From a virus (lineage: Duplodnaviria > Heunggongvirae > Uroviricota > Caudoviricetes), in IMG/VR virus record IMGVR_UViG_2609459850_000003: a DNA stretch of 8,164 nt; one strand, given 5' to 3'. A program made the position numbers and the translations under genes. The notes beneath the pieces are model-generated. The model did not search any database. It saw only the letters and a program-made list of their open reading frames with translations, and was not told where the DNA came from. Every line of letters starts with the position of its first letter. Positions within the stretch are counted from its first letter, which is position 1. Positions 1-8,164 of this stretch are shown here, one piece after another.

Positions 1-362
<362 letters not shown>

Positions 363-442
363 CAAGGATTTTGACTCATGGAAGAGTCCTTTTTATTTAA
401 ATTTCACATTCAGCGCTAAAAATAATCCGATTTAATATTAAT

Positions 443-1470
<1,028 letters not shown>

Positions 1471-1583
1471 GGATATTTATCAGGATTTATCGGCTTCAAA
1501 TCCCCGGATATGTTAAATCTTACCTCACCAGTGATGGGCACTGGCGGGAGGAGGATGTCAATCTGATAAACACAGAGGCGACT

Positions 1584-1844
1584 ATGGATTACACAAATCT
1601 ACCTAAACAAACTTTTGCTGATTTAATCGCACTCAGGCAAGCAGTCGTAGCTCTAATCAACTTGTTGCCGGAGAAGGAAAAGGAATTAGTTAAAGCGCTT
1701 CTTAACAGAACTGCCGCCGATTTTTCATCATATCCACTGACAGATGACCTTGCGGACCTTCCTGAATTAATTGCAGCGTCCGCCAATAAGCTTACTGAAG
1801 AGATTTACCCTCCTCAAAAATCTTCACAAAATTCCTGCGAGTAA
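1584..1844 (+). CDS. Possible small acidic helical protein (86 aa), antisense to the lysis operon; hypothetical
   Basis: ATG at 1584 is preceded by AGAGG at 1574-1578 (5-nt spacer). The translation has amphipathic-helix character (LIALRQAVVALINLLPEKEKELVKALL). Its 3' 53 nt overlap the convergent 183-aa ORF, and the C-terminal tail looks low-complexity. It occupies an otherwise unexplained gap of about 320 bp between the endolysin and the upstream ORF. Confidence 0.3.
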   Translation: MDYTNLPKQTFADLIALRQAVVALINLLPEKEKELVKALLNRTAADFSSYPLTDDLADLPELIAASANKLTEEIYPPQKSSQNSCE

Positions 1845-2343
1845 CTTCAATGCAATAATCGTAAAACGCCGCAAACTGCTCATCGCGGCGTTTTTTTTCA
1901 TCTTCAGAAGGAATCAGCACCGACAATTTTTTATTCAGATCAGCGACGCTGCCCTCCAGTTTTTCAATGGGCGATTCAATATCATCTTTTTCTGACCGCA
2001 ATGCCGTCGGTGGCGTCTTCAGAGAACCAGTAATTCTTCCCGGTAGCTTTCCTTTGTAGGTTATCCACACATTCTGCGCCTCTAAAATTATGGGGCGCTT
2101 TTCCGGCGACTGCTCATCCCCTTCACATAACCCGGCAGCAACATCCAGGAAGACCTGTCTGATGCTCCTTCTGGCTGCTGCCTCATAAAACTCCAGCGCG
2201 GCACCTTCAACACGGTCCAGCGAGATGTCCAGGTCAAAAATTTCACCGTCAAAGTGTTTTTTGTCCCGTAAGGCTACAGTTACCGCCACTTTATTCTCAA
2301 AATTGCGAACTCCTTTCACAACCAGTTCATAGTCTTGAGTCAT
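1792..2343 (-). CDS. Hypothetical phage protein (183 aa) located between holin and endolysin
   Basis: Long ORF on the lysis-operon strand; first ATG at 2343 lies 4 nt after the holin stop, with a purine-rich GAGAG upstream (the ORF track's 2364 start is TTG). Mixed charged and hydrophobic composition, no transmembrane segment seen by eye, no family recognised. Occupies the slot of ydfR in K-12 Qin but is much longer. Confidence 0.6.
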   Translation of the reverse strand: MTQDYELVVKGVRNFENKVAVTVALRDKKHFDGEIFDLDISLDRVEGAALEFYEAAARRSIRQVFLDVAAGLCEGDEQSPEKRPIILEAQNVWITYKGKLPGRITGSLKTPPTALRSEKDDIESPIEKLEGSVADLNKKLSVLIPSEDEKKRRDEQFAAFYDYCIEVTRRNFVKIFEEGKSLQ

Positions 2344-2347
2344 TGGA

Positions 2348-2563
2348 TTACTCTCTTCTCGCAACCTTACGCCTGTCTTCTTTAATCTTGAAATAAAGGT
2401 TTGTCAGATACGTCAGCATGCCAAATACCAGACTACCCAATACACCTATTGCCGCCCACTGTGAGGGCGTGACTTTATCGAGCAACTGTAAAAACCAGTA
2501 GCCAGCACTGCCTGCAGAGGTGCTGTAGGCGATGCCCGTTGTTAACTTATCCATGGATTTCAT
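2348..2563 (-). CDS. Class II holin of the phage 21 S21 pinholin family, with dual-start motif
   Basis: 71-aa product [71 protein letters not shown]: two transmembrane domains (the first Gly/Ala/Ser-rich and SAR-like) and a basic C-terminus. The M1-K2-S3-M4 dual-start motif is characteristic of S21-68/S21-71 holin/antiholin. Strong RBS GGAGGTGAGG upstream of the ATG at 2563. The ORF-track extension to 2647 has no ATG start. Confidence 0.9.
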
Positions 2564-2648
2564 AGCCTCACCTCCGCAGATAACGGATGGTGTACACGGT
2601 TTGGTTCGAAGAAGGAAAGAAGTTACATTAGCGTAAGGCCCGAACATC

Positions 2649-2685
2649 TATTCAAAAAGAAAAACGCCAGCAATTATTCTGGCGT
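2649..2685 (-). terminator. Putative rho-independent terminator downstream of the AraC-family gene
   Basis: 7-bp perfect stem ACGCCAG (2664-2670) / CTGGCGT (2679-2685) with an 8-nt loop. On the minus strand it is followed by a T-rich tract (reverse complement of 2649-2663 is TTTTCTTTTTGAATA). About 70 nt downstream of the AraC stop. Confidence 0.5.
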
Positions 2686-2753
2686 AGCTAAAAATATCGT
2701 ATAATCTTACACTTCAAAAAATAACTTTATAAAATGCCATCACATCATATCTT

Positions 2754-3467
2754 CTAAGAAAATCTTGATAAATATTGGCGCGGAGGCACACCAAAATATC
2801 CTCTAAAAACACTTACAAAATATGATGCATTGTCATACCCGCATATTCCCGCCACCTTGCCGACAGTATGGTTACTGTAGATCAATAATCTTTGCGCCAT
2901 CATCATTCGTTCTTCAAGAATTAATTTACTAAACGATAACCCTTCGTCTTTTAATTTTCTTTTTAACAAACTCTCGCTCATATATAATCTTGAAGATATA
3001 TCACAAAGTCTCCATGACGCTGAGATATCCGAGTGAATAATAGCCTTAACTTTACAACCTAAGCTATTAAGACTTCCGAACAAAAAACTTTGCACTATTT
3101 TCTCTGAAGATAAGACAGCAAGACATGCAAGTGATATTTGATTTCTAACTACATCCACGGTTTTGCTATCACAATTCAAGCATGCAACCAAGTTCCTTAA
3201 CAAGGAAAAATCTTCACATTCTACTATCAAGTATGACGGATAAAACCTTCTTACAGAAAAAGGTGAGAGTGTGTAGTTTTTAAAGAAATCATTAACTGTT
3301 TTCTCCTCAACATCTACGATCATTAGATGATCTGTATTTGACGAAAAAAGATCTTTTAAATTGTATTCAATGAGGACAGCATTTCCTTTTTTAAACAAAA
3401 TATCTTCTTTACCAATTCGGACACCAAACGAGTTCAACACCAAAATGATAGAACATATGTATGGCAT
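2754..3467 (-). CDS. AraC/XylS-family transcriptional regulator (AppY/EnvY/Rns-like), AT-rich xenogeneic gene
   Basis: ATG at 3467 with RBS AGGTGG 5 nt upstream (the ORF-track start at 3476 is GTG). The C-terminal roughly 100 aa carry the double helix-turn-helix signature of the AraC family (...SFSKLILEERMMMAQRLLIYSNHTVGKVAGICGYDNASYFVSVFRGYFGVPPRQY). The gene and about 400 bp upstream are visibly AT-rich. Confidence 0.85.
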   Translation of the reverse strand: MPYICSIILVLNSFGVRIGKEDILFKKGNAVLIEYNLKDLFSSNTDHLMIVDVEEKTVNDFFKNYTLSPFSVRRFYPSYLIVECEDFSLLRNLVACLNCDSKTVDVVRNQISLACLAVLSSEKIVQSFLFGSLNSLGCKVKAIIHSDISASWRLCDISSRLYMSESLLKRKLKDEGLSFSKLILEERMMMAQRLLIYSNHTVGKVAGICGYDNASYFVSVFRGYFGVPPRQYLSRFS

Positions 3468-3873
3468 ATTATCCACCTGATATCATTGGGGTTACACCAG
3501 GTAAGTATAGGTGGAAAATCAATATTCGCCAGTTCAACAATAAGGAAAATCTCATTGCATCACAACTATAAAACCATGTGTTTAACTCACAAAAAACAAA
3601 TCATTAAACTAATCTGTTATATTATAATAGCTGCGTGCAATAATAATATTATATGCTCTTAATATTCACTTGAAATATCTTCATATAAAAACAGATTGAA
3701 TAAAATCTTTTGGGGCTGGTATGTTTACCAACATTAAATTGCATCTCAATGTTTTCTTTAGCGTGAACAGGATTTTTATACAAACTGACACTATGGGCAT
3801 CATAGCGTAGTTTTTACGATTGTAAATATCCTGCATACAGGAACTCATCACTTTCAGATGATATCGCATACAG

Positions 3874-4833
3874 TTAATTCACCATCAGTCTTAGAGCCAG
3901 TTCTTCCGGATAGGGATCGAAGTAATTCTGTGTAAGCAAGTAATCATTAGGATACTCACCCAGATAATGCTTCAGCAGAGTCAACGGCGCAAGAAGAGGC
4001 AATGTGCCAAAGCGATAGTTAAGTATAACCTCGCTCAACTCTTTACGCTGGCGTGTACTTAAGTAATTACTAAAATACCCCTGTATATGCATCAGCACAT
4101 TCGTGTGATTTTTACGTGATGCTGGTTTTCTGAGAATCGCCATCAGATTATCACGATACACCTCAAAGTATGATTCAAGGTCCGCCCACTCGTGTATTGC
4201 AGCCACAAATGGTCCCATATCTTTATAGCCTGCCTGGCTATGCGCCAACAACTGAAGCTTATAACGACTATGAAAAGCTAATAACTCTCTTCTTGATAAT
4301 TTCTCCTTGTAAAGATGATTGAGCTCATGCAAAGCAAAAACTCTTTCAATAAAATTCTCACGAAGCACTGGATCATGTAATCGCCCATCCTCTTCAACCG
4401 GTAGCCAGGAAAACTTTTCCATCAAAGTGCTCGTAAATAGTCCCACTCCATCTTTACGACCTCGATTACCATTTTCATCATAGACACGCACGCGCTCCAT
4501 GCCACAGCTGGGAGATTTAGCACAAACCACAAACCCCGATACATCCTTTAATTTGTCCATATAAGAACGACTAAACTCTGTCATTCTCTCTGTCACATCC
4601 TCATTCTGGTCGTGGCTGAAACACATCCGTATATTTCCTTGCTTCGAGCGCACAAGTCGTAGAGCAGGACGCGGAACTGGCAGCCCTATAGCCATTTCCG
4701 GACATACTGGTCTGAATGTTACCCATTCCACTAATTTGTCCATTAAAAAGTCATCTCTTTTGTGACCACCATCAAAACGAACAGCAGAACCGCCCAAACA
4801 ACCGCTGATCCCAATCACAGGTTTTTTTATCAT
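3874..4833 (-). CDS. DUF523 (TudS-like [4Fe-4S] thionucleobase desulfidase) fused to DUF1722 (YbgA-like); RudS-like
   Basis: 319-aa ORF; ATG at 4833 with strong RBS GGGGGAGG. N-terminus MIKKPVIGISGCLGGSAVRFDGGHK...PVCPE...KSPSCG matches the recalled DUF523/TudS pattern with three conserved Cys positioned as Fe-S ligands. The C-terminal roughly 170 aa are helical, consistent with DUF1722. The domain call is from recalled signatures, not a search. Confidence 0.75.
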   Translation of the reverse strand: MIKKPVIGISGCLGGSAVRFDGGHKRDDFLMDKLVEWVTFRPVCPEMAIGLPVPRPALRLVRSKQGNIRMCFSHDQNEDVTERMTEFSRSYMDKLKDVSGFVVCAKSPSCGMERVRVYDENGNRGRKDGVGLFTSTLMEKFSWLPVEEDGRLHDPVLRENFIERVFALHELNHLYKEKLSRRELLAFHSRYKLQLLAHSQAGYKDMGPFVAAIHEWADLESYFEVYRDNLMAILRKPASRKNHTNVLMHIQGYFSNYLSTRQRKELSEVILNYRFGTLPLLAPLTLLKHYLGEYPNDYLLTQNYFDPYPEELALRLMVN

Positions 4834-5025
4834 TTCCTCCCCCTTGACTAATTCATTAACACATAAACTTTGTAGTGCACGGACTAAATTGCCTTTCTGG
4901 CTTCATCACTGACAATTTTTCTGTTATTGACTATTCCTAATATAGTAGGAAAGTTCTTTAAGTGATCGGTCGTACTCATCTATCTTTCATACTTACTCTC
5001 AACTATCAAAAGTACAGGATTTATT
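4834..5025. promoter_or_regulatory. Divergent intergenic region between the DUF523-DUF1722 gene (-) and the lipocalin gene (+); presumed promoters and operators
   Basis: 192-bp AT-rich spacer between divergently oriented start codons. Contains TTGACT-like hexamers (for example 4927-4932) and an imperfect direct repeat TGACAAT (4910-4916) / TGACTAT (4928-4934). No promoter could be assigned confidently by eye. Confidence 0.35.
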
Positions 5026-5550
5026 ATGAAGTTATGGCCTGTGTTGACTGGCATTGCACTCTCTTTCACTCTTATAGCATGTAAGGCCCCGACACCACCT
5101 AAAGGTGTGCAGCCGATTACAAATTTTGACGCCAACCGCTACCTCGGAAAATGGTATGAAATAGCTCGCCTCGAGAACTGGTTCGAACGTGGTCTGGAAC
5201 AGGTCAGCGCTACTTATGAAAAACGGAACGACGGAGGGATTCGCGTACTTAACCGTGGATACGATCCAACGAAAAACAAATGGAGCGAGAGCGAAGGTAA
5301 AGCATACTTTACTGGAGATACTAAAACTGCAGCGTTGAAAGTTTCGTTTTTTGGCCCCTTCTATGGTGGCTATAATGTAATCAAACTGGATGATGAGTAT
5401 AAGTATGCTCTTGTCAGTGGTCCGAACAGAGAATACCTATGGATTCTGGCAAGGACCCAAACTATTCCAGATAATGTAAAAGCAGACTATGTGCGTACCG
5501 CTCAAAAGTTGGGATTCAATGTCAATGAACTATTATGGGTTAAACAATAA
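5026..5550 (+). CDS. Bacterial lipocalin (Blc-like outer-membrane lipoprotein)
   Basis: 174-aa ORF; ATG at 5026 with CAGGA 6 nt upstream. Lipoprotein signal with lipobox L-I-A-C. Lipocalin SCR1 motif NFDANRYLGKWYEIARLENWFERG and downstream KVSFFGPFYGGYNVIKLDDEY...YLWILART closely parallel E. coli Blc as recalled. Confidence 0.9.
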   Translation: MKLWPVLTGIALSFTLIACKAPTPPKGVQPITNFDANRYLGKWYEIARLENWFERGLEQVSATYEKRNDGGIRVLNRGYDPTKNKWSESEGKAYFTGDTKTAALKVSFFGPFYGGYNVIKLDDEYKYALVSGPNREYLWILARTQTIPDNVKADYVRTAQKLGFNVNELLWVKQ

Positions 5551-5578
5551 AATCCCCACCCGAAATGATACTTATTAG

Positions 5579-5605
5579 AAAAAAACCAGCCTTTGGGGAG
5601 GCTGG
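5579..5605 (-). terminator. Rho-independent terminator on the minus strand, candidate tR' of the phage late operon
   Basis: Stem CCAGCCT (5586-5592) / AGGCTGG (5599-5605) with a 6-nt loop, followed on the minus strand by seven U (A-run 5579-5585 on plus). About 100 nt downstream of the Q stop, matching the lambdoid pR'-tR' architecture. No T-run follows on the plus strand, so it is not a good terminator for the lipocalin gene. Confidence 0.6.
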
Positions 5606-5705
5606 CTAAATCAGGAAACAAGCTGTTATATGATAATAACTACGTTGCGATTCCAACATTTAAAATGTTAGACTAATGAAAATCAGACAGCAACTTTTCC
5701 TTTAA
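5606..5705 (-). promoter_or_regulatory. Putative late promoter pR' / qut region between Q and the tR'-like terminator
   Basis: Position is immediately downstream of Q and upstream of the intrinsic terminator. Contains a 7-1-7 palindrome AACATTT-a-AAATGTT (5655-5669) and several -10-like hexamers on the minus strand (TATAAC, TTAAAT). Exact -35/-10 not assignable by eye. Confidence 0.3.
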
Positions 5706-6083
5706 TTATTTCGAACAATCAGCATCCATCTCCAATCGGAGATCCAACACCATCAGCATGCCCTCCACTACGCCCTCAGCTTTCTGGAGCATCCTGCCAA
5801 CCCAACAATCAGATCGCCCATGCTTACGTGCAAGCGCCATAAAAGTCATGCCGCCGACATAATAGTCCACCAATAAATCATGTAAATCGCTGTTGTTTTT
5901 TTTCAGGCGAGCCATACATTCACAAATGATCATCGCGTCATCGTCACAGCATTGCGGACGAGATCTTACTTTTGAAGGAATTAATCCCTTAAAACCGGCG
6001 GCAATGGACGACCAGGTCACATCTTCATGATTATTAGCCGCCCATGCCCCCCAACGCTCAAGAACCATCTGAATATCACGCAT
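5706..6083 (-). CDS. Phage late-gene antitermination protein Q (phage 82/21 QuuD-like type)
   Basis: 125 aa from ATG at 6083 with RBS GGAG 7 nt upstream (the ORF-track start at 6098 is TTG). Sequence [24 protein letters not shown]...[32 protein letters not shown] closely resembles DLP12 QuuD as recalled, including the Cys cluster. Located immediately upstream of the late promoter/terminator and lysis genes. Confidence 0.8.
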
Positions 6084-6100
6084 CAACTTACTCCACAAAA

Positions 6101-7150
6101 TTAGGCCAGCACACCAATTGCCAGCGCGCGATCGATAAATCGAAAAATCAGCTCCAGTTGGGAGCCATACTTCTCTTCAAATGCCACGGTATCCGTATGC
6201 AACTCGTCGTGATGCTTTCTGCACAAAGGCAAAACAAAGAGATCATGTGCTTTGGTTCCCATTCCGCCCTGCCCGTGACCAATCAGATGATGCGGATCGT
6301 CGGCTGGCATACCGCAGCAAGCACACGGCTGTGTCTTAACCCAGCGTGTGTATTTCTCCTTAACCCACCGGTGACGTTTAGGCAGCTTCATGAAAGATTC
6401 CGGAGACTCTGGATCAACGGTGATGCTTACCACCGTCTTTTCCTGTGATGGGTTTTGTTGCTGGTGGGCGTGAGGCAACGGTGCAAGATTTTTTGTGCGC
6501 TGTTTCAATATGCTGGTGGCGGTCTGCTCTCCCGGTACGATGTCGCTTTCGCGGTACACCGAGCAGATTTTTTCCGCTGGTAATCCCAGCGAGCGACGTA
6601 ATACCGCTTCCGGTAGCGCGTCCGCCAGCTGATTGCGGACCGCCCACCAGGATAATTCAGCCAGAGATAATTCACGCTCCTGCGTACCGCTTATTGCGTG
6701 ACCGATGACGTCAATCATCCATGCTGACAGGTTTTGATGAGCAAGTTGCTCGAGTGATTCGGATGTCTGGTCACGCAGCTGGTTGTCGCAGTGCCAGCAC
6801 AACACCATTGCGCCGGTACCATATCGGTGAATAACGGTTTCGCTGTGATGATAATCGCCGTGTGGCCACTGGCAGGATTTAATATGGCGCAACAGCCAGT
6901 CAGACAATGCACCAGCACCACCAGCAGCACGAATTACCCGTGCGTTACTGAAAAACGGCAGCAATGTTTTGTCTTCCACCAGCGGCTGGCGAACGGCAGG
7001 AACGACCCCGGACGGCAGATTACGCATGCTTTTCGGTTCCGGCTCCACCAGTACCCGGGTATTGTGGAATACCGGCATGGATTCACGGCCCGGCTTAACG
7101 ACCACCAGCCCGAGTTCCGGTACCAGAACAGGTCGAAGTAATACCCGCAC
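6101..7150 (-). CDS. YdfU-like prophage protein (349 aa) with C-terminal Cys/His-rich YbcO-like putative zinc-binding/nuclease motif
   Basis: GTG start at 7150 preceded by GGAGG, with the upstream gene's TAA lying between the RBS and the start (coupled). Same length and genomic position (immediately upstream of Q) as Qin YdfU as recalled. C-terminus ...[45 protein letters not shown] resembles the small nin-region protein YbcO (DUF1364). Confidence 0.75.
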
Positions 7151-7151
7151 G

Positions 7152-7430
7152 TTACCTCCAGATGCGTTGCTGGAATGTACGGGACGGACGCGGTGGGCGT
7201 TCGGAGTAAGGCAATCTGACTGAGATTATCCAGTGACGGTAGTCGAGACTAAGGGCTTTCTTAACCTCGTATCCGCGCCTGCGGTAACACTGAATTATCC
7301 ATTCAGCCTGCTCTTCAGTGCATGGAGGGTGTTGGAACCATTCAGACTTGAATGCGTGAGAATACCGCTCGTGCGTGCAGACAAGAACGGGCGAATTATC
7401 AGAATTGTAATATTTTACGTTGCGTGCCAT
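7152..7430 (-). CDS. Hypothetical phage nin-region protein (92 aa)
   Basis: ATG at 7430 with GGAG 7 nt upstream. Its stop is 1 nt from the YdfU-like start, so the two are likely co-translated. Contains Cys/His residues (LVCTHERYSHAF...HPPCTEE). No family recognised. Confidence 0.55.
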   Translation of the reverse strand: MARNVKYYNSDNSPVLVCTHERYSHAFKSEWFQHPPCTEEQAEWIIQCYRRRGYEVKKALSLDYRHWIISVRLPYSERPPRPSRTFQQRIWR

Positions 7431-7496
7431 CGGTTTTCTCCGGTGGCACGGTGTTACTCAGCGGGAGTTCAGCCCCGCGCAAGATTGTAGATGAGT

Positions 7497-7748
7497 TTAT
7501 TCTTCTGCAAAAGCTGAAAAGCCTGCTTTTATTCCGATCTCTTTCAGTGCCTGTAATGAAGTGACAAACTCACCTTCGCGCAAGATAAATCCGTCTGTCA
7601 CTCGACCATCCACAAAATTAATTAACGCAGCCCCATTCTTTCGCAAACACATAATGCGGTAATGACTAACAAGATTTCCATTTTCAACGCACACAGCATA
7701 GAGGCCATCTTCACAAAAATTTTTACGCAGTTCTTCGATATTCATCAT
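7497..7748 (-). CDS. Hypothetical phage protein (83 aa), possibly Rem-like
   Basis: ATG at 7748 with RBS GGAAGGA 5 nt upstream. Same length and relative position as rem next to ydfU in K-12 Qin as recalled; no sequence-level confirmation is possible here. Its upstream region is cut by IS1. Confidence 0.55.
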   Translation of the reverse strand: MMNIEELRKNFCEDGLYAVCVENGNLVSHYRIMCLRKNGAALINFVDGRVTDGFILREGEFVTSLQALKEIGIKAGFSAFAEE

Positions 7749-7830
7749 CAGAATCCTTCCGGATAATTAGCTCTCCCCTTTAAGGGACCATCCCTCTTAT
7801 CCCTGCGCGCTACTTAAGTATTTTTGATTC

Positions 7831-8164
7831 GGTAATGACTCCAACTTACTGATAGTGTTTTATGTTCAGATAATGCCCGATGACTTTGTCATGCAGCTCC
7901 ACCGATTTTGAGAACGACAGCGACTTCCGTCCCAGCCGTGCCAGGTGCTGCCTCAGATTCAGGTTATGCCGCTCAATTCGCTGCGTATATCGCTTGCTGA
8001 TTACGTGCAGCTTTCCCTTCAGGCGGGATTCATACAGCGGCCAGCCATCCGTCATCCATATCACCACGTCAAAGGGTGACAGCAGGCTCATAAGACGCCC
8101 CAGCGTCGCCATAGTGCGTTCACCGAATACGTGCGCAACAACCGTCTTCCGGAGCCTGTCATAC
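7831..8164 (-). mobile_element. IS1 insertion sequence, terminal 334 bp (continues beyond window end)
   Basis: Terminal inverted repeat ggtaatgactccaacttactgatagtg begins at 7831. The following sequence encodes the InsB C-terminus on the minus strand and matches IS1 as recalled nearly base for base. Confidence 0.9.
7846..8164 (-). CDS. insB: IS1 transposase InsB, C-terminal part (5' end outside window)
   Basis: Translation ...[88 protein letters not shown] is the canonical InsB C-terminus. TAA stop at 7846-7848 sits just inside the IS1 terminal repeat. The frame stays open to the window edge. Confidence 0.9.

What the first reader, a model, noticed from the sequence alone, without database searches (positions are those of the whole stretch)
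1471..1844. Unexplained 320-bp gap inside the lysis cassette, with a possible antisense 86-aa ORF and tandem repeats upstream of the endolysin start
Between the endolysin start (1470) and the stop of the 183-aa ORF (1792) there is no minus-strand coding. The plus strand carries an 86-aa ORF (1584-1844) with a good RBS (AGAGG) and a helical, acidic translation, overlapping the convergent gene by 53 nt. The endolysin start codon lacks a recognisable Shine-Dalgarno and is instead preceded on the minus strand by a tandem repeat GATAAATCC-T-GATAAATATCC (plus strand 1471-1491). This could be a binding site, a translational control element, or a small antisense gene or RNA regulating endolysin expression.
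Basis: seen in the sequence. Interest (0 to 1): 0.45.

Follow-up and report, generated by a model that had tools for sequence, protein, structure and literature searches.

The report
Small antisense gene cassette in prophage lysis region
The "gap" in this E. coli prophage's lysis genes holds a real, conserved 86-residue gene of unknown function that reads against the lysis genes; it always travels with a small partner gene on the other strand, so it looks like portable accessory cargo, not an endolysin regulator.

Summary
The window is a Qin-like lambdoid prophage, identical here to E. coli HS. The order on the minus strand is holin, a 183-aa DUF1327 (YdfR) protein, a 321-nt gap, an endolysin without a Shine-Dalgarno, then Rz.

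The plus-strand 86-aa ORF (1584-1844) is a genuine gene:
- It matches phrog_2572 over its full length, and RefSeq already lists it as a hypothetical protein.
- Relatives of 41-55% identity keep only this frame open, with dN/dS about 0.3.
- It has a Shine-Dalgarno, and a conserved hairpin plus T8 starts 19 nt after its stop.

New here: it is half of a portable two-gene cassette. Its 3' end always overlaps, by 53 or 59 nt, a convergent 67-73-aa partner gene. In this window that partner is fused to the end of YdfR. In Salmonella the same pair sits after Rz, far from any endolysin start. This argues against a role in endolysin control.

The tandem ATTTATC repeat is not above chance as a repeat, but it is very conserved. 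It marks the left edge of the cassette and overlaps a weak candidate promoter (TTTATC-17-TATGTT).

Function is unknown; no fold, family or defence match. I read it as moron-type cargo. Moderately interesting.

The parts
1471..1514 (+). Conserved platform: tandem ATTTATC repeat (1475-1481, 1485-1491) and candidate sigma-70 promoter, -35 TTTATC 1486-1491, 17-nt spacer, -10 TATGTT 1509-1514. On the minus strand the same bases are the Shine-Dalgarno-less leader of the endolysin.
   Evidence: Bases 1471-1493 are invariant in 9 diverged endolysin leaders. Motif, hexamers and the 17-nt spacing are kept in Salmonella cassettes, where sequence diverges just left of the motif. It matches the consensus at only 7 of 12 positions and was not called by the scan. 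Promoter function is inferred, not shown.
1523..1551 (+). GC-rich stem-loop (CCTC-A-CCAGTG / ATGGG / CACTGG-CGG-GAGG), placed where the 5' end of the plus-strand transcript would lie.
   Evidence: Folding. Every variant, including the unrelated-cargo loci L010 and L011, has a hairpin of different sequence at this position. Paired changes occur (win CCTC/GAGG versus L012 ACCC/GGGT; Salmonella C:G to A:T). No T-run follows on either strand, so it is not a terminator.
1574..1578 (+). Shine-Dalgarno AGAGG of the 86-aa ORF, 5 nt before the ATG.
   Evidence: anti-SD duplex -5.8 kcal/mol. Relatives have TAAGGA at the same place.
1584..1844 (+). 86-aa gene (phrog_2572; RefSeq WP_001557934.1, hypothetical protein). 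Acidic (pI 4.6), three predicted helices and a disordered tail.
   Evidence: phrog_2572 full length, E 4e-53. Annotated in E. coli HS. Homologues P0019 and P0021 at 49% and 41% identity in alignment A1 (55% and 41% over the matched stretches), with 28 invariant columns. Only this frame is open in 5 diverged loci, and dN/dS is 0.30-0.38 on pairs with dS above 1. Intact in 69 of 74 IMG/VR loci. AlphaFold2 gives helices 8-27, 30-48 and 56-74 at pLDDT 72.
1863..1898 (+). Terminator-like hairpin AAAACGCCGC / 12-nt loop / GCGGCGTTTT within a run of 8 T. It starts 19 nt after the ORF's stop and lies inside the partner's coding sequence (KRRDEQFAAF).
   Evidence: -15.4 kcal/mol, z -3.2, 0 of 200 shuffles fold as well. 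It is present 19-24 nt after the stop in all cassettes. The stem is identical in E. coli and Salmonella although synonymous sites elsewhere are saturated. L017 carries a paired change (CGC to CAC with GCG to GTG). The T-run is strong here and weak in L017.
1792..2007 (-). Partner domain: the C-terminal 71 aa of the 183-aa ORF. It is homologous to stand-alone 67-aa (E. coli) and 73-aa (Salmonella) late-operon proteins, and its last 53 nt overlap the 86-aa ORF.
   Evidence: Alignment A3. The profile search finds stand-alone forms. Contexts: all 12 loci found through the partner alone also carry the antisense ORF, with a 53- or 59-nt overlap.
2008..2343 (-). DUF1327 (YdfR) domain, the N-terminal 112 aa of the 183-aa fusion protein.
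   Evidence: Pfam PF07041, E 2.6e-42, residues 1-112. K-12 YdfR is 103 aa and H-19B's is 115 aa; neither has the extension.
937..1470 (-). Endolysin rrrQ-type lysozyme, 177 aa, whose start abuts the platform.
   Evidence: Pfam Phage_lysozyme, E 2.6e-24. No earlier in-frame start codon. No Shine-Dalgarno.

Best explanation
The gap is filled by an accessory cassette of the moron type, inserted between ydfR and the endolysin gene of a Qin-like lambdoid prophage.

The cassette has two convergent small genes:
- a plus-strand 86-aa gene (phrog_2572) that reads against the late lysis operon;
- a minus-strand partner of about 70 aa that is read as part of the late operon. In this window it is fused in frame to the end of the DUF1327 protein YdfR.

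The 3' ends of the two genes overlap by 53 nt. A GC-rich hairpin followed by T8, embedded in the partner's coding sequence, lies just past the 86-aa gene's stop.

Proposed mechanism:
1. The 86-aa gene is transcribed on its own from the conserved platform that abuts the endolysin start. That platform holds the tandem ATTTATC repeat over a weak -35, a TATGTT -10 placed 17 nt further on, and then a 5' stem-loop and AGAGG.
2. The transcript ends at the embedded hairpin, so it covers only the tail of the partner gene.
3. Like lambda bor, the gene would be expressed in the lysogen. Antiterminated late transcription from the opposite direction would override it after induction.
4. The product is a small acidic three-helix cytoplasmic protein whose target is unknown.

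The cassette's function is not tied to the endolysin. The endolysin's Shine-Dalgarno-less leader simply shares DNA with the cassette's left edge.

Shown: the gene is real and under purifying selection; it is always found with the partner and the overlap; the hairpin is conserved; related phages differ in whether they carry it.
Inferred: the promoter, termination at the hairpin, expression in lysogens, and any biological role.
For: Gene reality:
- phrog_2572 full-length match and a RefSeq annotation.
- An exhaustive HMMER scan found 89-93-aa homologues. The alignment has 28 invariant columns.
- Only the +0 frame is open in five diverged loci. dN/dS is 0.30-0.38 on pairs with about 36 synonymous and 58 non-synonymous differences.
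- It occurs at 80% coverage or more in 294 of 5426 complete E. coli genomes, and is intact in 69 of 74 viral contigs.

Cassette:
- A partner-domain profile retrieved stand-alone 67- and 73-aa proteins.
- All 12 loci fetched through the partner alone carry the antisense ORF with a 53- or 59-nt overlap. The contexts are holin-partner-ORF-endolysin in E. coli and Rz-partner-ORF-cos-terminase in Salmonella; with the YdfR fusion in this window, that makes three gene contexts.

Terminator:
- Hairpin plus T8, z -3.2.
- The stem is identical across genera, and L017 has one paired change that costs two amino-acid changes.

Platform:
- Hexamers and the 17-nt spacing are constant while the spacer varies.
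- Two Salmonella flanks diverge just left of the motif.
- Hairpins of different sequence sit at the same position.
- The same platform precedes two unrelated cargo ORFs: phrog_2411 in E. coli B, and a roughly 210-aa ORF in O26.

Moron traits:
- The cassette is absent from K-12 Qin and from H-19B.
- Its GC content is 41-42%, against 46-52% in the flanks.
Against: - There is no direct evidence of a plus-strand transcript.
- The candidate promoter matches the consensus at only 7 of 12 positions, and the scan did not call it.
- Conservation of the platform could equally reflect a role in translating the endolysin, because H-19B keeps it without any cargo.
- The T-run after the hairpin is poor in L017 and only moderate in Salmonella. 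The conserved stem also encodes the partner's most conserved residues, so protein constraint is not excluded.
- Some copies are broken: a frameshift in L007, an IS3 truncation in L006, and 5' deletions in L104-L106. The gene is therefore dispensable in decaying prophages.
Confidence: 0.6

Rival explanations
1. Endolysin control. The plus-strand gene or its RNA, together with the tandem repeat, regulates translation or timing of the endolysin whose start it abuts.
For: - The endolysin has no Shine-Dalgarno.
- The 23 nt before its ATG are invariant in 9 loci.
- In K-12 the same endolysin is coupled to ydfR by an ATGA overlap. Inserting the cassette removed that coupling, so something else must drive initiation.
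- A polymerase bound at the platform would face the late transcription that heads for the endolysin gene.
Against: - The ORF, motif and partner are conserved as a unit in Salmonella, after Rz and beside cos, with no endolysin start adjacent.
- A transcript from the candidate promoter would not overlap the endolysin's initiation region.
- Active phages (PhiR5_1, PhiR63_1, 2H10) carry the cassette, so it does not prevent lysis.
- Unrelated cargo sits on the same platform in other phages.
Confidence: 0.1
2. The conserved repeat is mainly the endolysin's Shine-Dalgarno-independent initiation region: an A/U-rich, unstructured leader of the kind used through ribosomal protein S1. Its presence at the cassette edge is a by-product of where recombination joined the pieces.
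For: - It lies upstream of this endolysin type in about 2400 E. coli genomes, most of which lack the cassette. H-19B has a 50-nt version.
- The minus-strand leader is not significantly structured (z -1.1).
- The Salmonella copy even keeps an ATG at the position of the endolysin start complement. This suggests it was carried over from an endolysin-adjacent ancestor.
Against: - In Salmonella no gene follows it on the minus strand. It is nevertheless the best-conserved non-coding block there (21 of 23 nt identical to E. coli, against about 60% in the rest of the upstream region), and the 17-nt spacing to TATTGT is kept.
- This rival is compatible with the main explanation, since one stretch of DNA can serve both strands.
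Confidence: 0.35
3. The two cassette proteins are an interacting pair. The 86-aa acidic protein, made in the lysogen, neutralises the late-expressed partner domain. This would resemble an antitoxin or a lysis-modulator inhibitor. Convergent transcription and the 3' overlap would make their expression mutually exclusive.
For: - Strict co-occurrence across three gene contexts and two genera, with the overlap length kept.
- Opposite transcriptional regimes follow from the gene orientation.
- The fusion to YdfR, which binds RNase E and RNA in K-12 (PMC13232886), would bring the partner to a late-phase function.
Against: - In L104-L106 the partner is intact while the ORF has lost its 5' end and platform. 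The partner is thus tolerated without the ORF, although the late operon is silent in lysogens.
- No toxin or antitoxin family or defence-model match.
Confidence: 0.2
4. The ORF is a chance open frame in a non-coding spacer.
For: - It is short, function-blind annotators label it only as hypothetical, and it has no Pfam family.
- One genome has a frameshift.
Against: - Protein homologues at 41-55% identity, dN/dS about 0.3, and a single open frame in all diverged loci.
- A conserved Shine-Dalgarno, and a hairpin just after the stop.
Confidence: 0.03

Closest known systems
Lambdoid-phage morons such as lambda bor, and the morons defined in HK97/HK022 (named from general knowledge; not re-tested here)
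   Same: - An extra gene that some otherwise collinear phages have and others lack.
- It is oriented against the late operon and sits in or next to the lysis cassette. In Salmonella it is exactly where bor lies in lambda, between Rz and cos.
- It has lower GC than its neighbours and is followed by a hairpin plus T-run.
   Different: - It has no signal peptide or lipobox, so it is cytoplasmic, acidic and helical.
- It comes as a convergent pair whose second gene joins, and here fuses into, the late operon.
- The terminator lies inside the partner's coding sequence.
- Neither the promoter nor expression in lysogens has been demonstrated.
phrog_2411, the 90-aa ORF in the same slot of E. coli B-type prophages (WP_000370546.1)
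   Same: - Same position and orientation, on the same conserved platform (repeat, TATGTT, hairpin, Shine-Dalgarno).
- Similar size.
- It also overlaps the 3' end of ydfR convergently, by 35 nt.
   Different: - No detectable homology: BLASTP finds nothing and hhalign probability is 0.6%.
- It has no partner domain; ydfR there is 114 aa.
K-12 Qin prophage ydfR-rrrQ junction
   Same: - Same holin, DUF1327, endolysin and Rz backbone at about 88% identity.
- The endolysin likewise has no Shine-Dalgarno, and ATAAATATC precedes its ATG.
   Different: - There is no gap and no antisense gene.
- The ydfR stop overlaps the rrrQ start (ATGA), giving translational coupling that the cassette-bearing phages have lost.
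Convergent 3'-overlapping RNA pairs that share a bidirectional terminator, such as the par (Fst) locus of pAD1 (from general knowledge)
   Same: Two convergent transcription units whose 3' ends overlap around one hairpin.
   Different: - Both partners here are conserved proteins of 67-93 aa, soluble and charged.
- There is no short hydrophobic toxin and there are no 5' interaction repeats.
- The resemblance is architectural only.
AcrIIC4 anti-CRISPR (PDB 8hns, 7f7p)
   Same: A phage-encoded helical protein of similar length. A profile match covers 62 residues.
   Different: - E is 0.12-0.14, which is not significant.
- This is a lead only.

Membership tests
phrog_2572 (PHROGs, unknown function) | Significant full-length match to the family HMM. 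| tested here: met
   E 4.4e-53, residues 1-86 against profile 1-86 of 86. The remote homologues P0019 and P0021 also match, at 3.5e-27 and 8.5e-40.
Pfam DUF1823 (label used for this ORF in the PhiR5_1 and PhiR12 phage records) | Score at or above the gathering threshold of 25 bits. | tested here: not met
   12.9 bits, E 0.13, and only 39 residues matched. The remote homologues give no hit.
Moron (independent accessory transcription unit in a phage operon) | Present in some and absent from other otherwise collinear phages. | tested here: met
   Absent from K-12 Qin and H-19B, and replaced by other cargo in E. coli B and in O26.
Moron | Own terminator directly downstream. | tested here: met
   A 10-bp stem plus T8 starts 19 nt after the stop, z -3.2. 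The stem is conserved in all cassettes. The T-run is weaker in L014 and poor in L017. Termination itself was not measured.
Moron | Own promoter directly upstream. | tested here: inconclusive
   The scan calls no promoter. The comparison gives TTTATC-17-TAT(GTT/TGT) with constant spacing in E. coli and Salmonella, which is only 7 of 12 matches to the consensus.
Moron | Base composition differs from the flanking genes. | tested here: met
   GC is 0.41-0.42 for the ORF and partner domain, against 0.46-0.52 for holin, DUF1327, endolysin and Rz.
Moron | Expressed from the repressed prophage. | not testable with these tools
   This needs RNA-seq or a reporter in a lysogen.
Toxin-antitoxin or anti-phage defence systems | Match to a known toxin, antitoxin or defence protein model; for type I, a short hydrophobic toxin. 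| tested here: not met
   PADLOC gives 0 families for the ORF, the 183-aa protein, the homologue and the stand-alone partner. Pfam gives none. Both proteins are hydrophilic, GRAVY -0.08 to -1.03.
AcrIIC4 anti-CRISPR | Significant sequence or fold similarity. | tested here: not met
YdfR / DUF1327 (the convergent neighbour) | Pfam PF07041 match above threshold. | tested here: met
   143 bits, residues 1-112. Residues 113-183 are a separate domain, homologous to stand-alone 67- and 73-aa proteins.
Known RNA families (Rfam) | Covariance-model match in 1471-1900. | tested here: not met
   No hit in the interval at E of 1 or below.

The most novel reading that the evidence does not exclude
The cassette is a new kind of two-state switch built from convergent genes. 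In the lysogen, a regulated promoter drives the 86-aa protein. The ATAAA-N5-ATAAA direct repeat has a 10-bp period and lies over the -35, which recalls response-regulator boxes such as CpxR's; that comparison is from memory and untested. The 86-aa protein would hold in check the late-expressed partner domain, which is tethered here to the RNase E- and RNA-binding YdfR. After induction, antiterminated late transcription would collide with and silence the antisense gene, freeing the partner to act on host RNA metabolism or on lysis timing. In that reading the shared DNA at the endolysin start links envelope or stress signals to the lysis decision.
Probability: 0.08. Interest if true: 0.7.

Novelty: new member of a known kind. 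Interest (0 to 1): 0.35.

Why it matters
- It turns an "unexplained gap" into a defined, testable unit: a conserved small gene of unknown function with mapped candidate signals, found in about 5% of complete E. coli genomes and in Salmonella prophages.
- It shows that the ydfR-endolysin junction is a slot where a common platform carries interchangeable antisense cargo. At least three unrelated ORFs use it.
- It corrects two annotations. The DUF1823 label for the ORF is unsupported. The 183-aa YdfR fusion, called a pseudogene in E. coli HS, is an intact DUF1327-plus-partner fusion.
- If the two cassette proteins interact, or the platform is regulated, it would be a compact example of convergent-gene control inside a phage late operon. 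As it stands it is accessory cargo of unknown role.

Tried and rejected
- Function by homology: Pfam, NCBIfam and PADLOC on the ORF, its remote homologues and the partner gave no significant family.
- AcrIIC4 resemblance: E 0.12, rejected as not significant.
- Homology between the 86-aa ORF and the 90-aa ORF of E. coli B: BLASTP found nothing and hhalign probability was 0.6%. Rejected.
- P0020, a 975-aa TPR/CHAT protein with 8 matched stretches: judged a repeat artefact.
- RNA-element readings: no Rfam hit. The minus-strand leader fold is not significant, z -1.1. The 18-nt inverted repeat 1486-1503 / 1553-1570 is broken without compensation in the 91% allele, judged by reading the alignment.
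- 24-aa minus-strand ORF ending ATGA on the endolysin start: it has no Shine-Dalgarno, and the L012, L004 and L008 alleles have no start codon for it. Rejected as a conserved coupling device.
- Tandem repeat as a statistically unusual repeat: it is not.
- One-genome-per-species scan: only E. coli was recovered. This undercounts, because Salmonella copies were found by other routes.
- Literature: no paper on this ORF was found. The only relevant item was YdfR binding RNase E and RNA.

Full report
**Context.** The 521 bases around the finding are 100% identical to E. coli HS and many other E. coli chromosomes, and 99-100% identical to the phages PhiR63_1 and 2H10. On the minus strand the window carries a lambdoid late region:
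- Q antiterminator, 5706-6098
- cargo genes: a lipocalin, a YbgA-like protein and an AraC-type regulator
- class II holin, 2348-2563
- a 183-aa DUF1327 (YdfR) protein, 1792-2343
- the gap
- a 177-aa lysozyme, 937-1470
- Rz (DUF2514), 443-940

**Checking the observation.** All the stated features are present.
- The gap 1471-1791 is 321 nt.
- The 86-aa ORF runs 1584-1844, with AGAGG 5 nt upstream, and overlaps the convergent gene by 53 nt.
- The endolysin has no usable Shine-Dalgarno. Its anti-SD duplex is +0.6 kcal/mol, against -4.5 to -10.8 for the other lysis genes.
- GATAAATCC-T-GATAAATATCC precedes the endolysin ATG.
- As a repeat, this is not above chance: 8 such close 7-mer repeats in the window, against 5.0 +/- 2.9 simulated.
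- The minus-strand ORFs in the gap (24 aa and 65 aa) have no support. The first has no Shine-Dalgarno and its start codon is not conserved. The frame of the second has 2-3 stops in all five loci compared.

**The ORF is a real gene.**
- RefSeq annotates it as hypothetical protein WP_001557934.1 in E. coli HS.
- It matches PHROG family 2572 end to end, E 4e-53.
- The "DUF1823" label used in some phage records is not supported: 12.9 bits against a cut-off of 25.
- Word-indexed searching found only near-identical E. coli proteins. An exhaustive HMMER scan of 1.8 billion representatives then found 93- and 89-aa homologues, 49% and 41% identical to the ORF in alignment A1. That alignment has 28 invariant columns, mostly in helices 1 and 2.
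- In five diverged loci only the +0 frame is free of stops. Nei-Gojobori dN/dS is 0.30-0.38 on pairs with dS above 1, for example 36 synonymous against 58 non-synonymous differences over 60 and 198 sites. It is 0.31-0.53 between the closer E. coli alleles.
- The ORF is intact in 69 of 74 IMG/VR loci. The element is in 294 of 5426 complete E. coli genomes.
- Broken copies exist in decaying prophages: a 1-nt deletion in L007 and an IS3 truncation in L006.

**It is half of a conserved convergent pair.** This is the main new result.
- In the metagenomic relative L014, the homologous ORF overlaps by 59 nt the 3' end of a stand-alone 73-aa minus-strand gene. That gene's sequence aligns with the last 71 residues of the window's 183-aa "YdfR", for example EQKRRDENEAALY...VRNFQKLK against EKKRRDEQFAAFY...RRNFVKIF.
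- In L017 the same domain is fused to a K-12-type YdfR.
- A profile of this partner domain retrieved stand-alone 67-aa proteins in E. coli and 73-aa proteins in Salmonella enterica.
- I fetched 12 loci for six partner variants, using the partner alone as the key. Every one carries the antisense ORF with a 53- or 59-nt overlap.
- Counting the fusion in this window, there are three gene contexts: holin / partner / ORF / endolysin in E. coli Stx-like prophages; DUF1327-partner fusion / ORF / endolysin here; and GH19 endolysin / Rz / partner / ORF / cos / terminase in Salmonella.
- In three Salmonella loci the ORF's 5' end and upstream region are deleted while the partner stays intact.
- The ORF's last dozen or so residues, which are encoded antisense to the partner's tail, are predicted to be disordered and are poorly conserved.

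**Signals around the ORF.**
- Downstream: a 10-bp hairpin with a 12-nt loop, inside a run of eight T, starts 19 nt after the stop (1863-1898; -15.4 kcal/mol, z -3.2).
  - It lies in the codons for the partner's KRRDE..AAF motif.
  - The stem is nucleotide-identical between E. coli and Salmonella, although synonymous sites elsewhere are saturated.
  - L017 has CGC to CAC (Arg to His) paired with GCG to GTG (Ala to Val), which keeps the pair.
  - The T-run is strong here, moderate in Salmonella and poor in L017.
- Upstream: the block ATG(G/T)ATATTTATCAGG(A/C)TTTATC is the best-conserved non-coding part.
  - In Salmonella, two unrelated left flanks diverge immediately to its left, so it marks the cassette's edge.
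  - TTTATC, exactly 17 variable bases, and then TATGTT (TATTGT in Salmonella) recur in every variant. This pattern suggests a weak sigma-70 promoter, but it matches the consensus at only 7 of 12 positions and the scan did not call it.
  - Just after it, every variant has a GC-rich hairpin of different sequence, with some paired changes and no T-run on either strand. That fits a 5' stem-loop of a plus-strand mRNA.
- The same platform precedes two unrelated cargo ORFs. One is a 90-aa phrog_2411 ORF in E. coli B-type prophages, with no homology to the 86-aa ORF. The other is a roughly 210-aa ORF in an O26 prophage, which kept the first 12 nt of the 86-aa ORF and the partner domain.
- The cassette's GC content is 41-42%, against 46-52% for its neighbours.

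**The endolysin leader.**
- In K-12 Qin there is no gap. The ydfR stop overlaps the rrrQ ATG (ATGA), so the Shine-Dalgarno-less endolysin is translationally coupled there.
- H-19B has a 115-aa YdfR, a 50-nt leader and no cargo.
- In all endolysin-adjacent variants the 23 nt before the ATG are invariant, apart from a 10-nt duplication in L017.
- The repeat therefore lies in DNA that may serve both strands. It may be an A/U-rich, unstructured initiation region for the endolysin on the minus strand; the leader fold is not significant. It may also be the promoter region of the cargo on the plus strand.
- Its retention in Salmonella, where no gene follows it on the minus strand, shows that the endolysin cannot be the only reason for its conservation.

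**What the product might do.**
- The protein is acidic (pI 4.6, net charge about -5) and has no signal sequence. It is predicted as three helices plus a tail, at pLDDT 68-72.
- The neighbour YdfR of K-12 has been reported to bind the RNase E catalytic domain and RNA (PMC13232886). The function of the partner domain is unknown.

**Interpretation.**
- The best-supported reading is a moron-type accessory cassette. Its antisense gene would be transcribed independently and end at the embedded hairpin, probably in the lysogen. Its partner is read with the late operon.
- The idea that it regulates the endolysin is not supported, because the cassette keeps its structure away from any endolysin.
- A functional pairing of the two proteins is suggested by their strict linkage, but it was not tested.
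- The gene family is already catalogued as hypothetical. The cassette architecture and the shared platform are, as far as two full-text searches showed, undescribed.
- I rate it a new member of a known kind, of moderate interest.

Noticed in passing
window 1792-2343 (minus strand); L001 3629-3964: RefSeq marks the YdfR-family gene of E. coli HS as a pseudogene "missing C-terminus". The ORF is in fact intact at 183 aa: a DUF1327 domain fused to a 71-aa domain that exists as a stand-alone gene elsewhere.
   Followed up: yes
L009 (K-12 MG1655) 863-866: In K-12 Qin the ydfR stop codon overlaps the rrrQ start (ATGA). The Shine-Dalgarno-less endolysin is therefore translationally coupled there, and the cassette-bearing phages have lost this coupling.
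   Followed up: partly
L008 (E. coli O26 RM10386) about 1583-2234, plus strand: An unannotated ORF of about 210 aa (Shine-Dalgarno AGGAG, start MLIYPAAD) sits on the same platform. It replaced the body of the 86-aa ORF but kept its first 12 nt and the partner domain. It has no Pfam, PHROG or PADLOC match. RefSeq annotates nothing across about 1 kb here.
   Followed up: partly
L010 940-1212 and L011 950-1222, plus strand: E. coli B-type prophages carry an unrelated 90-aa antisense ORF (phrog_2411, WP_000370546.1) in the same slot and on the same platform. It overlaps the 3' end of a 114-aa ydfR by 35 nt.
   Followed up: partly
L017 255-275: A 10-nt duplication (ATATCCATCC on the minus strand) lies directly before the endolysin ATG. 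It adds another ATATCC copy to the repeat region.
   Followed up: no
window 1476-1490, minus strand: The repeat can be read as ATAAA-N5-ATAAA with a 10-bp period lying over the candidate -35. This layout recalls boxes of OmpR/PhoB-family response regulators, such as CpxR's GTAAA-N5-GTAAA. The comparison is from memory and was not tested.
   Followed up: no
window 1467-1541, minus strand: A 24-aa GTG ORF ends with TGA overlapping the endolysin ATG. It has no Shine-Dalgarno, and other alleles lack its start codon, so it is probably not a coupling ORF. Its tail ...PINPDKYP is conserved only because it is the invariant leader.
   Followed up: yes
window 2754-5550, 1-215 and 7846-8112: Between Q and the holin, where Stx phages carry stx, this prophage has an AraC-type regulator, a YbgA-like protein (2-thiouracil desulfurase / DUF1722) and, on the opposite strand, a Blc-like lipocalin. 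The window ends hold an IS5-family DDE transposase fragment and an IS1 transposase fragment.
   Followed up: partly
L005 2041-3254 and L006 1818-3031: An IS3-family element has inserted into the cassette region in O145-type prophages. In one it splits the YdfR-partner gene; in another it truncates the 86-aa ORF at codon 64.
   Followed up: partly
L013 (H-19B) 1540-1575: At the junction where H-19B lacks the cassette, GTCTTCAG occurs twice 20 nt apart. H-19B could be a deletion derivative of a cassette-bearing ancestor.
   Followed up: no

What the first reader, a model, noticed from the sequence alone, without database searches (positions are those of the whole stretch)
1792..2343. Unknown 183-aa ORF wedged between pinholin and endolysin
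Lysis cassettes are usually compact (S-R-Rz/Rz1). Here a 183-aa ORF of unrecognised family starts 4 nt after the holin stop and is co-oriented with the lysis genes, so it would be co-expressed late. K-12 Qin has a gene in the same position (ydfR) but, as recalled, only about 100 aa. The protein has no obvious transmembrane segment and is rich in charged residues (DEKKRRDEQ). Candidate roles include a lysis regulator, an antirepressor-like factor, or a superinfection-exclusion/defence moron.
Basis: partly seen in the sequence, partly recalled or inferred. Interest (0 to 1): 0.6.

Follow-up and report, generated by a model that had tools for sequence, protein, structure and literature searches.

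The report
YdfR-family late gene beside the pinholin
The ORF is a real gene, but it belongs to the already catalogued YdfR/DUF1327 family of E. coli prophage proteins, whose function is unproven and whose K-12 relative was recently reported to bind the RNA-cutting enzyme RNase E.

Summary
The ORF exists as described, on the minus strand (2343->1792). It has 183 codons, its ATG lies 4 nt after the phage-21-type holin stop, and it is soluble, acidic and 34% charged. It is not an unrecognised family. Residues 1-112 match Pfam DUF1327 (E 2.6e-42) and the whole protein matches phrog_2091. The identical protein is public on at least 1000 contigs as 'YdfR family protein'. It is homologous to K-12 ydfR, but only over residues 1-~69.

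The protein has three modules:
- a beta-beta-beta-alpha core (1-70);
- a conserved middle segment (71-112);
- a two-helix C-module (113-183).

The C-module also occurs as a free-standing 67-aa gene in the same slot after the holin. In 78 of 78 surveyed loci the gene starts 4 nt after the holin stop.

No function is established. The only experimental lead is a 2026 report that K-12 YdfR residues 1-72 bind the RNase E catalytic half and co-purify with RNA. I therefore favour a late-expressed RNase E/RNA adaptor (inferred) over a lysis regulator or a defence gene.

A convergent 86-aa ORF overlaps the 3' end, and a terminator-like hairpin that could end its transcript lies inside the 'DEKKRRDEQ' coding stretch.

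Interest is modest: a known family of unknown function.

The parts
1792..2343 (-). YdfR/DUF1327-family gene, long (183-aa) form; ATG at 2343, TAA at 1794-1792
   Evidence: ORF and translation. PF07041 E 2.6e-42 over aa 1-112 and phrog_2091 E 8e-112 over 1-183. The exact protein is public as 'YdfR family protein'.
2134..2343 (-). Core module, aa 1-70: three beta-strands plus one long helix. This is the only part shared with K-12 YdfR.
   Evidence: AF2 gives E5-14, E18-27, E34-43 and H50-73 with pLDDT 68-86. The K-12 alignment breaks at window 2144. pN/pS is 0.40. K-12 YdfR aa 1-72 holds the RNase E-binding surface (PMC13232886).
2008..2133 (-). Middle module, aa 71-112 (GLCEGDEQSPEKRPIILEAQNVWITYKGKLPGRITGSLKTPP). 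It is highly conserved but modelled with low confidence.
   Evidence: Nearly invariant columns; pN/pS 0.47; pLDDT 25-41. It is present in the 114/116-aa forms and absent from K-12 YdfR.
1795..2007 (-). C-module, aa 113-183: two long alpha-helices (aa 114-143 and 147-182), including the DEKKRRDEQ stretch
   Evidence: AF2 of the module alone gives mean pLDDT 87.8 with H2-31 and H35-70. The module recurs as a free-standing 67-aa gene (P0218) in the same slot, and fused to other N-termini or tails (P0133, P0161, 296-aa forms).
2344..2360 (-). Holin/ydfR-family junction: AGAAGAGAG-TAA-TCCA-ATG. The SD-like GAGAG lies inside the last holin codons and the gap is 4 nt.
   Evidence: Sequence. The same 4-nt spacing is found in 78 of 78 loci with a complete upstream holin.
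2348..2563 (-). Phage-21-type class II holin (pinholin family), 71 aa with the dual start MKSM
   Evidence: PF04971 E 3.3e-34 and phrog_9876/phrog_20 holin.
1584..1844 (+). Convergent 86-aa ORF (phrog_2572) that overlaps the last 53 nt of the YdfR-family gene; a probable but unproven gene
   Evidence: phrog_2572 E 4.4e-53. PGAP annotates it as WP_001557934.1. A GAGG lies 5 nt before the ATG. It is the only frame without stops in 8 unique variants, but pN/pS of 0.56 does not discriminate. No promoter-like site lies upstream.
1863..1898 (+). Terminator-like hairpin (AAAACGCCGC-N12-GCGGCGTTTT followed by TTTT), 19 nt after the stop of the convergent ORF and encoded inside 'EDEKKRRDEQFAAF' of the 183-aa ORF
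   Evidence: dG -14.6 kcal/mol, z -3.1. It is kept, once through a G-U-compatible change, in 32 loci that also carry the C-module. Its 5' arm is deleted in the 296-aa type, which lacks the convergent ORF. It is weakened to -7.6 in L117.
937..1470 (-). Lysozyme-type endolysin (rrrQ-like), 177 aa, 321 nt downstream of the YdfR-family gene
   Evidence: PF00959 E 2.6e-24 and phrog_7; annotated rrrQ in E. coli HS.
443..940 (-). Rz-like i-spanin (DUF2514), with an embedded out-of-frame ORF (789->493) in the position where K-12 has rzoQ
   Evidence: PF10721 E 1.9e-38 and phrog_312; ORF list; K-12 rzpQ/rzoQ layout.

Best explanation
The ORF is an intact long-form member of the YdfR/DUF1327 family. This is a narrow family of soluble cytoplasmic proteins from lambdoid prophages of Escherichia and Shigella. 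The gene sits immediately after the phage-21-type holin gene, so it is probably translated together with the holin from the Q-dependent late transcript.

Shown here:
- family membership;
- three-module anatomy: a beta-beta-beta-alpha core (aa 1-70), a conserved middle segment (71-112) and a two-helix C-module (113-183);
- purifying selection on the core and middle;
- invariant 4-nt spacing from the holin stop;
- shuffling of the modules, with the core+middle alone (114/116 aa) or the C-module alone (67 aa) filling the same slot.

Inferred mechanism: like K-12 YdfR, whose residues 1-72 are about 85% identical, the core docks on the catalytic N-terminal half of host RNase E and may bind RNA. The C-terminal helical hairpin would add self-association or a second partner. 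Late in infection the protein would then modulate RNase E action on phage or host RNA, for example on the long late transcript that carries the lysis genes. It would be an accessory that fine-tunes the cycle rather than an essential lysis component.

Confidence is about 0.9 for identity and reality of the gene, and about 0.3 for the RNase E mechanism. The single figure below is a blend of the two.
For: - Family: PF07041 at 143.4 bits against a cut-off of 25, and phrog_2091 at E 8e-112. The identical sequence is named 'YdfR family protein' on >=1000 contigs.
- Homology to K-12 ydfR over window 2343-2144; 83% identity over 75 aa.
- Reality of the gene: pN/pS is 0.40 and 0.47 for core and middle. 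In-frame indels of 15, 21 and 84 nt preserve the C-terminal frame. The C-module is reused in P0218, P0133 and P0161.
- Late co-expression: 4 nt after the holin stop in 78 of 78 loci, with an SD-like sequence inside the holin 3' end.
- Soluble: no TM segment.
- Structure: core beta-beta-beta-alpha at pLDDT 68-86; C-module two helices at pLDDT 87.8.
- Experimental lead (PMC13232886): K-12 YdfR scores in a bacterial two-hybrid assay with Rne1-597. Rne1-598 co-purifies with Strep-YdfR. The interaction maps to aa 1-72, and DNase-resistant nucleic acid co-purifies.
- Precedent for phage proteins that target RNase E: T4 Srd binds the N-terminal half; phiKZ Dip (PMC4980113).
- Non-essential accessory: DLP12 essD abuts rrrD with no such gene.
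Against: - The RNase E binding was shown only for the 103-aa K-12 protein, which shares only the core. It was not shown for this 183-aa form, and it has not been tested during phage growth.
- In that study full-length YdfR was two-hybrid positive only with Rne1-597. Overproduction changed few transcripts and did not affect growth. The authors could not exclude a contaminant as the RNA binder.
- The strict linkage to the holin is not explained by an RNase E role.
- The C-module alone can occupy the slot, so the property under selection there need not reside in the core.
Confidence: 0.4

Rival explanations
1. Lysis-timing accessory. The protein acts on the pinholin or on the membrane-tethered endolysin from the cytoplasmic side. 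For example, it could bind the charged C-terminal tail of the holin and so delay or sharpen triggering. Its synthesis would be kept proportional to the holin by translational coupling.
For: The gene starts 4 nt after the holin stop in 78 of 78 loci, and an R21-type lysozyme gene follows in every locus where the sequence reached it. Either the core+middle or the C-module alone is kept in exactly this slot, which points to selection on the slot itself. The reported envelope-integrity hit for ydfR is cited in PMC13232886.
Against: - The protein has no TM segment or signal peptide. The comparator accessories named here from general knowledge (T4 RI, P1 LydB, Mu gp25) are membrane or periplasmic proteins.
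- Overproduced K-12 YdfR gave no growth or lysis phenotype.
- S21-type cassettes exist without it (DLP12). The 1.3-kb holin-to-endolysin query matched about 14,100 places in E. coli genomes, against 4,800 for the core.
- A core-only homologue sits outside any lysis cassette (L102).
- ydfR is not mentioned in the main text of the envelope screen. A polar effect of the deletion cassette on rrrQ could explain that hit (my inference).
Confidence: 0.2
2. The gene is damaged: a 112-aa YdfR gene truncated by an inserted cassette. On this reading aa 113-183 are fortuitous read-through with no function. This is the view implied by current RefSeq/PGAP annotation.
For: - PGAP marks the gene 'incomplete... 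missing C-terminus' (aa 1-112 only) in E. coli HS and in strain 2013C_3653, and calls the convergent 86-aa ORF instead.
- The 114/116-aa forms show that core+middle is a complete unit.
- C-module pN/pS against the 296-aa type is 0.57 and no better than some off-frames.
- A terminator-like hairpin lies inside the coding stretch.
Against: - The C-terminal frame is preserved through in-frame indels of 15, 21 and 84 nt.
- The same module is a free-standing 67-aa gene with its own ATG in 401 blocks of the collection. It is also fused to unrelated N-termini (P0133) and tails (P0161, 296-aa forms).
- It folds into two helices at pLDDT 87.8.
- Other NCBI records name the full 183-aa product 'YdfR family protein'.
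Confidence: 0.08
3. Defence, superinfection-exclusion or antirepressor-like moron. The protein would be made in the lysogen and protect it from other phages, or it would act on a repressor.
For: The C-terminal end is highly mosaic and swappable, as is common for accessory cargo. A core-only homologue lies in an accessory region beside KilA-N/Rha-like genes. The family is confined to Escherichia and Shigella prophages.
Against: There is no match to any PADLOC defence model or to antirepressor families in Pfam or PHROGs. The gene has no promoter of its own and is embedded in the late operon 4 nt after the holin. ydfR gave almost no reads under standard growth.
Confidence: 0.07

Closest known systems
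YdfR of E. coli K-12 cryptic prophage Qin (P76160, 103 aa; Pfam DUF1327)
   Same: Same family and same slot: 4 nt after the essQ-type holin and before the rrrQ-type lysozyme. Residues 1-~69 are homologous (83-85% aa identity, 87.6% nt). This is the stretch reported to bind the RNase E N-terminal half.
   Different: After aa ~69 the two are unrelated. 663 nt of the window replace 98 nt of K-12. The window protein adds the conserved middle segment and a two-helix C-module. A convergent 86-aa ORF and a 321-nt gap precede the lysozyme gene, whereas K-12 ydfR overlaps rrrQ.
Other YdfR-family length variants (PHROGs 406, 2735, 1085, 34145; 104, 114, 116, 176, 211, 268 and 296 aa)
   Same: All share the core and the holin-proximal position. 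The 176-, 211- and 296-aa forms also share the C-module.
   Different: The breakpoints are nested: nt 209, 345 and 458 from the holin stop. The 114-aa forms carry a different convergent ORF (90 aa, phrog_2411). The 116-aa and 296-aa forms carry none. The 296-aa forms have a further domain of about 120 aa of unknown fold.
P0218-type free-standing C-module protein (67 aa) of Stx-type prophages
   Same: The last ~45 residues are nearly identical (SEDEKKRRDEQFAAFYDYCIEVTRRNFVKIFEE.KSLQ). The slot is the same (3 nt after the holin stop), and so are the convergent 86-aa ORF and the hairpin.
   Different: It has no DUF1327 core or middle segment. It has its own ATG and a diverged, leucine-zipper-like first helix.
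Phage-encoded RNase E modulators: T4 Srd, phiKZ Dip (gp37); host adaptor RapZ
   Same: These are candidates for 'works like': small proteins that bind RNase E and change RNA decay. Srd and RapZ contact the N-terminal half, as reported for YdfR (PMC13232886; PMC4980113).
   Different: No sequence or fold similarity was found. No effect of any YdfR-family protein on RNase E activity has been shown. YdfR overproduction barely changed the transcriptome.
Accessory lysis regulators (T4 RI antiholin, P1 LydB, Mu gp25 releasin)
   Same: They are extra genes inside or beside a holin-endolysin cassette and are expressed with it.
   Different: As recalled from general knowledge (not checked here), those proteins are membrane-anchored or periplasmic and have demonstrated effects on lysis. 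This protein is cytoplasmic with no TM segment and has no demonstrated lysis phenotype.

Membership tests
DUF1327 / YdfR family (Pfam PF07041) | Match to the family HMM above the curated gathering score | tested here: met
   143.4 bits against a cut-off of 25, E 2.6e-42, aa 1-112 on model positions 1-92 of 93.
DUF1327 / YdfR family (Pfam PF07041) | Direct homology to the name-giving K-12 YdfR | tested here: met
   87.6% nt identity over window 2592-2144, which spans the holin gene and the core; 83% aa identity over 75 aa. The homology ends at aa ~69.
DUF1327 / YdfR family (Pfam PF07041) | Genomic position directly after a phage-21-type holin and before the lysozyme gene | tested here: met
   4-nt gap in the window and in 78 of 78 related loci.
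DUF1327 / YdfR family (Pfam PF07041) | Binding to the RNase E N-terminal half (reported for K-12 YdfR only) | not testable with these tools
   This needs two-hybrid or pull-down experiments. It is inferred here only from ~85% identity over aa 1-72.
PHROG 2091 (183-aa phage protein family, unknown function) | Full-length match to the profile | tested here: met
   E 8.1e-112, aa 1-183 on profile positions 1-183 of 183.
BRCT domain (suggested by a marginal PARP1 hit) | Match to BRCT profiles and an alpha/beta BRCT fold spanning aa ~98-180 | tested here: not met
   The only support is PARP1 BRCT at E 0.015. No Pfam BRCT hit at E<=10 in 7 family members. AF2 of the module gives two long helices at pLDDT 87.8. 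The P0218 and P0161 forms start after the would-be first strand.
Holin / antiholin / spanin-type lysis proteins | At least one transmembrane segment, SAR domain or lipobox | tested here: not met
   Maximum 19-residue hydropathy is 0.81 (the holin reaches 1.62), and no lysis PHROG or Pfam family matched.
Known anti-phage defence systems (PADLOC-DB v2) | Match to any defence-protein model | tested here: not met
   No hit at E<=0.01 for the 183-aa protein, the 86-aa ORF or the 296-aa relative.
Phage RNase E modulators (Srd, Dip) | Sequence or fold similarity to a characterised member | tested here: not met

The most novel reading that the evidence does not exclude
The slot after the holin in phage-21-type lysis cassettes may hold a previously unrecognised two-part system. 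It would consist of a beta-beta-beta-alpha core that docks on RNase E and a separable helical-hairpin module. The two occur fused (183 aa) or singly, and are often paired with a convergent small gene whose terminator is written into the C-module's coding sequence. Together they would control the fate of the late lysis mRNA, and hence lysis timing or burst size, in most E. coli lambdoid prophages, including Stx phages.
Probability: 0.15. Interest if true: 0.6.

Novelty: already known. Interest (0 to 1): 0.3.

Why it matters
The family core is present in 3589 of 5426 complete E. coli genomes. The 183-aa and 67-aa forms sit in the lysis cassettes of Stx-type prophages. Even so, no function is known for a gene that is made together with the holin.

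If the RNase E lead holds for these forms, it would add a temperate-phage example to the few known phage modulators of host RNA decay. It could also bear on the timing of lysis and of toxin release in Shiga-toxin-producing strains.

More immediately, RefSeq/PGAP annotation of this locus is inconsistent. The same gene is called intact in some records and a truncated pseudogene in others.

Tried and rejected
- **BRCT domain for aa ~98-180.** This was suggested by a PARP1 BRCT hit (E 0.015). I rejected it for three reasons. No BRCT profile hit appeared in 7 members. AF2 gives two helices. The module boundaries in P0218, P0161 and the 114-aa forms are incompatible with the fold.
- **NCBIfam and PADLOC.** No hits.
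- **Homology among the three convergent ORFs (86, 90 and 98 aa).** BLASTP gave E 0.15 and hhalign gave probabilities below 1%, so they are unrelated.
- **dN/dS proof that the C-module is coding.** pN/pS of 0.57 did not discriminate frames, so I relied on indel phase and module reuse instead. The same limitation applies to the 86-aa ORF (0.56).
- **Wider taxonomic context.** The alignment query to genome contigs failed and P0180 found nothing. The single-protein scan returned only Escherichia, plus two mis-binned MAG contigs.
- **Envelope-integrity phenotype.** ydfR is not in the main text of PMC3879167.
- **Other negatives.** No Rfam family in the window. No sigma-70-like promoter upstream of the 86-aa ORF.

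Full report
**1. The observation**

The window carries a minus-strand lysis cassette:
- a phage-21-type holin (2563->2348, 71 aa, PF04971, E 3.3e-34);
- the ORF in question (2343->1792);
- a lysozyme-type endolysin (1470->937, PF00959);
- an Rz-like spanin (940->443, DUF2514).

The ORF has 183 codons plus TAA. Its ATG lies 4 nt (TCCA) after the holin TAA, and an SD-like GAGAG sits in the last holin codons. The product is 20.8 kDa, pI 5.18 and 34% charged. Its highest 19-residue hydropathy is 0.81, against 1.62 for the holin, so it is a soluble protein. K-12 Qin has ydfR (103 aa) in the same place. The only omission is that the ORF is on the minus strand.

**2. Family**

The ORF does not belong to an unrecognised family.
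- Residues 1-112 match Pfam DUF1327 (PF07041) at 143 bits against a gathering score of 25.
- The whole protein matches phrog_2091 end to end (E 8e-112).
- The identical sequence is on at least 1000 public contigs, named 'YdfR family protein' (UniRef A0A1U9T3F9), in E. coli, Shigella, E. albertii and E. fergusonii.
- The 1.3-kb region is 100% identical to E. coli HS and other strains and 97% identical to phage PhiR63_1.

The family is narrow. Only 76 clusters at 50% identity reach E<=1e-3 among 1.84 billion representatives. A scan of species-representative genomes found it only in Escherichia, plus two evidently mis-binned MAG contigs. Within E. coli it is common: the core is in 3589 of 5426 complete genomes at 4800 places. 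This particular C-terminal module is in 364 genomes.

**3. Relation to K-12 ydfR and modular anatomy**

The window and K-12 are homologous from the holin through codon ~69 of the ORF (87.6% nt identity). After that, 663 nt of the window replace 98 nt of K-12. Comparison with other loci shows nested breakpoints, counted from the holin stop:
- K-12 shares nt 1-209;
- the 114-aa forms share nt 1-345;
- the 296-aa forms share nt 1-458;
- the 211-aa forms share everything but carry an 84-nt in-frame insertion.

Protein alignments give three modules:
- a core (aa 1-70);
- a nearly invariant middle segment (71-112), with which the 114/116-aa forms end;
- a C-module (113-183).

**4. Is the C-terminal 71 aa really translated?**

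The question is a fair one. RefSeq/PGAP annotates only aa 1-112, as a pseudogene 'missing C-terminus', in E. coli HS and in an Stx-prophage copy. It calls a convergent 86-aa ORF instead.

Substitution ratios do not settle it. pN/pS is 0.57 against the 296-aa type, no better than some off-frames. The evidence for translation is of three other kinds.
- In-frame indels of 21 nt (176-aa form), 84 nt (211-aa form) and 15 nt (296-aa form) all restore the downstream frame.
- The module is reused. P0218 is a free-standing 67-aa protein with its own ATG, listed in 401 blocks of the collection. P0133 joins the module to an unrelated N-terminus. P0161 and the 296-aa forms join it to a further domain.
- The helical model is confident.

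The core and middle are under purifying selection (pN/pS 0.40 and 0.47 over 52 unique alleles). I conclude that the 183-aa ORF is an intact gene and that the PGAP pseudogene call is an annotation artefact.

**5. The slot**

In 80 related viral contigs the gene starts exactly 4 nt after the holin stop in all 78 cases where the holin is complete. The variants found were:
- 114 aa plus a convergent 90-aa ORF (36 loci);
- 116 aa with no convergent ORF (20);
- 183 aa plus a convergent 86-aa ORF (17);
- 268 aa (3);
- 104 aa (2).

The free-standing C-module gene P0218 occupies the same slot, 3 nt after the holin stop. It is followed by the same 86-aa ORF and the lysozyme gene, in prophages that carry the NanS-p esterase gene typical of Stx phages. 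The 183-aa form also occurs there.

So core+middle and the C-module each fill the slot alone, and they occur fused in the window. This is a fusion/fission pattern, which suggests that the two parts act in one process (inference). The gene is not obligatory. DLP12 has essD abutting rrrD. A core-only 71-aa homologue lies outside any lysis cassette, beside tail-fibre-like and KilA-N/Rha-like genes.

**6. Function**

No library assigns a function. All matching PHROGs are 'unknown function', and NCBIfam and PADLOC give nothing.

Only one paper in the held library deals with the protein's function: Gopel et al., RNA Biol 2026, PMC13232886. The only paper that mentions DUF1327 does so in passing. The 2026 study reports the following for K-12 YdfR:
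- It was recovered in a bacterial two-hybrid screen, and the interaction maps to residues 1-72.
- It scores with Rne(1-597).
- Rne(1-598) co-purifies with Strep-YdfR.
- DNase-resistant nucleic acid co-purifies.
- Overproduction changes few transcripts and does not slow growth.

Residues 1-72 are ~85% identical in the window protein. The best-supported mechanism, by inference, is therefore a late-expressed protein whose core docks on the catalytic half of RNase E and perhaps on RNA. The helical C-module would provide self-association or a second contact. This is functionally comparable to T4 Srd or the host adaptor RapZ, but unrelated to them in sequence and fold. I put this at about 0.3.

The main rival is a cytoplasmic lysis-timing factor acting on the pinholin or endolysin. 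It explains the strict slot better, but it has no direct support, and the lack of any membrane segment or overexpression phenotype counts against it (~0.2). The pseudogene and defence/antirepressor readings are unlikely, for the reasons given under the rivals.

**7. The convergent ORF and the embedded hairpin**

A plus-strand ORF (1584-1844, 86 aa, phrog_2572) overlaps the last 53 nt of the gene. A GAGG lies 5 nt before its ATG. It is the only stop-free frame in 8 unique variants, and PGAP calls it. Against that, its family is tiny (18 proteins), its pN/pS of 0.56 is uninformative, and no promoter-like site precedes it.

Nineteen nt after its stop lies a 10-bp hairpin with a T-run (1863-1898; dG -14.6, z -3.1).
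- The hairpin is intact in 32 loci that also carry the C-module, once through a G-U-compatible synonymous change.
- Its 5' arm is deleted in the 296-aa type, which lacks the convergent ORF.
- It is weakened to -7.6 kcal/mol in the single P0225-type locus, although the peptide motif is kept.

This fits a terminator for the convergent gene written into the coding sequence, but the sample is small.

The analogous 90-aa ORF of the 114-aa loci is under clear purifying selection: pN/pS is 0.29, against ~1.25 in four other frames. One antisense frame shares its wobble positions and scores 0.26, but it is interrupted by stops in some variants (0.7 per variant on average). The 86-, 90- and 98-aa ORFs are not detectably related.

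**8. Verdict**

This is a real gene, correctly located, and already catalogued as a YdfR/DUF1327-family protein of unknown function. What this analysis adds:
- the module map;
- the finding that the C-module is an independent unit that can occupy the same slot;
- the annotation conflict with PGAP;
- the convergent ORF with its embedded hairpin.

Interest is modest (0.3). The family is a widespread 'known unknown' in a very well studied cassette, and it now has a testable RNase E lead.

Noticed in passing
window 1584-1844 (+) and 1863-1898 (+): A convergent 86-aa ORF (phrog_2572; PGAP WP_001557934.1) overlaps the 3' end of the YdfR-family gene by 53 nt. A terminator-like hairpin follows it and lies inside the 'EDEKKRRDEQFAAF' codons of the opposite-strand gene. 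The hairpin is deleted or weakened in relatives that lack the convergent ORF.
   Followed up: partly
L001 7609-7944 (E. coli HS) and L116 2717-3052; window 2008-2343: RefSeq/PGAP annotates this gene as a pseudogene 'missing C-terminus' covering only aa 1-112. Other NCBI records and the phage PhiR63_1 annotation give the full 183-aa product. This looks like an annotation artefact caused by the overlapping 86-aa ORF call.
   Followed up: yes
L011-L013 2811-3083 (-) and 36 IMG/VR loci; L102 1469-1765 (-): Other YdfR-family variants are also followed by a convergent small ORF: 90 aa (phrog_2411, pN/pS 0.29) after the 114-aa forms, and 98 aa (phrog_25324) after a core-only 71-aa homologue. The three small ORFs are not detectably related to each other. 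Why a convergent small gene recurs at this position is unexplained.
   Followed up: partly
L110-L114 3001-3204: A free-standing 67-aa gene consists of the C-module alone (P0218; listed in 401 blocks of the collection). It sits 3 nt after the holin stop in prophages that carry the NanS-p esterase gene, DUF1378 and DUF826, a context typical of Stx phages.
   Followed up: partly
window 2754-5550: An unusual cargo block lies between the Q antiterminator gene (6098->5706) and the holin, where Stx phages carry stx. It comprises an AraC-family regulator (3476->2754), a YbgA-like 2-thiouracil desulfurase/DUF1722 protein (4833->3874) and a plus-strand lipocalin (5026-5550). A terminator-like hairpin (2685->2664, minus strand) lies just upstream of the holin.
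   Followed up: no
window 33-215 (+) and 7846-8112 (-): The prophage segment is bounded by transposase fragments: the C-terminal end of a DDE_Tnp_1 (IS5-like) transposase just beyond Rz, and the C-terminal 88 aa of an IS1 transposase. This indicates a decayed, cryptic Qin-like prophage.
   Followed up: partly
L017 1709-3261: In one O145-type genome an IS element (rve-family transposase) is inserted into the 183-aa gene. It leaves a 94-aa C-terminal remnant ORF (P0212) that gene callers report as a separate hypothetical protein.
   Followed up: no
P0049 and relatives (L004-L006 2501-3391): The 296-aa family members carry an extra C-terminal domain of about 120 aa (phrog_36381 and phrog_26186 parts). 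It has no Pfam or PDB sequence match, it fills the whole space up to the lysozyme gene, and its fold and role are unknown.
   Followed up: partly

Follow-up and report, generated by a model that had tools for sequence, protein, structure and literature searches.

A block of three accessory genes, 3.1 kb long, lies between the antiterminator gene Q (5706-6083, minus strand) and the holin gene (2348-2563, minus strand) of a Qin-like lambdoid prophage. It occupies positions 2584-5723 of the window, which is the whole 8,164-nucleotide stretch of DNA analysed. The block is phage cargo in the slot that is equivalent to the stx position, and no chromosomal island. It probably represents a composite moron cassette in the late-operon leader of one E. 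coli lambdoid lineage, with a payoff in host stress and with passengers that are independent of one another. This is real but fairly ordinary phage cargo and no new kind of system. What is new is the cassette as a unit, together with its prevalence.

The genes of the block and their two phage neighbours are as follows.

2348..2563, minus strand: class II holin gene essQ, the first late gene past the cargo (PF04971, E 8.9e-34; called essQ in strain D72)
2754..3467, minus strand: AraC-family regulator of the GadX/YdeO/Psr/Rns type, 237 aa (HTH_18, E 2e-16)
3874..4833, minus strand: RudS-type enzyme, TudS (DUF523/2-thiouracil desulfurase) plus DUF1722 (PF04463, 5.8e-40; PF08349, 9.4e-40)
5026..5550, plus strand: Blc-like outer-membrane lipocalin lipoprotein (Lipocalin_2 of Pfam, E 7.5e-43)
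5706..6083, minus strand: Q antiterminator, QuuD-like, a distant relative of Q21 (PF06530, E 8e-51)

A first-pass annotation had placed a lipocalin, a DUF523-DUF1722 fusion and an AraC-type regulator at these positions, and all three are intact and matched by profiles there. Three diverged alleles of the block (A, B and C) give dN/dS values of 0.06-0.27 across the cargo genes: 0.06-0.19 for blc, 0.10-0.17 for rudS and 0.21-0.27 for araC. By these values, the three genes are under purifying selection. IS elements are present at both ends of the window.

The block is more AT-rich than the phage backbone, as had been proposed. The GC content of 2649-5705 is about 38% (38.1-38.3%), compared with 46.7% in the left flank and 50.4% in the right flank. 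The lowest values within the block are found in the araC gene (34.0%) and in the spacer upstream of it (31.5%). Comparison with the prophages of K-12 places the mosaic boundary on the holin side at 2583/2592. On the Q side the boundary is at 5724 relative to DLP12 and at 6101 relative to Qin, whose Q differs. The holin open reading frame extends mechanically to 2647, but its annotated start, which has a Shine-Dalgarno sequence, is at 2563; homology with the holins of K-12 Qin and DLP12 begins only 20-30 bp upstream of the essQ ATG. In strain D72 the Q gene bears the annotation “antiterminator Q family”, and Q matches the Q21 structure 6P18 at E 5e-9. The quuD allele of DLP12 is only 80-81% identical to this Q, and the homology stops at 5724.

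In the Stx phages, the cargo of the Q-to-S slot is stxAB. Between homologous flanks, the same slot holds cspF/cspB in K-12 Qin, as the annotation had noted, and nmpC in DLP12. In its location, in being a replaceable insert between homologous flanks and in its distinct base composition, the present block has the features of such cargo. Like stxAB, nmpC and cspB/cspF, it follows Q, pR' and tR' and precedes the holin, has an atypical composition, is either present or absent between homologous flanks, and would be crossed by Q-antiterminated late transcription. Unlike them, it consists of three unrelated genes of housekeeping or stress type and includes no toxin, porin or cold-shock protein. It also differs in its antisense blc gene, its tie to one Q allele and the lack of tRNA genes, none of which were found in the cargo. 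PADLOC models of defence proteins gave 0 matches among the three cargo proteins.

Some part of the block is present in 1154 of 5426 complete E. coli genomes (about one in five), and at least 80% of it in 883. Carriers include the commensal strain HS; in the B laboratory strains, the copy is cut by IS3. The block is also found in 12 deposited phage genomes. Isolated or ICTV-classified phages that carry it between Q and the holin are IdasGreatGrand, 1H12 and the Lambda_ev series. In prophages, it occurs both at the Qin site and in the DLP12 type. The first-pass annotation had raised the question of whether the three genes travel together and are always found in the Q-holin slot. Wherever the context was inspected, which included two integration sites, the genes run in the order Q, blc, rudS, araC, holin, and all 36 IMG/VR viral loci with an E. 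coli-type RudS have the block in this slot. The junction between Q and blc is intact in 1084 genomes and that between araC and the holin in 978, as against the 1154 with any part of the block.

These contexts bear on a different reading, in which the block is a chromosomal island that abuts the prophage or a set of decayed phage genes. All that speaks for it is the atypical GC content, together with the IS elements at the window ends. It is almost certainly wrong, and is refuted by the presence of the block within phage genomes that are complete (46-48 kb), by prophages at two different chromosomal sites, by the constant flanking Q and holin genes, and by three clear non-structural protein families with dN/dS well below 1. 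The proposal of an accessory block in the stx-equivalent slot is borne out instead. The Q allele of the window (at least 90% identity) occurs in about 1116 genomes, and blc abuts it in 1084. With the block linked to a single Q allele, it is more apt to regard Q, late leader and cargo together as the mobile module.

A series of late-leader and terminator elements lies downstream of Q.

5665..5693, minus strand: candidate late promoter pR', TTGCTG-17 nt-TAACAT, read from the sequence, a weak consensus match
5608..5645, minus strand: late-leader element, copy 1, with the -10-like hexamers TATCAT and TATAAC
5577..5607, minus strand: tR'-like intrinsic terminator about 100 nt past the Q stop codon, a nine-pair stem followed by U7
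3598..3636, minus strand: late-leader element, copy 2, with an exact TATAAT, some 130 nt ahead of the araC ATG
2654..2685, minus strand: intrinsic terminator between araC and the holin, a stem at 2685-2664 followed by a T-run

The canonical cassette consists of the Q gene, PR', SDPE, a terminator and the late genes (bioRxiv 10.1101/651190). The position of 5665-5693 fits this arrangement, which points to it as the late promoter pR'. It is kept in alleles A, B and C, and was not called by the consensus promoter scan. The hexamers TATCAT and TATAAC in copy 1 could represent the sigma-dependent pause element. The core of this copy, ATATAACAG, is common to the quuD-nmpC leader of DLP12. A segment of the late leader is duplicated inside the block, which is new here. 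Local alignment of copy 2 with 5645-5608 gives a score of 41, compared with 19.5 +/- 2.4 (maximum 34) for 500 shuffles. Copy 2 is present in alleles A and B and degraded in C.

Both terminators fold well. The tR'-like terminator has a folding energy of -14.9 kcal/mol (z -3.87), with 0 of 200 shuffles as low, and its stem is identical across the three alleles. The terminator between araC and the holin reaches -11.3 kcal/mol (z -2.9), and its stem does not vary among four sequences, which differ by a single loop change. The minus-strand terminator that had been noted at 2649-2685 is thus real as a sequence feature, folded and conserved in all allelic variants.

Two further candidate sites and a conserved spacer lie upstream of the cargo genes.

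3502..3510, minus strand: sigma-S-type extended -10 candidate CTATACTTA, an exact match, 34 nt before the araC ATG
4834..5025, no strand assigned: spacer of 192 bp between rudS and blc, with 96% column identity in three alleles
4988-4996, plus strand: -10-like CATACTTAC in this spacer, 29 nt before the blc ATG

CTATACTTA does not vary between alleles A, B and C, and shares the 8-mer ATACTTAC with the site upstream of blc. This 8-mer has 2 copies in the window where 0.18 are expected, and one of 200 shuffles reached two copies. One copy stands shortly before blc and the other shortly before araC, each in the sense orientation. The site in 4834-5025 is a candidate sigma-S-like -10 for blc. The spacer is 96% identical although the flanking genes differ by 5-9% between alleles. 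It yielded no sigma-70 consensus promoter, and a simple consensus scan found no recognisable promoter for rudS. The divergent promoter region that had been proposed for this spacer holds up in part: the conservation and the candidate for blc stand, and nothing was found for rudS.

A working model for the cassette can be drawn from these elements; its starting points, which are shown, are the position, the linkage, the intact genes and the terminators. In the lysogen, blc and the regulator gene would be transcribed from their own -10 elements of the sigma-S/sigma-70 type. The tR'-like terminator past Q and the terminator before the holin would insulate the block and leave the lysis genes silent. 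Once the prophage is induced, RNA polymerase that has started at pR' and been modified by Q would read through both terminators and cross the whole block. Such crossing is expected because the Q cassette is canonical and plaque-forming phages carry the block. Late transcription would then include rudS and the regulator gene, which lie in sense to the late transcript, and blc, which lies antisense, before it continues into the lysis and structural genes. The idea of an autonomously regulated unit therefore needs to be narrowed. It agrees with the terminators and with the -10-like elements of blc and araC; it does not fit rudS, which has no recognisable promoter, or the sense orientation of rudS and araC in the late transcript.

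The benefit of the cassette is most likely host fitness under stress. RudS would cut the growth delay under near-UV, as judged from a 92%-identical allele when overexpressed. By analogy, Blc may serve envelope lipid homeostasis, and the ligand-orphan regulator may rewire acid and stationary-phase genes. The three genes are treated as functionally independent passengers held together by tight linkage, rather than as a proven regulon.

An example of an enzyme with a characterised relative is RudS. The protein of the window is a RudS-type tRNA 4-thiouridine desulfidase by sequence, with PF04463 at residues 7-149 and PF08349 at residues 192-309. RudS is a [4Fe-4S] desulfidase that converts 4-thiouridine (s4U) in tRNA to uridine (PMC11417400). 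Cys12, Cys44 and Cys110 are present, matching Table 1 of PMC11417400, and Glu46, Ser107 and Ser109 lie at the offsets of the catalytic E51, S111 and S113 of RudS_KT. The protein shares 91.8% identity with RudS_vir (gp66 of phage 1H12), which was expressed and assayed by Jamontas et al. 2024 (PMC11417400). The two are alike in their two-domain layout, the three cluster cysteines (12, 44, 110) and the catalytic Glu/Ser residues, and the same cassette is present in 1H12. The paper gives no genomic setting, neighbours or prevalence. RudS_vir removed s4U from tRNA, but with the lowest activity of the RudS proteins tested despite good protein levels, and it gave the best growth rescue on free 4-thiouracil (PMC11417400). 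Low activity on tRNA combined with the best 4-thiouracil rescue suggests that the substrate in vivo could differ.

Phages appear to have acquired such genes more than once. The phage RudS clade is 72-76% identical to every chromosomal enterobacterial RudS, and those are 82-92% identical among themselves. Lambdoid prophages of Salmonella carry a different RudS, placed beside a DinI-like SOS gene. This second capture, in Salmonella phages, is independent and new here.

RudS might, alternatively, work mainly in the lytic cycle. It would then be made from the Q-antiterminated late transcript, like Stx, and would strip s4U from host tRNA or salvage thiolated uracil nucleotides in the burst. Translation, for instance, could be kept running under the sunlight or UV that induces the prophage. 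Only blc and the regulator would be lysogenic-conversion genes. The sense orientation of rudS, its strong Shine-Dalgarno sequence and the lack of a recognisable promoter agree with this, although failure of a simple scan does not show that the promoter is absent. RudS overexpression lowers tRNA s4U and shortens the growth delay under UVA (PMC11417400), and the Salmonella prophages took their different RudS independently, beside an SOS gene. Against it, no LexA box was found above chance, the measured tRNA activity of RudS_vir is low, and on the chromosome RudS belongs to light-responsive operons as a host stress gene (PMC11417400). A mainly lytic role is possible but unlikely. The broader proposal is that enterobacterial temperate phages have repeatedly recruited an s4U eraser for their own benefit. 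Late RudS would remove the near-UV-sensitive s4U8 at induction, such that translation and phage yield survive UV or an s4U-dependent host response is evaded. This is a distinctly unlikely reading.

One more element lies just past the rudS stop codon.

3780..3826, minus strand: conserved element, TTTACA-16 nt-TATGAT or a hairpin

It has 10 of 12 matches in the promoter scan, and as a hairpin it folds at -12.7 kcal/mol (z -5.46). The element is kept in alleles A, B and C. It may be either a promoter-like site or, as a hairpin, a terminator of rudS transcription.

The lipocalin scores 312.6 bits against the NCBIfam Blc subfamily, above the cut-off of 267, and an ungapped alignment of 155 residues with E. 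coli Blc (3MBT) gives 62.6% identity. Its signal sequence ends in FTLIAC19, which reads as a lipobox L-I-A-C19 with Lys at +2. It resembles chromosomal Blc (PDB 1QWD, 2ACO, 3MBT) in exceeding this cut-off, in aligning without gaps, and in its lipobox and outer-membrane sorting signal. It differs in being a phage-borne second paralogue with an unrelated promoter region. Thus, lysogens carry two.

The regulator starts at the ATG at 3467, rather than at the GTG at 3476, and consists of an N-terminal regulatory domain and a C-terminal double-HTH AraC domain. Its best NCBIfam profile is YdeO, with 112.9 bits against a cut-off of 348, and GadX gives 89.7 against 500. It is 37% identical over its full length (E 3e-49) to the regulator of the OI-57 prophage of EDL933, which is probably PsrB, a name that follows from prophage position only. 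Structure prediction (pLDDT 85) gives a fold that matches CsvR, Rns and ToxT at E values around 1e-10 to 1e-11, and the DNA-binding domain of GadX with a TM of 0.87-0.90 and 40% identity. Orthology with YdeO, GadX or PsrA/B was rejected; with scores far below the cut-offs and 37% identity, the protein is a homologue.

AraC-like regulators in the Q-holin slot are known as the Psr family of EHEC, and PsrA, PsrB and PatE activate the gadE/hdeA acid-resistance genes (PMC10877973). The present protein is like PsrA, PsrB and PatE of EHEC O157:H7 in its 237 residues, two domains, full-length homology and location between antiterminator and holin. Unlike them, it is too divergent for the same targets to be assumed, and no effector or Pch genes are nearby. 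It forms a separate allelic series (98, 84 and 75% identity) found only with this cassette. Two other Q families are followed, in this slot, by relatives with 37-39% identity that stand alone. The impression that the gene combination was undescribed needs correction: the cassette as a unit is new, but its parts had precedents in the RudS of 1H12, already assayed (PMC11417400), and in the Psr regulators known from the slot (PMC10877973).

The three genes could also form one regulon, in which the AraC protein controls the rudS-blc spacer. It might respond to fatty acids like Rns and ToxT, with the lipocalin supplying or buffering the lipid signal. The genes strictly co-occur, the 96% conserved spacer changes less than the genes around it, and rudS, lacking an obvious promoter, could need an activator. 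In addition, the predicted fold is nearest to the fatty-acid-binding Rns, CsvR and ToxT, and Blc is a lipid-binding lipocalin. However, the spacer showed no repeated motif that resembles an operator. Psr-like regulators elsewhere are alone in the slot and act on chromosomal gad/hde genes, and no regulator of this kind adjoins the RudS gene of the Salmonella phages. A 3-kb linkage between two essential phage functions suffices to explain co-occurrence. The divergence history of araC is also unlike that of blc and rudS: synonymous divergence jumps between rudS and araC, so the block may consist of two modules with separate histories. A single regulon is very doubtful on this evidence.

Independent passengers in a composite cassette thus remain the preferred description. 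The cassette is well defined and common, with one gene biochemically characterised and a putative biological role. Along with a second Blc paralogue, it adds a widespread branch to the Psr/PatE prophage regulators, which rewire acid resistance and virulence genes. E. coli has been said to be without RudS or TudS (PMC11417400), which is contradicted by the 1154 of 5426 genomes with part of the cassette. Given this prevalence, strain differences in tRNA s4U and in the near-UV response may depend on prophages. If s4U erasers were indeed recruited repeatedly, phage-driven tRNA de-modification would be widespread, with carriers in roughly one in five complete E. coli genomes as well as among Salmonella phages. 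It becomes directly testable whether phage induction reprogrammes the modification of host tRNA, since a tRNA-modification eraser stands in the regulatory position of Shiga toxin.

The window is part of a Qin-type lambdoid prophage of E. coli, and strains D72 and ES3 are 100% identical to it over 363-8164. Its late genes lie on the minus strand, and the region is truncated at both ends by insertion sequences. Along the direction of late transcription, its features are:

from about 7831 (to 8164), IS1, truncating the region
6101-7150, minus strand, DUF968/YdfU gene, first in late-transcription order
5706-6083, minus strand, Q antiterminator (PF06530 family), preceding the block
5026-5550, plus strand, lipocalin (blc)
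3874-4833, minus strand, 2-thiouracil-desulfurase (DUF523) and DUF1722 fusion (rudS)
2754-3467, minus strand, AraC-type regulator (araC)
2348-2563, minus strand, class II holin, after the block in late order
downstream of the holin, minus strand, DUF1327/YdfR-like gene, then lysozyme and Rz spanin
1-363, IS5 end, truncating the region

The three cargo genes are those placed here by the first-pass annotation. Their AT-richness, which it had judged by eye, is borne out by computation: the GC content of 2649-5705 is 38.1%, against 46.7% and 50.4% in the flanks, and it is lowest in the regulator gene (34.0%) and its upstream spacer (31.5%). The annotated holin start, which has a Shine-Dalgarno sequence, is at 2563. 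Mechanically, the holin frame runs 28 codons further upstream (2564-2647), to an ATG at 2647 just past a terminator. The DUF1327/YdfR-like ORF (1792-2364, minus strand) lies in the lysis cassette between holin and lysozyme, is a full-length phrog_2091 member and has 190 amino acids, compared with 103 in K-12 YdfR. An 86-aa ORF on the plus strand (1584-1844; full-length phrog_2572, function unknown) is convergent with it and overlaps its end.

The block is accessory phage cargo in the slot between Q and the holin, as had been proposed. The order Q, blc (on the opposite strand), rudS, araC, holin recurs in phages IdasGreatGrand and 1H12, in the DLP12-type prophage of AR_0013, in the lambda-like prophage of Ec-FL1-1X and in the Qin-site prophage of D72. 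Wherever flanks are available, it is also kept in the 36/36 IMG/VR viral loci that have an E. coli-type RudS. Of 5426 complete E. coli genomes, 1154 have part of the block and 883 have at least 80% of it; 12 deposited phage genomes also carry it.

In K-12, homologous flanks enclose other cargo: cspF/cspB in Qin, behind a different Q, and nmpC in DLP12, behind an 80%-identical Q. Homology with the window breaks off at 2583-2592 towards the holin; towards Q, it stops at 5724 for DLP12 and at 6101 for Qin. A probe across the araC-holin junction finds it intact in 978 genomes, and a 600-bp probe across the Q-blc junction finds that one intact in 1084. Thus the block is a replaceable insert. Since the block-associated Q allele occurs in about 1116 genomes and blc abuts it in those 1084, the block travels with one particular Q allele. 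Other genomes often have IS1, IS2 or IS3 inserted in the cassette. IS3 cuts rudS at about window position 4687 in B strains (C41(DE3), BL21, REL606), and strain ZF8-1 has lost araC beside an IS1.

Two other readings had been allowed for, a chromosomal locus that merely abuts the prophage and a set of decayed structural genes, and neither holds. The first is rejected because the block lies inside deposited phage genomes and several prophages, flanked by Q and holin. The second is rejected because dN/dS, compared over three allelic series, is low in each gene (blc 0.06-0.19, rudS 0.10-0.17, araC 0.21-0.27). The three proteins fall into three separate PHROG families, each with the label "unknown function". 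Membership in a defence system was rejected, as PADLOC gives no match for any of the three. No tRNA genes or known RNA families were found in the slot; the sole Rfam match in the block is below threshold and overlaps a tR'-like hairpin. The small ORFs of the 406-bp rudS-araC spacer are not conserved among the alleles, so this spacer is treated as non-coding. To look for the block outside E. coli, 100,044 species-representative genomes were searched for an invariant 22-mer of the spacer, with no match; protein searches with the phage-type RudS and the regulator return E. coli only.

The window RudS is 91.8% identical to RudS_vir, which is gp66 of phage 1H12. The window protein has both domains (DUF523/TudS and DUF1722), cluster cysteines 12, 44 and 110, and the Glu/Ser/Ser triad that is essential in RudS_KT (Jamontas et al., PMC11417400). 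Synthesised and assayed in E. coli, gp66 reduced tRNA s4U, but by a smaller amount than the other RudS enzymes despite good protein levels, and gave the shortest lag on free 4-thiouracil (PMC11417400). RudS overexpression also reduces UVA-induced growth delay (PMC11417400). E. coli has been stated to lack RudS (PMC11417400); this is true of K-12, but does not hold for about one complete genome in five.

Chromosomal RudS proteins of Citrobacter, Klebsiella, Serratia, Pectobacterium and Salmonella share 82-92% identity with one another, but only 72-76% with the phage clade. No close donor was found. In Citrobacter braakii (L005-L007, 110-6960), RudS is the last gene of a conserved nine-gene operon, in the order SnoaL_2, SDR, amine oxidase, DUF1365, CFA synthase, DUF2878, an unassigned 175-aa protein, DUF3833, RudS; the phage copy, in contrast, has none of these neighbours. 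A shared origin of blc and rudS from the enterobacterial operon was rejected, as the neighbours there are DUF2878, the 175-aa protein and DUF3833, and the 175-aa protein does not resemble the lipocalin of the window. The RudS gene of Salmonella LT2 is controlled by a MerR-family regulator rather than an AraC one (PMC11417400).

The lipocalin exceeds the curated Blc threshold and aligns with E. coli Blc at 62.6% identity and without gaps; lysogens thus carry two Blc paralogues. Its lipobox is LIAC, with Lys at +2.

Close relatives of the regulator (98, 84 and 75-79% identity) all come from E. coli, and those whose context was examined lie inside the cassette. More distant relatives (37-46%) are also phage-borne. 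Some occupy the same slot behind two other Q families, and one lies between the antiterminator and the tRNA/holin region of the EDL933 OI-57 prophage (37% identity over full length, E 3e-49). Another, in phage ev099 (L065, 3510-4253; 46% identity), lies between tail-fibre genes and the integrase; this is a different accessory slot, so the regulator family occupies more than one moron site. From its location, the OI-57 protein is probably PsrB. For PsrA, the region examined in the OI-50 prophage of EDL933 yielded no AraC homologue. PsrA, PsrB and PatE activate gadE/hdeA and repress type III secretion (PMC10877973). The top NCBIfam profile for the window regulator is YdeO, with a score far below cut-off. 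Both domains of its AlphaFold model (pLDDT 85) are covered by matches to CsvR, Rns and ToxT, and the model matches the GadX DNA-binding domain with a TM of 0.87-0.90.

Three elements, all conserved in the three alleles of the cassette, directly follow the Q stop codon:

5693-5665, minus strand, weak promoter-like pair (TTGCTG, 17 nt, TAACAT), candidate pR'
5645-5608, minus strand, 38-nt leader element containing the -10-like hexamers TATCAT and TATAAC
5607-5577, minus strand, strong tR'-like terminator (-14.9 kcal/mol, z -3.9)

In a textbook Q cassette, the Q gene is followed by PR', a sigma-dependent pause element, a terminator and then the late genes (bioRxiv 10.1101/651190). By sequence, the three elements form such a cassette, with the pair as its putative promoter. 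The minus-strand terminator proposed at the holin end (2685-2664) fits the consensus, folds at -11.3 kcal/mol (z -2.9) and has a stem that is invariant in diverged alleles. Functional phages carry the block, and homology with other phages does not start until 20-30 bp upstream of the holin ATG. Late transcription therefore has to traverse the block, reading through this second terminator.

The divergent promoter region suggested at 4834-5025 is the 192-bp rudS-blc spacer, which is unusually well conserved (96%). No consensus sigma-70 promoter was found in it; a -10-like candidate lies before blc. The window holds exactly two copies of the 8-mer ATACTTAC (0.18 expected). One lies 29 nt upstream of the blc ATG and the other 33 nt upstream of the araC ATG; each is in sense to its gene, and both are conserved. 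The araC-upstream copy reads CTATACTTA, which resembles a sigma-S extended -10 motif. SOS control was rejected, as LexA-box matches are at chance level. A lipid-responsive regulon, in which the AraC-type protein controls rudS and blc, is possible, with little in its favour.

No comparable element precedes rudS. The main alternative to a cassette of independently acting genes treats rudS as in essence a late gene of the lytic cycle. This is favoured by its sense orientation to the late transcript, by its missing promoter and by the independent acquisition of RudS beside a DinI-like gene in Rac-like lambdoid prophages of Salmonella. The RudS of those prophages (L056-L061, e.g. L058 4377-6423) is not that of the window, with which it shares 72% identity; it is 98% identical to a Salmonella Derby protein. 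Its gene lies in another slot, between DUF977 and the DinI-like gene, upstream of DUF968 and Q, and looks like an independent capture. Their Q-holin slot holds unrelated cargo, including an MvdD-like ATP-grasp protein.

A second copy of the 38-nt leader element lies at 3636-3598 (minus strand), about 130 nt upstream of araC; the two align with a score of 41 (19.5 +/- 2.4 in shuffles). The second copy carries a perfect TATAAT, and the leader core ATATAACAG is common to the DLP12 quuD leader too. When the three alleles are compared (window 2348-6083, L003 and L004), synonymous divergence jumps from 0.05-0.30 in blc/rudS to 0.31-0.62 in araC/holin, which suggests a recombination joint in the AT-rich rudS-araC spacer. 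Together, duplication and jump suggest, without proving it, that recombination within late leaders built the cassette, joining blc-rudS and araC from different phages. The precursor that the duplication predicts, in which araC would follow Q and leader with no blc-rudS between, was rejected, a chimeric query matching 0/5426 genomes.

The slot and the moron concept are classical, one gene, rudS, has already been assayed in its phage 1H12 form, and AraC-like regulators in the slot are known. The papers searched gave no earlier account of the whole cassette, of its linkage to a single Q allele, of its prevalence or of its anatomy, and none of them combines prophage, lipocalin and YbgA or cites the RefSeq protein accessions; PMC7724020, considered as a prior description, concerns other genes.

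The block is best viewed as a composite moron cassette whose genes probably act independently. In the lysogen, blc and araC would be expressed while the terminators insulate the lysis genes. Upon induction, Q-dependent read-through would transcribe rudS and araC in sense and blc in antisense.

Follow-up and report, generated by a model that had tools for sequence, protein, structure and literature searches.

An intact AraC-family regulator of the PatE/Psr clade carried by a Qin-like prophage and its possible action on host acid resistance

The minus-strand gene placed at positions 2754–3467 of the window (the whole stretch of prophage DNA analyzed here, 8,164 nucleotides) encodes a full-length AraC/XylS-family regulator of 237 aa, which is under purifying selection and preserves both helix-turn-helix motifs. 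By sequence comparison, the characterized proteins most closely related to it are PatE and PsrA, two regulators from O157 prophages, ahead of GadW, AppY and YdeO. The interpretation to which we modestly lean is that this protein is an intact activator of the PatE/PsrA/PsrB clade, carried as a moron in a Qin-like prophage and acting in trans on host acid resistance.

The regulator gene and its product

Depending on the start codon chosen, the regulator open reading frame spans positions 2754–3467 or 2754–3476, with the stop codon at 2754–2756. The ATG at 3467 was assigned as the start, since the GTG at 3476 falls within the Shine-Dalgarno sequence AGGTGG read at 3473–3478 (minus strand, 5 nt 5′ of the ATG and kept across the upstream alignment, A3), the N-terminus typical of the family, MxxxCS(V/I)I, begins at this ATG in the protein alignment (A1), and the RefSeq entry found in strain D72 (WP_032201951.1) has an annotated coding sequence of 714 nt. 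The GTG was therefore dropped as a start and considered part of the Shine-Dalgarno. A literature search for this exact regulator, by RefSeq accession and by context, returned nothing.

The protein was recognized by the Pfam models HTH_18 (60.5 bits, cut-off 33.6) and HTH_AraC (42.3 bits, cut-off 26.6), and it carries at its C-terminus the domain of roughly 100 aa, with a pair of helix-turn-helix motifs, that defines the AraC/XylS family (aa 138–235; 2763–3056, minus strand). The AlphaFold model (pLDDT 88.7) presented two domains in an Rns/ToxT-like fold, of which the DNA-binding domain resembles that of GadX and the N-terminal portion (aa 1–135; 3063–3467, minus strand) is a predicted β-strand/helix regulatory domain of the Rns/ToxT/CsvR type. 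The DNA-binding domain matched that of GadX (3mkl) in phmmer with E=2.9e-21, and the Foldseek superposition of the model on the same structure gave TM values of 0.86–0.89 and an rmsd of 1.3–1.6 Å. Moreover, K169 of the regulator is aligned with K170 of AppY, whose change to glutamate abolished DNA binding (PMC10057817). The recognition helix 3 (SESLLKRKLK) has the same sequence in the window regulator and PatE, and helix 6 (SYFVSVF) is close to SYFISVF of PsrA.

The comparison of lineages revealed a dN/dS of about 0.2 for the whole gene (0.17–0.22) and of 0.09–0.13 for the DNA-binding domain. The gene was intact in the nine lineages compared, neither a frameshift nor a stop was found in any lineage examined, functional phages included, and all the residues invariant in the nine family members of alignment A1 are present in the window protein. 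With the whole gene near 0.2 and the DNA-binding domain at 0.13, these low ratios indicated purifying selection. The initial annotation had foreseen that a disrupted helix-turn-helix or a frameshift would expose a pseudogene; this possibility was discarded in view of the full length of the protein, the conservation of the invariant residues and the dN/dS. Its description of an AT-rich regulator of the AraC family located in a prophage was borne out by the open reading frame, both Pfam matches, the GC content and the Qin-like gene order.

Relationship to characterized regulators

In BLASTP comparisons with the O157 prophage regulators, which had been named as candidates for such a search, PatE (47% identity over residues 1–237, E=1e-75) and PsrA (38% over residues 1–235, E=8e-47) came out as the nearest characterized relatives, followed at full length by GadW (33%), AppY (30%, E=5e-41) and YdeO (29%), while EnvY and GadX gave partial matches only. 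The proposed resemblance to AppY/EnvY/Rns-type regulators held for AppY over the full length and for Rns/ToxT at the level of the fold, but the nearest relatives are PatE and PsrA. The end-to-end homology, extending through the N-terminal domain with its MxxxCS(V/I)I motif, supports placing the regulator in the PatE/Psr clade, and it is located on a prophage, as are the members of this clade.

PatE (Z0321, O-island 8/CP-933H, E. coli O157:H7) has the same two-domain layout, with the 47% identity extending end to end. The core promoter, with a TGGCA-type –35 and a TATACTT –10, is kept in both at equal spacing from the ATG, and they also share a prophage location, a high AT content (35% GC) and a restriction to E. 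coli. A search of GTDB species representatives for the regulator outside E. coli gave only a contig that resembles E. coli and is mislabelled as a Nanosynbacter MAG, and two matches confined to the DNA-binding domain. On the other hand, the N-terminal domain of PatE is strongly diverged (dN about 0.6), and patE adjoins an integrase/IS remnant instead of occupying the Q-holin site and has neither RudS-like nor lipocalin neighbors. The PatE targets were experimentally established, with gadE, gadBC and hdeAB up and the LEE genes down (PMC10877973), whereas those of the window regulator are predicted.

Of PsrA and PsrB (ECs1087/Z1789, Z2104), the prophage-encoded secretion regulators of O157:H7, PsrA shares 38% full-length identity and the similar helix 6 with the window regulator. 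Likewise, psrA lies downstream of the antiterminator Q in a lambdoid prophage and is oriented along late transcription. It differs in being followed by tRNA genes and effector/pch loci and in its higher GC content (42%), and the link of these regulators with LEE/type III secretion is irrelevant for LEE-less commensal or B-type hosts. PatE and PsrA are merely 37% identical to each other. Nevertheless, it was demonstrated that gadE expression is raised by PatE, PsrA and PsrB alike, and that PatE and PsrB, the latter a 90% paralog of PsrA, both bind one segment of the hdeA promoter, from –132 to –45 (PMC10877973). In addition, patE and rpoS expression was higher in stationary phase (PMC10877973), and psrA rises indirectly upon Hha repression (PMC13502914).

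AppY, from DLP12 of E. coli K-12, is also a prophage-borne AraC-like activator that preserves the DNA-binding lysine, and its gene is similarly AT-rich (31.7% GC, with 27.6% upstream); however, appY is found close to ompT, at the distal end of DLP12 and outside the Q-to-holin site, and PatE, PsrA and GadW are all closer to the window regulator than AppY is. Direct binding of AppY to gadE, and also to gadY, was reported, together with a dependence on H-NS and RpoS (PMC10057817). A group of prophage-carried AraC-type acid-resistance switches, comprising PatE, PsrA/B and AppY, is already known, and the window regulator appears to be a further member.

With regard to the chromosomal acid-resistance regulators GadW, GadX and YdeO, the DNA-binding domain superposes on the GadX domain 3mkl at 1.3 Å, but the scores with the NCBIfam equivalog models remained below the cut-offs for YdeO (113 bits vs 348) and GadX (89.8 bits vs 500), and the regulator is therefore no ortholog of GadW, GadX or YdeO. 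The best full-length structural matches in the PDB were Rns, CsvR and ToxT (E about 1e-10, TM about 0.45), which are fatty-acid-responsive virulence activators; at the sequence level, the match covered the C-terminal domain in Rns (E about 7e-18) and the greater part of ToxT (E about 5e-11). The window regulator differs from them in its 18–20% identity, in an N-terminal domain about 30 residues shorter, and in the gene being unlinked to pilus or toxin operons. In Rns and ToxT, the fatty-acid pocket is placed between the two domains, with the conserved carboxylate-binding residues H20/R75 in Rns and K31/K230 in ToxT.

Prophage context and gene neighborhood

The window matches Qin-like prophages, with 100% identity in ES3 and D72 and 99.6% in REL606, and preserves the gene order rem, ydfU, Q, cargo genes, and then holin, lysozyme and Rz. 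The late antiterminator Q (PF06530; 5706–6083, minus strand) starts the late operon that holds the cargo and is followed, about 100 nt downstream, by a tR′-like intrinsic terminator (5584–5607, minus strand), while the class II holin gene essQ (2348–2563, minus strand) comes first among the lysis genes that follow the cargo; both Q and essQ were assigned by Pfam and by the matching prophages. In sister phages that share this Q and holin, a porin occupies the cargo site instead. An intrinsic terminator-like hairpin with a T-run (2664–2685, minus strand) is placed 69 nt past the regulator stop and upstream of the holin gene, and an equivalent hairpin, GCCAGCATTATTGCTGGT followed by T8, comes after the regulator homolog in locus L012. 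With a predicted promoter and terminator of its own, a cargo position between backbone genes and a base composition that departs from theirs, the regulator gene has the attributes expected of a moron. Judging by gene order, its relatives sit behind Q irrespective of the Q family and of the other cargo, patE being outside the Q-holin site.

Two further cargo genes lie upstream of the regulator. The first (3874–4833, minus strand) encodes a RudS-like TudS(DUF523)-DUF1722 fusion, labelled as ‘YbgA family’, with 92% identity to RudS_vir of phage 1H12 and Cys12, Cys44 and Cys110 kept. It is separated by a divergent intergenic region (4834–5025, 34.4% GC) from a plus-strand gene (5026–5550) for a Blc-type outer-membrane lipocalin lipoprotein, identified by Pfam Lipocalin_2 and by the NCBIfam Blc subfamily model (312.6 bits vs a cut-off of 267). 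Among 5426 complete E. coli genomes, the segment with both neighbors was found in 1151, a regulator copy of at least 80% identity in about 1033, and the three genes together in about 1000. The same trio was found in 12 sequenced temperate phages, and all the IMG/VR loci with a regulator of at least 84% identity and with the upstream DNA retained have the RudS-like and lipocalin genes. The regulator is also present in at least 80 IMG/VR viral contigs.

Base composition and the upstream region

The regulator coding sequence has 34.0% GC and the region upstream of it 31.5%, which results in 33.1% over the 1120 nt of positions 2754–3873, compared to 44.7% in the whole window and 47–54% in the phage backbone genes; the locus is markedly richer in AT than the host genome and the flanking DNA, as expected of xenogeneic genes. 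The lowest-GC 1120-nt stretch of the window begins at position 2641 and thus coincides with this locus. The upstream region of about 400 bp had been described as extremely AT-rich, and its GC content indeed falls to 26.5–28% in 200-nt windows within 3468–3873, with the AT-rich run quoted at the time located at 3620–3654 on the plus strand. However, other intergenic regions of the cargo cassette are AT-rich too (34–37% GC), so that this label fits only the core at 3500–3800. Base composition and the likeness to appY make silencing of the locus by H-NS plausible.

The 406 bp of AT-rich intergenic DNA 5′ of the gene (3468–3873, minus strand) contain a predicted proximal core promoter, a 54-nt insertion at about 3660–3713, and a distal conserved block. 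The proximal promoter (P2; 3504–3532, minus strand) is composed of a –35 CTGGCG (3532–3527) and a –10 TATACT (3509–3504) with a 17-nt spacer, which would place the transcription start near 3497. In alignment A3, with six lineages of 45–100% protein identity, the TATACTT was invariant and the TGG of the –35 was kept, while the flanks diverge. An independent promoter scanner found the same register in related loci, as TTGGCA-18-TATACT in L012 and TTGGTA-17-TATACT in L011. The –35 is weak, preserving 3 of the 6 consensus positions, and its combination with the TATACT –10 suggests a stationary-phase (σS) or activator-dependent use. A distal promoter-like site (P1; TTTACA-16-TATGAT at 3826–3799, minus strand) matches 10 of the 12 consensus positions, and both hexamers were unchanged in the four variants of alignment A2, the divergent 82% variant among them. 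This site is inside a conserved block of about 60 nt directly after the RudS-like stop codon, which could alternatively represent the 3′ end of the RudS-like gene; otherwise, transcription from P1 could generate a true 5′ UTR of about 320 nt.

The initial annotation had considered this whole region a long AT-rich leader. Since P2, the core promoter conserved in six lineages, is predicted to lie about 40 nt before the ATG, the bulk of the 406 bp probably represents upstream regulatory DNA instead of 5′ UTR, and the leader as first worded was abandoned. A structured long 5′ UTR was also rejected, because the fold of the whole region reached a z of only –1.6 and the region was poorly alignable with the 82% variant, with 67% identity and many gaps. 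No known RNA element was found in 2754–3873 by Rfam, even at E≤1. Two small upstream open reading frames (62 aa, 3681–3869; 28 aa, 3469–3555) were discarded as their length and sequence are not kept among variants, and the 62-aa one had no Pfam match. A predicted hairpin that would sequester the Shine-Dalgarno and AUG of the regulator constitutes a weak lead: its local fold gave z=–2.5, the anti-Shine-Dalgarno TCCACCT had a p of about 0.02–0.03 by shuffling, and its 5′ arm overlaps the P2 spacer. It was found in the window clade only, being absent from P0013, PatE, PsrA and the other relatives tested.

Proposed action on host acid resistance and alternative explanations

In the proposed mechanism, the lysogen would transcribe the regulator from the predicted P2, with the AT-rich upstream DNA and coding region being, by their composition, probable H-NS binding targets. 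The protein would then act in trans on the AT-rich, H-NS-repressed promoters of the host acid fitness island, such as gadE and hdeAB, and acid resistance would rise as it does with PatE, PsrA/B and AppY. PatE and PsrA raise gadE alike in spite of their low mutual identity, and as the window protein falls inside the bracket formed by PatE, PsrA/B and AppY, we infer similar host targets for it; the 47% identity to PatE is no guarantee that the targets are identical. A low-power search for a sequence common to the regulatory regions of K-12 hdeA, gadE, gadW and gadX revealed nothing beyond shuffled controls.

AraC-family regulators frequently control neighboring genes. This habit, together with the co-occurrence of the three genes in E. 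coli genomes, temperate phages and IMG/VR loci, raises the alternative, already suggested by the initial annotation, of a dedicated local regulator that controls the RudS-like tRNA 4-thiouridine desulfidase and the divergent Blc lipocalin from 4834–5025 and/or 3468–3873, as one stress cassette. We consider this unlikely. The tight linkage at 84% identity and above stands, but relatives at 60%, 50% and 45–47% identity, as well as PsrA, are found behind Q without either gene, those at 60%, 50% and 45% directly in the Q–holin interval, and the genes next to patE and psrA are different ones. In addition, the regulator has a history separate from that of the adjoining genes, with 89% nucleotide identity compared to their 98% and a recombination breakpoint inside the regulator gene, and REL606 retains it despite the disruption of the RudS-like gene by IS3. 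Furthermore, no repeat or motif is common to 4834–5025 and 3468–3873, other than short matches typical of AT-rich DNA. The constant presence of the neighbors with close variants and their absence with distant relatives favor action in trans over dedicated neighbor control, and local control is compatible with the trans-acting model.

A role in the lytic program seems quite improbable. The regulator would in this case be an early cargo of the late operon, antiterminated by Q on induction, and would reprogram the transcription of host or phage ahead of lysis. At least three Q families, and active phages as well, have the gene behind Q in this position and orientation, and the gene order implies that late transcription must cross the regulator to reach the lysis genes; however, it has its own conserved predicted promoter and terminator, its characterized relatives act in lysogens, under stationary-phase or host-contact conditions, and patE is outside the Q-to-holin site. 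The ribosome-binding site, predicted to be paired in longer transcripts (probability unpaired 0.16), might also limit the translation of read-through RNA, which argues weakly in the same direction. Even less credible, to the point of being very improbable, is a silent decaying remnant, an AT-rich foreign gene silenced by H-NS in a defective prophage and devoid of current function. The prophage is defective, with IS fragments at both window ends and ydfU broken in related strains, and the proximal –35 is weak, but a dN/dS of 0.13–0.22, the uninterrupted reading frame in the lineages examined and the complete set of invariant residues contradict decay of the gene itself.

A further model, also improbable, builds on the position of the PatE/Psr/window clade directly after Q and its terminator tR′, along late transcription. 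It joins action on the host with the lytic context by wiring these regulators to two inputs, a stationary-phase promoter of their own in the lysogen and Q-dependent read-through on induction, with translation of the long transcript gated by the hairpin, in which a segment upstream of the proximal start would pair with the ribosome-binding site and the start codon. If true, the induction state of the prophage would be coupled to the host acid-stress and H-NS-countering regulon, and the regulator, the tRNA 4-thiouridine desulfidase (near-UV response) and the lipocalin would form a co-selected stress module.

Returning to the favored trans-acting activator, if the regulator behaves like PatE, PsrB or AppY it would represent a further horizontally supplied input into the acid-resistance network, and strain differences in acid tolerance and stationary-phase physiology could follow. 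The occurrence of the clade behind Q, whatever the Q type, with a conserved predicted promoter and terminator, makes it a tidy example of a regulatory moron. This regulator, or a variant at least 80% identical to it, occurs in about one fifth of the complete E. coli genomes; among the carriers are the B lineage used in laboratory and industry, with strains such as REL606, as well as ATCC 8739 and isolates from human blood.

The regulator and its relatives

The AraC-like regulator gene (2754-3467, minus strand) exceeded the Pfam cut-offs for both HTH_18 (60.5 bits) and HTH_AraC (42.3 bits), which bears out its assignment to the AraC family in the initial annotation. The start codon was placed at the ATG at 3467, from which the family N-terminus aligns and RefSeq annotates 237 aa; the GTG at 3476 from a mechanical ORF list was dropped, since it falls within the Shine-Dalgarno sequence AGGTGG. 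Compared with eight other lineages, the gene carried no stop or frameshift; its dN/dS was 0.17-0.22 over the full length and 0.09-0.13 within the DNA-binding domain, which argues against a pseudogene.

BLASTP revealed full-length similarity to PatE (Z0321, from O157 strain SS52; 47% identity), PsrA (ECs1087 of Sakai prophage Sp4, read from an upstream in-frame ATG; 38%), GadW (33%), AppY (30%) and YdeO (29%), besides a partial match to EnvY (31%) and one to GadX (41%) confined to the C-terminal domain. No NCBIfam equivalog cut-off was reached (YdeO, 113 bits vs 348; GadX, 89.8 vs 500), and the regulator is therefore not an ortholog of these chromosomal proteins. PatE and PsrA share only 37% identity with each other, and the window regulator lies inside the bracket they form. 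It is a new, uncharacterised member of the known prophage-encoded PatE/Psr/AppY-type AraC regulators, and a literature search retrieved no data on this gene.

A confident AlphaFold model built with 14 homologs (pLDDT 88.7, pTM 0.83) had Rns, CsvR and ToxT as its top full-length PDB matches (E about 1e-10, TM about 0.45), and superposing its C-terminal domain on the DNA-binding domain of GadX gave an rmsd of 1.3-1.6 Å. Recognition helix 3 of PatE (SESLLKRKLK) is identical in the window regulator, helix 6 of PsrA resembles its SYFVSVF, and its K169 aligns with AppY K170, the residue at which K170E abolishes DNA binding (PMC10057817). As for psrA itself (Sakai ECs1087; 18677-19390 in locus L010), the annotated CDS of 588 nt (195 aa) is apparently short at its 5′ end: read from the in-frame ATG that lies 126 nt further upstream, the product has 237 aa and follows the family alignment from its very first residue (MVVVCSVI...).

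Prophage setting and the question of local control

The window showed 100% identity to strains ES3 and D72 and 99.6% to the B-lineage strain REL606 over 2754-3873. Along the minus strand, rem comes first, then ydfU (DUF968), antiterminator Q (5706-6083) and a cargo block, followed by the holin (2348-2563), a YdfR-like ORF, lysozyme and Rz. Judged by this order and these matches, it is a piece of an E. coli Qin-like lambdoid prophage, in agreement with the origin first proposed. The cargo block comprises the regulator, a gene labelled 'YbgA family' that fuses DUF523 and DUF1722 (3874-4833, minus) and a Blc-type lipocalin (5026-5550, plus; 312.6 bits vs a cut-off of 267 for the NCBIfam Blc subfamily). 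The lipocalin lipoprotein gene faces against the Q-dependent late transcript, so that late transcription would be antisense to it. The TudS(DUF523)-DUF1722 fusion shares 92% identity with phage 1H12 RudS_vir, an experimentally tested tRNA 4-thiouridine desulfidase, and keeps Cys12, Cys44 and Cys110; E. coli was said to lack RudS (PMC11417400), whereas this prophage copy occurs in about 1150 of 5426 complete genomes.

The initial annotation suggested that the regulator controls its RudS-like and lipocalin neighbours, and the distribution of the three genes offers some support for such dedicated local control. The trio is tightly linked within E. coli: the RudS-like and lipocalin segment was found in 1151 of the 5426 complete genomes and a regulator copy of at least 80% identity in about 1033, while Qin-like and DLP12-like prophages carry all three together, as do 12 sequenced temperate phages, IdasGreatGrand and 1H12 among them. 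Likewise, all IMG/VR loci of at least 84% identity that retain upstream DNA have both neighbours, with the holin about 200 nt downstream. More distant relatives, however, do without them and follow Q proteins from different families. At 60% identity (P0013) the gene follows a PF03589 Q on a contig that stops before any holin; at 50% (P0016) it lies directly between a PF06323 Q and the holin; at 45% (P0023) it precedes the holin on a contig that begins after any Q; and in IMG/VR a PatE-like locus is likewise placed directly between Q and the holin, all lacking the RudS-like and lipocalin genes. A Q, from one of three families, also precedes psrA and 15 PsrA-like viral loci.

The history of the regulator is also separate from that of its neighbours, because it is 89% identical in the same variants whose cargo is 98% identical, and because synonymous divergence from these variants is 0.12 over codons 1-135 but 0.77 over codons 136-237, placing a recombination breakpoint near codon 135 (about 3060); the N-terminal and DNA-binding domains thus differ in ancestry. 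Moreover, REL606 retains the regulator despite an IS3 element that splits its RudS-like gene, and no repeats or motifs were found shared between the regulator upstream region and the divergent promoter region. Dedicated local control is thus the weaker reading, and the conserved partner of the regulator clade is the site behind Q rather than the adjoining cargo.

A scan of GTDB species representatives returned, beyond E. coli, only one E. coli-like contig and two matches to the DNA-binding domain alone in Bacteroidota; the regulator is widespread in, and restricted to, E. coli. The contig, a 3.2-kb piece filed under a 'Candidatus Nanosynbacter' MAG (JARKOR010000151.1) and encoding an 84% identical copy, almost certainly stems from E. 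coli prophage DNA that contaminated the bin.

Proposed targets in the host

The acid-fitness island is where all characterised members of this branch converge. According to a review, PatE and PsrB share a binding segment in the hdeA promoter, and PatE, PsrA and PsrB alike raise gadE expression (PMC10877973); AppY binds gadE, gadY and slp, and GadW, GadX and YdeO modulate gadE expression (PMC10057817). Given this convergence and the position of the regulator within the PatE-PsrA bracket, action in trans, which the initial annotation had offered as its other option, is favoured. By analogy, we infer that the regulator would act on the AT-rich, H-NS-repressed host promoters targeted by PatE/Psr/AppY and would thereby raise acid resistance. 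No sequence shared with the K-12 target regions was found beyond chance.

The AT-richness described for the gene and its upstream region was confirmed, with GC contents of 34.0% in the CDS (GC3 31.5%) and 31.5% in 3468-3873 (core 26.5-28%), vs 44.7% in the window and 46-54% in phage backbone genes. The lowest-GC stretch of 1120 nt begins at 2641, and the AT-rich run singled out earlier lies at 3620-3654; the remaining intergenic regions of the cassette are likewise AT-rich (34-37% GC). H-NS silencing of the locus is plausible by analogy with appY, which matches it in base composition and is reported to be H-NS- and RpoS-dependent, and with psrA, whose expression goes up upon repression of Hha, a partner of H-NS (PMC13502914).

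A predicted promoter close to the start codon

The 406 bp upstream of the gene (3468-3873) had been described as a long leader. When the 150 nt preceding the start codon were aligned across six lineages with proteins at 45-100% identity to the window regulator, TATACTT proved invariant and TGG(C/T)(A/G), at the spacing of a promoter, was conserved, between diverging flanks. The predicted promoter (CTGGCG at 3532-3527, 17-nt spacer, TATACT at 3509-3504, minus strand) would start transcription near 3497 and leave a 5′ UTR of about 30 nt, and an independent consensus scanner recovered the same element at homolog loci (TTGGCA-18-TATACT in L012, TTGGTA-17-TATACT in L011). For most of the AT-rich region, upstream regulatory DNA is therefore a likelier role than leader RNA. 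A TATACT –10 element with a poor –35 is the typical look of stationary-phase (σS) promoters. Expression of patE and rpoS is reported to be higher in stationary phase (PMC10877973).

The region shows 91-92% identity with the 89% variants (phage IdasGreatGrand, strain 3059), relative to which it carries a 54-nt AT-rich insertion at about 3660-3713; against the 82% variant, identity is just 67% and the alignment has about 95 gap columns. As a whole it folds unremarkably (z=-1.6), and it yielded no Rfam match and no conserved small ORF. Two minus-strand ORFs, of 28 codons ending 1 nt before the ATG (3469-3555) and of 62 codons just after the RudS-like stop (3681-3869), are probably not genes, as neither is conserved in the 82% variant or in phage 1H12. 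A distal promoter-like site (TTTACA-16-TATGAT, 3826-3799, minus), within a stretch of roughly 60 nt that is conserved among all four RudS-linked variants, could be a second promoter or else reflect the 3′ end of the RudS-like gene. Downstream of the regulator, a hairpin resembling an intrinsic terminator (2685-2664, minus) has an equivalent in L012, and predicted promoter, gene and terminator together make up a moron layout.

In RNA starting 5′ of the proximal promoter, folding predicts that GGCGAAUAUU...UCCACCU pairs with both the ribosome-binding site and the AUG (local z=-2.5; P(SD unpaired) 0.16). Shuffled sequences seldom contained the anti-SD heptamer (p about 0.02-0.03), a result limited to the window clade, and the heptamer overlaps the promoter spacer; speculatively, such pairing might restrict translation of Q-dependent read-through RNA.

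Other features of the locus

Just 3′ of Q (5584-5705, minus), promoter-like hexamers and a strong terminator hairpin at 5607-5584 (AGCCAGCC...GGCTGG plus a T-run) look like a pR′/tR′ unit, which would yield a short late-promoter RNA; the Rfam match to RF02278 was sub-threshold (28.6 bits vs 50). IS/transposase fragments occupy both window ends (1-400 and 7846-8164), which from their translations we take to be IS5-like on the left and IS1 InsB-like on the right. The ydfU gene (6101-7150) is whole here, frameshifted in D72 and truncated in REL606. In sister temperate phages that share this Q and holin (e.g., OV696612, OM475427, NC_049946), an OmpD/NmpC-type porin replaces the lipocalin/RudS/AraC block, and the cargo at this site is therefore exchangeable.

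Follow-up and report, generated by a model that had tools for sequence, protein, structure and literature searches.

The 8164-bp stretch of DNA analysed here (hereafter, the window) contains part of a Qin-like Escherichia coli prophage of the lambdoid type; among the late-region genes is rudS, which very probably encodes RudS, a [4Fe-4S] tRNA 4-thiouridine (s4U) desulfidase carried as a lambdoid moron and co-directional with the late operon. Judged by its sequence, the rudS product is a RudS, as the initial annotation had proposed. This identity is already in the literature: an orthologue with 92% identity, encoded in the same cassette of a phage, has been characterized. The gene and its immediate surroundings comprise the following features:

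3874–4833, minus strand: rudS coding sequence, 319 aa (ORF, Pfam domains, 92% identity to RudS_vir)
4387–4815, minus strand: predicted TudS/DUF523 catalytic domain, aa 7–149, with C12, C44, E46, R55, S107, S109 and C110 (PF04463)
3907–4260, minus strand: DUF1722 domain, aa 192–309, predicted all-helical (PF08349 and AF2 model)
4836–4845, minus strand: purine-rich ribosome-binding tract AAGGGGGAGG, 5' of the rudS ATG (sequence)
4834–5025, strand not applicable: divergent rudS–blc intergenic region, with an 18-bp near-palindrome at 4934–4951 (conservation among cassettes)

The uninterrupted 319-aa ORF fills positions 3874–4833 exactly and is identical to the E. coli D72 gene WP_000592549.1, annotated as 'YbgA family protein'. 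From the letters alone, its N-terminal half had been read as a DUF523 domain with three Cys residues and its C-terminal half as helical and DUF1722/YbgA-like, and both readings are borne out by Pfam searches, in which the two models matched at about 1e-40: PF04463 (2-thiouracil desulfurase/DUF523) over its full length (aa 7–149, profile positions 1–141 of 141, E = 5.8e-40) and PF08349 (DUF1722) likewise (aa 192–309, profile positions 1–117 of 117, E = 9.4e-40). Both scores are far over the curated cut-offs, with both domains in a single ORF, and the DUF1722 half is helical in the AF2 model. All of the motifs quoted earlier, GISGC (C12), PVCPE (C44 and E46) and KSPSCG (S107, S109 and C110), are present in the translation. 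The ribosome-binding site noted at the same time corresponds to a purine-rich Shine–Dalgarno tract, AAGGGGGAGG, which stops 2 nt short of the ATG and is kept, in variant form, in other cassettes.

NCBIfam contains no model for the TudS–DUF1722 fusion. Its YbgA equivalog model, NF007549, matches 155 residues of the C-terminal half (E = 4.7e-56) with 189.1 bits, below the cut-off of 237, and this match accounts for the RefSeq label, a mislabel that hides the catalytic domain of the protein. E. coli YbgA itself (b0707) is a stand-alone DUF1722 protein that resembles the C-terminal half of the rudS product and has no catalytic domain; the low score and the extra N-terminal catalytic domain rule out a YbgA equivalog. 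TudS (PDB 6Z92), on the other hand, shares with the rudS product the fold, the three-Cys [4Fe-4S] site and the Glu/Ser catalytic residues, but has only about 150–166 aa, lacks DUF1722, uses free 4-thiouracil or 4-thio-UMP and is about 26–27% identical to it. A stand-alone TudS is ruled out as well, given the two-domain, 319-aa architecture and a score of 17.7 bits against the TudS-related NCBIfam model, far under its cut-off of 130.

Fusions of TudS and DUF1722 have been named RudS and remove s4U from tRNA (Jamontas et al., NAR 2024, PMC11417400); this is the literature to which the initial annotation had pointed. In that study, all six of the six RudS orthologues overexpressed in E. coli BL21(DE3) cut tRNA s4U, by 4.7- to 26-fold, whereas stand-alone TudS did not lower it and YbgA had no effect on s4U; DUF1722 is the module that binds the anticodon arm of tRNA (Jamontas et al., 2024). 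RudS_vir, which is gp66 of Escherichia phage 1H12 (NC_049947), has Cys12, Cys44 and Cys110 (PMC11417400, Table 1); C12A, C44A and C110A versions of it were constructed, and its effect on tRNA s4U was seen by LC-MS/MS under overexpression (Jamontas et al., 2024). The rudS product has the same length (319 aa) and the same Cys12/44/110 as RudS_vir, to which it aligns with no gaps at 92% identity (293/319); none of the 26 substitutions falls at a catalytic position. The two loci also share the order Q, blc-like lipocalin, rudS, AraC-like ORF and holin, but 1H12 is an isolated phage, whereas the backbone of the window is that of a Qin-like, IS-flanked chromosomal prophage. The window allele would share the desulfidase activity of its 92%-identical relative. 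If the 'unusual' function ascribed earlier to this gene was meant as an unreported one, it had been anticipated by the tests of RudS_vir (PMC11417400).

Comparison of the rudS product with the sequences in PDB returned a single match, TudS (6z92), in which C12, C44 and C110 align with the [4Fe-4S] ligands C10, C43 and C104. Alignment of 27 sequences, comprising phage and enterobacterial homologues, showed C12, C44, E46, R55, S107, S109 and C110 to be invariant; the three cysteines on which the earlier proposal had hinged are therefore conserved throughout. Mapped by constant offsets from the Cys residues rather than by direct alignment, E46 (Cys+2), R55 (Cys+11) and S107/S109 (Cys−3/−1) match E51, R60 and S111/S113 of RudS_KT, where mutation of these residues and of the cysteines abolished activity; Cys mutants of RudS were inactive with one exception, RudS_TT C47A (Jamontas et al., 2024). 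The tRNA-contact residues in the DUF1722 domain of RudS_KT are N202, N203, S243, R244 and T246 (PMC11417400). Of these, S243/R244 would be matched by S239 and R240 of the rudS product, invariant in the enterobacterial homologues, if an offset of −4 holds; at the same assumed offset T246 would fall on N242. Across the enterobacterial alignment, most positions of DUF1722 do not vary.

The AF2 model of the rudS product, built from an alignment without the phage 1H12 row, is confident (pLDDT 83.1, pTM 0.80). Its sole disordered stretch, residues 13–25, is the region of loop G1 of RudS_KT (residues 24–37), which has been assigned to tRNA contact (Jamontas et al., 2024). A Foldseek search of PDB with this model gave significant matches to TudS alone (6z96, 6zw9 and 6z92, prob 1.00, TM 0.66 when normalised to TudS, best E = 2.4e-4, with 6z96 and 6zw9 at E ≤ 0.001), so that the structural likeness to TudS expected for the N-terminal half is seen in the predicted fold; no solved structure resembling the helical DUF1722 half was found in the same search. 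Comparison of rudS with the 1H12 gene (dS = 0.285, dN = 0.041, dN/dS = 0.14) indicates that rudS is under purifying selection.

Working as RudS, the enzyme would hold the [4Fe-4S] cluster through C12, C44 and C110 and bind the thiocarbonyl sulfur with the free iron; Glu46, oriented by Arg55 and Ser107/109, would activate a water molecule, and the C4 thiocarbonyl would be hydrolysed. DUF1722 would dock the enzyme on the tRNA, positioning the anticodon arm, and the net reaction would turn 4-thiouridine (s4U8/9) in host tRNA into uridine. With less s4U, near-UV (UVA) cross-linking of tRNA would decrease, the growth delay would be shorter, the stringent response weaker and the ppGpp burst smaller, all of which is extrapolated from the RudS_KT experiments and discussion in the published work (PMC11417400).

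The neighbours of rudS are as follows:

5026–5550, plus strand: blc-like outer-membrane lipocalin lipoprotein (PF08212, 7.5e-43; NF007786)
5584–5607, minus strand: terminator-like hairpin and T-run just 3' of Q, candidate tR' (9-bp stem, 5 GC pairs, T7 tail)
5706–6098, minus strand: Q antiterminator, annotated form 5706–6083, which sets the direction in which late transcription crosses the cassette (PF06530, 8e-51)
2754–3476, minus strand: AraC/XylS-family regulator, YdeO/PatE-like, GC about 33% (HTH_18, 2e-16; YdeO model, 1.8e-32, under the cut-off)
2664–2685, minus strand: terminator-like hairpin between the AraC-like gene and holin (hairpin search)
2348–2647, minus strand: P21-type holin, start of the lysis cassette, annotated essQ at 2348–2563 (PF04971, 8.9e-34)

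On the minus strand the order is rem, a 92-aa ORF, DUF968/YdfU, Q antiterminator, the cassette, P21-type holin, YdfR (DUF1327), lysozyme and Rz (DUF2514). The prophage setting claimed for the gene at the outset is thus correct, as Q, DUF968/YdfU, holin, YdfR, lysozyme and Rz all flank rudS on the same strand. As an accessory gene set between two conserved modules, Q and the lysis cassette, rudS fits the definition of a moron; in Qin of strain K-12, the same position is presumably taken by cspF/cspB. Over bases 363–8164 the window matches E. coli ES3 and D72 with 100% identity, and the D72 copy is a Qin-like prophage adjoining ynfA and a truncated rspA. An IS5 end makes up the first 362 bases and an IS1 is located at the opposite end, given which the prophage of the window is probably defective. 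No tRNA genes or Rfam families were found in the window, and a PADLOC search for defence systems gave 0 matches among the cassette proteins. The blc-like lipocalin (312.6 bits against the Blc subfamily model NF007786, cut-off 267) invariably accompanies rudS in the E. coli cassette, where it is oriented antisense to late transcription; 1H12, IdasGreatGrand and further E. coli prophages have it too.

Lambdoid lysis genes are transcribed from the late promoter beside Q. Since the cassette lies between Q and holin and rudS is on the same strand as the late operon, a Q-antiterminated transcript that reaches holin must contain rudS. We infer that Q-modified polymerase transcribes rudS, running antisense through blc, whenever the lysis genes are expressed; the hairpin at 5584–5607 is a candidate for tR' of the late promoter region on the basis of lambdoid architecture. 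A weak terminator-like hairpin lies 3' of rudS at 3808–3788. The region 5' of rudS contains no strong sigma-70 promoter match and no good −35 element, though the lysogen may use a further promoter. The rudS–blc intergenic region has a mean column identity of 96% across 5 cassettes. Control by the SOS system was rejected, as a search for LexA boxes (CTGT-N8-ACAG) gave only 1-mismatch matches at the level expected by chance, none of them in the intergenic regions of the cassette. Presumably rudS is expressed naturally, and it may benefit the phage or the host.

Scanning of IMG/VR revealed 60 RudS loci that fall into three groups, in all of which rudS is co-directional with phage transcription. 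The E. coli cassette makes up class A (92–100% identity to the rudS product). Class B (72% identity), traced by exact-sequence look-up to the Citrobacter freundii complex, has rudS in the 'nin' (early-right) region, where it is flanked by a DUF977 gene and dinI and lies upstream of rusA, DUF968 and Q, with a strong terminator directly after the stop codon; its protein is 82% identical to that of the chromosomal Citrobacter gene and the homology stops at the ORF boundaries. Class C (57–59% identity) lies directly downstream of Q and before holin, lysozyme and Rz, and the only match of its locus was 270 bp long, to the Rz gene of a Providencia phage. The catalytic motifs are preserved in classes B and C, which have neither a lipocalin nor an AraC neighbour.

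The chromosomal RudS proteins of Enterobacterales (Salmonella ORF319/STM1389, which is RudS_ST, and those of Citrobacter, Klebsiella and Serratia) have the same length, architecture and Cys positions as the rudS product and, among those sampled, 70–76% identity to it; unlike rudS of the window, their genes are found outside phages, in host operons or beside MerR-type regulators. Pairwise identities are 78–92% among the chromosomal enterobacterial proteins, 79–83% between these and class B, 72% between classes A and B, 71–76% between class A and either chromosomal RudS or class B, and 53–57% between class C and everything else. The E. coli phage lineage therefore forms a longer branch than chromosomal RudS (71–76% versus 78–92%). 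These values argue against a single phage lineage, and RudS seems to have entered lambdoid phages on no fewer than two or three separate occasions. In Citrobacter, the chromosomal rudS closes an operon that includes genes for SnoaL-like, SDR, amine-oxidase, DUF1365, CMAS-type methyltransferase, DUF2878 and DUF3833 proteins. Joint capture of blc and rudS from a chromosomal light-stress operon was rejected, as this Citrobacter operon contains no lipocalin homologue; the 175-aa neighbour of the Citrobacter gene has no similarity to the Blc-like protein of the window. Among the papers searched, none treats RudS in connection with prophages.

Among 5426 complete E. coli genomes, the 3-kb cassette was present in 1154 and rudS, searched for by itself, in 1136 (about 21%), in contrast to the published view that homologues of TudS or RudS are missing from E. 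coli (Jamontas et al., 2024). In 1064 of the 1136 carriers (about 94%), a single place holds a copy that matches 80% or more of the gene; by allele, 407 genomes had matches of at least 99%, 619 of 95–99% and 110 of 90–95%. The cassette resides on differing lambdoid backbones, Qin-like with ydfU or DLP12-like with rusA/ylcG and iss, as well as in isolated phages (1H12 and its relatives, IdasGreatGrand). PHROGs contains full-length families for all three cassette proteins, each labelled 'unknown function'. Loss of rudS is evidently tolerated, because IS elements have entered the gene in PCN061 (IS3) and KMi012 (IS1) and derivatives of E. coli B retain only a 147-bp remnant of it; in PK5, an IS3 lies in the rudS–blc intergenic region.

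The AraC-like gene adjoins rudS throughout class A, even in diverged alleles. Its best models, YdeO, GadX and HilD-type, were all under their cut-offs, and its product is 76% identical to the 243-aa 'hypothetical protein' gp67 of 1H12 and 47% identical to an AraC protein encoded at about 313 kb in the genome of O157:H7 SS52. The latter, from its OI-8-like position, is probably PatE, an acid-resistance activator working on host genes for which we take OI-8 to be the expected location. At only 47% identity to the O157:H7 protein, the AraC-like gene of the window was ruled out as PsrA, PsrB or PatE itself. The initial annotation had placed a dedicated regulator next to rudS; an AraC-family gene is indeed immediately downstream, but the view of it as dedicated is not supported. 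We treat it as a co-travelling moron and not as an obligatory partner of rudS, because similar genes occur elsewhere without rudS and neither classes B and C nor chromosomal rudS have such a neighbour.

This bears on the possibility of classical lysogenic conversion, in which rudS would have a promoter of its own, used while the prophage is repressed and activated by the neighbouring AraC-like regulator as one half of a dedicated pair, and would benefit the host. The constant adjacency of the two genes in the E. coli cassette, which persists even at 82–89% nucleotide identity, is consistent with such a pair, and so are the missing −35 element, as in activator-dependent promoters, and the conserved intergenic region with its palindrome; the Citrobacter prophage gene of class B, with its own terminator, also looks like an autonomous moron. 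The regulator, however, lies downstream of rudS, past a roughly 400-bp AT-rich spacer, and differs in base composition (33% GC versus 42–45%). Its nearest relatives of characterized type, YdeO and the probable PatE, are acid-resistance regulators of host genes, and the distribution of similar AraC genes and of rudS, each found without the other, speaks against a dedicated pair. Chromosomal RudS, moreover, has been linked to light regulators of the MerR/LitR type (Jamontas et al., 2024). We therefore consider regulator-driven conversion rather unlikely.

The remaining alternatives concern the substrate and whether the gene functions at all. Phage RudS might act mainly like TudS, on free 4-thiouracil, 4-thio-UMP or related thionucleotides in salvage or detoxification, with tRNA desulfidation as a side activity. 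Its catalytic domain has a bona fide TudS fold, and RudS_vir, although well expressed, desulfidated less tRNA per unit protein than other RudS and gave a uracil auxotroph the shortest lag on 4-thiouracil among the RudS enzymes; still, no RudS supported TudS-like growth on 4-thiouracil, thiouracils were judged by the authors not to be the main substrates, and every RudS lowered tRNA s4U whereas stand-alone TudS did not (PMC11417400). A full-length DUF1722 domain with mostly invariant columns, in a gene whose dN/dS is 0.14 over its whole length, would also be unexpected if only free bases mattered, and a thionucleotide-directed role is in our view highly unlikely. It is also most improbable that rudS of the window is a functionless passenger, neither expressed nor selected, in a decaying, cryptic prophage. 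Decay is suggested by the IS5 and IS1 ends that flank the window, the truncated rspA that the D72 prophage abuts, the independent IS3 and IS1 insertions in or upstream of rudS, the remnant in E. coli B and the absence of a predicted strong promoter 5' of the gene. Yet the ORF is intact with all catalytic residues in place, the dN/dS value is low, about 94% of the carriers retain most of the gene in one place, the cassette occurs in plaque-forming or isolated phages with its intergenic region 96% conserved, and RudS appears to have been captured more than once. The tRNA-directed desulfidase remains our preferred reading of rudS.

A broader scenario, which we regard as unlikely in its entirety, would make RudS a recurrent and independent cargo of lambdoid phages, with at least three classes (from E. 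coli, from Citrobacter/Salmonella and from a further host), that is always placed for read-through by early or late phage transcription and erases host tRNA s4U when UV or sunlight triggers induction, sparing phage protein synthesis the near-UV cross-linking of tRNA, the growth delay and the ppGpp response. If it were true, tRNA thiolation and near-UV physiology would, as a by-product, set roughly one E. coli strain in five apart from K-12.

With respect to biochemical identity, which is settled and published, our finding is confirmatory. What it adds is the prevalence of rudS in E. coli, the evidence of purifying selection, the recurrent and apparently independent capture by lambdoid phages, the constant orientation of the gene and the non-obligatory nature of its AraC-like neighbour. 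That rudS has been captured repeatedly suggests that it gives the phage a selective advantage. Common temperate coliphages have an eraser of a tRNA modification in their late region, as do about 21% of complete E. coli genomes, and tRNA s4U, the growth delay caused by UVA and stringent-response signalling could vary among strains with their prophage content.

The protein encoded at 3874–4833 of the window is named 'YbgA family protein' in RefSeq/PGAP, NCBIfam has no RudS model and the PHROGs family of this RudS, phrog_3275, is labelled 'unknown function', so that standard annotation shows neither the catalytic TudS domain nor the published function.

Independent insertions of IS3 and IS1 have broken rudS, or the region upstream of it, in closely related E. 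coli strains; the IS-disrupted regions lie at 2675–4895, 2675–4411 and 3634–5140 of the E. coli loci L011, L013 and L012 respectively. All that is left of rudS in derivatives of E. coli B, among them an expression strain of the BL21 type, is a 147-bp 5' remnant (matches H168/H169).

In the Citrobacter-type prophage locus L049, which carries a RudS of another phage class (class B), rudS has a terminator of its own, beyond which lies dinI (6157–6423) with a perfect LexA-box-like palindrome, TACTGT-N8-ACAGTA, in front of it at about 6150–6170. Thus, a near-UV-related gene adjoins an SOS-related cargo gene in this prophage. The chromosomal rudS of Citrobacter (loci L003–L005, 110–6960) is the final gene of a nine-gene operon that encodes, in this order, a SnoaL-like protein, an SDR, an amine oxidase, DUF1365, a CMAS-type methyltransferase, DUF2878, a 175-aa protein with no family assigned, DUF3833 and RudS, an arrangement that appears similar to photo-oxidative-stress lipid-modification clusters.

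Features accompanying rudS in the window (position, strand where assigned, description)
1–362: segment adjoining the Rz gene and containing the 3' end of an IS5 transposase gene (ORF 33–215)
1584–1844, plus strand: conserved 86-aa ORF (phrog_2572) between ydfR and the lysozyme gene
2754–3476, minus strand: AraC/YdeO-like regulator; GC content of the stretch that holds it, 33%
4934–4951: 18-bp near-palindrome (TTCCTAATA/TAGTAGGAA) between the divergent genes rudS and blc
5026–5550, plus strand: blc-like outer-membrane lipocalin lipoprotein (lipobox LIAC; above the cut-off of the NCBIfam Blc subfamily)
5584–5607, minus strand: strong terminator-like hairpin with a T7 tail, ∼ 100 nt 3' of the Q stop codon
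5652–5672, minus strand: 21-bp palindrome just upstream of this hairpin
7846–8112: IS1 insB, beyond rem

In the E. coli cassette the blc-like lipocalin gene always accompanies rudS; neither of the other two phage RudS classes has such a lipocalin. Its dN/dS value is 0.11 (compared with Escherichia phage 1H12) and the late transcript runs antisense to it. The near-palindrome between the two genes, nearly invariant among the five cassettes compared, is a candidate operator for some dimeric regulator. The hairpin and the 21-bp palindrome downstream of Q resemble the tR'/short leader RNA portion of a putative late promoter.

The first 362 bases have no match in the ES3 and D72 prophages of E. coli, which are otherwise identical to the window, so the window's strain has an extra IS5 insertion beside rzpQ. 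The 86-aa ORF is opposite in strand to the lysis genes; it is 'hypothetical' in D72 and phrog_2572 is labelled as being of unknown function.

In phages and RefSeq, the AraC/YdeO-like gene has no annotation beyond 'hypothetical' or 'HTH domain protein'. Its product shares 47% identity with the AraC protein found at an OI-8-like position in O157:H7, which is probably the acid-resistance activator PatE. The regulator encoded in the window could rewire acid-resistance genes of the host.

What the first reader, a model, noticed from the sequence alone, without database searches (positions are those of the whole stretch)
5026..5550. Second, prophage-encoded Blc-like lipocalin oriented antisense to the phage late transcript
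The ORF has an intact lipobox (LIAC) and the lipocalin SCR1 motif, so it is likely a functional outer-membrane lipoprotein. It is convergent with Q, and the tR'-like terminator lies between them. Any Q-antiterminated late transcript must read through this gene in antisense, so its expression would be shut off by transcriptional interference on induction, a lysogeny-specific expression pattern. Blc family members bind lysophospholipids and are linked to envelope stress. A phage-borne paralogue might modify the outer membrane or contribute to superinfection exclusion.
Basis: partly seen in the sequence, partly recalled or inferred. Interest (0 to 1): 0.5.

Follow-up and report, generated by a model that had tools for sequence, protein, structure and literature searches.

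The report
Prophage-borne Blc-like lipocalin moron
A lambda-like prophage carries its own outer-membrane lipocalin gene pointing against the phage late transcript; the gene is real and conserved but already catalogued as a phage accessory gene, and it appears to have been acquired with its neighbour rudS from a bacterial stress locus, not from the host's own blc.

Summary
Window 5026-5550 (+) is an intact 174-aa lipocalin pre-lipoprotein with lipobox LIAC (Cys19) and the GxW motif. It converges on a QuuD-type Q gene, and a late-strand terminator lies between them.

It is 59% identical to E. coli Blc, so it is a diverged paralogue, not captured host blc.

It is not new. The same region occurs in 1146 of 5426 complete E. 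coli genomes and in cultured lambda-like phages annotated 'Lipocalin Blc'. Mathieu et al. 2020 list blc as a moron in more than half of their lambda phages.

What I add:
- The gene belongs to a second enterobacterial lipocalin lineage (76-82% identical, 499/500 bootstraps).
- In chromosomes that lineage lies beside a MerR-type regulator and rudS, a tRNA 4-thiouridine desulfidase gene. The phage carries lipocalin and rudS back to back without the regulator.
- All 80 viral-contig loci examined keep the order AraC-, RudS-, lipocalin+, Q- where the contig reaches, with intact lipocalin ORFs.
- dN/dS between diverged alleles is 0.06-0.10.
- The 104 bp upstream and the terminator are conserved above the neutral rate.

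Lysogeny-only expression and antisense shut-off fit the anatomy but are untested. Superinfection exclusion has no support.

The parts
5026..5550 (+). Lipocalin pre-lipoprotein gene, 174 aa, Blc subfamily, MerR/rudS-linked lineage
   Evidence: ORF. Pfam PF08212 at 7.5e-43. NF007786 at 312.6 bits against a 267-bit cut-off. 59% identical to K-12 Blc. 76-82% identical to MerR-linked chromosomal lipocalins, clade recovered in 499/500 bootstraps. dN/dS 0.06-0.10.
5026..5082 (+). Type II signal peptide ending in lipobox L-I-A-C; Cys19 codon at 5080-5082; Lys at +2
   Evidence: Read. Aligned gap-free to the Blc signal peptide and lipobox. A18 and C19 are invariant across 13 homologues.
4922..5025 (+). 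Constrained lipocalin-proximal upstream region, presumed to hold the promoter. Candidate -10 elements are CATACT at 4988-4993 and TATAGT at 4941-4946. The RBS is near 5011-5016.
   Evidence: 4.8% divergence between window and phage 1H12, against 15.9% in the rudS-proximal half (Fisher p = 0.014) and about 16% at synonymous sites (p = 0.008). The hexamers were read by eye. No site reaching 9 of 12 was found on the plus strand.
4934..4951 (.). Imperfect 18-bp palindrome TTCCTAATA/TAGTAGGAA, a candidate operator
   Evidence: Unchanged between diverged phage alleles. It aligns with the conserved chromosomal block TCAATATACTACGAAT at the same distance (-89/-90) from the ATG. BLAST finds no homology in the intergenic region, so this is only suggestive.
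5584..5607 (-). tR'-type intrinsic terminator for the late (minus) strand. On the plus strand the same hairpin follows the lipocalin gene but has no U tract.
   Evidence: 0 of 24 differences between diverged alleles, against 6 of 34 in the adjacent spacer (p = 0.037).
5608..5705 (-). Region that must hold the Q-dependent late promoter pR'. The best candidate read by eye is TTGCTG (5693-5688), a 17-nt spacer, then TAACAT (5670-5665).
   Evidence: Its position between the Q stop codon and the terminator. The -35 hexamer is unchanged between alleles; the -10 reads TAACAT in the window and TAATGT in 1H12. Not mapped. Homology with the DLP12 region downstream of quuD is too weak to transfer a promoter.
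5706..6098 (-). Antiterminator Q of the QuuD type. RefSeq annotates a shorter start, giving 378 nt.
   Evidence: PF06530 at 8e-51. 86% identical to K-12 QuuD. phrog_79.
3874..4833 (-). rudS (TudS/DUF523 + DUF1722), divergent partner of the lipocalin gene and sense to the late transcript
   Evidence: Pfam. 92% identical to phage 1H12 gp66, which is RudS_vir. RudS_vir lowered tRNA s4U when overexpressed (PMC11417400). Its GC/GC3 (0.43/0.40) matches the lipocalin gene (0.44/0.41).
2754..3476 (-). AraC/YdeO-like regulator, third gene of the accessory block, of separate compositional origin
   Evidence: Pfam and NCBIfam. GC 0.34. 47% identical to the EDL933 OI-8 AraC regulator. Present in about 76 of 80 loci.
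2348..2647 (-). P21-type holin, the first lysis gene reached by the late transcript after it crosses the accessory block
   Evidence: PF04971 at 8.9e-34.

Best explanation
Window 5026-5550 encodes a lysogenic-conversion ('moron') protein, an outer-membrane-anchored lipocalin lipoprotein of the Blc subfamily. It sits in the accessory slot directly downstream of the Q gene, the pR' region and the tR' terminator of a lambdoid prophage, and it is transcribed against the late operon.

Shown here:
- It is an intact, selectively maintained gene.
- It is not a copy of host blc. It belongs to a second enterobacterial lipocalin lineage.
- In chromosomes that lineage lies divergently beside a MerR/MlrA-type regulator and rudS. 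In Cedecea and Scandinavium the regulator is followed by a long operon (SnoaL, SDR, amine oxidase, DUF1365, CFA-synthase-like, DUF2878, DUF3833) that runs on to rudS.
- The phage carries lipocalin and rudS back to back, without the regulator. The two genes share an atypical base composition.

Inferred mechanism:
- The protein is exported by Sec, lipidated at Cys19 and sorted by Lol to the periplasmic face of the outer membrane, because residue +2 is Lys and not Asp.
- Its calyx binds an amphipathic lipid, as Blc binds lysophospholipids and fatty acids.
- It is transcribed in the lysogen from its own weak, possibly sigma-S-type or activator-dependent promoter within the constrained 104 bp upstream.
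- On induction, Q-modified RNA polymerase reads through tR' and across the gene in antisense. That should depress lipocalin expression, while rudS and the AraC-like gene are co-transcribed with the lysis genes.
For: Gene identity and lipoprotein features: (Blc crystal structures 1QWD, 2ACO and 3MBT match at E about 1e-65).

Selection: dN/dS is 0.06-0.10 at dS of about 0.2. 80 of 80 viral-contig loci have intact ORFs, in 7 alleles. The region is present in 1146 of 5426 complete E. coli genomes, and 1036 of those also keep both flanking intergenic regions.

Carried by viable phages: 1H12, the Lambda_ev series and IdasGreatGrand.

Fixed architecture in different phage backbones: Qin-type with DUF968, and DLP12/lambda-type with RusA.

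Lineage:
- Chromosomal relatives at 76-82% identity lie beside MerR plus rudS.
- The frd-(ampC)-blc-gdx lineage is only 57-61% identical.
- Phage plus MerR-linked lipocalins are monophyletic in 499 of 500 bootstraps.
- Phage RudS is 70-72% identical to the RudS of the same chromosomal loci.
- GC3 is 0.41 and 0.40 for the two phage genes, against 0.50-0.56 for flanking phage genes.

Regulatory constraint: the upstream 104 bp and the terminator are conserved above the neutral rate.

Terminator and orientation.

Precedents:
- K-12 DLP12 has the porin gene nmpC in the same slot and the same antisense orientation after quuD.
- Phage 1H12 has a Bor-like lipoprotein gene antisense to its lysis genes.
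- Mathieu 2020 lists blc as a moron.
Against: - There are no expression, localisation or phenotype data for this gene anywhere I could search.
- No sigma-70 site reaching 9 of 12 lies upstream on the plus strand. The two candidate -10 hexamers lack a -35.
- The gene's own 3' hairpin has no U tract.
- pR' is assigned by position only.
- The allele in this window has R52W, G65E and P145Q at columns that are invariant or nearly so in all other homologues. It sits in an IS-flanked, probably defective Qin-type prophage, so this copy may be partly decayed.
- The physiological role of Blc itself is poorly defined (my own knowledge).
- Intergenic homology to the chromosomal loci is not detectable by BLAST.
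Confidence: 0.6

Rival explanations
1. Functional two-gene stress module. Lipocalin and rudS act together as a phage-borne UVA/photo-oxidative protection cassette taken from a MerR-controlled locus. RudS strips photo-crosslinkable s4U from tRNA, and the lipocalin handles damaged or modified envelope lipids. Orientation would split their expression: lipocalin in the lysogen, rudS also during UV-triggered induction.
For: - The two genes are linked in chromosomes of Enterobacter, Leclercia, Cedecea and Scandinavium and in a metagenome contig.
- In more distant bacteria, lipocalins sit next to amine oxidase, DUF1365 and CFA-synthase-like genes (loci L065, L072, L075, L081, L085).
- In S. maltophilia, the lipocalin Smlt2367 is induced 165-fold together with cfaS genes in a chrR mutant (PMC11832516).
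- RudS_vir is active on tRNA s4U.
- The two phage genes share base composition and are linked in every IMG/VR locus where the contig reaches both.
Against: - Linkage may only reflect a single capture event.
- The regulator and all the lipid-modifying genes were left behind.
- No biochemical link between a lipocalin and RudS is known.
- Light induction of the enterobacterial MerR loci themselves has not been shown. Their regulators carry MlrA_C domains, not B12-binding domains.
- E. coli in the gut sees little light.
Confidence: 0.25
2. Superinfection exclusion. The lipoprotein masks or alters an outer-membrane receptor, as T5 Llp and phi80/N15 Cor do for FhuA, and so protects the lysogen from other phages.
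For: - It is an outer-membrane lipoprotein made by a temperate phage, probably in the lysogen (anatomy).
- Many lambda morons are membrane proteins (PMC6969025).
Against: - There is no similarity to any PADLOC defence model, and PHROGs lists the family as function unknown.
- The protein keeps the residues conserved in chromosomal, non-phage homologues, which is not what a receptor-specific blocker would be expected to show.
- Its closest relatives are chromosomal genes in a stress locus.
- It occurs in phages with different tail and host-range modules.
Confidence: 0.07
3. Passenger DNA. The gene has no role in E. coli or its phages and persists only through tight linkage to Q, pR' and the lysis genes. 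In this window, a decayed IS-flanked Qin-type prophage, it is on its way to becoming a pseudogene.
For: - The window allele has three substitutions at near-invariant positions (R52W, G65E, P145Q). Its dN/dS against the nearest allele is higher, 0.19-0.23 from 4-5 nonsynonymous and 6 synonymous changes.
- The prophage is flanked by IS5 and IS1.
- In strain 503829 the neighbouring AraC gene is cut by IS1.
Against: - dN/dS between the diverged phage alleles is 0.06-0.10.
- No truncated copy was found among 80 loci.
- More than 1000 genomes carry the full-length gene.
- The upstream region is conserved above the neutral rate.
- The gene is retained in viable phages, where packaging limits should purge useless DNA.
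Confidence: 0.12

Closest known systems
E. coli Blc (b4149), the outer-membrane lipocalin in the frd-ampC-blc-gdx locus; structures 1QWD, 2ACO, 3MBT
   Same: Same Pfam and NCBIfam family. Same length, with a gap-free alignment over the phage protein's 174 residues (Blc is 177 aa) at 59% identity. The lipobox Cys is at position 19. The GxW, FERG, KVSFFGPFYGGYNV and YLWIL.R blocks are shared.
   Different: A different lineage and locus. The phage protein groups with MerR/rudS-linked lipocalins in 499 of 500 bootstraps, and frd-linked Blc proteins are only 57-61% identical to it. Residue +2 is Lys rather than Ser. It is phage-borne. The rpoS dependence and lysophospholipid binding known for Blc (my own knowledge: Bishop 1995; Campanacci 2006) have not been tested for it.
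MerR/MlrA-type-regulator-linked lipocalins of Enterobacter, Leclercia, Cedecea and Scandinavium, and more distant lipocalins in amine oxidase-DUF1365-CFA synthase clusters (for example S. maltophilia Smlt2367)
   Same: These are the closest sequence relatives (76-82% identical). They keep the same divergent arrangement relative to the rudS-containing operon.
   Different: The phage copy lacks the MerR regulator, the transthyretin-like gene and all the lipid-modifying genes. Its GC3 is 0.41 against 0.66-0.76 in the chromosomal genes. It is embedded in a phage late region.
Lambda Bor / Iss lipoprotein morons
   Same: A small outer-membrane lipoprotein gene in the late region of a lambdoid phage, oriented against the late transcript. 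A Bor-like gene has this orientation in phage 1H12 and iss in strain CE0007a. Expression in lysogens is known for lambda bor (my own knowledge: Barondess & Beckwith 1990, 1995).
   Different: An unrelated fold and family. Bor lies downstream of Rz, whereas this gene lies between Q and the holin gene. The serum-resistance phenotype has not been tested here.
nmpC of DLP12 (lc of phage PA-2), a porin gene immediately after Q
   Same: The same slot and the same antisense orientation, directly downstream of an 86%-identical Q (quuD), and also an outer-membrane protein.
   Different: A porin, not a lipocalin. The sequence downstream of quuD is largely unrelated.
T5 Llp and phi80/N15 Cor superinfection-exclusion lipoproteins
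   Same: Phage-encoded outer-membrane lipoproteins (my own knowledge).
   Different: No sequence relationship was detected with the libraries used. Those proteins bind FhuA. Nothing here indicates receptor binding.

Membership tests
Bacterial lipocalin, Blc subfamily (PF08212 / NF007786) | Profile match above the curated cut-offs | tested here: met
   PF08212 scores 146.4 bits against a 24-bit cut-off. NF007786 scores 312.6 bits against a 267-bit cut-off.
Bacterial lipocalin, Blc subfamily (PF08212 / NF007786) | Lipocalin structurally conserved regions: SCR1 G-x-W and the conserved C-terminal Arg | tested here: met
   G41, W43 and R143 are invariant across 13 homologues including K-12 Blc. The alignment to the 3MBT chain covers residues 20-174.
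Bacterial lipocalin, Blc subfamily (PF08212 / NF007786) | Type II signal peptide with lipobox Cys, and no Asp at +2 (outer-membrane sorting) | tested here: met
   L-I-A-C19-K20, read. A18 and C19 are invariant. This is sequence evidence only; lipidation and localisation were not measured.
Bacterial lipocalin, Blc subfamily (PF08212 / NF007786) | Binds lysophospholipid or fatty acid in the calyx | not testable with these tools
   Needs purified protein and ligand assays.
Orthologue of chromosomal blc proper | Located in the frd-(ampC)-blc-gdx locus, or groups with genes from that locus in a tree | tested here: not met
   The frd-linked lipocalins are 57-61% identical and form a separate clade. 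The phage gene groups with MerR-linked lipocalins in 499 of 500 bootstraps.
Phage moron (lysogenic-conversion accessory gene) | Present in some and absent from other closely related phages at the same position | tested here: met
   K-12 DLP12 has nmpC after an 86%-identical Q. The lipocalin block is found in 1146 of 5426 genomes and in several different phage backbones.
Phage moron (lysogenic-conversion accessory gene) | Base composition distinct from the flanking phage genes | tested here: met
   GC3 is 0.41 for the lipocalin gene and 0.40 for rudS. It is 0.50 for Q, 0.56 for DUF968 and 0.52 for the lysozyme gene.
Phage moron (lysogenic-conversion accessory gene) | Own promoter and terminator, allowing expression from the repressed prophage | tested here: inconclusive
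   The upstream 104 bp is constrained, but no sigma-70 site reaches 9 of 12 on the plus strand. The 3' hairpin lacks a U tract on the plus strand. No transcript data exist.
Phage moron (lysogenic-conversion accessory gene) | Confers a host phenotype in the lysogen | not testable with these tools
   No published phenotype was found.
Superinfection-exclusion or defence proteins | Similarity to a known exclusion or defence family | tested here: not met
   No PADLOC hit at E <= 0.01. PHROG 2809 is listed as 'unknown function'.

The most novel reading that the evidence does not exclude
The lipocalin-rudS pair is a phage-carried excerpt of a MerR-controlled light/photo-oxidative stress regulon, and gene orientation sets its expression programme. 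The lipocalin would be made only in the lysogen, from its ancestral sigma-S-like promoter now freed of its MerR regulator. It would protect envelope lipids. rudS would additionally be boosted by Q-dependent late transcription, exactly when UV has triggered induction, so that tRNA stays free of s4U crosslinks and phage proteins can still be made.
Probability: 0.2. Interest if true: 0.55.

Novelty: already known. Interest (0 to 1): 0.3.

Why it matters
About one complete E. coli genome in five carries this gene, and more than half of the lambda-like phages cultured from infant guts do. It is therefore one of the commonest phage accessory genes in E. coli whose function is unknown.

Knowing that it comes from the MerR/rudS-linked lipocalin lineage, not from blc, and that it always travels with a tRNA-s4U desulfidase gene gives a concrete hypothesis to test: protection against envelope and translation damage under UVA or oxidative stress. 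It also offers a simple natural case for testing whether orientation against the late operon gives lysogeny-only expression.

On its own it is an ordinary, already annotated moron.

Tried and rejected
1. Host-DNA capture of blc is rejected. Identity to K-12 Blc is 59%, and the gene falls in a different clade and locus.
2. The plasmid blc linked to blaCMY-2 is a different gene. It is only 66.9% identical at the nucleotide level.
3. I tried to transfer a mapped pR' from DLP12 quuD. The downstream sequences align poorly apart from an ATATAACAG block, so pR' remains positional.
4. BLAST found no homology between the phage and chromosomal intergenic regions. The MAFFT alignment shows an 11-of-16 block at the same distance from the ATG. 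I treat this as suggestive only.
5. The LitR/MlrA-type operator TGTACA-N12-TGTACA (PMC9758184) was not seen by eye in the phage or chromosomal upstream regions.
6. Rfam gave no match in the whole window, and PADLOC gave none.
7. The first NJ bootstrap was spoiled by a 3-residue pseudogene fragment. It was redone without that fragment.
8. I tried to show that the AraC-like gene is PsrA or PsrB. The Yang 2015 paper is not held. A 50-kb fetch of EDL933 around 1.63-1.67 Mb contained no AraC gene. Only the OI-8 regulator, presumed to be PatE, could be compared, at 47% identity.
9. One context look-up failed and was repeated.
10. I did not predict a structure. Crystal structures of a 59%-identical protein exist.
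Full report
OBSERVATION

It has an ATG start and encodes 174 aa.
- It matches Pfam Lipocalin_2 at E = 7.5e-43.
- It scores 312.6 bits on the NCBIfam model for outer membrane lipoprotein Blc, above the 267-bit cut-off.
- The N-terminus MKLWPVLTGIALSFTLIAC|K has a basic residue, a hydrophobic core and the lipobox L-I-A-C. Cys19 is encoded at 5080-5082 and Lys follows at +2.
- The protein aligns without a gap to K-12 Blc, lipobox on lipobox, at 59% identity.
- The GxW motif (G41, W43) and R143 are invariant in an alignment of 13 homologues.
- Crystal structures of Blc (3MBT, 1QWD, 2ACO) match at E of about 1e-65 over residues 16/20-174.

SURROUNDINGS

The window is the late-control and lysis region of a lambdoid prophage, read on the minus strand. 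In order it holds:
- a DUF968 protein (7150->6101);
- antiterminator Q (6098->5706; PF06530; 86% identical to K-12 QuuD);
- the lipocalin gene on the opposite strand;
- a TudS/DUF523-DUF1722 protein (4833->3874);
- an AraC/YdeO-like regulator (3476->2754);
- a P21-type holin (2647->2348);
- a DUF1327 protein, a lysozyme and Rz.

An IS5 end and an IS1 copy flank the region.

Between Q and the lipocalin gene lies a terminator-like site on the minus strand only (5607->5584).
- It has a 9-bp stem followed by U7, with a folding energy of -18.4 kcal/mol and z = -4.4.
- On the plus strand the same hairpin is followed by CUAAAUC, and z is -1.8.

The Q-dependent late promoter must lie in 5705-5608.
- The best candidate by eye is TTGCTG, a 17-nt spacer, then TAACAT (5693-5665). 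The -35 hexamer is unchanged between alleles, and the -10 varies (TAATGT in 1H12).
- I could not map it. Homology with the DLP12 region downstream of quuD is too weak.

The genes converge, a tR'-type terminator lies between them, and any late transcript on its way to the holin gene must cross the lipocalin gene in antisense.

IS IT REAL AND MAINTAINED?

Distribution:
- The lipocalin gene with both flanking intergenic regions is found in 1146 of 5426 complete E. coli genomes. In 1036 of them at least 80% of the query is covered.
- It is carried by cultured lambda-like phages (1H12, the Lambda_ev series, IdasGreatGrand) at 96-97% protein identity.
- In different backbones the order is the same. 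These are Qin-type with DUF968, DLP12-type with RusA/YlcG and lambda-type with NinB to NinX.
- Among 80 IMG/VR loci every one shows AraC-, RudS-, lipocalin+, Q- wherever the contig reaches. All 80 lipocalin ORFs are full length, in 7 protein alleles.

Selection:
- Between the diverged alleles (dS 0.17-0.20), dN/dS is 0.06-0.10.

Non-coding DNA is also constrained. Comparing the window with phage 1H12:
- The 104 bp next to the lipocalin start differ at 4.8%.
- The rudS-proximal 88 bp differ at 15.9% (Fisher p = 0.014).
- Synonymous sites differ at about 16% (p = 0.008).
- The terminator has 0 of 24 differences, against 6 of 34 in the adjacent spacer (p = 0.037).

WHERE IT COMES FROM

The host's own blc is not the source. 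Closest relatives outside E. coli are 72-80% identical and come from Cedecea, Scandinavium, Pantoea, Klebsiella, Lelliottia and Enterobacter.

Context look-ups and a genome scan show two cleanly separated lineages in Enterobacterales.
1. The classical blc lineage lies in the frd-(ampC)-blc-gdx locus of Escherichia, Salmonella, Citrobacter, Enterobacter chuandaensis, Buttiauxella, Kosakonia and others. It is 56-61% identical to the phage protein.
2. The second lineage is a lipocalin transcribed divergently from a MerR-family regulator carrying MlrA_helical and MlrA_C domains. The gene content of the regulator's operon varies:
   - a transthyretin-like gene and a DUF523-DUF1722 gene in Enterobacter mori, E. 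intestinihominis, Leclercia tamurae and metagenome contig L005;
   - the DUF523-DUF1722 gene alone in E. sichuanensis;
   - a long operon (SnoaL, SDR, amine oxidase, DUF1365, CFA-synthase-like, DUF2878, DUF3833) that runs on to DUF523-DUF1722 in Cedecea and Scandinavium.

Tree and composition:
- Phage plus MerR-linked lipocalins are monophyletic in 499 of 500 bootstraps, and the phage alleles in 500 of 500.
- Mean identity is 80% to the MerR-linked group and 59% to the frd-linked group.
- Whether the phage clade is sister to the sampled chromosomal genes or nested among them is unresolved (200 of 500).
- The phage DUF523-DUF1722 protein is 70-72% identical to the one in those same loci.
- The two phage genes share an unusual composition, GC/GC3 of 0.44/0.41 and 0.43/0.40. 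Flanking phage genes have GC3 of 0.50-0.56, and the chromosomal homologues have 0.66-0.76.

The simplest reading is one capture of a lipocalin | MerR-(TTR)-rudS locus from an unsampled, lower-GC donor or a long time ago, with loss of the regulator. Deleting merR from the E. sichuanensis arrangement would give the phage arrangement directly.

WHAT THE PARTNER IS

The DUF523-DUF1722 protein is RudS.
- Jamontas et al. (NAR 2024, PMC11417400) showed that RudS enzymes remove the 4-thiouridine modification from tRNA.
- They tested 'RudS_vir', which is gp66 of Escherichia phage 1H12. It lowered tRNA s4U when overexpressed.
- The window protein is 92% identical to it and keeps Cys12, Cys44 and Cys110.
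- Further afield, lipocalins sit beside amine oxidase, DUF1365 and CFA-synthase-like genes in Comamonas, Chromatiaceae and Burkholderiales.
- In Stenotrophomonas maltophilia, the lipocalin Smlt2367 is induced 165-fold together with cfaS genes when the anti-sigma factor ChrR is deleted (PMC11832516).

The lineage to which the phage gene belongs is therefore associated with photo-oxidative stress gene sets. Light induction of the enterobacterial MerR loci themselves has not been shown.

PROMOTER

No sigma-70 site reaching 9 of 12 lies on the plus strand upstream of the gene.

In the chromosomal loci the lipocalin is preceded by a conserved CTACACTTAA element. From my own knowledge this fits the sigma-S extended -10 consensus CTAYRCTTAA, and E. 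coli blc is known to be rpoS-dependent.

In a MAFFT alignment, two phage elements line up with chromosomal ones:
- TCATACTTAC (CATACT at 4988-4993) aligns with the CTACACTTAA element.
- An 18-bp imperfect palindrome TTCCTAATA/TAGTAGGAA (4934-4951) aligns with the conserved chromosomal block TCAATATACTACGAAT, at the same distance from the ATG.

BLAST does not detect this homology, so I regard it as a lead only. The constrained 104 bp is the firmer evidence that a regulatory region is there.

MECHANISM

Shown: an intact, selected lipoprotein-lipocalin gene sits in a fixed position and orientation after Q, pR' and tR'.

Inferred:
- The protein is exported, lipidated at Cys19 and sorted to the outer membrane, because residue +2 is Lys.
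- It binds lipid in the calyx, as Blc does.
- It is transcribed from its own weak promoter in the lysogen.
- Convergent, Q-modified late transcription reduces its expression on induction. rudS and the AraC-like gene lie in the sense orientation and would be co-transcribed with the lysis genes.

Precedents for an outer-membrane protein gene set against the late transcript are at hand. nmpC lies in exactly this slot after quuD in K-12 DLP12. Bor-like and Iss genes lie after Rz in phage 1H12 and strain CE0007a.

RIVALS
- A functional lipocalin-RudS stress module is attractive but rests on linkage alone.
- Superinfection exclusion has no support. There is no PADLOC hit, PHROG 2809 is listed as 'unknown function', and the protein keeps the residues conserved in chromosomal homologues.
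- Pure hitch-hiking is contradicted by the selection data for the family.
- For this particular copy, hitch-hiking is not excluded. The window allele carries R52W, G65E and P145Q at columns that are invariant or nearly so elsewhere. It is tied to the DUF968/Qin-type, IS-flanked context.

NOVELTY
- RefSeq annotates the gene as 'lipocalin family protein' or 'Blc'.
- Phage records annotate it as 'Lipocalin Blc'.
- It forms PHROG 2809.
- Mathieu et al. [quoted passage not shown]
- I found no experimental work on it.

The finding as written is therefore already known in kind and in instance. The additions here are the lineage assignment, the co-capture with rudS, the invariant architecture and the selection and constraint figures.

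Noticed in passing
window 3874-4833 (-): The divergent neighbour is RudS (TudS/DUF523 + DUF1722), 92% identical to phage 1H12 gp66. That protein is 'RudS_vir', which lowers tRNA 4-thiouridine when overexpressed (PMC11417400). It lies sense to the late transcript, so Q-dependent transcription should express it on induction. UV is a classic inducer, and s4U is the near-UV crosslinking site in tRNA.
   Followed up: partly
window 2754-3476 (-) and the 397-bp gap 3477-3873: An AraC/YdeO/GadX-like regulator with very low GC (0.34), preceded by an AT-rich (about 0.31 GC) non-coding stretch. It is 47% identical to the EDL933 OI-8 AraC regulator, presumed to be PatE, which activates acid resistance. 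The closer candidates PsrA and PsrB could not be retrieved. It forms PHROG 1450, function unknown.
   Followed up: partly
window 5179-5181, 5218-5220, 5458-5460 (codons 52, 65, 145 of the lipocalin): The window allele has Trp52, Glu65 and Gln145. Every other homologue examined has Arg at 52. Position 65 is Gly or Ser elsewhere. Position 145 is Pro in most homologues and Ser or Thr in a few. The window allele travels with the DUF968/Qin-type prophage backbone and may be functionally impaired.
   Followed up: partly
window 4934-4951: An 18-bp imperfect palindrome TTCCTAATA/TAGTAGGAA lies upstream of the lipocalin gene. It is unchanged between alleles that differ by about 16% at neutral sites, so it is a candidate operator for an unidentified regulator.
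   Followed up: partly
window 1584-1844 (+): An 86-aa ORF (PHROG 2572, function unknown, no Pfam hit) is also oriented against the late operon. It overlaps the 3' end of the DUF1327 gene and may be a second antisense accessory gene.
   Followed up: no
L091 (K-12 DLP12) 1457-4326: In K-12 the slot after quuD (86% identical Q) holds the porin gene nmpC in the same antisense orientation. The position directly after Q, pR' and tR' looks like a recurrent landing site for outer-membrane protein genes set against the late transcript.
   Followed up: partly
L006, L007 (Cedecea, Scandinavium); L012-L015 (Enterobacter, Leclercia): Enterobacterales have a conserved locus with a MerR/MlrA_C-type regulator. 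Its operon may include SnoaL, SDR, amine oxidase, DUF1365, CFA-synthase-like, DUF2878 and DUF3833 genes and ends in rudS. A lipocalin is always divergent from the regulator. A conserved CTACACTTAA element precedes the lipocalin. Whether this locus is light- or oxidant-induced in enterobacteria appears untested.
   Followed up: partly
window 1-362 and about 7831-8164: An IS5 end and an IS1 copy flank the prophage fragment. Most genomes match only from 363 onward. In strain 503829, IS1 truncates the AraC-like gene. The accessory block is being eroded by IS elements in some hosts.
   Followed up: no
L011 (contig JARKOR010000135.1, labelled Candidatus Nanosynbacter MAG): A 2.1-kb contig binned as a Nanosynbacter MAG carries the E. 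coli prophage lipocalin (97% identical) and Q (98% identical). This is almost certainly a binning contaminant.
   Followed up: no

Follow-up and report, generated by a model that had tools for sequence, protein, structure and literature searches.

A terminator related to the tR' of Shiga toxin phages follows gene Q, and a probable late promoter lies 1.9 kb further on, in a lambdoid prophage late-control region

The DNA analysed here, called the window below, is a stretch of 8,164 nucleotides from the IMG/VR virus record IMGVR_UViG_2609459850_000003. From its open reading frames and profile searches, the minus strand carries a lambdoid prophage late-control region, and this prophage is probably a Qin-like one of E. 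coli. Its genes are arranged as follows.

7150-6101, minus strand: DUF968 gene, upstream of Q
6083-5706, minus strand: gene Q, ATG at 6083, stop codon TAA at 5708-5706, 125 amino acids (PF06530, E-value 6.9e-51)
Between Q and blc: intergenic gap of 155 nt
5026-5550, plus strand: blc, outer-membrane lipocalin gene (PF08212, 7.5e-43; NCBIfam Blc, 312.6 bits, above the cut-off)
4833-3874, minus strand: YbgA-like gene
2754-3476, minus strand: AraC-family regulator gene, nearest to YdeO/GadX (PF12833 and PF00165)
2348-2647, minus strand: holin gene of the S21 type, first gene of the lysis cassette (PF04971, 8.9e-34)
Between the holin and lysozyme genes, minus strand: DUF1327 gene
1470-937, minus strand: lysozyme gene
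940-443, minus strand: spanin gene

The AraC-family gene matched the YdeO model at 1.8e-32, which is below the cut-off of that model. The blc gene is an inserted accessory gene and is convergent with Q. The DNA is common in E. coli: a query extending from Q to blc was at least 80% covered in 1075 of 5426 complete genomes, among them that of BL21(DE3) with its Qin-like cryptic prophage, where the part considered below lies at NC_012892.2 1589076-1589153, minus strand. BL21(DE3) has Q and the terminator that follows it, and the promoter placed at 3826 below has been lost there to IS3. Sequenced phages also carry the Q-to-blc DNA, namely IdasGreatGrand (97%) and the Lambda_2E9 group (94%).

A preliminary description had read positions 5579-5705, immediately downstream of Q, as a lambdoid late-promoter unit in which a palindrome might serve as a binding site and a hairpin would end a short leader transcript. 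As it had assumed, a Q antiterminator gene (PF06530) adjoins the interval, but profile and sequence searches place its product in the Q21/Q933W family and not in the lambda or 82 families. The protein matches the Q21 chains in the PDB at 5e-9 and is 79% identical to 933W Q and 85% identical to QuuD of DLP12. The part of the interval farthest from Q, with the leader sequence next to it, contains two features.

5579-5607, minus strand: intrinsic terminator, stem 5607-5584 and T7 at 5585-5579, homologue of the tR' (StxS terminator) of Stx phages
5608-5645, minus strand: leader sequence adjoining the terminator, ACGTAGTTATTATCATATAACAGCTTGTTTCCTGATTT (referred to as the L-box), with the -10-like hexamers TATTAT and TATCAT

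The strong minus-strand terminator that had been described at about 100 nt past the Q stop codon is present. Its hairpin starts 99 nt past the stop codon, and a strict G+C-rich stem of 7 bp (CCAGCCT/AGGCTGG, 5605-5599 with 5592-5586) is followed by seven T; the terminator scan extended the stem to 5607-5584, with nine pairs, five of them G-C, and a 6-nt loop. The folding energy is -14.2 kcal/mol (z = -4.8), none of 200 shuffled sequences was equally stable, and the terminator is clearly non-random. The terminator acts on the minus strand only, since on the plus strand CTAAATC comes after the hairpin and a U tract is missing. It is kept in the phages IdasGreatGrand and Lambda_2E9.

That this terminator is tR'-like is borne out by its homology to tR' and the StxS 3' end as mapped by Term-seq in 933W-type phages. 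The alignment pairs 5629-5579 with 2161-2214 of 933W, the StxS 3' end/tR', and scores 43 compared with 18 +/- 2.6 for shuffled sequences. The homology is limited to the 3' 51 nt of StxS, which here correspond to the terminator and about 30 nt upstream of it, and the L-box is homologous to the 3' body of StxS in its own 3' part (from TAACAGC). The terminator and these 30 nt or so probably derive from a 933W-type late promoter, namely from its leader and tR'. In a deletion variant adjacent to relE, the L-box, the terminator and blc have stayed together. From Q to the holin gene, this one and another at 2685-2664 are the only strong terminators on the same strand, and this holds in three phages.

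The place where a Q of this kind acts can be approached through its relatives. In 933W and 23 further loci of Escherichia, Shigella, Trabulsiella, Citrobacter, Pantoea, Providencia and Xenorhabdus, we found a common module after Q that consists of TTTACG(TA/AT)CGTAAA, eight bases that complete a 16-nt spacer, TATnnT, G(T/A)TAAGAGTGG and a hairpin terminator; a family promoter consensus was derived from 109 distinct copies. TTTACG is both the -35 hexamer and the first half of a perfect 14-bp dyad. In 933W-type late promoters this dyad has the general form TTTACnnnCGTAAA and starts at the -35 hexamer.

The centre of the dyad tracks a single residue of Q. In 933W-type Q proteins an S-D-x motif opens the second helix of an inferred helix-turn-helix, and the third residue of the motif varies. 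Among 18 genome loci from six genera, SDG occurred with TA in 11 and SDT with AT in seven, with no exception, and both types occur within Citrobacter, Providencia and Xenorhabdus. The Q of the window belongs to a third, SDC type: its predicted recognition helix starts with S91-D92-C93-W94, where the assignment of residues 91-98 is based on a partial alignment with Q21 and on a low-confidence AlphaFold2 model (28-sequence alignment, pLDDT 55.6, pTM 0.37) that supports only the helix boundaries 65-87 and 92-112. When viral contigs were scanned for each dyad and the nearest upstream Q was typed, with duplicates removed, the following counts were obtained.

TTTACG-TA-CGTAAA: 51 SDG, 0 SDT, 0 SDC
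TTTACG-AT-CGTAAA: 1 SDG, 50 SDT, 0 SDC
TTTACA-AT-CGTAAA (TTTACAATCGTAAA): 0 SDG, 0 SDT, 15 SDC

The expected partner was thus found for 51/51 dyads of the SDG-TA class, 50/51 of the SDT-AT class and 15/15 of the SDC-TTTACAATCGTAAA class, and TTTACAATCGTAAA was found in 0/102 of the other types. The SDC class comprises five helix variants, SDCW[V/I/A]GR[M/L/V] and SDCRIGRL, on several promoter backgrounds. Between the recognition-helix motif of Q and the promoter there are 694 to 4224 nt. Q, a hairpin, a reverse-oriented insert and pR' also follow one another in other SDC-type loci. In an independent E. coli contig (L121), a Q with SDCWVGRL is followed by a type I restriction-modification insert, and the same dyad variant lies 3.4 kb downstream.

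As the sequences are related, the covariation may partly reflect shared descent rather than contact chemistry. The SDC dyad differs in one dyad half only, and since the change of TTTACG to TTTACA also improves the -35 match, its cause could be promoter strength rather than Q specificity. Functional coupling is nevertheless favoured because the covariation persists across inserts that differ in size and content. In the literature library searched, no description of a Q-binding element of 933W was found.

A search of the window for the dyad led to a single place, 1.9 kb beyond Q. The relevant features on this side of the inserted genes are the following.

3790-3826, minus strand: predicted pR' with Q-loading site; dyad/-35 TTTACAATCGTAAA at 3826-3813, -10 TATGAT at 3804-3799, then GCC and CATAGT at 3795-3790
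3598-3636, minus strand: second copy of the L-box, from which the terminator hairpin is exactly absent (TGATTT-G-TTTTTT)
2655-2685, minus strand: strong intrinsic terminator before the holin gene; hairpin 2685-2664, ACGCCAGAATAATxGCTGGCGT, then a T run

At 3826, TTTACAATCGTAAA lies on the minus strand within a promoter match of 10/12 (TTTACA-16-TATGAT) and is followed by N8, which completes the 16-nt spacer, and by TATGAT; the predicted start is A3792. With 24.8 bits, it is the single strong match of the dyad matrix in the window. Three bases after the -10 element there is also a -10-like nAnAGT, for which the family consensus is AAGAGT. It reads CATAGT in the window, CAGAGT in IdasGreatGrand and TATAGT in Lambda_2E9, so that nA(T/G)AGT is kept, and the three bases before it vary among the three (GCC, ACC, ATC). 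Positions 3826-3799 are 93% identical to Lambda_2E9 and 96% identical to IdasGreatGrand, against 52-69% to Lambda_2E9 in the flanks, and form a conservation island in three diverged phages. IdasGreatGrand, a complete phage, contains a single Q and a single dyad of this kind, which lies upstream of all late genes. The match between dyad and helix, the conservation, and the single Q and dyad of IdasGreatGrand together suggest that 3826-3790 is probably the pR' of the resident Q.

The second L-box copy lies about 155-195 nt past the predicted start of this promoter. The match between 5645-5608 and 3636-3598 scored 41, against 19.4 +/- 3.0 for shuffled sequences, and the copy is present in IdasGreatGrand and absent in Lambda_2E9. 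Since the L-box is duplicated and the hairpin is missing from one copy, a 933W-like unit is present in the window in two pieces. One is the promoter, whose leader has no hairpin (3826-3590), and the other, adjoining Q, is the end of the leader together with its hairpin. The blc and ybgA-like genes lie between them.

No terminator was found within about 50 nt of the predicted start at 3826, and the first strong one on the same strand lies about 1.1 kb downstream, at 2685-2664 (-11.3 kcal/mol; conserved in Lambda_2E9 and IdasGreatGrand). The missing close terminator sets this promoter apart from its relatives. As there are only two strong same-strand terminators from Q to the holin gene, the YdeO/GadX-like gene would be situated between the predicted pR' and the terminator on which Q would act.

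Our preferred reading, to which we give a probability of roughly 0.6, is that a boundary terminator follows Q, that the late promoter lies at 3826-3790, and that the palindrome of the interval has no demonstrated role. Because the likeliest promoter for Q is 1.9 kb further on, the stretch next to Q is probably a boundary terminator left from the leader of a late promoter. It would stop polymerase that leaves Q before it enters the convergent blc gene in the antisense direction. The dyad TTTACAATCGTAAA over the -35 hexamer would be the Q-binding element, and CATAGT, three bases past the -10 element, would act as a sigma-dependent pause element. Transcripts from 3826 would span the YdeO/GadX-like gene and end at 2685-2664 unless Q had modified the polymerase; with Q, they would continue into the holin, lysozyme and spanin genes and, in complete phages, into the morphogenesis genes. 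Anatomy, homology, conservation and covariation are direct observations; promoter activity, Q binding, pausing and transcript ends are here predicted from the sequence.

A wider proposal for the whole subfamily is tentative, and we rate it slightly below an even chance. It states that Q of the 933W subfamily loads at the dyad over the -35 hexamer and that one helix residue selects the dyad, G specifying TTTACG-TA-CGTAAA, T specifying TTTACG-AT-CGTAAA and C specifying TTTACA-AT-CGTAAA. In this prophage the cognate promoter would have been moved 1.9 kb by inserts, with loss of the leader hairpin; the YdeO/GadX-like regulator would be expressed constitutively from pR', and the orphaned tR' would persist as a boundary terminator, perhaps also forming the end of a Q-independent small RNA.

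The interval itself was searched for a promoter and a Q site. Three further features of it need to be considered.

5665-5693, minus strand: candidate promoter P1, TTGCTG (5693-5688), 17-nt spacer, TAACAT (5670-5665), predicted start 5657-5659
5652-5672, both strands: palindrome TCTAACATTT-T-AAATGTTGGA, 10-1-10 with one mismatch, perfect 7-1-7 core at 5655-5669
5645-5674, plus strand: candidate promoter TTGCGA-18-TAGACT, antisense into Q, predicted start ~5681

A matrix for the dyad, built from 82 related promoters, gave strongly negative scores wherever a candidate promoter position in 5579-5705 was scored; its eight best matches in the window all fall outside this interval, and a pattern search for the dyad that allowed three mismatches found none there. 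Compared with the interval for a common motif, the DNA that directly follows other SDC-type Q genes proved to consist of unrelated inserts (methyltransferase, hok, HigA-like gene).

P1 is the top minus-strand match to the sigma-70 matrix in the interval. Its 7.8 bits are no better than the best match of shuffled sequences, which averages 7.9; known promoters used as positive controls scored 6.0-8.6 bits and each came first in its own region. A consensus promoter scan reported nothing in 5606-5700. Across 19 haplotypes, the substitutions in P1 fall in the spacer, apart from one singleton change in the -10 element, and the -35 element and T1, A2 and T6 of the -10 element are identical in the two main haplotype groups. 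The first transcribed bases of P1, TTTAAATGTTGG, resemble the family consensus GTTAAGAGTGG, and TTT-AAATGT-TGG after its -10 element resembles the N3-AAGAGT-GG of the family, so that P1 may be a working promoter. The pause-like AAATGT (5661-5656) has A2 and T6 and lies 3 nt past TAACAT, the spacing of the family consensus; a matrix of the -10 element and the first transcribed bases ranks it 17th in the window. That matrix did not discriminate, as it placed even the promoter at 3826 only 5th.

These observations bear on the original proposal of a Q-dependent late promoter in the interval. On this proposal, taken here with P1 as the promoter, a leader of about 78 nt would end at 5607-5579 and Q would be loaded near the palindrome. 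P1 is the best minus-strand sigma-70-like match, with conserved hexamer positions, and the run of [-10]-N3-AAATGT-TGG parallels the [-10]-N3-AAGAGT-GG of the family. The terminator is a tR' homologue, and the classical site of such a unit, exemplified by phage 21, is immediately downstream of Q. Against it, the interval is without a dyad of the family type, an SDC-type Q pairs only with TTTACAATCGTAAA, which is located at 3826, and the palindrome proposed as binding site is not conserved. Moreover, the P1 score does not exceed that of shuffled sequences, and read-through would cross blc antisense over 525 nt. We therefore regard a Q-dependent late unit within 5579-5705 as highly unlikely. On our preferred reading, the pR'/tR' interpretation of the interval was right on ancestry and on the terminator and wrong on where Q acts.

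TATCAT (5635-5630) was also considered as the -10 element of a 933W-like promoter. It was set aside because it is GATCAT in the sister haplotype, has no usable -35 element 16-18 nt upstream (TTGGAA lies at only 15 nt), and belongs to a segment that aligns to the StxS body and not to pR'. One locus that diverges at 5650 (L035) carries an insertion-sequence insertion and was uninformative as a recombinant. A literature search for a start-site map of BL21(DE3) gave nothing usable.

The interval may instead encode a Q-independent small RNA that ends at the terminator, in parallel with StxS; P1 would be its promoter, or cleavage of the Q message would release it as a 3' fragment. We think this unlikely, though it deserves more weight than the other alternatives, and it is compatible with the preferred reading. 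The short RNA made from pR' of Stx phages is abundant and has a regulatory role (PMC7547250). Here, 5629-5579 are homologous to its 3' part, the U-rich stretch followed by a hairpin and a U tail is the usual Hfq-dependent 3' module, and the predicted fold of 5660-5575 beats shuffled sequences (z -3.9); an RNA extending from about 5657 to 5580 would carry this 3' module. However, the rpoS-pairing seed is not kept. In a test confined to the seed region and the verified activating region of the rpoS leader, the duplex reached -8.1 kcal/mol (shuffle mean -11.4), compared with -25.0 for StxS and -31.8 for DsrA; pairing of the full-length leader with the 143-nt rpoS leader was uninformative, because the DsrA control failed to beat shuffled sequences. 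Two haplotype substitutions in the predicted 5' hairpin both break pairs and are not compensated. The Rfam search found no family match at the gathering threshold and only terminator-driven matches below it, and the StxS region of 933W is likewise without a family.

The palindrome is as perfect as had been described: its core AACATTT-A-AAATGTT, at 5655-5669, has no mismatch. It is only marginally non-random, since one such palindrome is expected in the 155-nt intergenic stretch in about 5% of dinucleotide shuffles. In the whole window, one perfect palindrome with arms of at least 7 was observed against 2.35 expected, so that such palindromes are not enriched. It is also broken in a 92%-identical haplotype, which reads AATGTTTCAAATGTT and, across the palindrome region, ACTAATGTTT-C-AAATGTTAGA. 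This haplotype comprises 110 genomes in the 90-95% identity band and the Lambda_2E9 phage group, whose members are deposited complete genomes. Its left arm is AATGTTT; the dyad is lost, and AATGTT has become a direct repeat spaced by 9 bp.

A single template switch at a quasi-palindrome copies one arm as the complement of the other. The left arm of the palindrome in the window, TCTAACATTT, is the exact reverse complement of the right arm of the 92% haplotype, so all three differences between the left arms create complementarity. This pattern suggests that the palindrome is probably a by-product of a template-switch mutation that copied one arm onto the other.

The suggestion that the palindrome is an operator, bound by a phage repressor, the downstream AraC-like regulator or a host factor and controlling an overlapping promoter, loses most of its force in view of these data. 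The dyad can be extended from its perfect 7-1-7 core to 21 bp, coincides in part with the -10 region of a candidate promoter on each strand, and has the low chance expectation of about 5% for the intergenic stretch. However, it is a direct repeat in the 92% haplotype, including the complete and viable sister phages of the Lambda_2E9 group, and its left-arm differences bear the template-switch signature. With up to three mismatches allowed, a 48-kb phage genome contained four matches, against 3.6 expected by chance, and its immunity region contained none. An operator function is very improbable, the least probable of the alternatives considered here.

Within the interval, the sigma-70 matrix scores the plus-strand candidate TTGCGA-18-TAGACT highest, at 9.94, level with the promoter at 3826 (9.82). 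It could make an RNA antisense to Q, as a functional analogue of the lambda paQ promoter, and might combine with P1 into a two-way promoter. Most haplotypes have the same -35 element (TTGTGA in one group), and the -10 element keeps TAGnCT; the sister haplotype has TTGCGA and TAGTCT. A terminator-like site on the plus strand at 6417-6436 would yield an RNA covering all of Q. The score nevertheless lies within the range of the best matches in shuffled sequences (95th percentile 10.9), and no site of the CII type, TTGYN6TTGY, was found at the candidate or inside Q. This antisense promoter is improbable, if slightly less so than a Q-dependent unit in the interval.

Returning to the preferred reading, with the late promoter at 3826-3790, the best-known counterpart is the late unit of phage 21, which consists of Q21, pR'21, a Q-binding element, a sigma-dependent pause element and a terminator (structures 6P18 and 6JNX; Yin et al. 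2019, Shi et al. 2019). The base-by-base annotation of phage 21 gives a -35 element TTGACA, two direct 8-bp Q sites, the -10 element, the start, the pause element TAAGCT and the terminator, with a leader of about 46 nt. The short leader proposed for the interval was in this respect plausible, as about 46-50 nt is normal for the Q21/Q933W family, in phage 21 and many relatives. The two systems share the Q family (PF06530) and the logic of a constitutive promoter, with a Q site between -35 and -10; in both, a -10-like element lies close to the start and the lysis genes are preceded by a terminator. They differ in that the Q21 sites are two direct 8-bp repeats, ATTGAGCA and AATGAGCA, whereas the 933W-type relatives and this prophage have the dyad TTTACnnnCGTAAA, which includes the -35 hexamer. 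In phage 21 the unit starts 7 nt past the Q stop codon and its leader is about 46 nt long, while in this prophage 1.9 kb separate Q from the matching promoter, and a strong terminator is first reached 1.1 kb after that promoter.

Sakai Sp5 has the same type of Q as 933W, and mapping by dRNA-seq and Term-seq puts its start 258 nt before the 3' end (Sy et al. 2020, PMC7547250). On the 933W sequence, the corresponding start falls 6-7 nt past TATCAT. The prophage in the window resembles 933W in its Q (79% identical), in the homology of the terminator and about 30 nt upstream to the StxS 3' end/tR', and in the pR' layout, which is matched by the promoter at 3826 with a dyad that differs by one base. 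In 933W, however, the promoter and the end of Q overlap, with tR' 258 nt past the start. Here the tR' homologue adjoins Q without that promoter, the leader copy after the promoter at 3826 is without its hairpin, and the rpoS-pairing seed of StxS is absent.

Taken alone, the stretch next to Q is an ordinary terminator with a probably accidental palindrome. The 933W-type Q subfamily is large, and the Q responsible for Shiga toxin 2 expression belongs to it. In this subfamily the late promoter often lies away from Q, and where it does, taking the first terminator after Q as tR' leads to mis-annotation of the locus. The near-perfect three-way match between helix residue and dyad is a testable rule for the pairing of Q with its promoter, and it bears on cross-activation between co-resident prophages. 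If the rule is true, the swaps C93T and C93G would shift the preference of Q among TTTACAATCGTAAA, TTTACGATCGTAAA and TTTACGTACGTAAA. An AraC regulator of the acid-resistance type inside the late-promoter leader would be expressed in the lysogen, driven by pR'.

The inserted genes recall the accessory genes of lambdoid phages, or morons, which Juhala et al. are said to have described in 2000 as each being flanked by its own promoter and terminator. The blc and YbgA-like genes are similarly inserted between Q and the late promoter, a hairpin marks the Q boundary, and the arrangement recurs in other SDC-type loci. Unlike in morons, the boundary terminator here faces the Q strand and not the blc strand, and it is recognisably derived from tR'.

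Late promoters associated with the 933W subfamily of Q proteins (phage 933W, L003 1923-1936; the loci L087-L106 and the viral loci L243-L442) contain a 14-bp dyad, one half of which is the -35 hexamer of the promoter. The third residue at the start of the inferred Q recognition helix (S-D-x, where x is G, T or C) matches the centre of this dyad (TA, AT or A..AT) in 116 of 117 non-redundant cases. No description of this dyad or of such a match for the 933W-subfamily Q proteins was found in the searched literature. Q21 of phage 21 is directed to direct repeats, whereas the 933W-subfamily promoters carry a dyad.

In the loci with the DLP12-type Q, whose helix reads SDGYIGKR, the dyad is absent directly downstream of Q (quuD region of L001 and L084-L086). 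In other loci with the same helix, TTTACGTACGTAAA is located at a greater distance. Thus, the late promoter of DLP12 may also be displaced, to a position behind nmpC.

A strong hairpin followed by a T run, which would form a first terminator, is located at about +27 to +49 of the 933W-type promoters (L003 1983-2005, and many relatives such as L087, L093, L095 and L099), whereas the main 3' end reported for Sakai maps to +258 (PMC7547250). In the window, a YdeO/GadX-like gene of the AraC family (2754-3476) is located between the inferred late promoter pR' (3826-3790) and the first strong terminator (2685-2664), so that lysogens may transcribe this gene constitutively from pR'. The order of promoter, YdeO/GadX-like gene and terminator is kept in the phages IdasGreatGrand and Lambda_2E9.

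The L-box (5608-5645), which adjoins the terminator downstream of Q (5607-5579), is a 38-nt repeat with a second copy in the window at 3598-3636 (identity 33/38). The second copy is missing precisely the 23-nt terminator hairpin, contains a TATAAT that matches the consensus, and does not occur in Lambda_2E9. In a variant from E. coli E200139 (L110 1400-1610), relE is fused straight to the L-box, the terminator and blc, and the junction corresponds to window 5645. The terminator moves with the blc cassette, not with Q.

The palindrome at 5655-5669 has a sole near-copy in phage IdasGreatGrand, AACATCATAAATGTT with two mismatches (L118 24787-24801). This near-copy is located between genes in the nin region, and its occurrence is no more than would be expected by chance. 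Position 5680, in the spacer of the candidate minus-strand promoter P1 (5693-5665) and beside the start predicted for the candidate plus-strand promoter (5645-5674), is T, G, C or A among closely related haplotypes, and the flanking 20 nt are otherwise nearly unchanged. In one viral contig (L035 1933-3215), an insertion sequence that carries a mutator-type transposase separates the palindrome from the L-box at window 5650.

Follow-up and report, generated by a model that had tools for sequence, protein, structure and literature searches.

What does the 349-residue protein encoded directly upstream of the antiterminator gene Q do for this phage? A preliminary description of the 8,164-nucleotide stretch of viral DNA analyzed here (IMG/VR record IMGVR_UViG_2609459850_000003; hereafter the window), made from the letters alone, called the protein YdfU-like and saw in its C-terminus a Cys/His motif resembling YbcO, joined to an N-terminal region of about 270 residues of no assigned function. 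YdfU was listed among the uncharacterised E. coli proteins in 2024 (PMC11551758) and is part of the E. coli y-ome. The gene lies on the minus strand, which the preliminary description had left unnamed; the C-terminal motif is present, at residues 276–318, and Q follows directly, as described. The gene and its neighbours are listed below.

7152–7430, minus strand: upstream ORF of 92 residues (phrog_1212, E = 5.4e-36)
6101–7150, minus strand: ydfU, 349 codons and a TAA stop (6101–6103), from the ORF listing
5706–6098, minus strand: antiterminator Q (PF06530, E = 8e-51; start placed at 6083 by PGAP)
5026–5550, plus strand: lipocalin
3874–4833, minus strand: YbgA-family protein with 2-thiouracil desulfurase and DUF1722 domains
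2754–3476, minus strand: AraC-type regulator

On sequence grounds, the ORF is the ydfU ortholog of a Qin-type lambdoid E. coli prophage. The protein is 92% identical to K-12 YdfU (b1560, Qin) over all 349 residues, so that "YdfU-like" can be sharpened to YdfU itself, and the gene order rem, 92-residue ORF, ydfU, Q is common to the window and K-12; full-length identity and synteny together mark the two genes as orthologs. Several E. coli chromosomes match the 2.2-kb stretch around ydfU with 100% identity; RefSeq annotates the gene there as "ydfU: DUF968 domain-containing protein", with rem, a hypothetical protein of 92 residues and an antiterminator Q as neighbours, within a Qin-type prophage. 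The likeness to K-12 ends downstream, where K-12 has the 250-residue ydfT as its Q, whereas the Q of the window is of the PF06530 type with 125–130 residues; its first possible start lies 2 nt past the ydfU stop and the start chosen by NCBI PGAP 17 nt past it. Beyond Q, the lipocalin, YbgA and AraC genes of the window lie between Q and the lysis cassette (2754–5550), a place taken by cspB/cspF in K-12 Qin and by stx in Stx phages.

Several other features of the window were recorded. About 100 nt downstream of Q, a strong terminator-like hairpin (5584–5607, minus strand) with a 9-bp stem followed by a T-run sits at the place of a tR'-type terminator of lambda, which Q would override. In a promoter and terminator scan, counts were near those expected from shuffled sequence, and no signal was peculiar to ydfU. 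The best-matching genomes lack positions 1–362, as would fit an IS insertion in the source strain. The short ORF at 33–215 (plus strand) is one that we take to be the tail fragment of an IS5-family transposase, and that at 7846–8112 (minus strand) is presumably an IS1 InsB-like transposase fragment.

The start codon of ydfU is a GTG at 7148–7150 on the minus strand, in the context TGGAGGTAACGTG, and K-12 ydfU has the same start context, GGAGGTAACGTG. Read along the minus strand, the junction consists of GGAGG (7155–7159), the TAA of the 92-residue ORF (7152–7154), a single spacer base (7151) and the GTG, exactly as the preliminary description had it, and the arrangement is identical in K-12. 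Such a geometry is compatible with translational coupling of the two genes. In K-12 MG1655, an intact, 90%-identical 92-residue ORF lies between rem and ydfU (6307–6585 of locus L006, minus strand); it is unannotated in NC_000913.3, and PGAP annotates its counterpart in other strains. The viable phage HannyBb carries a 98.8%-identical YdfU homolog (3519–4496 of locus L009) that is annotated from an internal ATG, M25. We favour the GTG because residues 1–24 are conserved in the homologs from Serratia, Vibrio and P1, with L13, G14, K19 and E23 invariant; the HannyBb annotation, which drops these 24 residues, is likely a start-codon mis-call. Four plus-strand ORFs overlap ydfU (6044–6448, 6445–6708, 6791–7141 and 6969–7223) and are taken as shadow ORFs because they have no family matches. 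The ydfU frame itself is under purifying selection, with dN/dS values of 0.14 against K-12 and 0.22 against SfII.

The way the architecture is distributed refutes the idea that the 349-residue ORF is an artefactual or lineage-specific frameshift fusion of two genes, a kind of fusion that the preliminary description had named as a possible objection, and we give it practically no credence. It would be favoured by the many short fragments in protein databases and by PHROG families that match one part only: phrog_11007 covers residues 2–135, phrog_23141 residues 279–349 and phrog_1588, made of 132-residue proteins, residues 237–341. Against this, 173 of 185 phage records, which range from Escherichia to Vibrio phages and P1, cover at least 80% of YdfU at a single place, and single ORFs of 320–350 residues with both domains occur in phages of Escherichia, Shigella, Salmonella, Klebsiella, Yersinia, Serratia and Vibrio and in P1. 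Moreover, both halves are under purifying selection, and the region joining them keeps the reading frame, its variation consisting of indels of whole codons. Since full-length homologs span this range, ydfU is regarded as an old, stable two-domain gene. Homologs are also found in Stx-converting phages, and a search of 1.84 billion cluster representatives gave 2775 related clusters at E ≤ 0.001, with many fragments among the best-ranked. Six database proteins (P0321, P0339, P0366, P0385, P0386 and P0440) join the N-terminal part of YdfU to tail fibre, tail-tip J, capsid or portal sequences; we considered a mobile N-domain module and read these odd joins instead as prophage decay or deletion, or misassembly.

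YdfU is a member of the DUF968 family: residues 160–346 match Pfam PF06147 over profile positions 1–171 with 257.8 bits, for a cut-off of 27.8 (E = 6.5e-77), and PHROG 96 ("HNH endonuclease") matches the protein end to end (E = 1.2e-173). The YbcO resemblance proposed at the outset is real and remote. BLASTP aligns YdfU with YbcO at 31% identity over 61 residues (E = 8e-5), while the Pfam YbcO model (PF07102, formerly DUF1364), against which K-12 YbcO itself scores 144.8 bits, has no match in YdfU even at E ≤ 1; YdfU is therefore a relative of the YbcO family and not a member. It also falls below the cut-offs of two other nuclease models, with 15.2 bits against 26.9 for RecA_dep_nuc (PF16786) and 24.2 bits against 26.6 for HNHc_6 (PF16784), the latter match being limited to the HNH part (residues 271–328 against profile positions 123–184); the NinB/Orf-like N-terminal domain of HNHc_6 proteins is absent from YdfU. 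An NCBIfam scan gave no match. YdfU shares with the His-Me finger (HNH) superfamily the β-hairpin plus α-helix fold, with a predicted general-base His on strand β1 and a metal-binding His/Asn on the helix. The link itself is published: Jablonska et al. 2017 placed DUF968 (YdfU) and DUF1364 (YbcO) together in His-Me-finger "group 7" and suggested for this group a part in recombination, repair or replication (PMC5714182).

An AlphaFold2 model was built on a 46-sequence alignment of diverse homologs, and conservation was counted over 85 non-redundant homologs. The full-length model has a mean pLDDT of 78.9 and divides the protein into the following parts.

6566–7150, minus strand: N-terminal folded domain, residues 1–195, with a small β subdomain, an HNH-like ββα core and a helical bundle
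6773–6886, minus strand: Cys/His core of the N-domain, residues 89–126, with putative Zn ligands C93, H101, C118 and C121
6413–6565, minus strand: linker, residues 196–246, predicted disordered and of variable length
6104–6412, minus strand: C-terminal His-Me-finger (HNH) nuclease domain, residues 247–349, with a basic lead-in
6197–6325, minus strand: HNH core motif C276–H318, located by translation, conservation and Gp16 spacing

This layout differs from the one first proposed, in that the supposedly featureless N-terminal region of about 270 residues consists of a folded domain of about 195 residues and a disordered linker of about 50, and the C-terminal domain measures about 100 residues and not 70. 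The limits of the Pfam DUF968 model do not coincide with these domains: the model begins in the last two helices of the N-domain, crosses the linker and ends with the HNH domain.

The C-terminal domain is the best-defined part of the model, with residues 260–349 mostly near or above a pLDDT of 90. A zinc site is predicted at C276, C279, C310 and H313, with H288 as the general base and H314 and H318, together with D303, as metal ligands. The active-site positions are kept in most of the 85 homologs (H288 in 78, D303 in 83, H314 and H318 in 77 each), and with dN/dS values of 0.04–0.07 this is the most constrained part of YdfU, a pattern expected of an active site. Only about half of the homologs keep the structural zinc ligands C279, C310 and position 313, which the Vibrio clade lacks. 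In structural comparisons, the highest score was obtained with P1 Ref (PDB 3plw; 8.5, 2.9 Å over 75 residues), followed by the HNH domains of IscB (6.8) and Cap5 (6.5) and by YbcO (PDB 3g27; 6.1, 2.3 Å over 69 of 81 residues); Foldseek found nothing significant for YdfU in the PDB. Sequence comparisons also set YbcO behind Ref and Gp16. In hhalign, the YdfU family profile gave E = 3.5e-5 with Ref, 2.5e-4 with Gp16 and 7e-4 with YbcO, and BLASTP against ΦNM1 Gp16 gave 37% identity over 59 residues (E = 6e-9). When the PDB was searched, phmmer with the single YdfU protein returned nothing relevant, and YbcO was the sole sequence found by the family profile, at E = 0.37. The C-terminal domain is thus a His-Me finger of the Ref/HNHc_6/YbcO type, nearer to Ref and Gp16 than to YbcO.

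Both of these nearer relatives are characterised enzymes. Ref is an HNH endonuclease that depends on RecA and cuts D-loops made by RecA (PMC4330346, PMC3973344), and Gp16 is a nickase that is expressed early, is stimulated by RecA and is required for the phage to replicate efficiently (PMC12817073). Gp16, which belongs to HNHc_6, is the best pairwise sequence match to the HNH core of YdfU and itself passes the Pfam DUF968 cut-off with 29.1 bits. The zinc and catalytic residues of its C145xxC148...H157...C181xxH184-H185...H189 motif are spaced identically in YdfU, where H288, H314 and H318 align with H157, H185 and H189. The genes of Gp16 and YdfU alike belong to the early region of their phages, in the vicinity of RusA and replication genes. 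YbcO, from DLP12 and phage 82, is a single-domain protein of 96 residues that has A-H where YdfU has H-H and D62 at the position of H318. Outside the HNH domain, Ref has a disordered, basic N-terminus of 76 residues (PMC4330346) where YdfU has its folded 195-residue domain, and Gp16 begins with a NinB/Orf-like domain (PMC12817073; Curtis et al. 2014, PMC4118853), whereas the N-domain of YdfU is HNH-like, a different fold.

The linker between the two YdfU domains has pLDDT values below 50 at residues 196–208 and 223–246, and deletions of 18–21 residues occur in it in the SfII and Serratia homologs. Modelled alone, the N-domain reaches a pLDDT of 87.7 and a pTM of 0.72, and its Cys/His core forms a β-hairpin (residues 105–118) followed by a helix (119–125). 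Its putative zinc ligands are better conserved among the 85 homologs than those of the C-domain, with C93 in 84, C or H at position 101 in 77, C118 in 83 and H or C at position 121 in 83. Position 102, the expected site of the general base, is variable (D, H, S and others), and no conserved catalytic His is found. The C-Q-x6-C spacing is that of the YbcO zinc knuckle, and a second, non-significant BLAST segment aligns YdfU 93–118 with Gp16 148–181 in the HNH register. Structural comparisons of the N-domain returned ScoMcrA (5.3; 12.8 Å over 85 residues), IscB (5.2; 13.1 Å over 86), EcoKMcrA (4.5), HNH-Cascade (4.2), GVE2 HNH (4.1), Cap5 (4.0) and Ref (3.8; 2.8 Å over 58). From the predicted structure and the ligand conservation, the core of this domain is probably a degenerate second HNH fold. 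We grade it as probable and not proven because profile comparisons gave no significant support: in a search for internal duplication at sequence level, hhalign yielded P = 0.23 for the N-domain against the C-domain profile, and the N-domain profile gave P = 0.14 against YbcO, though in the expected CQ...C register, and P = 0.56 against Ref; when 26 N-domain sequences were scanned with Pfam at E ≤ 10, no HNH family turned up. This reading of the N-domain was not found in the literature searched.

One full-length homolog bears on whether catalysis matters to the family as a whole. PdcB of P1 (3905–4948 of locus L003) is 26% identical to YdfU (E = 5e-38), has the same two-domain layout and is encoded directly upstream of the late-gene activator lpa. 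Its C-domain carries the replacements H288Y, H314Q and H318E, whereas the CQ...C...CWHHDN motif of its N-domain is intact; judged from these substitutions, PdcB is probably inactive as a nuclease. Catalysis thus seems dispensable in parts of the YdfU family, and the preservation of the N-domain signature despite the loss of H288, H314 and H318 suggests that the N-domain has a function of its own. P1 carries an active HNH enzyme, Ref, besides this probably dead YdfU-type HNH.

Such a homolog invites the view that YdfU acts mainly as a non-catalytic DNA- or protein-binding factor, such as a regulator or a recombination mediator, with the HNH fold serving as a zinc-finger-like module. The architecture and N-domain signature retained by PdcB speak for it, as do the better-kept zinc ligands of the N-domain, the constant position of the gene directly before a late regulator, Q or Lpa, and the behaviour of Gp16, in which zinc-finger mutants lost toxicity and catalytic-His mutants were merely weakened (PMC12817073). 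What weighs against it is that, outside a PdcB-like minority, the catalytic His residues and D303 are kept at the frequencies given above and that the strongest constraint falls on the C-domain. We therefore consider this view unlikely for YdfU itself, though it deserves some weight.

Taking YdfU as a nuclease leaves the question of which process it serves. PHROG and several phage annotations say simply "HNH endonuclease", and phage HNH genes are often homing or terminase-associated (PMC12817073, introduction), so a selfish homing-type or terminase-linked packaging enzyme, unconnected with recombination or replication, might be supposed. In many lambdoid phages, however, ydfU occupies a fixed site upstream of Q, far from the terminase genes, and it is not inside another gene; a Pfam scan found no homing-type sequence-specific DNA-binding modules, and in structure and sequence YdfU stands closest to Ref, Gp16 and YbcO and not to I-HmuI or gp74-type enzymes. 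A homing or packaging function is very improbable.

A role for the bacterium is somewhat easier to imagine, with YdfU a toxic prophage nuclease that the host retains to defend itself or to exclude phages, in the manner of abortive infection. Upstream of ydfU there is a very strong Rho-dependent terminator, to which the silencing of toxic prophage genes is ascribed (PMC9160355), the toxin genes hokD and relBE are neighbours, and purifying selection acts on ydfU in cryptic prophages too. The locus is also common in the host: a 2.2-kb query spanning Q, ydfU, the 92-residue ORF and rem is matched in 5221 of the 5426 complete E. coli genomes, at least 80% of it being present in 384. Nevertheless, the PADLOC defence models give no match for YdfU, no immunity partner is evident, and the same gene stands at the standard nin position in viable temperate phages, which makes a defensive function improbable.

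The explanation that we prefer, and regard with moderate confidence as the right one, is that ydfU is a Qin-type nin-region gene whose product joins a non-catalytic N-domain, through a linker, to a Ref/HNHc_6/YbcO-type nuclease for recombination or replication intermediates. Its starting points, which the analysis shows, are the identity of the gene, the layout of the domains, the similarity in fold, the conserved active site and purifying selection, and from them we infer the nuclease activity, its substrate, its RecA dependence and the role of the N-domain. As a delayed-early gene transcribed toward Q, ydfU would be expressed in lytic growth. The N-domain of about 195 residues, with its zinc-stabilised HNH-like core, would recognise a DNA structure or a partner, and the flexible linker of about 50 residues would tether the C-terminal HNH domain to it. 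In these last 100 or so residues, C276, C279, C310 and H313 would hold the structural zinc, H288 would act as general base, and H314 and H318, with D303, would hold a divalent metal with which DNA is nicked or cleaved at intermediates of recombination or replication. The genomic contexts, RusA-KilA-YdfU-Q in SfII, O-YdfU-RusA-Q in Serratia BZS1 and pdcB-lpa in P1, appear to support work in DNA metabolism ahead of late-gene activation.

The most specific prediction of this explanation is stimulation by RecA: both characterised relatives, Ref and Gp16, depend on RecA, and by analogy YdfU may be stimulated in the same way. Against the parallel, YdfU stays below the RecA_dep_nuc cut-off and has neither the long, basic disordered N-terminus of Ref nor the NinB-like domain of Gp16. 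We also entertain, as a speculative extension that is rather unlikely to hold in full, a tandem arrangement in which a dead, zinc-bound N-terminal HNH copy recognises the target for the active C-terminal copy; YdfU would then be the lambdoid-phage counterpart of Ref and Gp16 and would nick DNA of the host or the phage at RecA-bound intermediates early in lytic growth, and PdcB an inactivated derivative that keeps the recognition function.

The ydfU gene, the DUF968 family and the link to YbcO were already published, and their classification is unchanged by our analysis. What it adds is the ranking of Ref and Gp16 before YbcO, a map of the domains and an N-domain that is likely a dead HNH. YdfU-type genes are widespread in lambdoid prophages, and the tie to Ref and Gp16 offers a concrete hypothesis for them, that of YdfU as a RecA-stimulated nickase, by analogy with these two enzymes. 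A tandem of a dead and a live HNH domain, if true, would account for the large N-terminal region of YdfU.

Follow-up and report, generated by a model that had tools for sequence, protein, structure and literature searches.

What has the end of an IS1 element, lying just in front of a small prophage gene, done to the transcription of that gene and to the DNA that once lay beyond it? The initial annotation of this stretch of 8,164 nucleotides (hereafter the window) placed an IS1 terminal repeat from position 7831, about 80 bp upstream of an 83-aa ORF, and proposed that the insertion had removed the native promoter of that ORF together with the early-region genes beyond it, and that the operon might now be driven from the IS junction. 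From the analysis below, the most probable explanation is that an ordinary IS1, through an IS1-associated deletion that cut the rem promoter candidate, has come to abut a Qin-like defective prophage with its IRR end, 82 bp upstream of rem. The features on which this reading depends are collected in Table 1.

Table 1. Features of the rem region and of the IS1 joint in the window, with the distal IS1 joints of three related E. coli genomes
Feature	Position	Strand	Basis or remark
Antiterminator Q	6098 or 6083..5706	-	Pfam Phage_antitermQ, 8e-51
YdfU/DUF968	7150..6101	-	Pfam DUF968, 6.5e-77
92-aa ORF	7430..7152	-	ORF list; 66 bp after rem
Promoter-like TTTGCA-16-TACAAT, 9/12	7484..7511	-	Overlaps last codons (3' end) of rem, 54 bp upstream of 92-aa ORF
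rem, 83 aa, antirepressor of the Qin repressor DicA	7497..7748	-	ORF list; 'protein Rem', WP_000981003.1, in identical DNA
82-bp remnant of the native rem upstream region	7749..7830	-	Last four -10 bases, presumed start region, leader, ribosome-binding site
rem ribosome-binding site GGAAGGA	7754..7760	-	Read directly; kept in three of four lineages
Leader block GCGCGCAGGGATAAGAGGGATGGTCCCTTAAAGGGGAGAGC with small CCC/GGG hairpin	7770..7810	-	Four-lineage alignments
Best IS1/flank hybrid promoter candidate TTGGAG-16-AATACT	7817..7844	-	-35 in IRR (7844..7839), -10 in flank (7822..7817); low-threshold scan
GAAT, surviving bases of the native -10 TAGAAT	7827..7830	-	Joint puts CC for TA; alignment with IS-free allele
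Right-end 334 bp of IS1A-type IS1	7831..8164	-	insA and insB' read toward rem
IRR (IS1 right terminal inverted repeat), GGTAATGACTCCAACTTACTGAT	7831..7853	plus-strand reading	Read directly
IS1 transposase, C-terminal part (InsB'/InsAB')	7846..8112	-	Stop codon 7846-7848; frame runs past window end
ES3 distal joint, distal 9 bp GAGGACGCG	BL21 map 5410		IRL abuts 12 bp before dicB start codon
S1-CAM-01-A distal joint, distal 9 bp GAAAAAGTG	BL21 map 8101		IRL abuts 3' end of rspB
D72 distal joint, distal 9 bp AACTGGTAA	BL21 map 10017		IRL abuts inside rspA

The last base of the window falls within IS1, and the other IS1 end lies outside it. All 334 IS1 positions match the complete 768-bp IS1 copies of three E. 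coli chromosomes, D72, S1-CAM-01-A and ES3 (L001, L004 and L005), where PGAP labels the element 'IS1-like element IS1A family transposase' with a programmed frameshift. The IRR was read exactly where the terminal repeat had been placed, with a gap to the 83-aa ORF of 82 bp, and it pairs with the IRL GGTGATGCTGCCAACTTACTGAT at the opposite end of the 768-bp copies. The terminal inverted repeats of about 23 bp that characterize the IS1 family (GGTRATG...CCAACTTACTGAT) are present, the IRR in the window and the IRL in the relatives. The C-terminal transposase ORF matches Pfam DDE_Tnp_IS1 (E = 5.7e-48, profile positions 44-131 of 131), and its end corresponds to the end of the annotated transposase CDS in one of the chromosomes (L001, 9416); since this ORF is on the minus strand, the IS1 transposase genes point at 7831. 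The InsA/InsB' organization with DDE_Tnp_IS1 reached by a -1 frameshift is found, the insA part lying beyond the window edge, and the element is 768 bp long in all three relatives. The segment is the IRR end of an ordinary complete IS1, and a chance match is ruled out. In terminal repeat and DDE_Tnp_IS1 C-terminus, and in the 768-bp length and programmed frameshift of the relatives' copies, it is no different from the IS1A-type IS1 of E. coli and Shigella; what is particular is its location and the missing 9-bp target duplication, which is absent because one IS1 side has been deleted.

The rem gene starts 82 bp from the IS1 end and is read in the same direction as the IS1 transposase frame. 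It is followed on the same strand by the tightly packed 92-aa ORF, YdfU and Q genes (5706..7430); no Pfam family matched either Rem or the product of the 92-aa ORF. The Rem protein of Qin lifts the repression that DicA exerts on the dicBF promoter (a 165-fold increase was reported) and brings about filamentation that depends on DicB/DicF (Ragunathan et al. 2023, PMC10448788). The transcription of rem itself is not described in that study, and our literature search found no published transcription start or mapped promoter for the gene. Qin of E. coli K-12 (rem-hokD-relEB ... dicCA-dicBF) and phage mEp460_ev081 have the same order of hok module, rem, ydfU, and Q, and the same region upstream of rem (99% identity for mEp460_ev081), with Rem as the DicA antirepressor; the 92-aa ORF between rem and ydfU is unannotated in both records. 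The present allele differs from them in that the hok module is deleted, and in the relatives the whole dicA/dicC immunity region is deleted as well. Within ydfU, D72 has a 73-bp deletion relative to the window (6461-6533) that frameshifts the gene, which is annotated there as a pseudogene; the 349-aa ydfU frame is kept in the window, ES3, and S1-CAM-01-A.

The native state of the region could be read from IS-free alleles. With a 200-bp probe spanning the joint, the intact allele was found in 2,944 of 5,426 complete E. coli genomes. Identity between the window and IS-free alleles (BL21(DE3), K-12, and others) reaches 7830 and breaks exactly at 7831, with the hokD terminator and hokD lying beyond the joint. 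In the direction of rem, the intact allele consists of hokD, its intrinsic terminator (AACCCGCTTCGGCGGGTT followed by a T run), a promoter-like site TTGAAG-18-TAGAAT (9/12), a leader of 75-80 nt, and rem. In K-12, relE and relB come after hokD, which confirms the hok/rel modules that the initial annotation had named for K-12 Qin; the closest IS-free allele, of the BL21 type, is without relBE, unlike K-12 Qin. The promoter scan placed TTGAAG-18-TAGAAT at 4426..4397 of an IS-free allele (L003) and identified no other promoter-like site from the hokD terminator to rem; hits of this kind were no commoner in the scan than in shuffled sequence.

The IS1 joint cuts the -10 hexamer of this site as TA|GAAT. 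Because the joint falls inside the hexamer, rem is no longer preceded by the -35 and the first two -10 bases of its putative promoter, by the hokD terminator, or by anything that lay beyond them. No other credible promoter was found in the retained 82 bp, where the nearest approach, TGGTCC-16-AATTAT (7/12), would start transcription inside the ribosome-binding site. The native promoter thus appears to have been removed, as had been proposed: the sole promoter-like site before rem is interrupted by the joint, and the scan identified no credible intact one in the interval 7749-7830.

We compared the region among four diverged lineages: Qin/BL21 (the same in mEp460_ev081), PPompW/Stx2a phages (81% identity), Rac of strain 442/2 (74%), and Rac-SA53. 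They share a layout in which a TTGnnn hexamer is followed, after 16-18 nt, by TAGAAT, then by 16 bases that vary in sequence but not in number, and by a strongly conserved leader block ahead of the ribosome-binding site and ATG. Neither Rac type is related to Qin in the DNA preceding TAGAAT, yet each has a TTG-type hexamer at 16 nt (TTGAGG in Rac 442/2, TTGCCT in Rac-SA53). Among 80 closely related rem loci of IMG/VR, 79 have both hexamers unaltered, and the remaining one, which is without the leader motif used for placing the ATG, is unclassified. It is likely but unproven that TTGAAG-18-TAGAAT is the rem promoter, as a phylogenetic footprint rather than a mapped start site. No LexA box (CTGT-N8-ACAG, at most one mismatch) was found between the hokD terminator and rem (L003 4319-4480). 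Rem resembles the Gifsy antirepressors GfoA and GfhA, which are likewise small antirepressors acting on a short, non-cleavable repressor (PMC10448788), and differs from them in that GfoA and GfhA are under LexA control, whereas rem in the IS-free allele has no LexA box nearby. A perfect 10-bp palindrome, TACTTAAGTA (7811-7820), follows closely on the cut -10, where transcription presumably starts; it occurs in the Qin and PPompW types and is absent from both Rac types.

Across the four phage lineages the leader block (L003 4340-4380, L008, L009, and L091) is better conserved than the rem coding sequence. Its core, GCGCGCAGGGAnAAGAnGGATGGnCCC(loop)GGGGA, always begins 16 nt after TAGAAT. The hairpin formed by the core is small and invariant, with no compensatory changes among the four lineages, and we therefore make no structural claim for the leader RNA. 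The block could be an operator or a leader RNA element. An Rfam search gave no match in the leader or at the junction, and two weak matches elsewhere in the window, far below the gathering scores. One of these, at 5577-5620 on the minus strand between a lipocalin gene and Q, is to 'Betaproteobacteria toxic small RNA' (28.6 bits, gathering score 50, E = 0.014); it is probably due to chance or to a terminator-like hairpin.

The joint itself is rare. It is present in three of the 5,426 complete genomes (D72, S1-CAM-01-A, and ES3), and exact-pattern scans for a 40-nt joint sequence gave no match among contigs of metagenomes, viruses, or species-representative genomes. The DNA that the window shares with the three genomes is 100% identical in D72 and S1-CAM-01-A, and in ES3 all but 3 positions agree. 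The IS1 copies of the three genomes are identical at all 768 positions, as is the proximal flank TTTTGATTC, which breaks at 934 on the BL21 map; the distal ends fall at three different points (Table 1). The 9-bp target duplication that the initial annotation proposed to look for at the other IS1 end is absent from all three, the proximal TTTTGATTC differing from each of the distal 9-bp sequences. This makes the joint a deletion or recombination joint rather than a simple insertion. No complete genome was found with IS1 at the rem site and hokD still beyond it. The early genes beyond IS1 are gone, as had been suggested: hokD and the replication and immunity genes, including a dicA/dicC-type pair, are missing from the three genomes, and two of them have also lost xis/int and host DNA (part of rspAB).

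An identical IS1, no duplication, and three distal points indicate that the early and immunity region has been deleted to nested extents. IS-promoted adjacent deletion classically leaves one IS end fixed and the distal endpoints nested, and such deletions, as well as deletions by IS-by-IS recombination, have been described for IS1, IS903, IS150, and other elements (PMC11708052). The features shared with the published deletions are a constant IS end and flank, varied distal endpoints, an intact IS, and no target duplication; in addition, the missing DNA is contiguous in the IS-free allele. Here, in contrast, the series extends across natural isolates and does not come from a selection experiment. 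The element is a plain IS1, and the event a deletion associated with it in a cryptic prophage; both are of known kinds, and no new system is involved. The joint in the window would then be one side of such a deletion, represented in the relatives by the same IS1 at three nested distal points.

The rearrangement can be either transposase-mediated adjacent deletion or recombination between IS1 copies, and the dicB joint bears on the choice. The rspA and rspB distal joints each occur in one genome only. The IS1|dicB joint of ES3 recurs at the same nucleotide in 17 other genomes, which makes 18 with ES3. Two of the 17 were examined (NT1F10 and strain 54). Both have an IS1 variant of 95% identity, whose 40 differences all lie outside the last 213 bp next to the IRL and whose IRR side abuts a truncated ydfJ (IS1 at 8433-9200 of L092 and L093), which means that the rest of the prophage is gone. 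Both genomes are rich in IS1, with at least 40 matching IS1 pieces each, and the pattern is most simply accounted for by crossovers between IS1 copies. The dicB joint data therefore point to IS-by-IS recombination for at least some of the steps. What these two genomes have lost takes in the late prophage half with rem and Q, and the loss is probably due to such recombination between IS1 copies.

These observations give some weight to another order of events, in which the rem|IS1 joint is itself a deletion endpoint: IS1 would first have inserted 12 bp upstream of dicB, and a subsequent intramolecular transposition, or a recombination with a second IS1, would have produced the rem joint. The recurrence of the dicB joint at one nucleotide is consistent with this order, as are the truncated ydfJ and variant IS1 of NT1F10 and strain 54, which fit crossovers between copies, and the lack of any genome with a simple insertion at rem plus a duplication. 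However, a shared rem joint with differing distal ends is equally well explained by a fixed IS1 that shed DNA from its IRL end, and the rspA and rspB joints were found in a single genome each. We regard this order as possible, though somewhat less likely than not. If the rem joint were instead the primary insertion, with a duplication of TTTTGATTC, an intact promoter would have been regenerated at the IRL side, reading into IS1, until it was deleted.

Two further observations concern IS1 in this part of the prophage. In the 18 genomes with the dicB joint, the IRL stands exactly 12 bp ahead of the dicB start codon, dicB being a cell-division inhibitor gene (ES3, L005 10169-10183; L092 and L093 9201-9215), and presents an outward TTGGCA hexamer; dicBp, dicF, and dicA are deleted in the three of these genomes whose context was examined. 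In PigCaeca_1 (L002), two inverted IS1B copies (5173-5940 and 8248-9015) bracket a DUF4209 gene between hokD and dicB; this pair and the gene replace the replication and immunity region in what looks like a composite-transposon arrangement.

Returning to the reading of the joint as an IS1-associated deletion that cut the promoter candidate, we considered how rem would now be transcribed. The consensus matches and the conservation of the candidate suggest that rem has lost a regulated promoter. Any remaining transcription would come from a weak IS1/flank hybrid, from insAB' read-through, or, in D72 and S1-CAM-01-A, from an rspA(B) transcript entering IS1. To judge from these sequences, the most likely net result is low, unregulated rem expression rather than activation. 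Since DicA is deleted in the relatives, Rem is functionally orphaned there.

The second of these routes could account for most rem expression if rem had become the distal gene of a transcript that starts at the IS1 pIRL or, in D72 and S1-CAM-01-A, at the host rspA promoter, and runs through IS1. The antirepressor would in that case have come under starvation/CRP-type or InsA control. The genes insAB', rspA', and rem are co-directional, a pIRL-like promoter (CTGCCA-16-TATGAT) reads toward rem, the rspA promoter of D72 and S1-CAM-01-A is directed into IS1, and no intrinsic terminator is predicted in IS1 or in the rem leader. Entry of upstream host transcription into IS1 insAB' has been shown experimentally (PMC12428005). 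In ES3, however, the gene beside the IRL, dicB, points away from IS1, and only pIRL would be available. IS1 also has a strong polar effect within operons, and pIRL, a weak promoter, is repressed by InsA; low read-through into rem is to be expected on both counts. We think it rather unlikely that read-through is the main source of rem expression.

The proposal made in the initial annotation, that a hybrid promoter formed at the IS1 end drives rem, and possibly the 92-aa ORF, YdfU, and Q, at a higher or constitutive level, fared less well. In passages of a review (PMC9330008) that cite Prentki 1986 and Olliver 2005, IS1 is among the elements whose terminal repeats supply the -35 hexamer of fusion promoters, with blaTEM-1 on pBR322 and acrEF in Salmonella as examples. 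The locus resembles these cases, as summarized there: an IS1 end precedes a gene by 82 bp, its repeat holds a -35-like hexamer, and the flank is A/T-rich; the rem leader and ribosome-binding site are also fully kept, and TTGGAG-16-AATACT has a workable spacing. Yet no site reached the threshold of the standard promoter scan (9/12) at the IS1/rem junction. The hybrid candidate appeared only in the low-threshold scan, where it scored 7/12 (3/6 in the -35 and 4/6 in the -10), below the 9/12 of the native site it would replace. Its hexamers are poor; in the cases summarized by the review, activation was selected for and measured. Strong expression of Q beside intact holin, lysozyme, and Rz genes would be expected to harm the cell, as would strong expression of Rem in a cell that still has dicA and dicBF. 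We consider activation from the IS1 end improbable.

The downstream genes, moreover, may have their own promoter. The promoter-like site TTTGCA-16-TACAAT is also present in the IS-free allele, and is the only one at scan threshold within 7400-8164, in a scan whose hits at threshold were no more frequent than in shuffled sequence. It may serve the 92-aa/YdfU/Q genes as a promoter of their own, independent of the IS; given this separate site, these genes need not depend on the IS junction. The scan thus lends no support to an operon driven from that junction.

A wider reading, in which the joint hit an undescribed conserved promoter and leader of rem and read-through then made dicA-dicF-dicB toxic, so that nested deletions were selected in all three relatives, seems very improbable; it would make rem a switch that induces DicA-type prophages, here cut from its signal and exposed to unregulated IS1 read-through, the locus a natural record of IS-triggered 'activate, then delete' prophage domestication, and TAGAAT-16 nt-GCGCGCAGGGAnAAGAnGGATGG the place to seek the missing inducing signal.

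With the IS1-associated deletion as the preferred explanation, the joint is a rare, strain-specific event of a textbook kind that matters little alone. As a natural case it shows cleanly how a cryptic prophage can be eroded step by step from a fixed IS end. Its analysis also brings out a conserved architecture that shows the probable location of the rem promoter and leader and that may be of use in finding the signal to which this antirepressor gene responds. Rem is the only known DicA antirepressor, and strains with the joint would be natural promoter-knockout alleles for studying how rem is controlled, a question that the Qin/dicBF literature leaves open.

The left end of the window also lies in an insertion sequence. 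Positions 1-362 are the end of an IS5-type element (ISKpn26-like), with the terminal ...CTTATTCGCACCTTCC at 347-362, joined about 80 bp past the rzpQ stop. None of D72, S1-CAM-01-A, and ES3 has an IS5-type end at the corresponding position, where D72 and ES3 continue with prophage DNA on the cspI side. With an IS5-type end on the left and IS1 on the right, the prophage fragment is bounded by IS elements on both sides in the genome from which the window comes.
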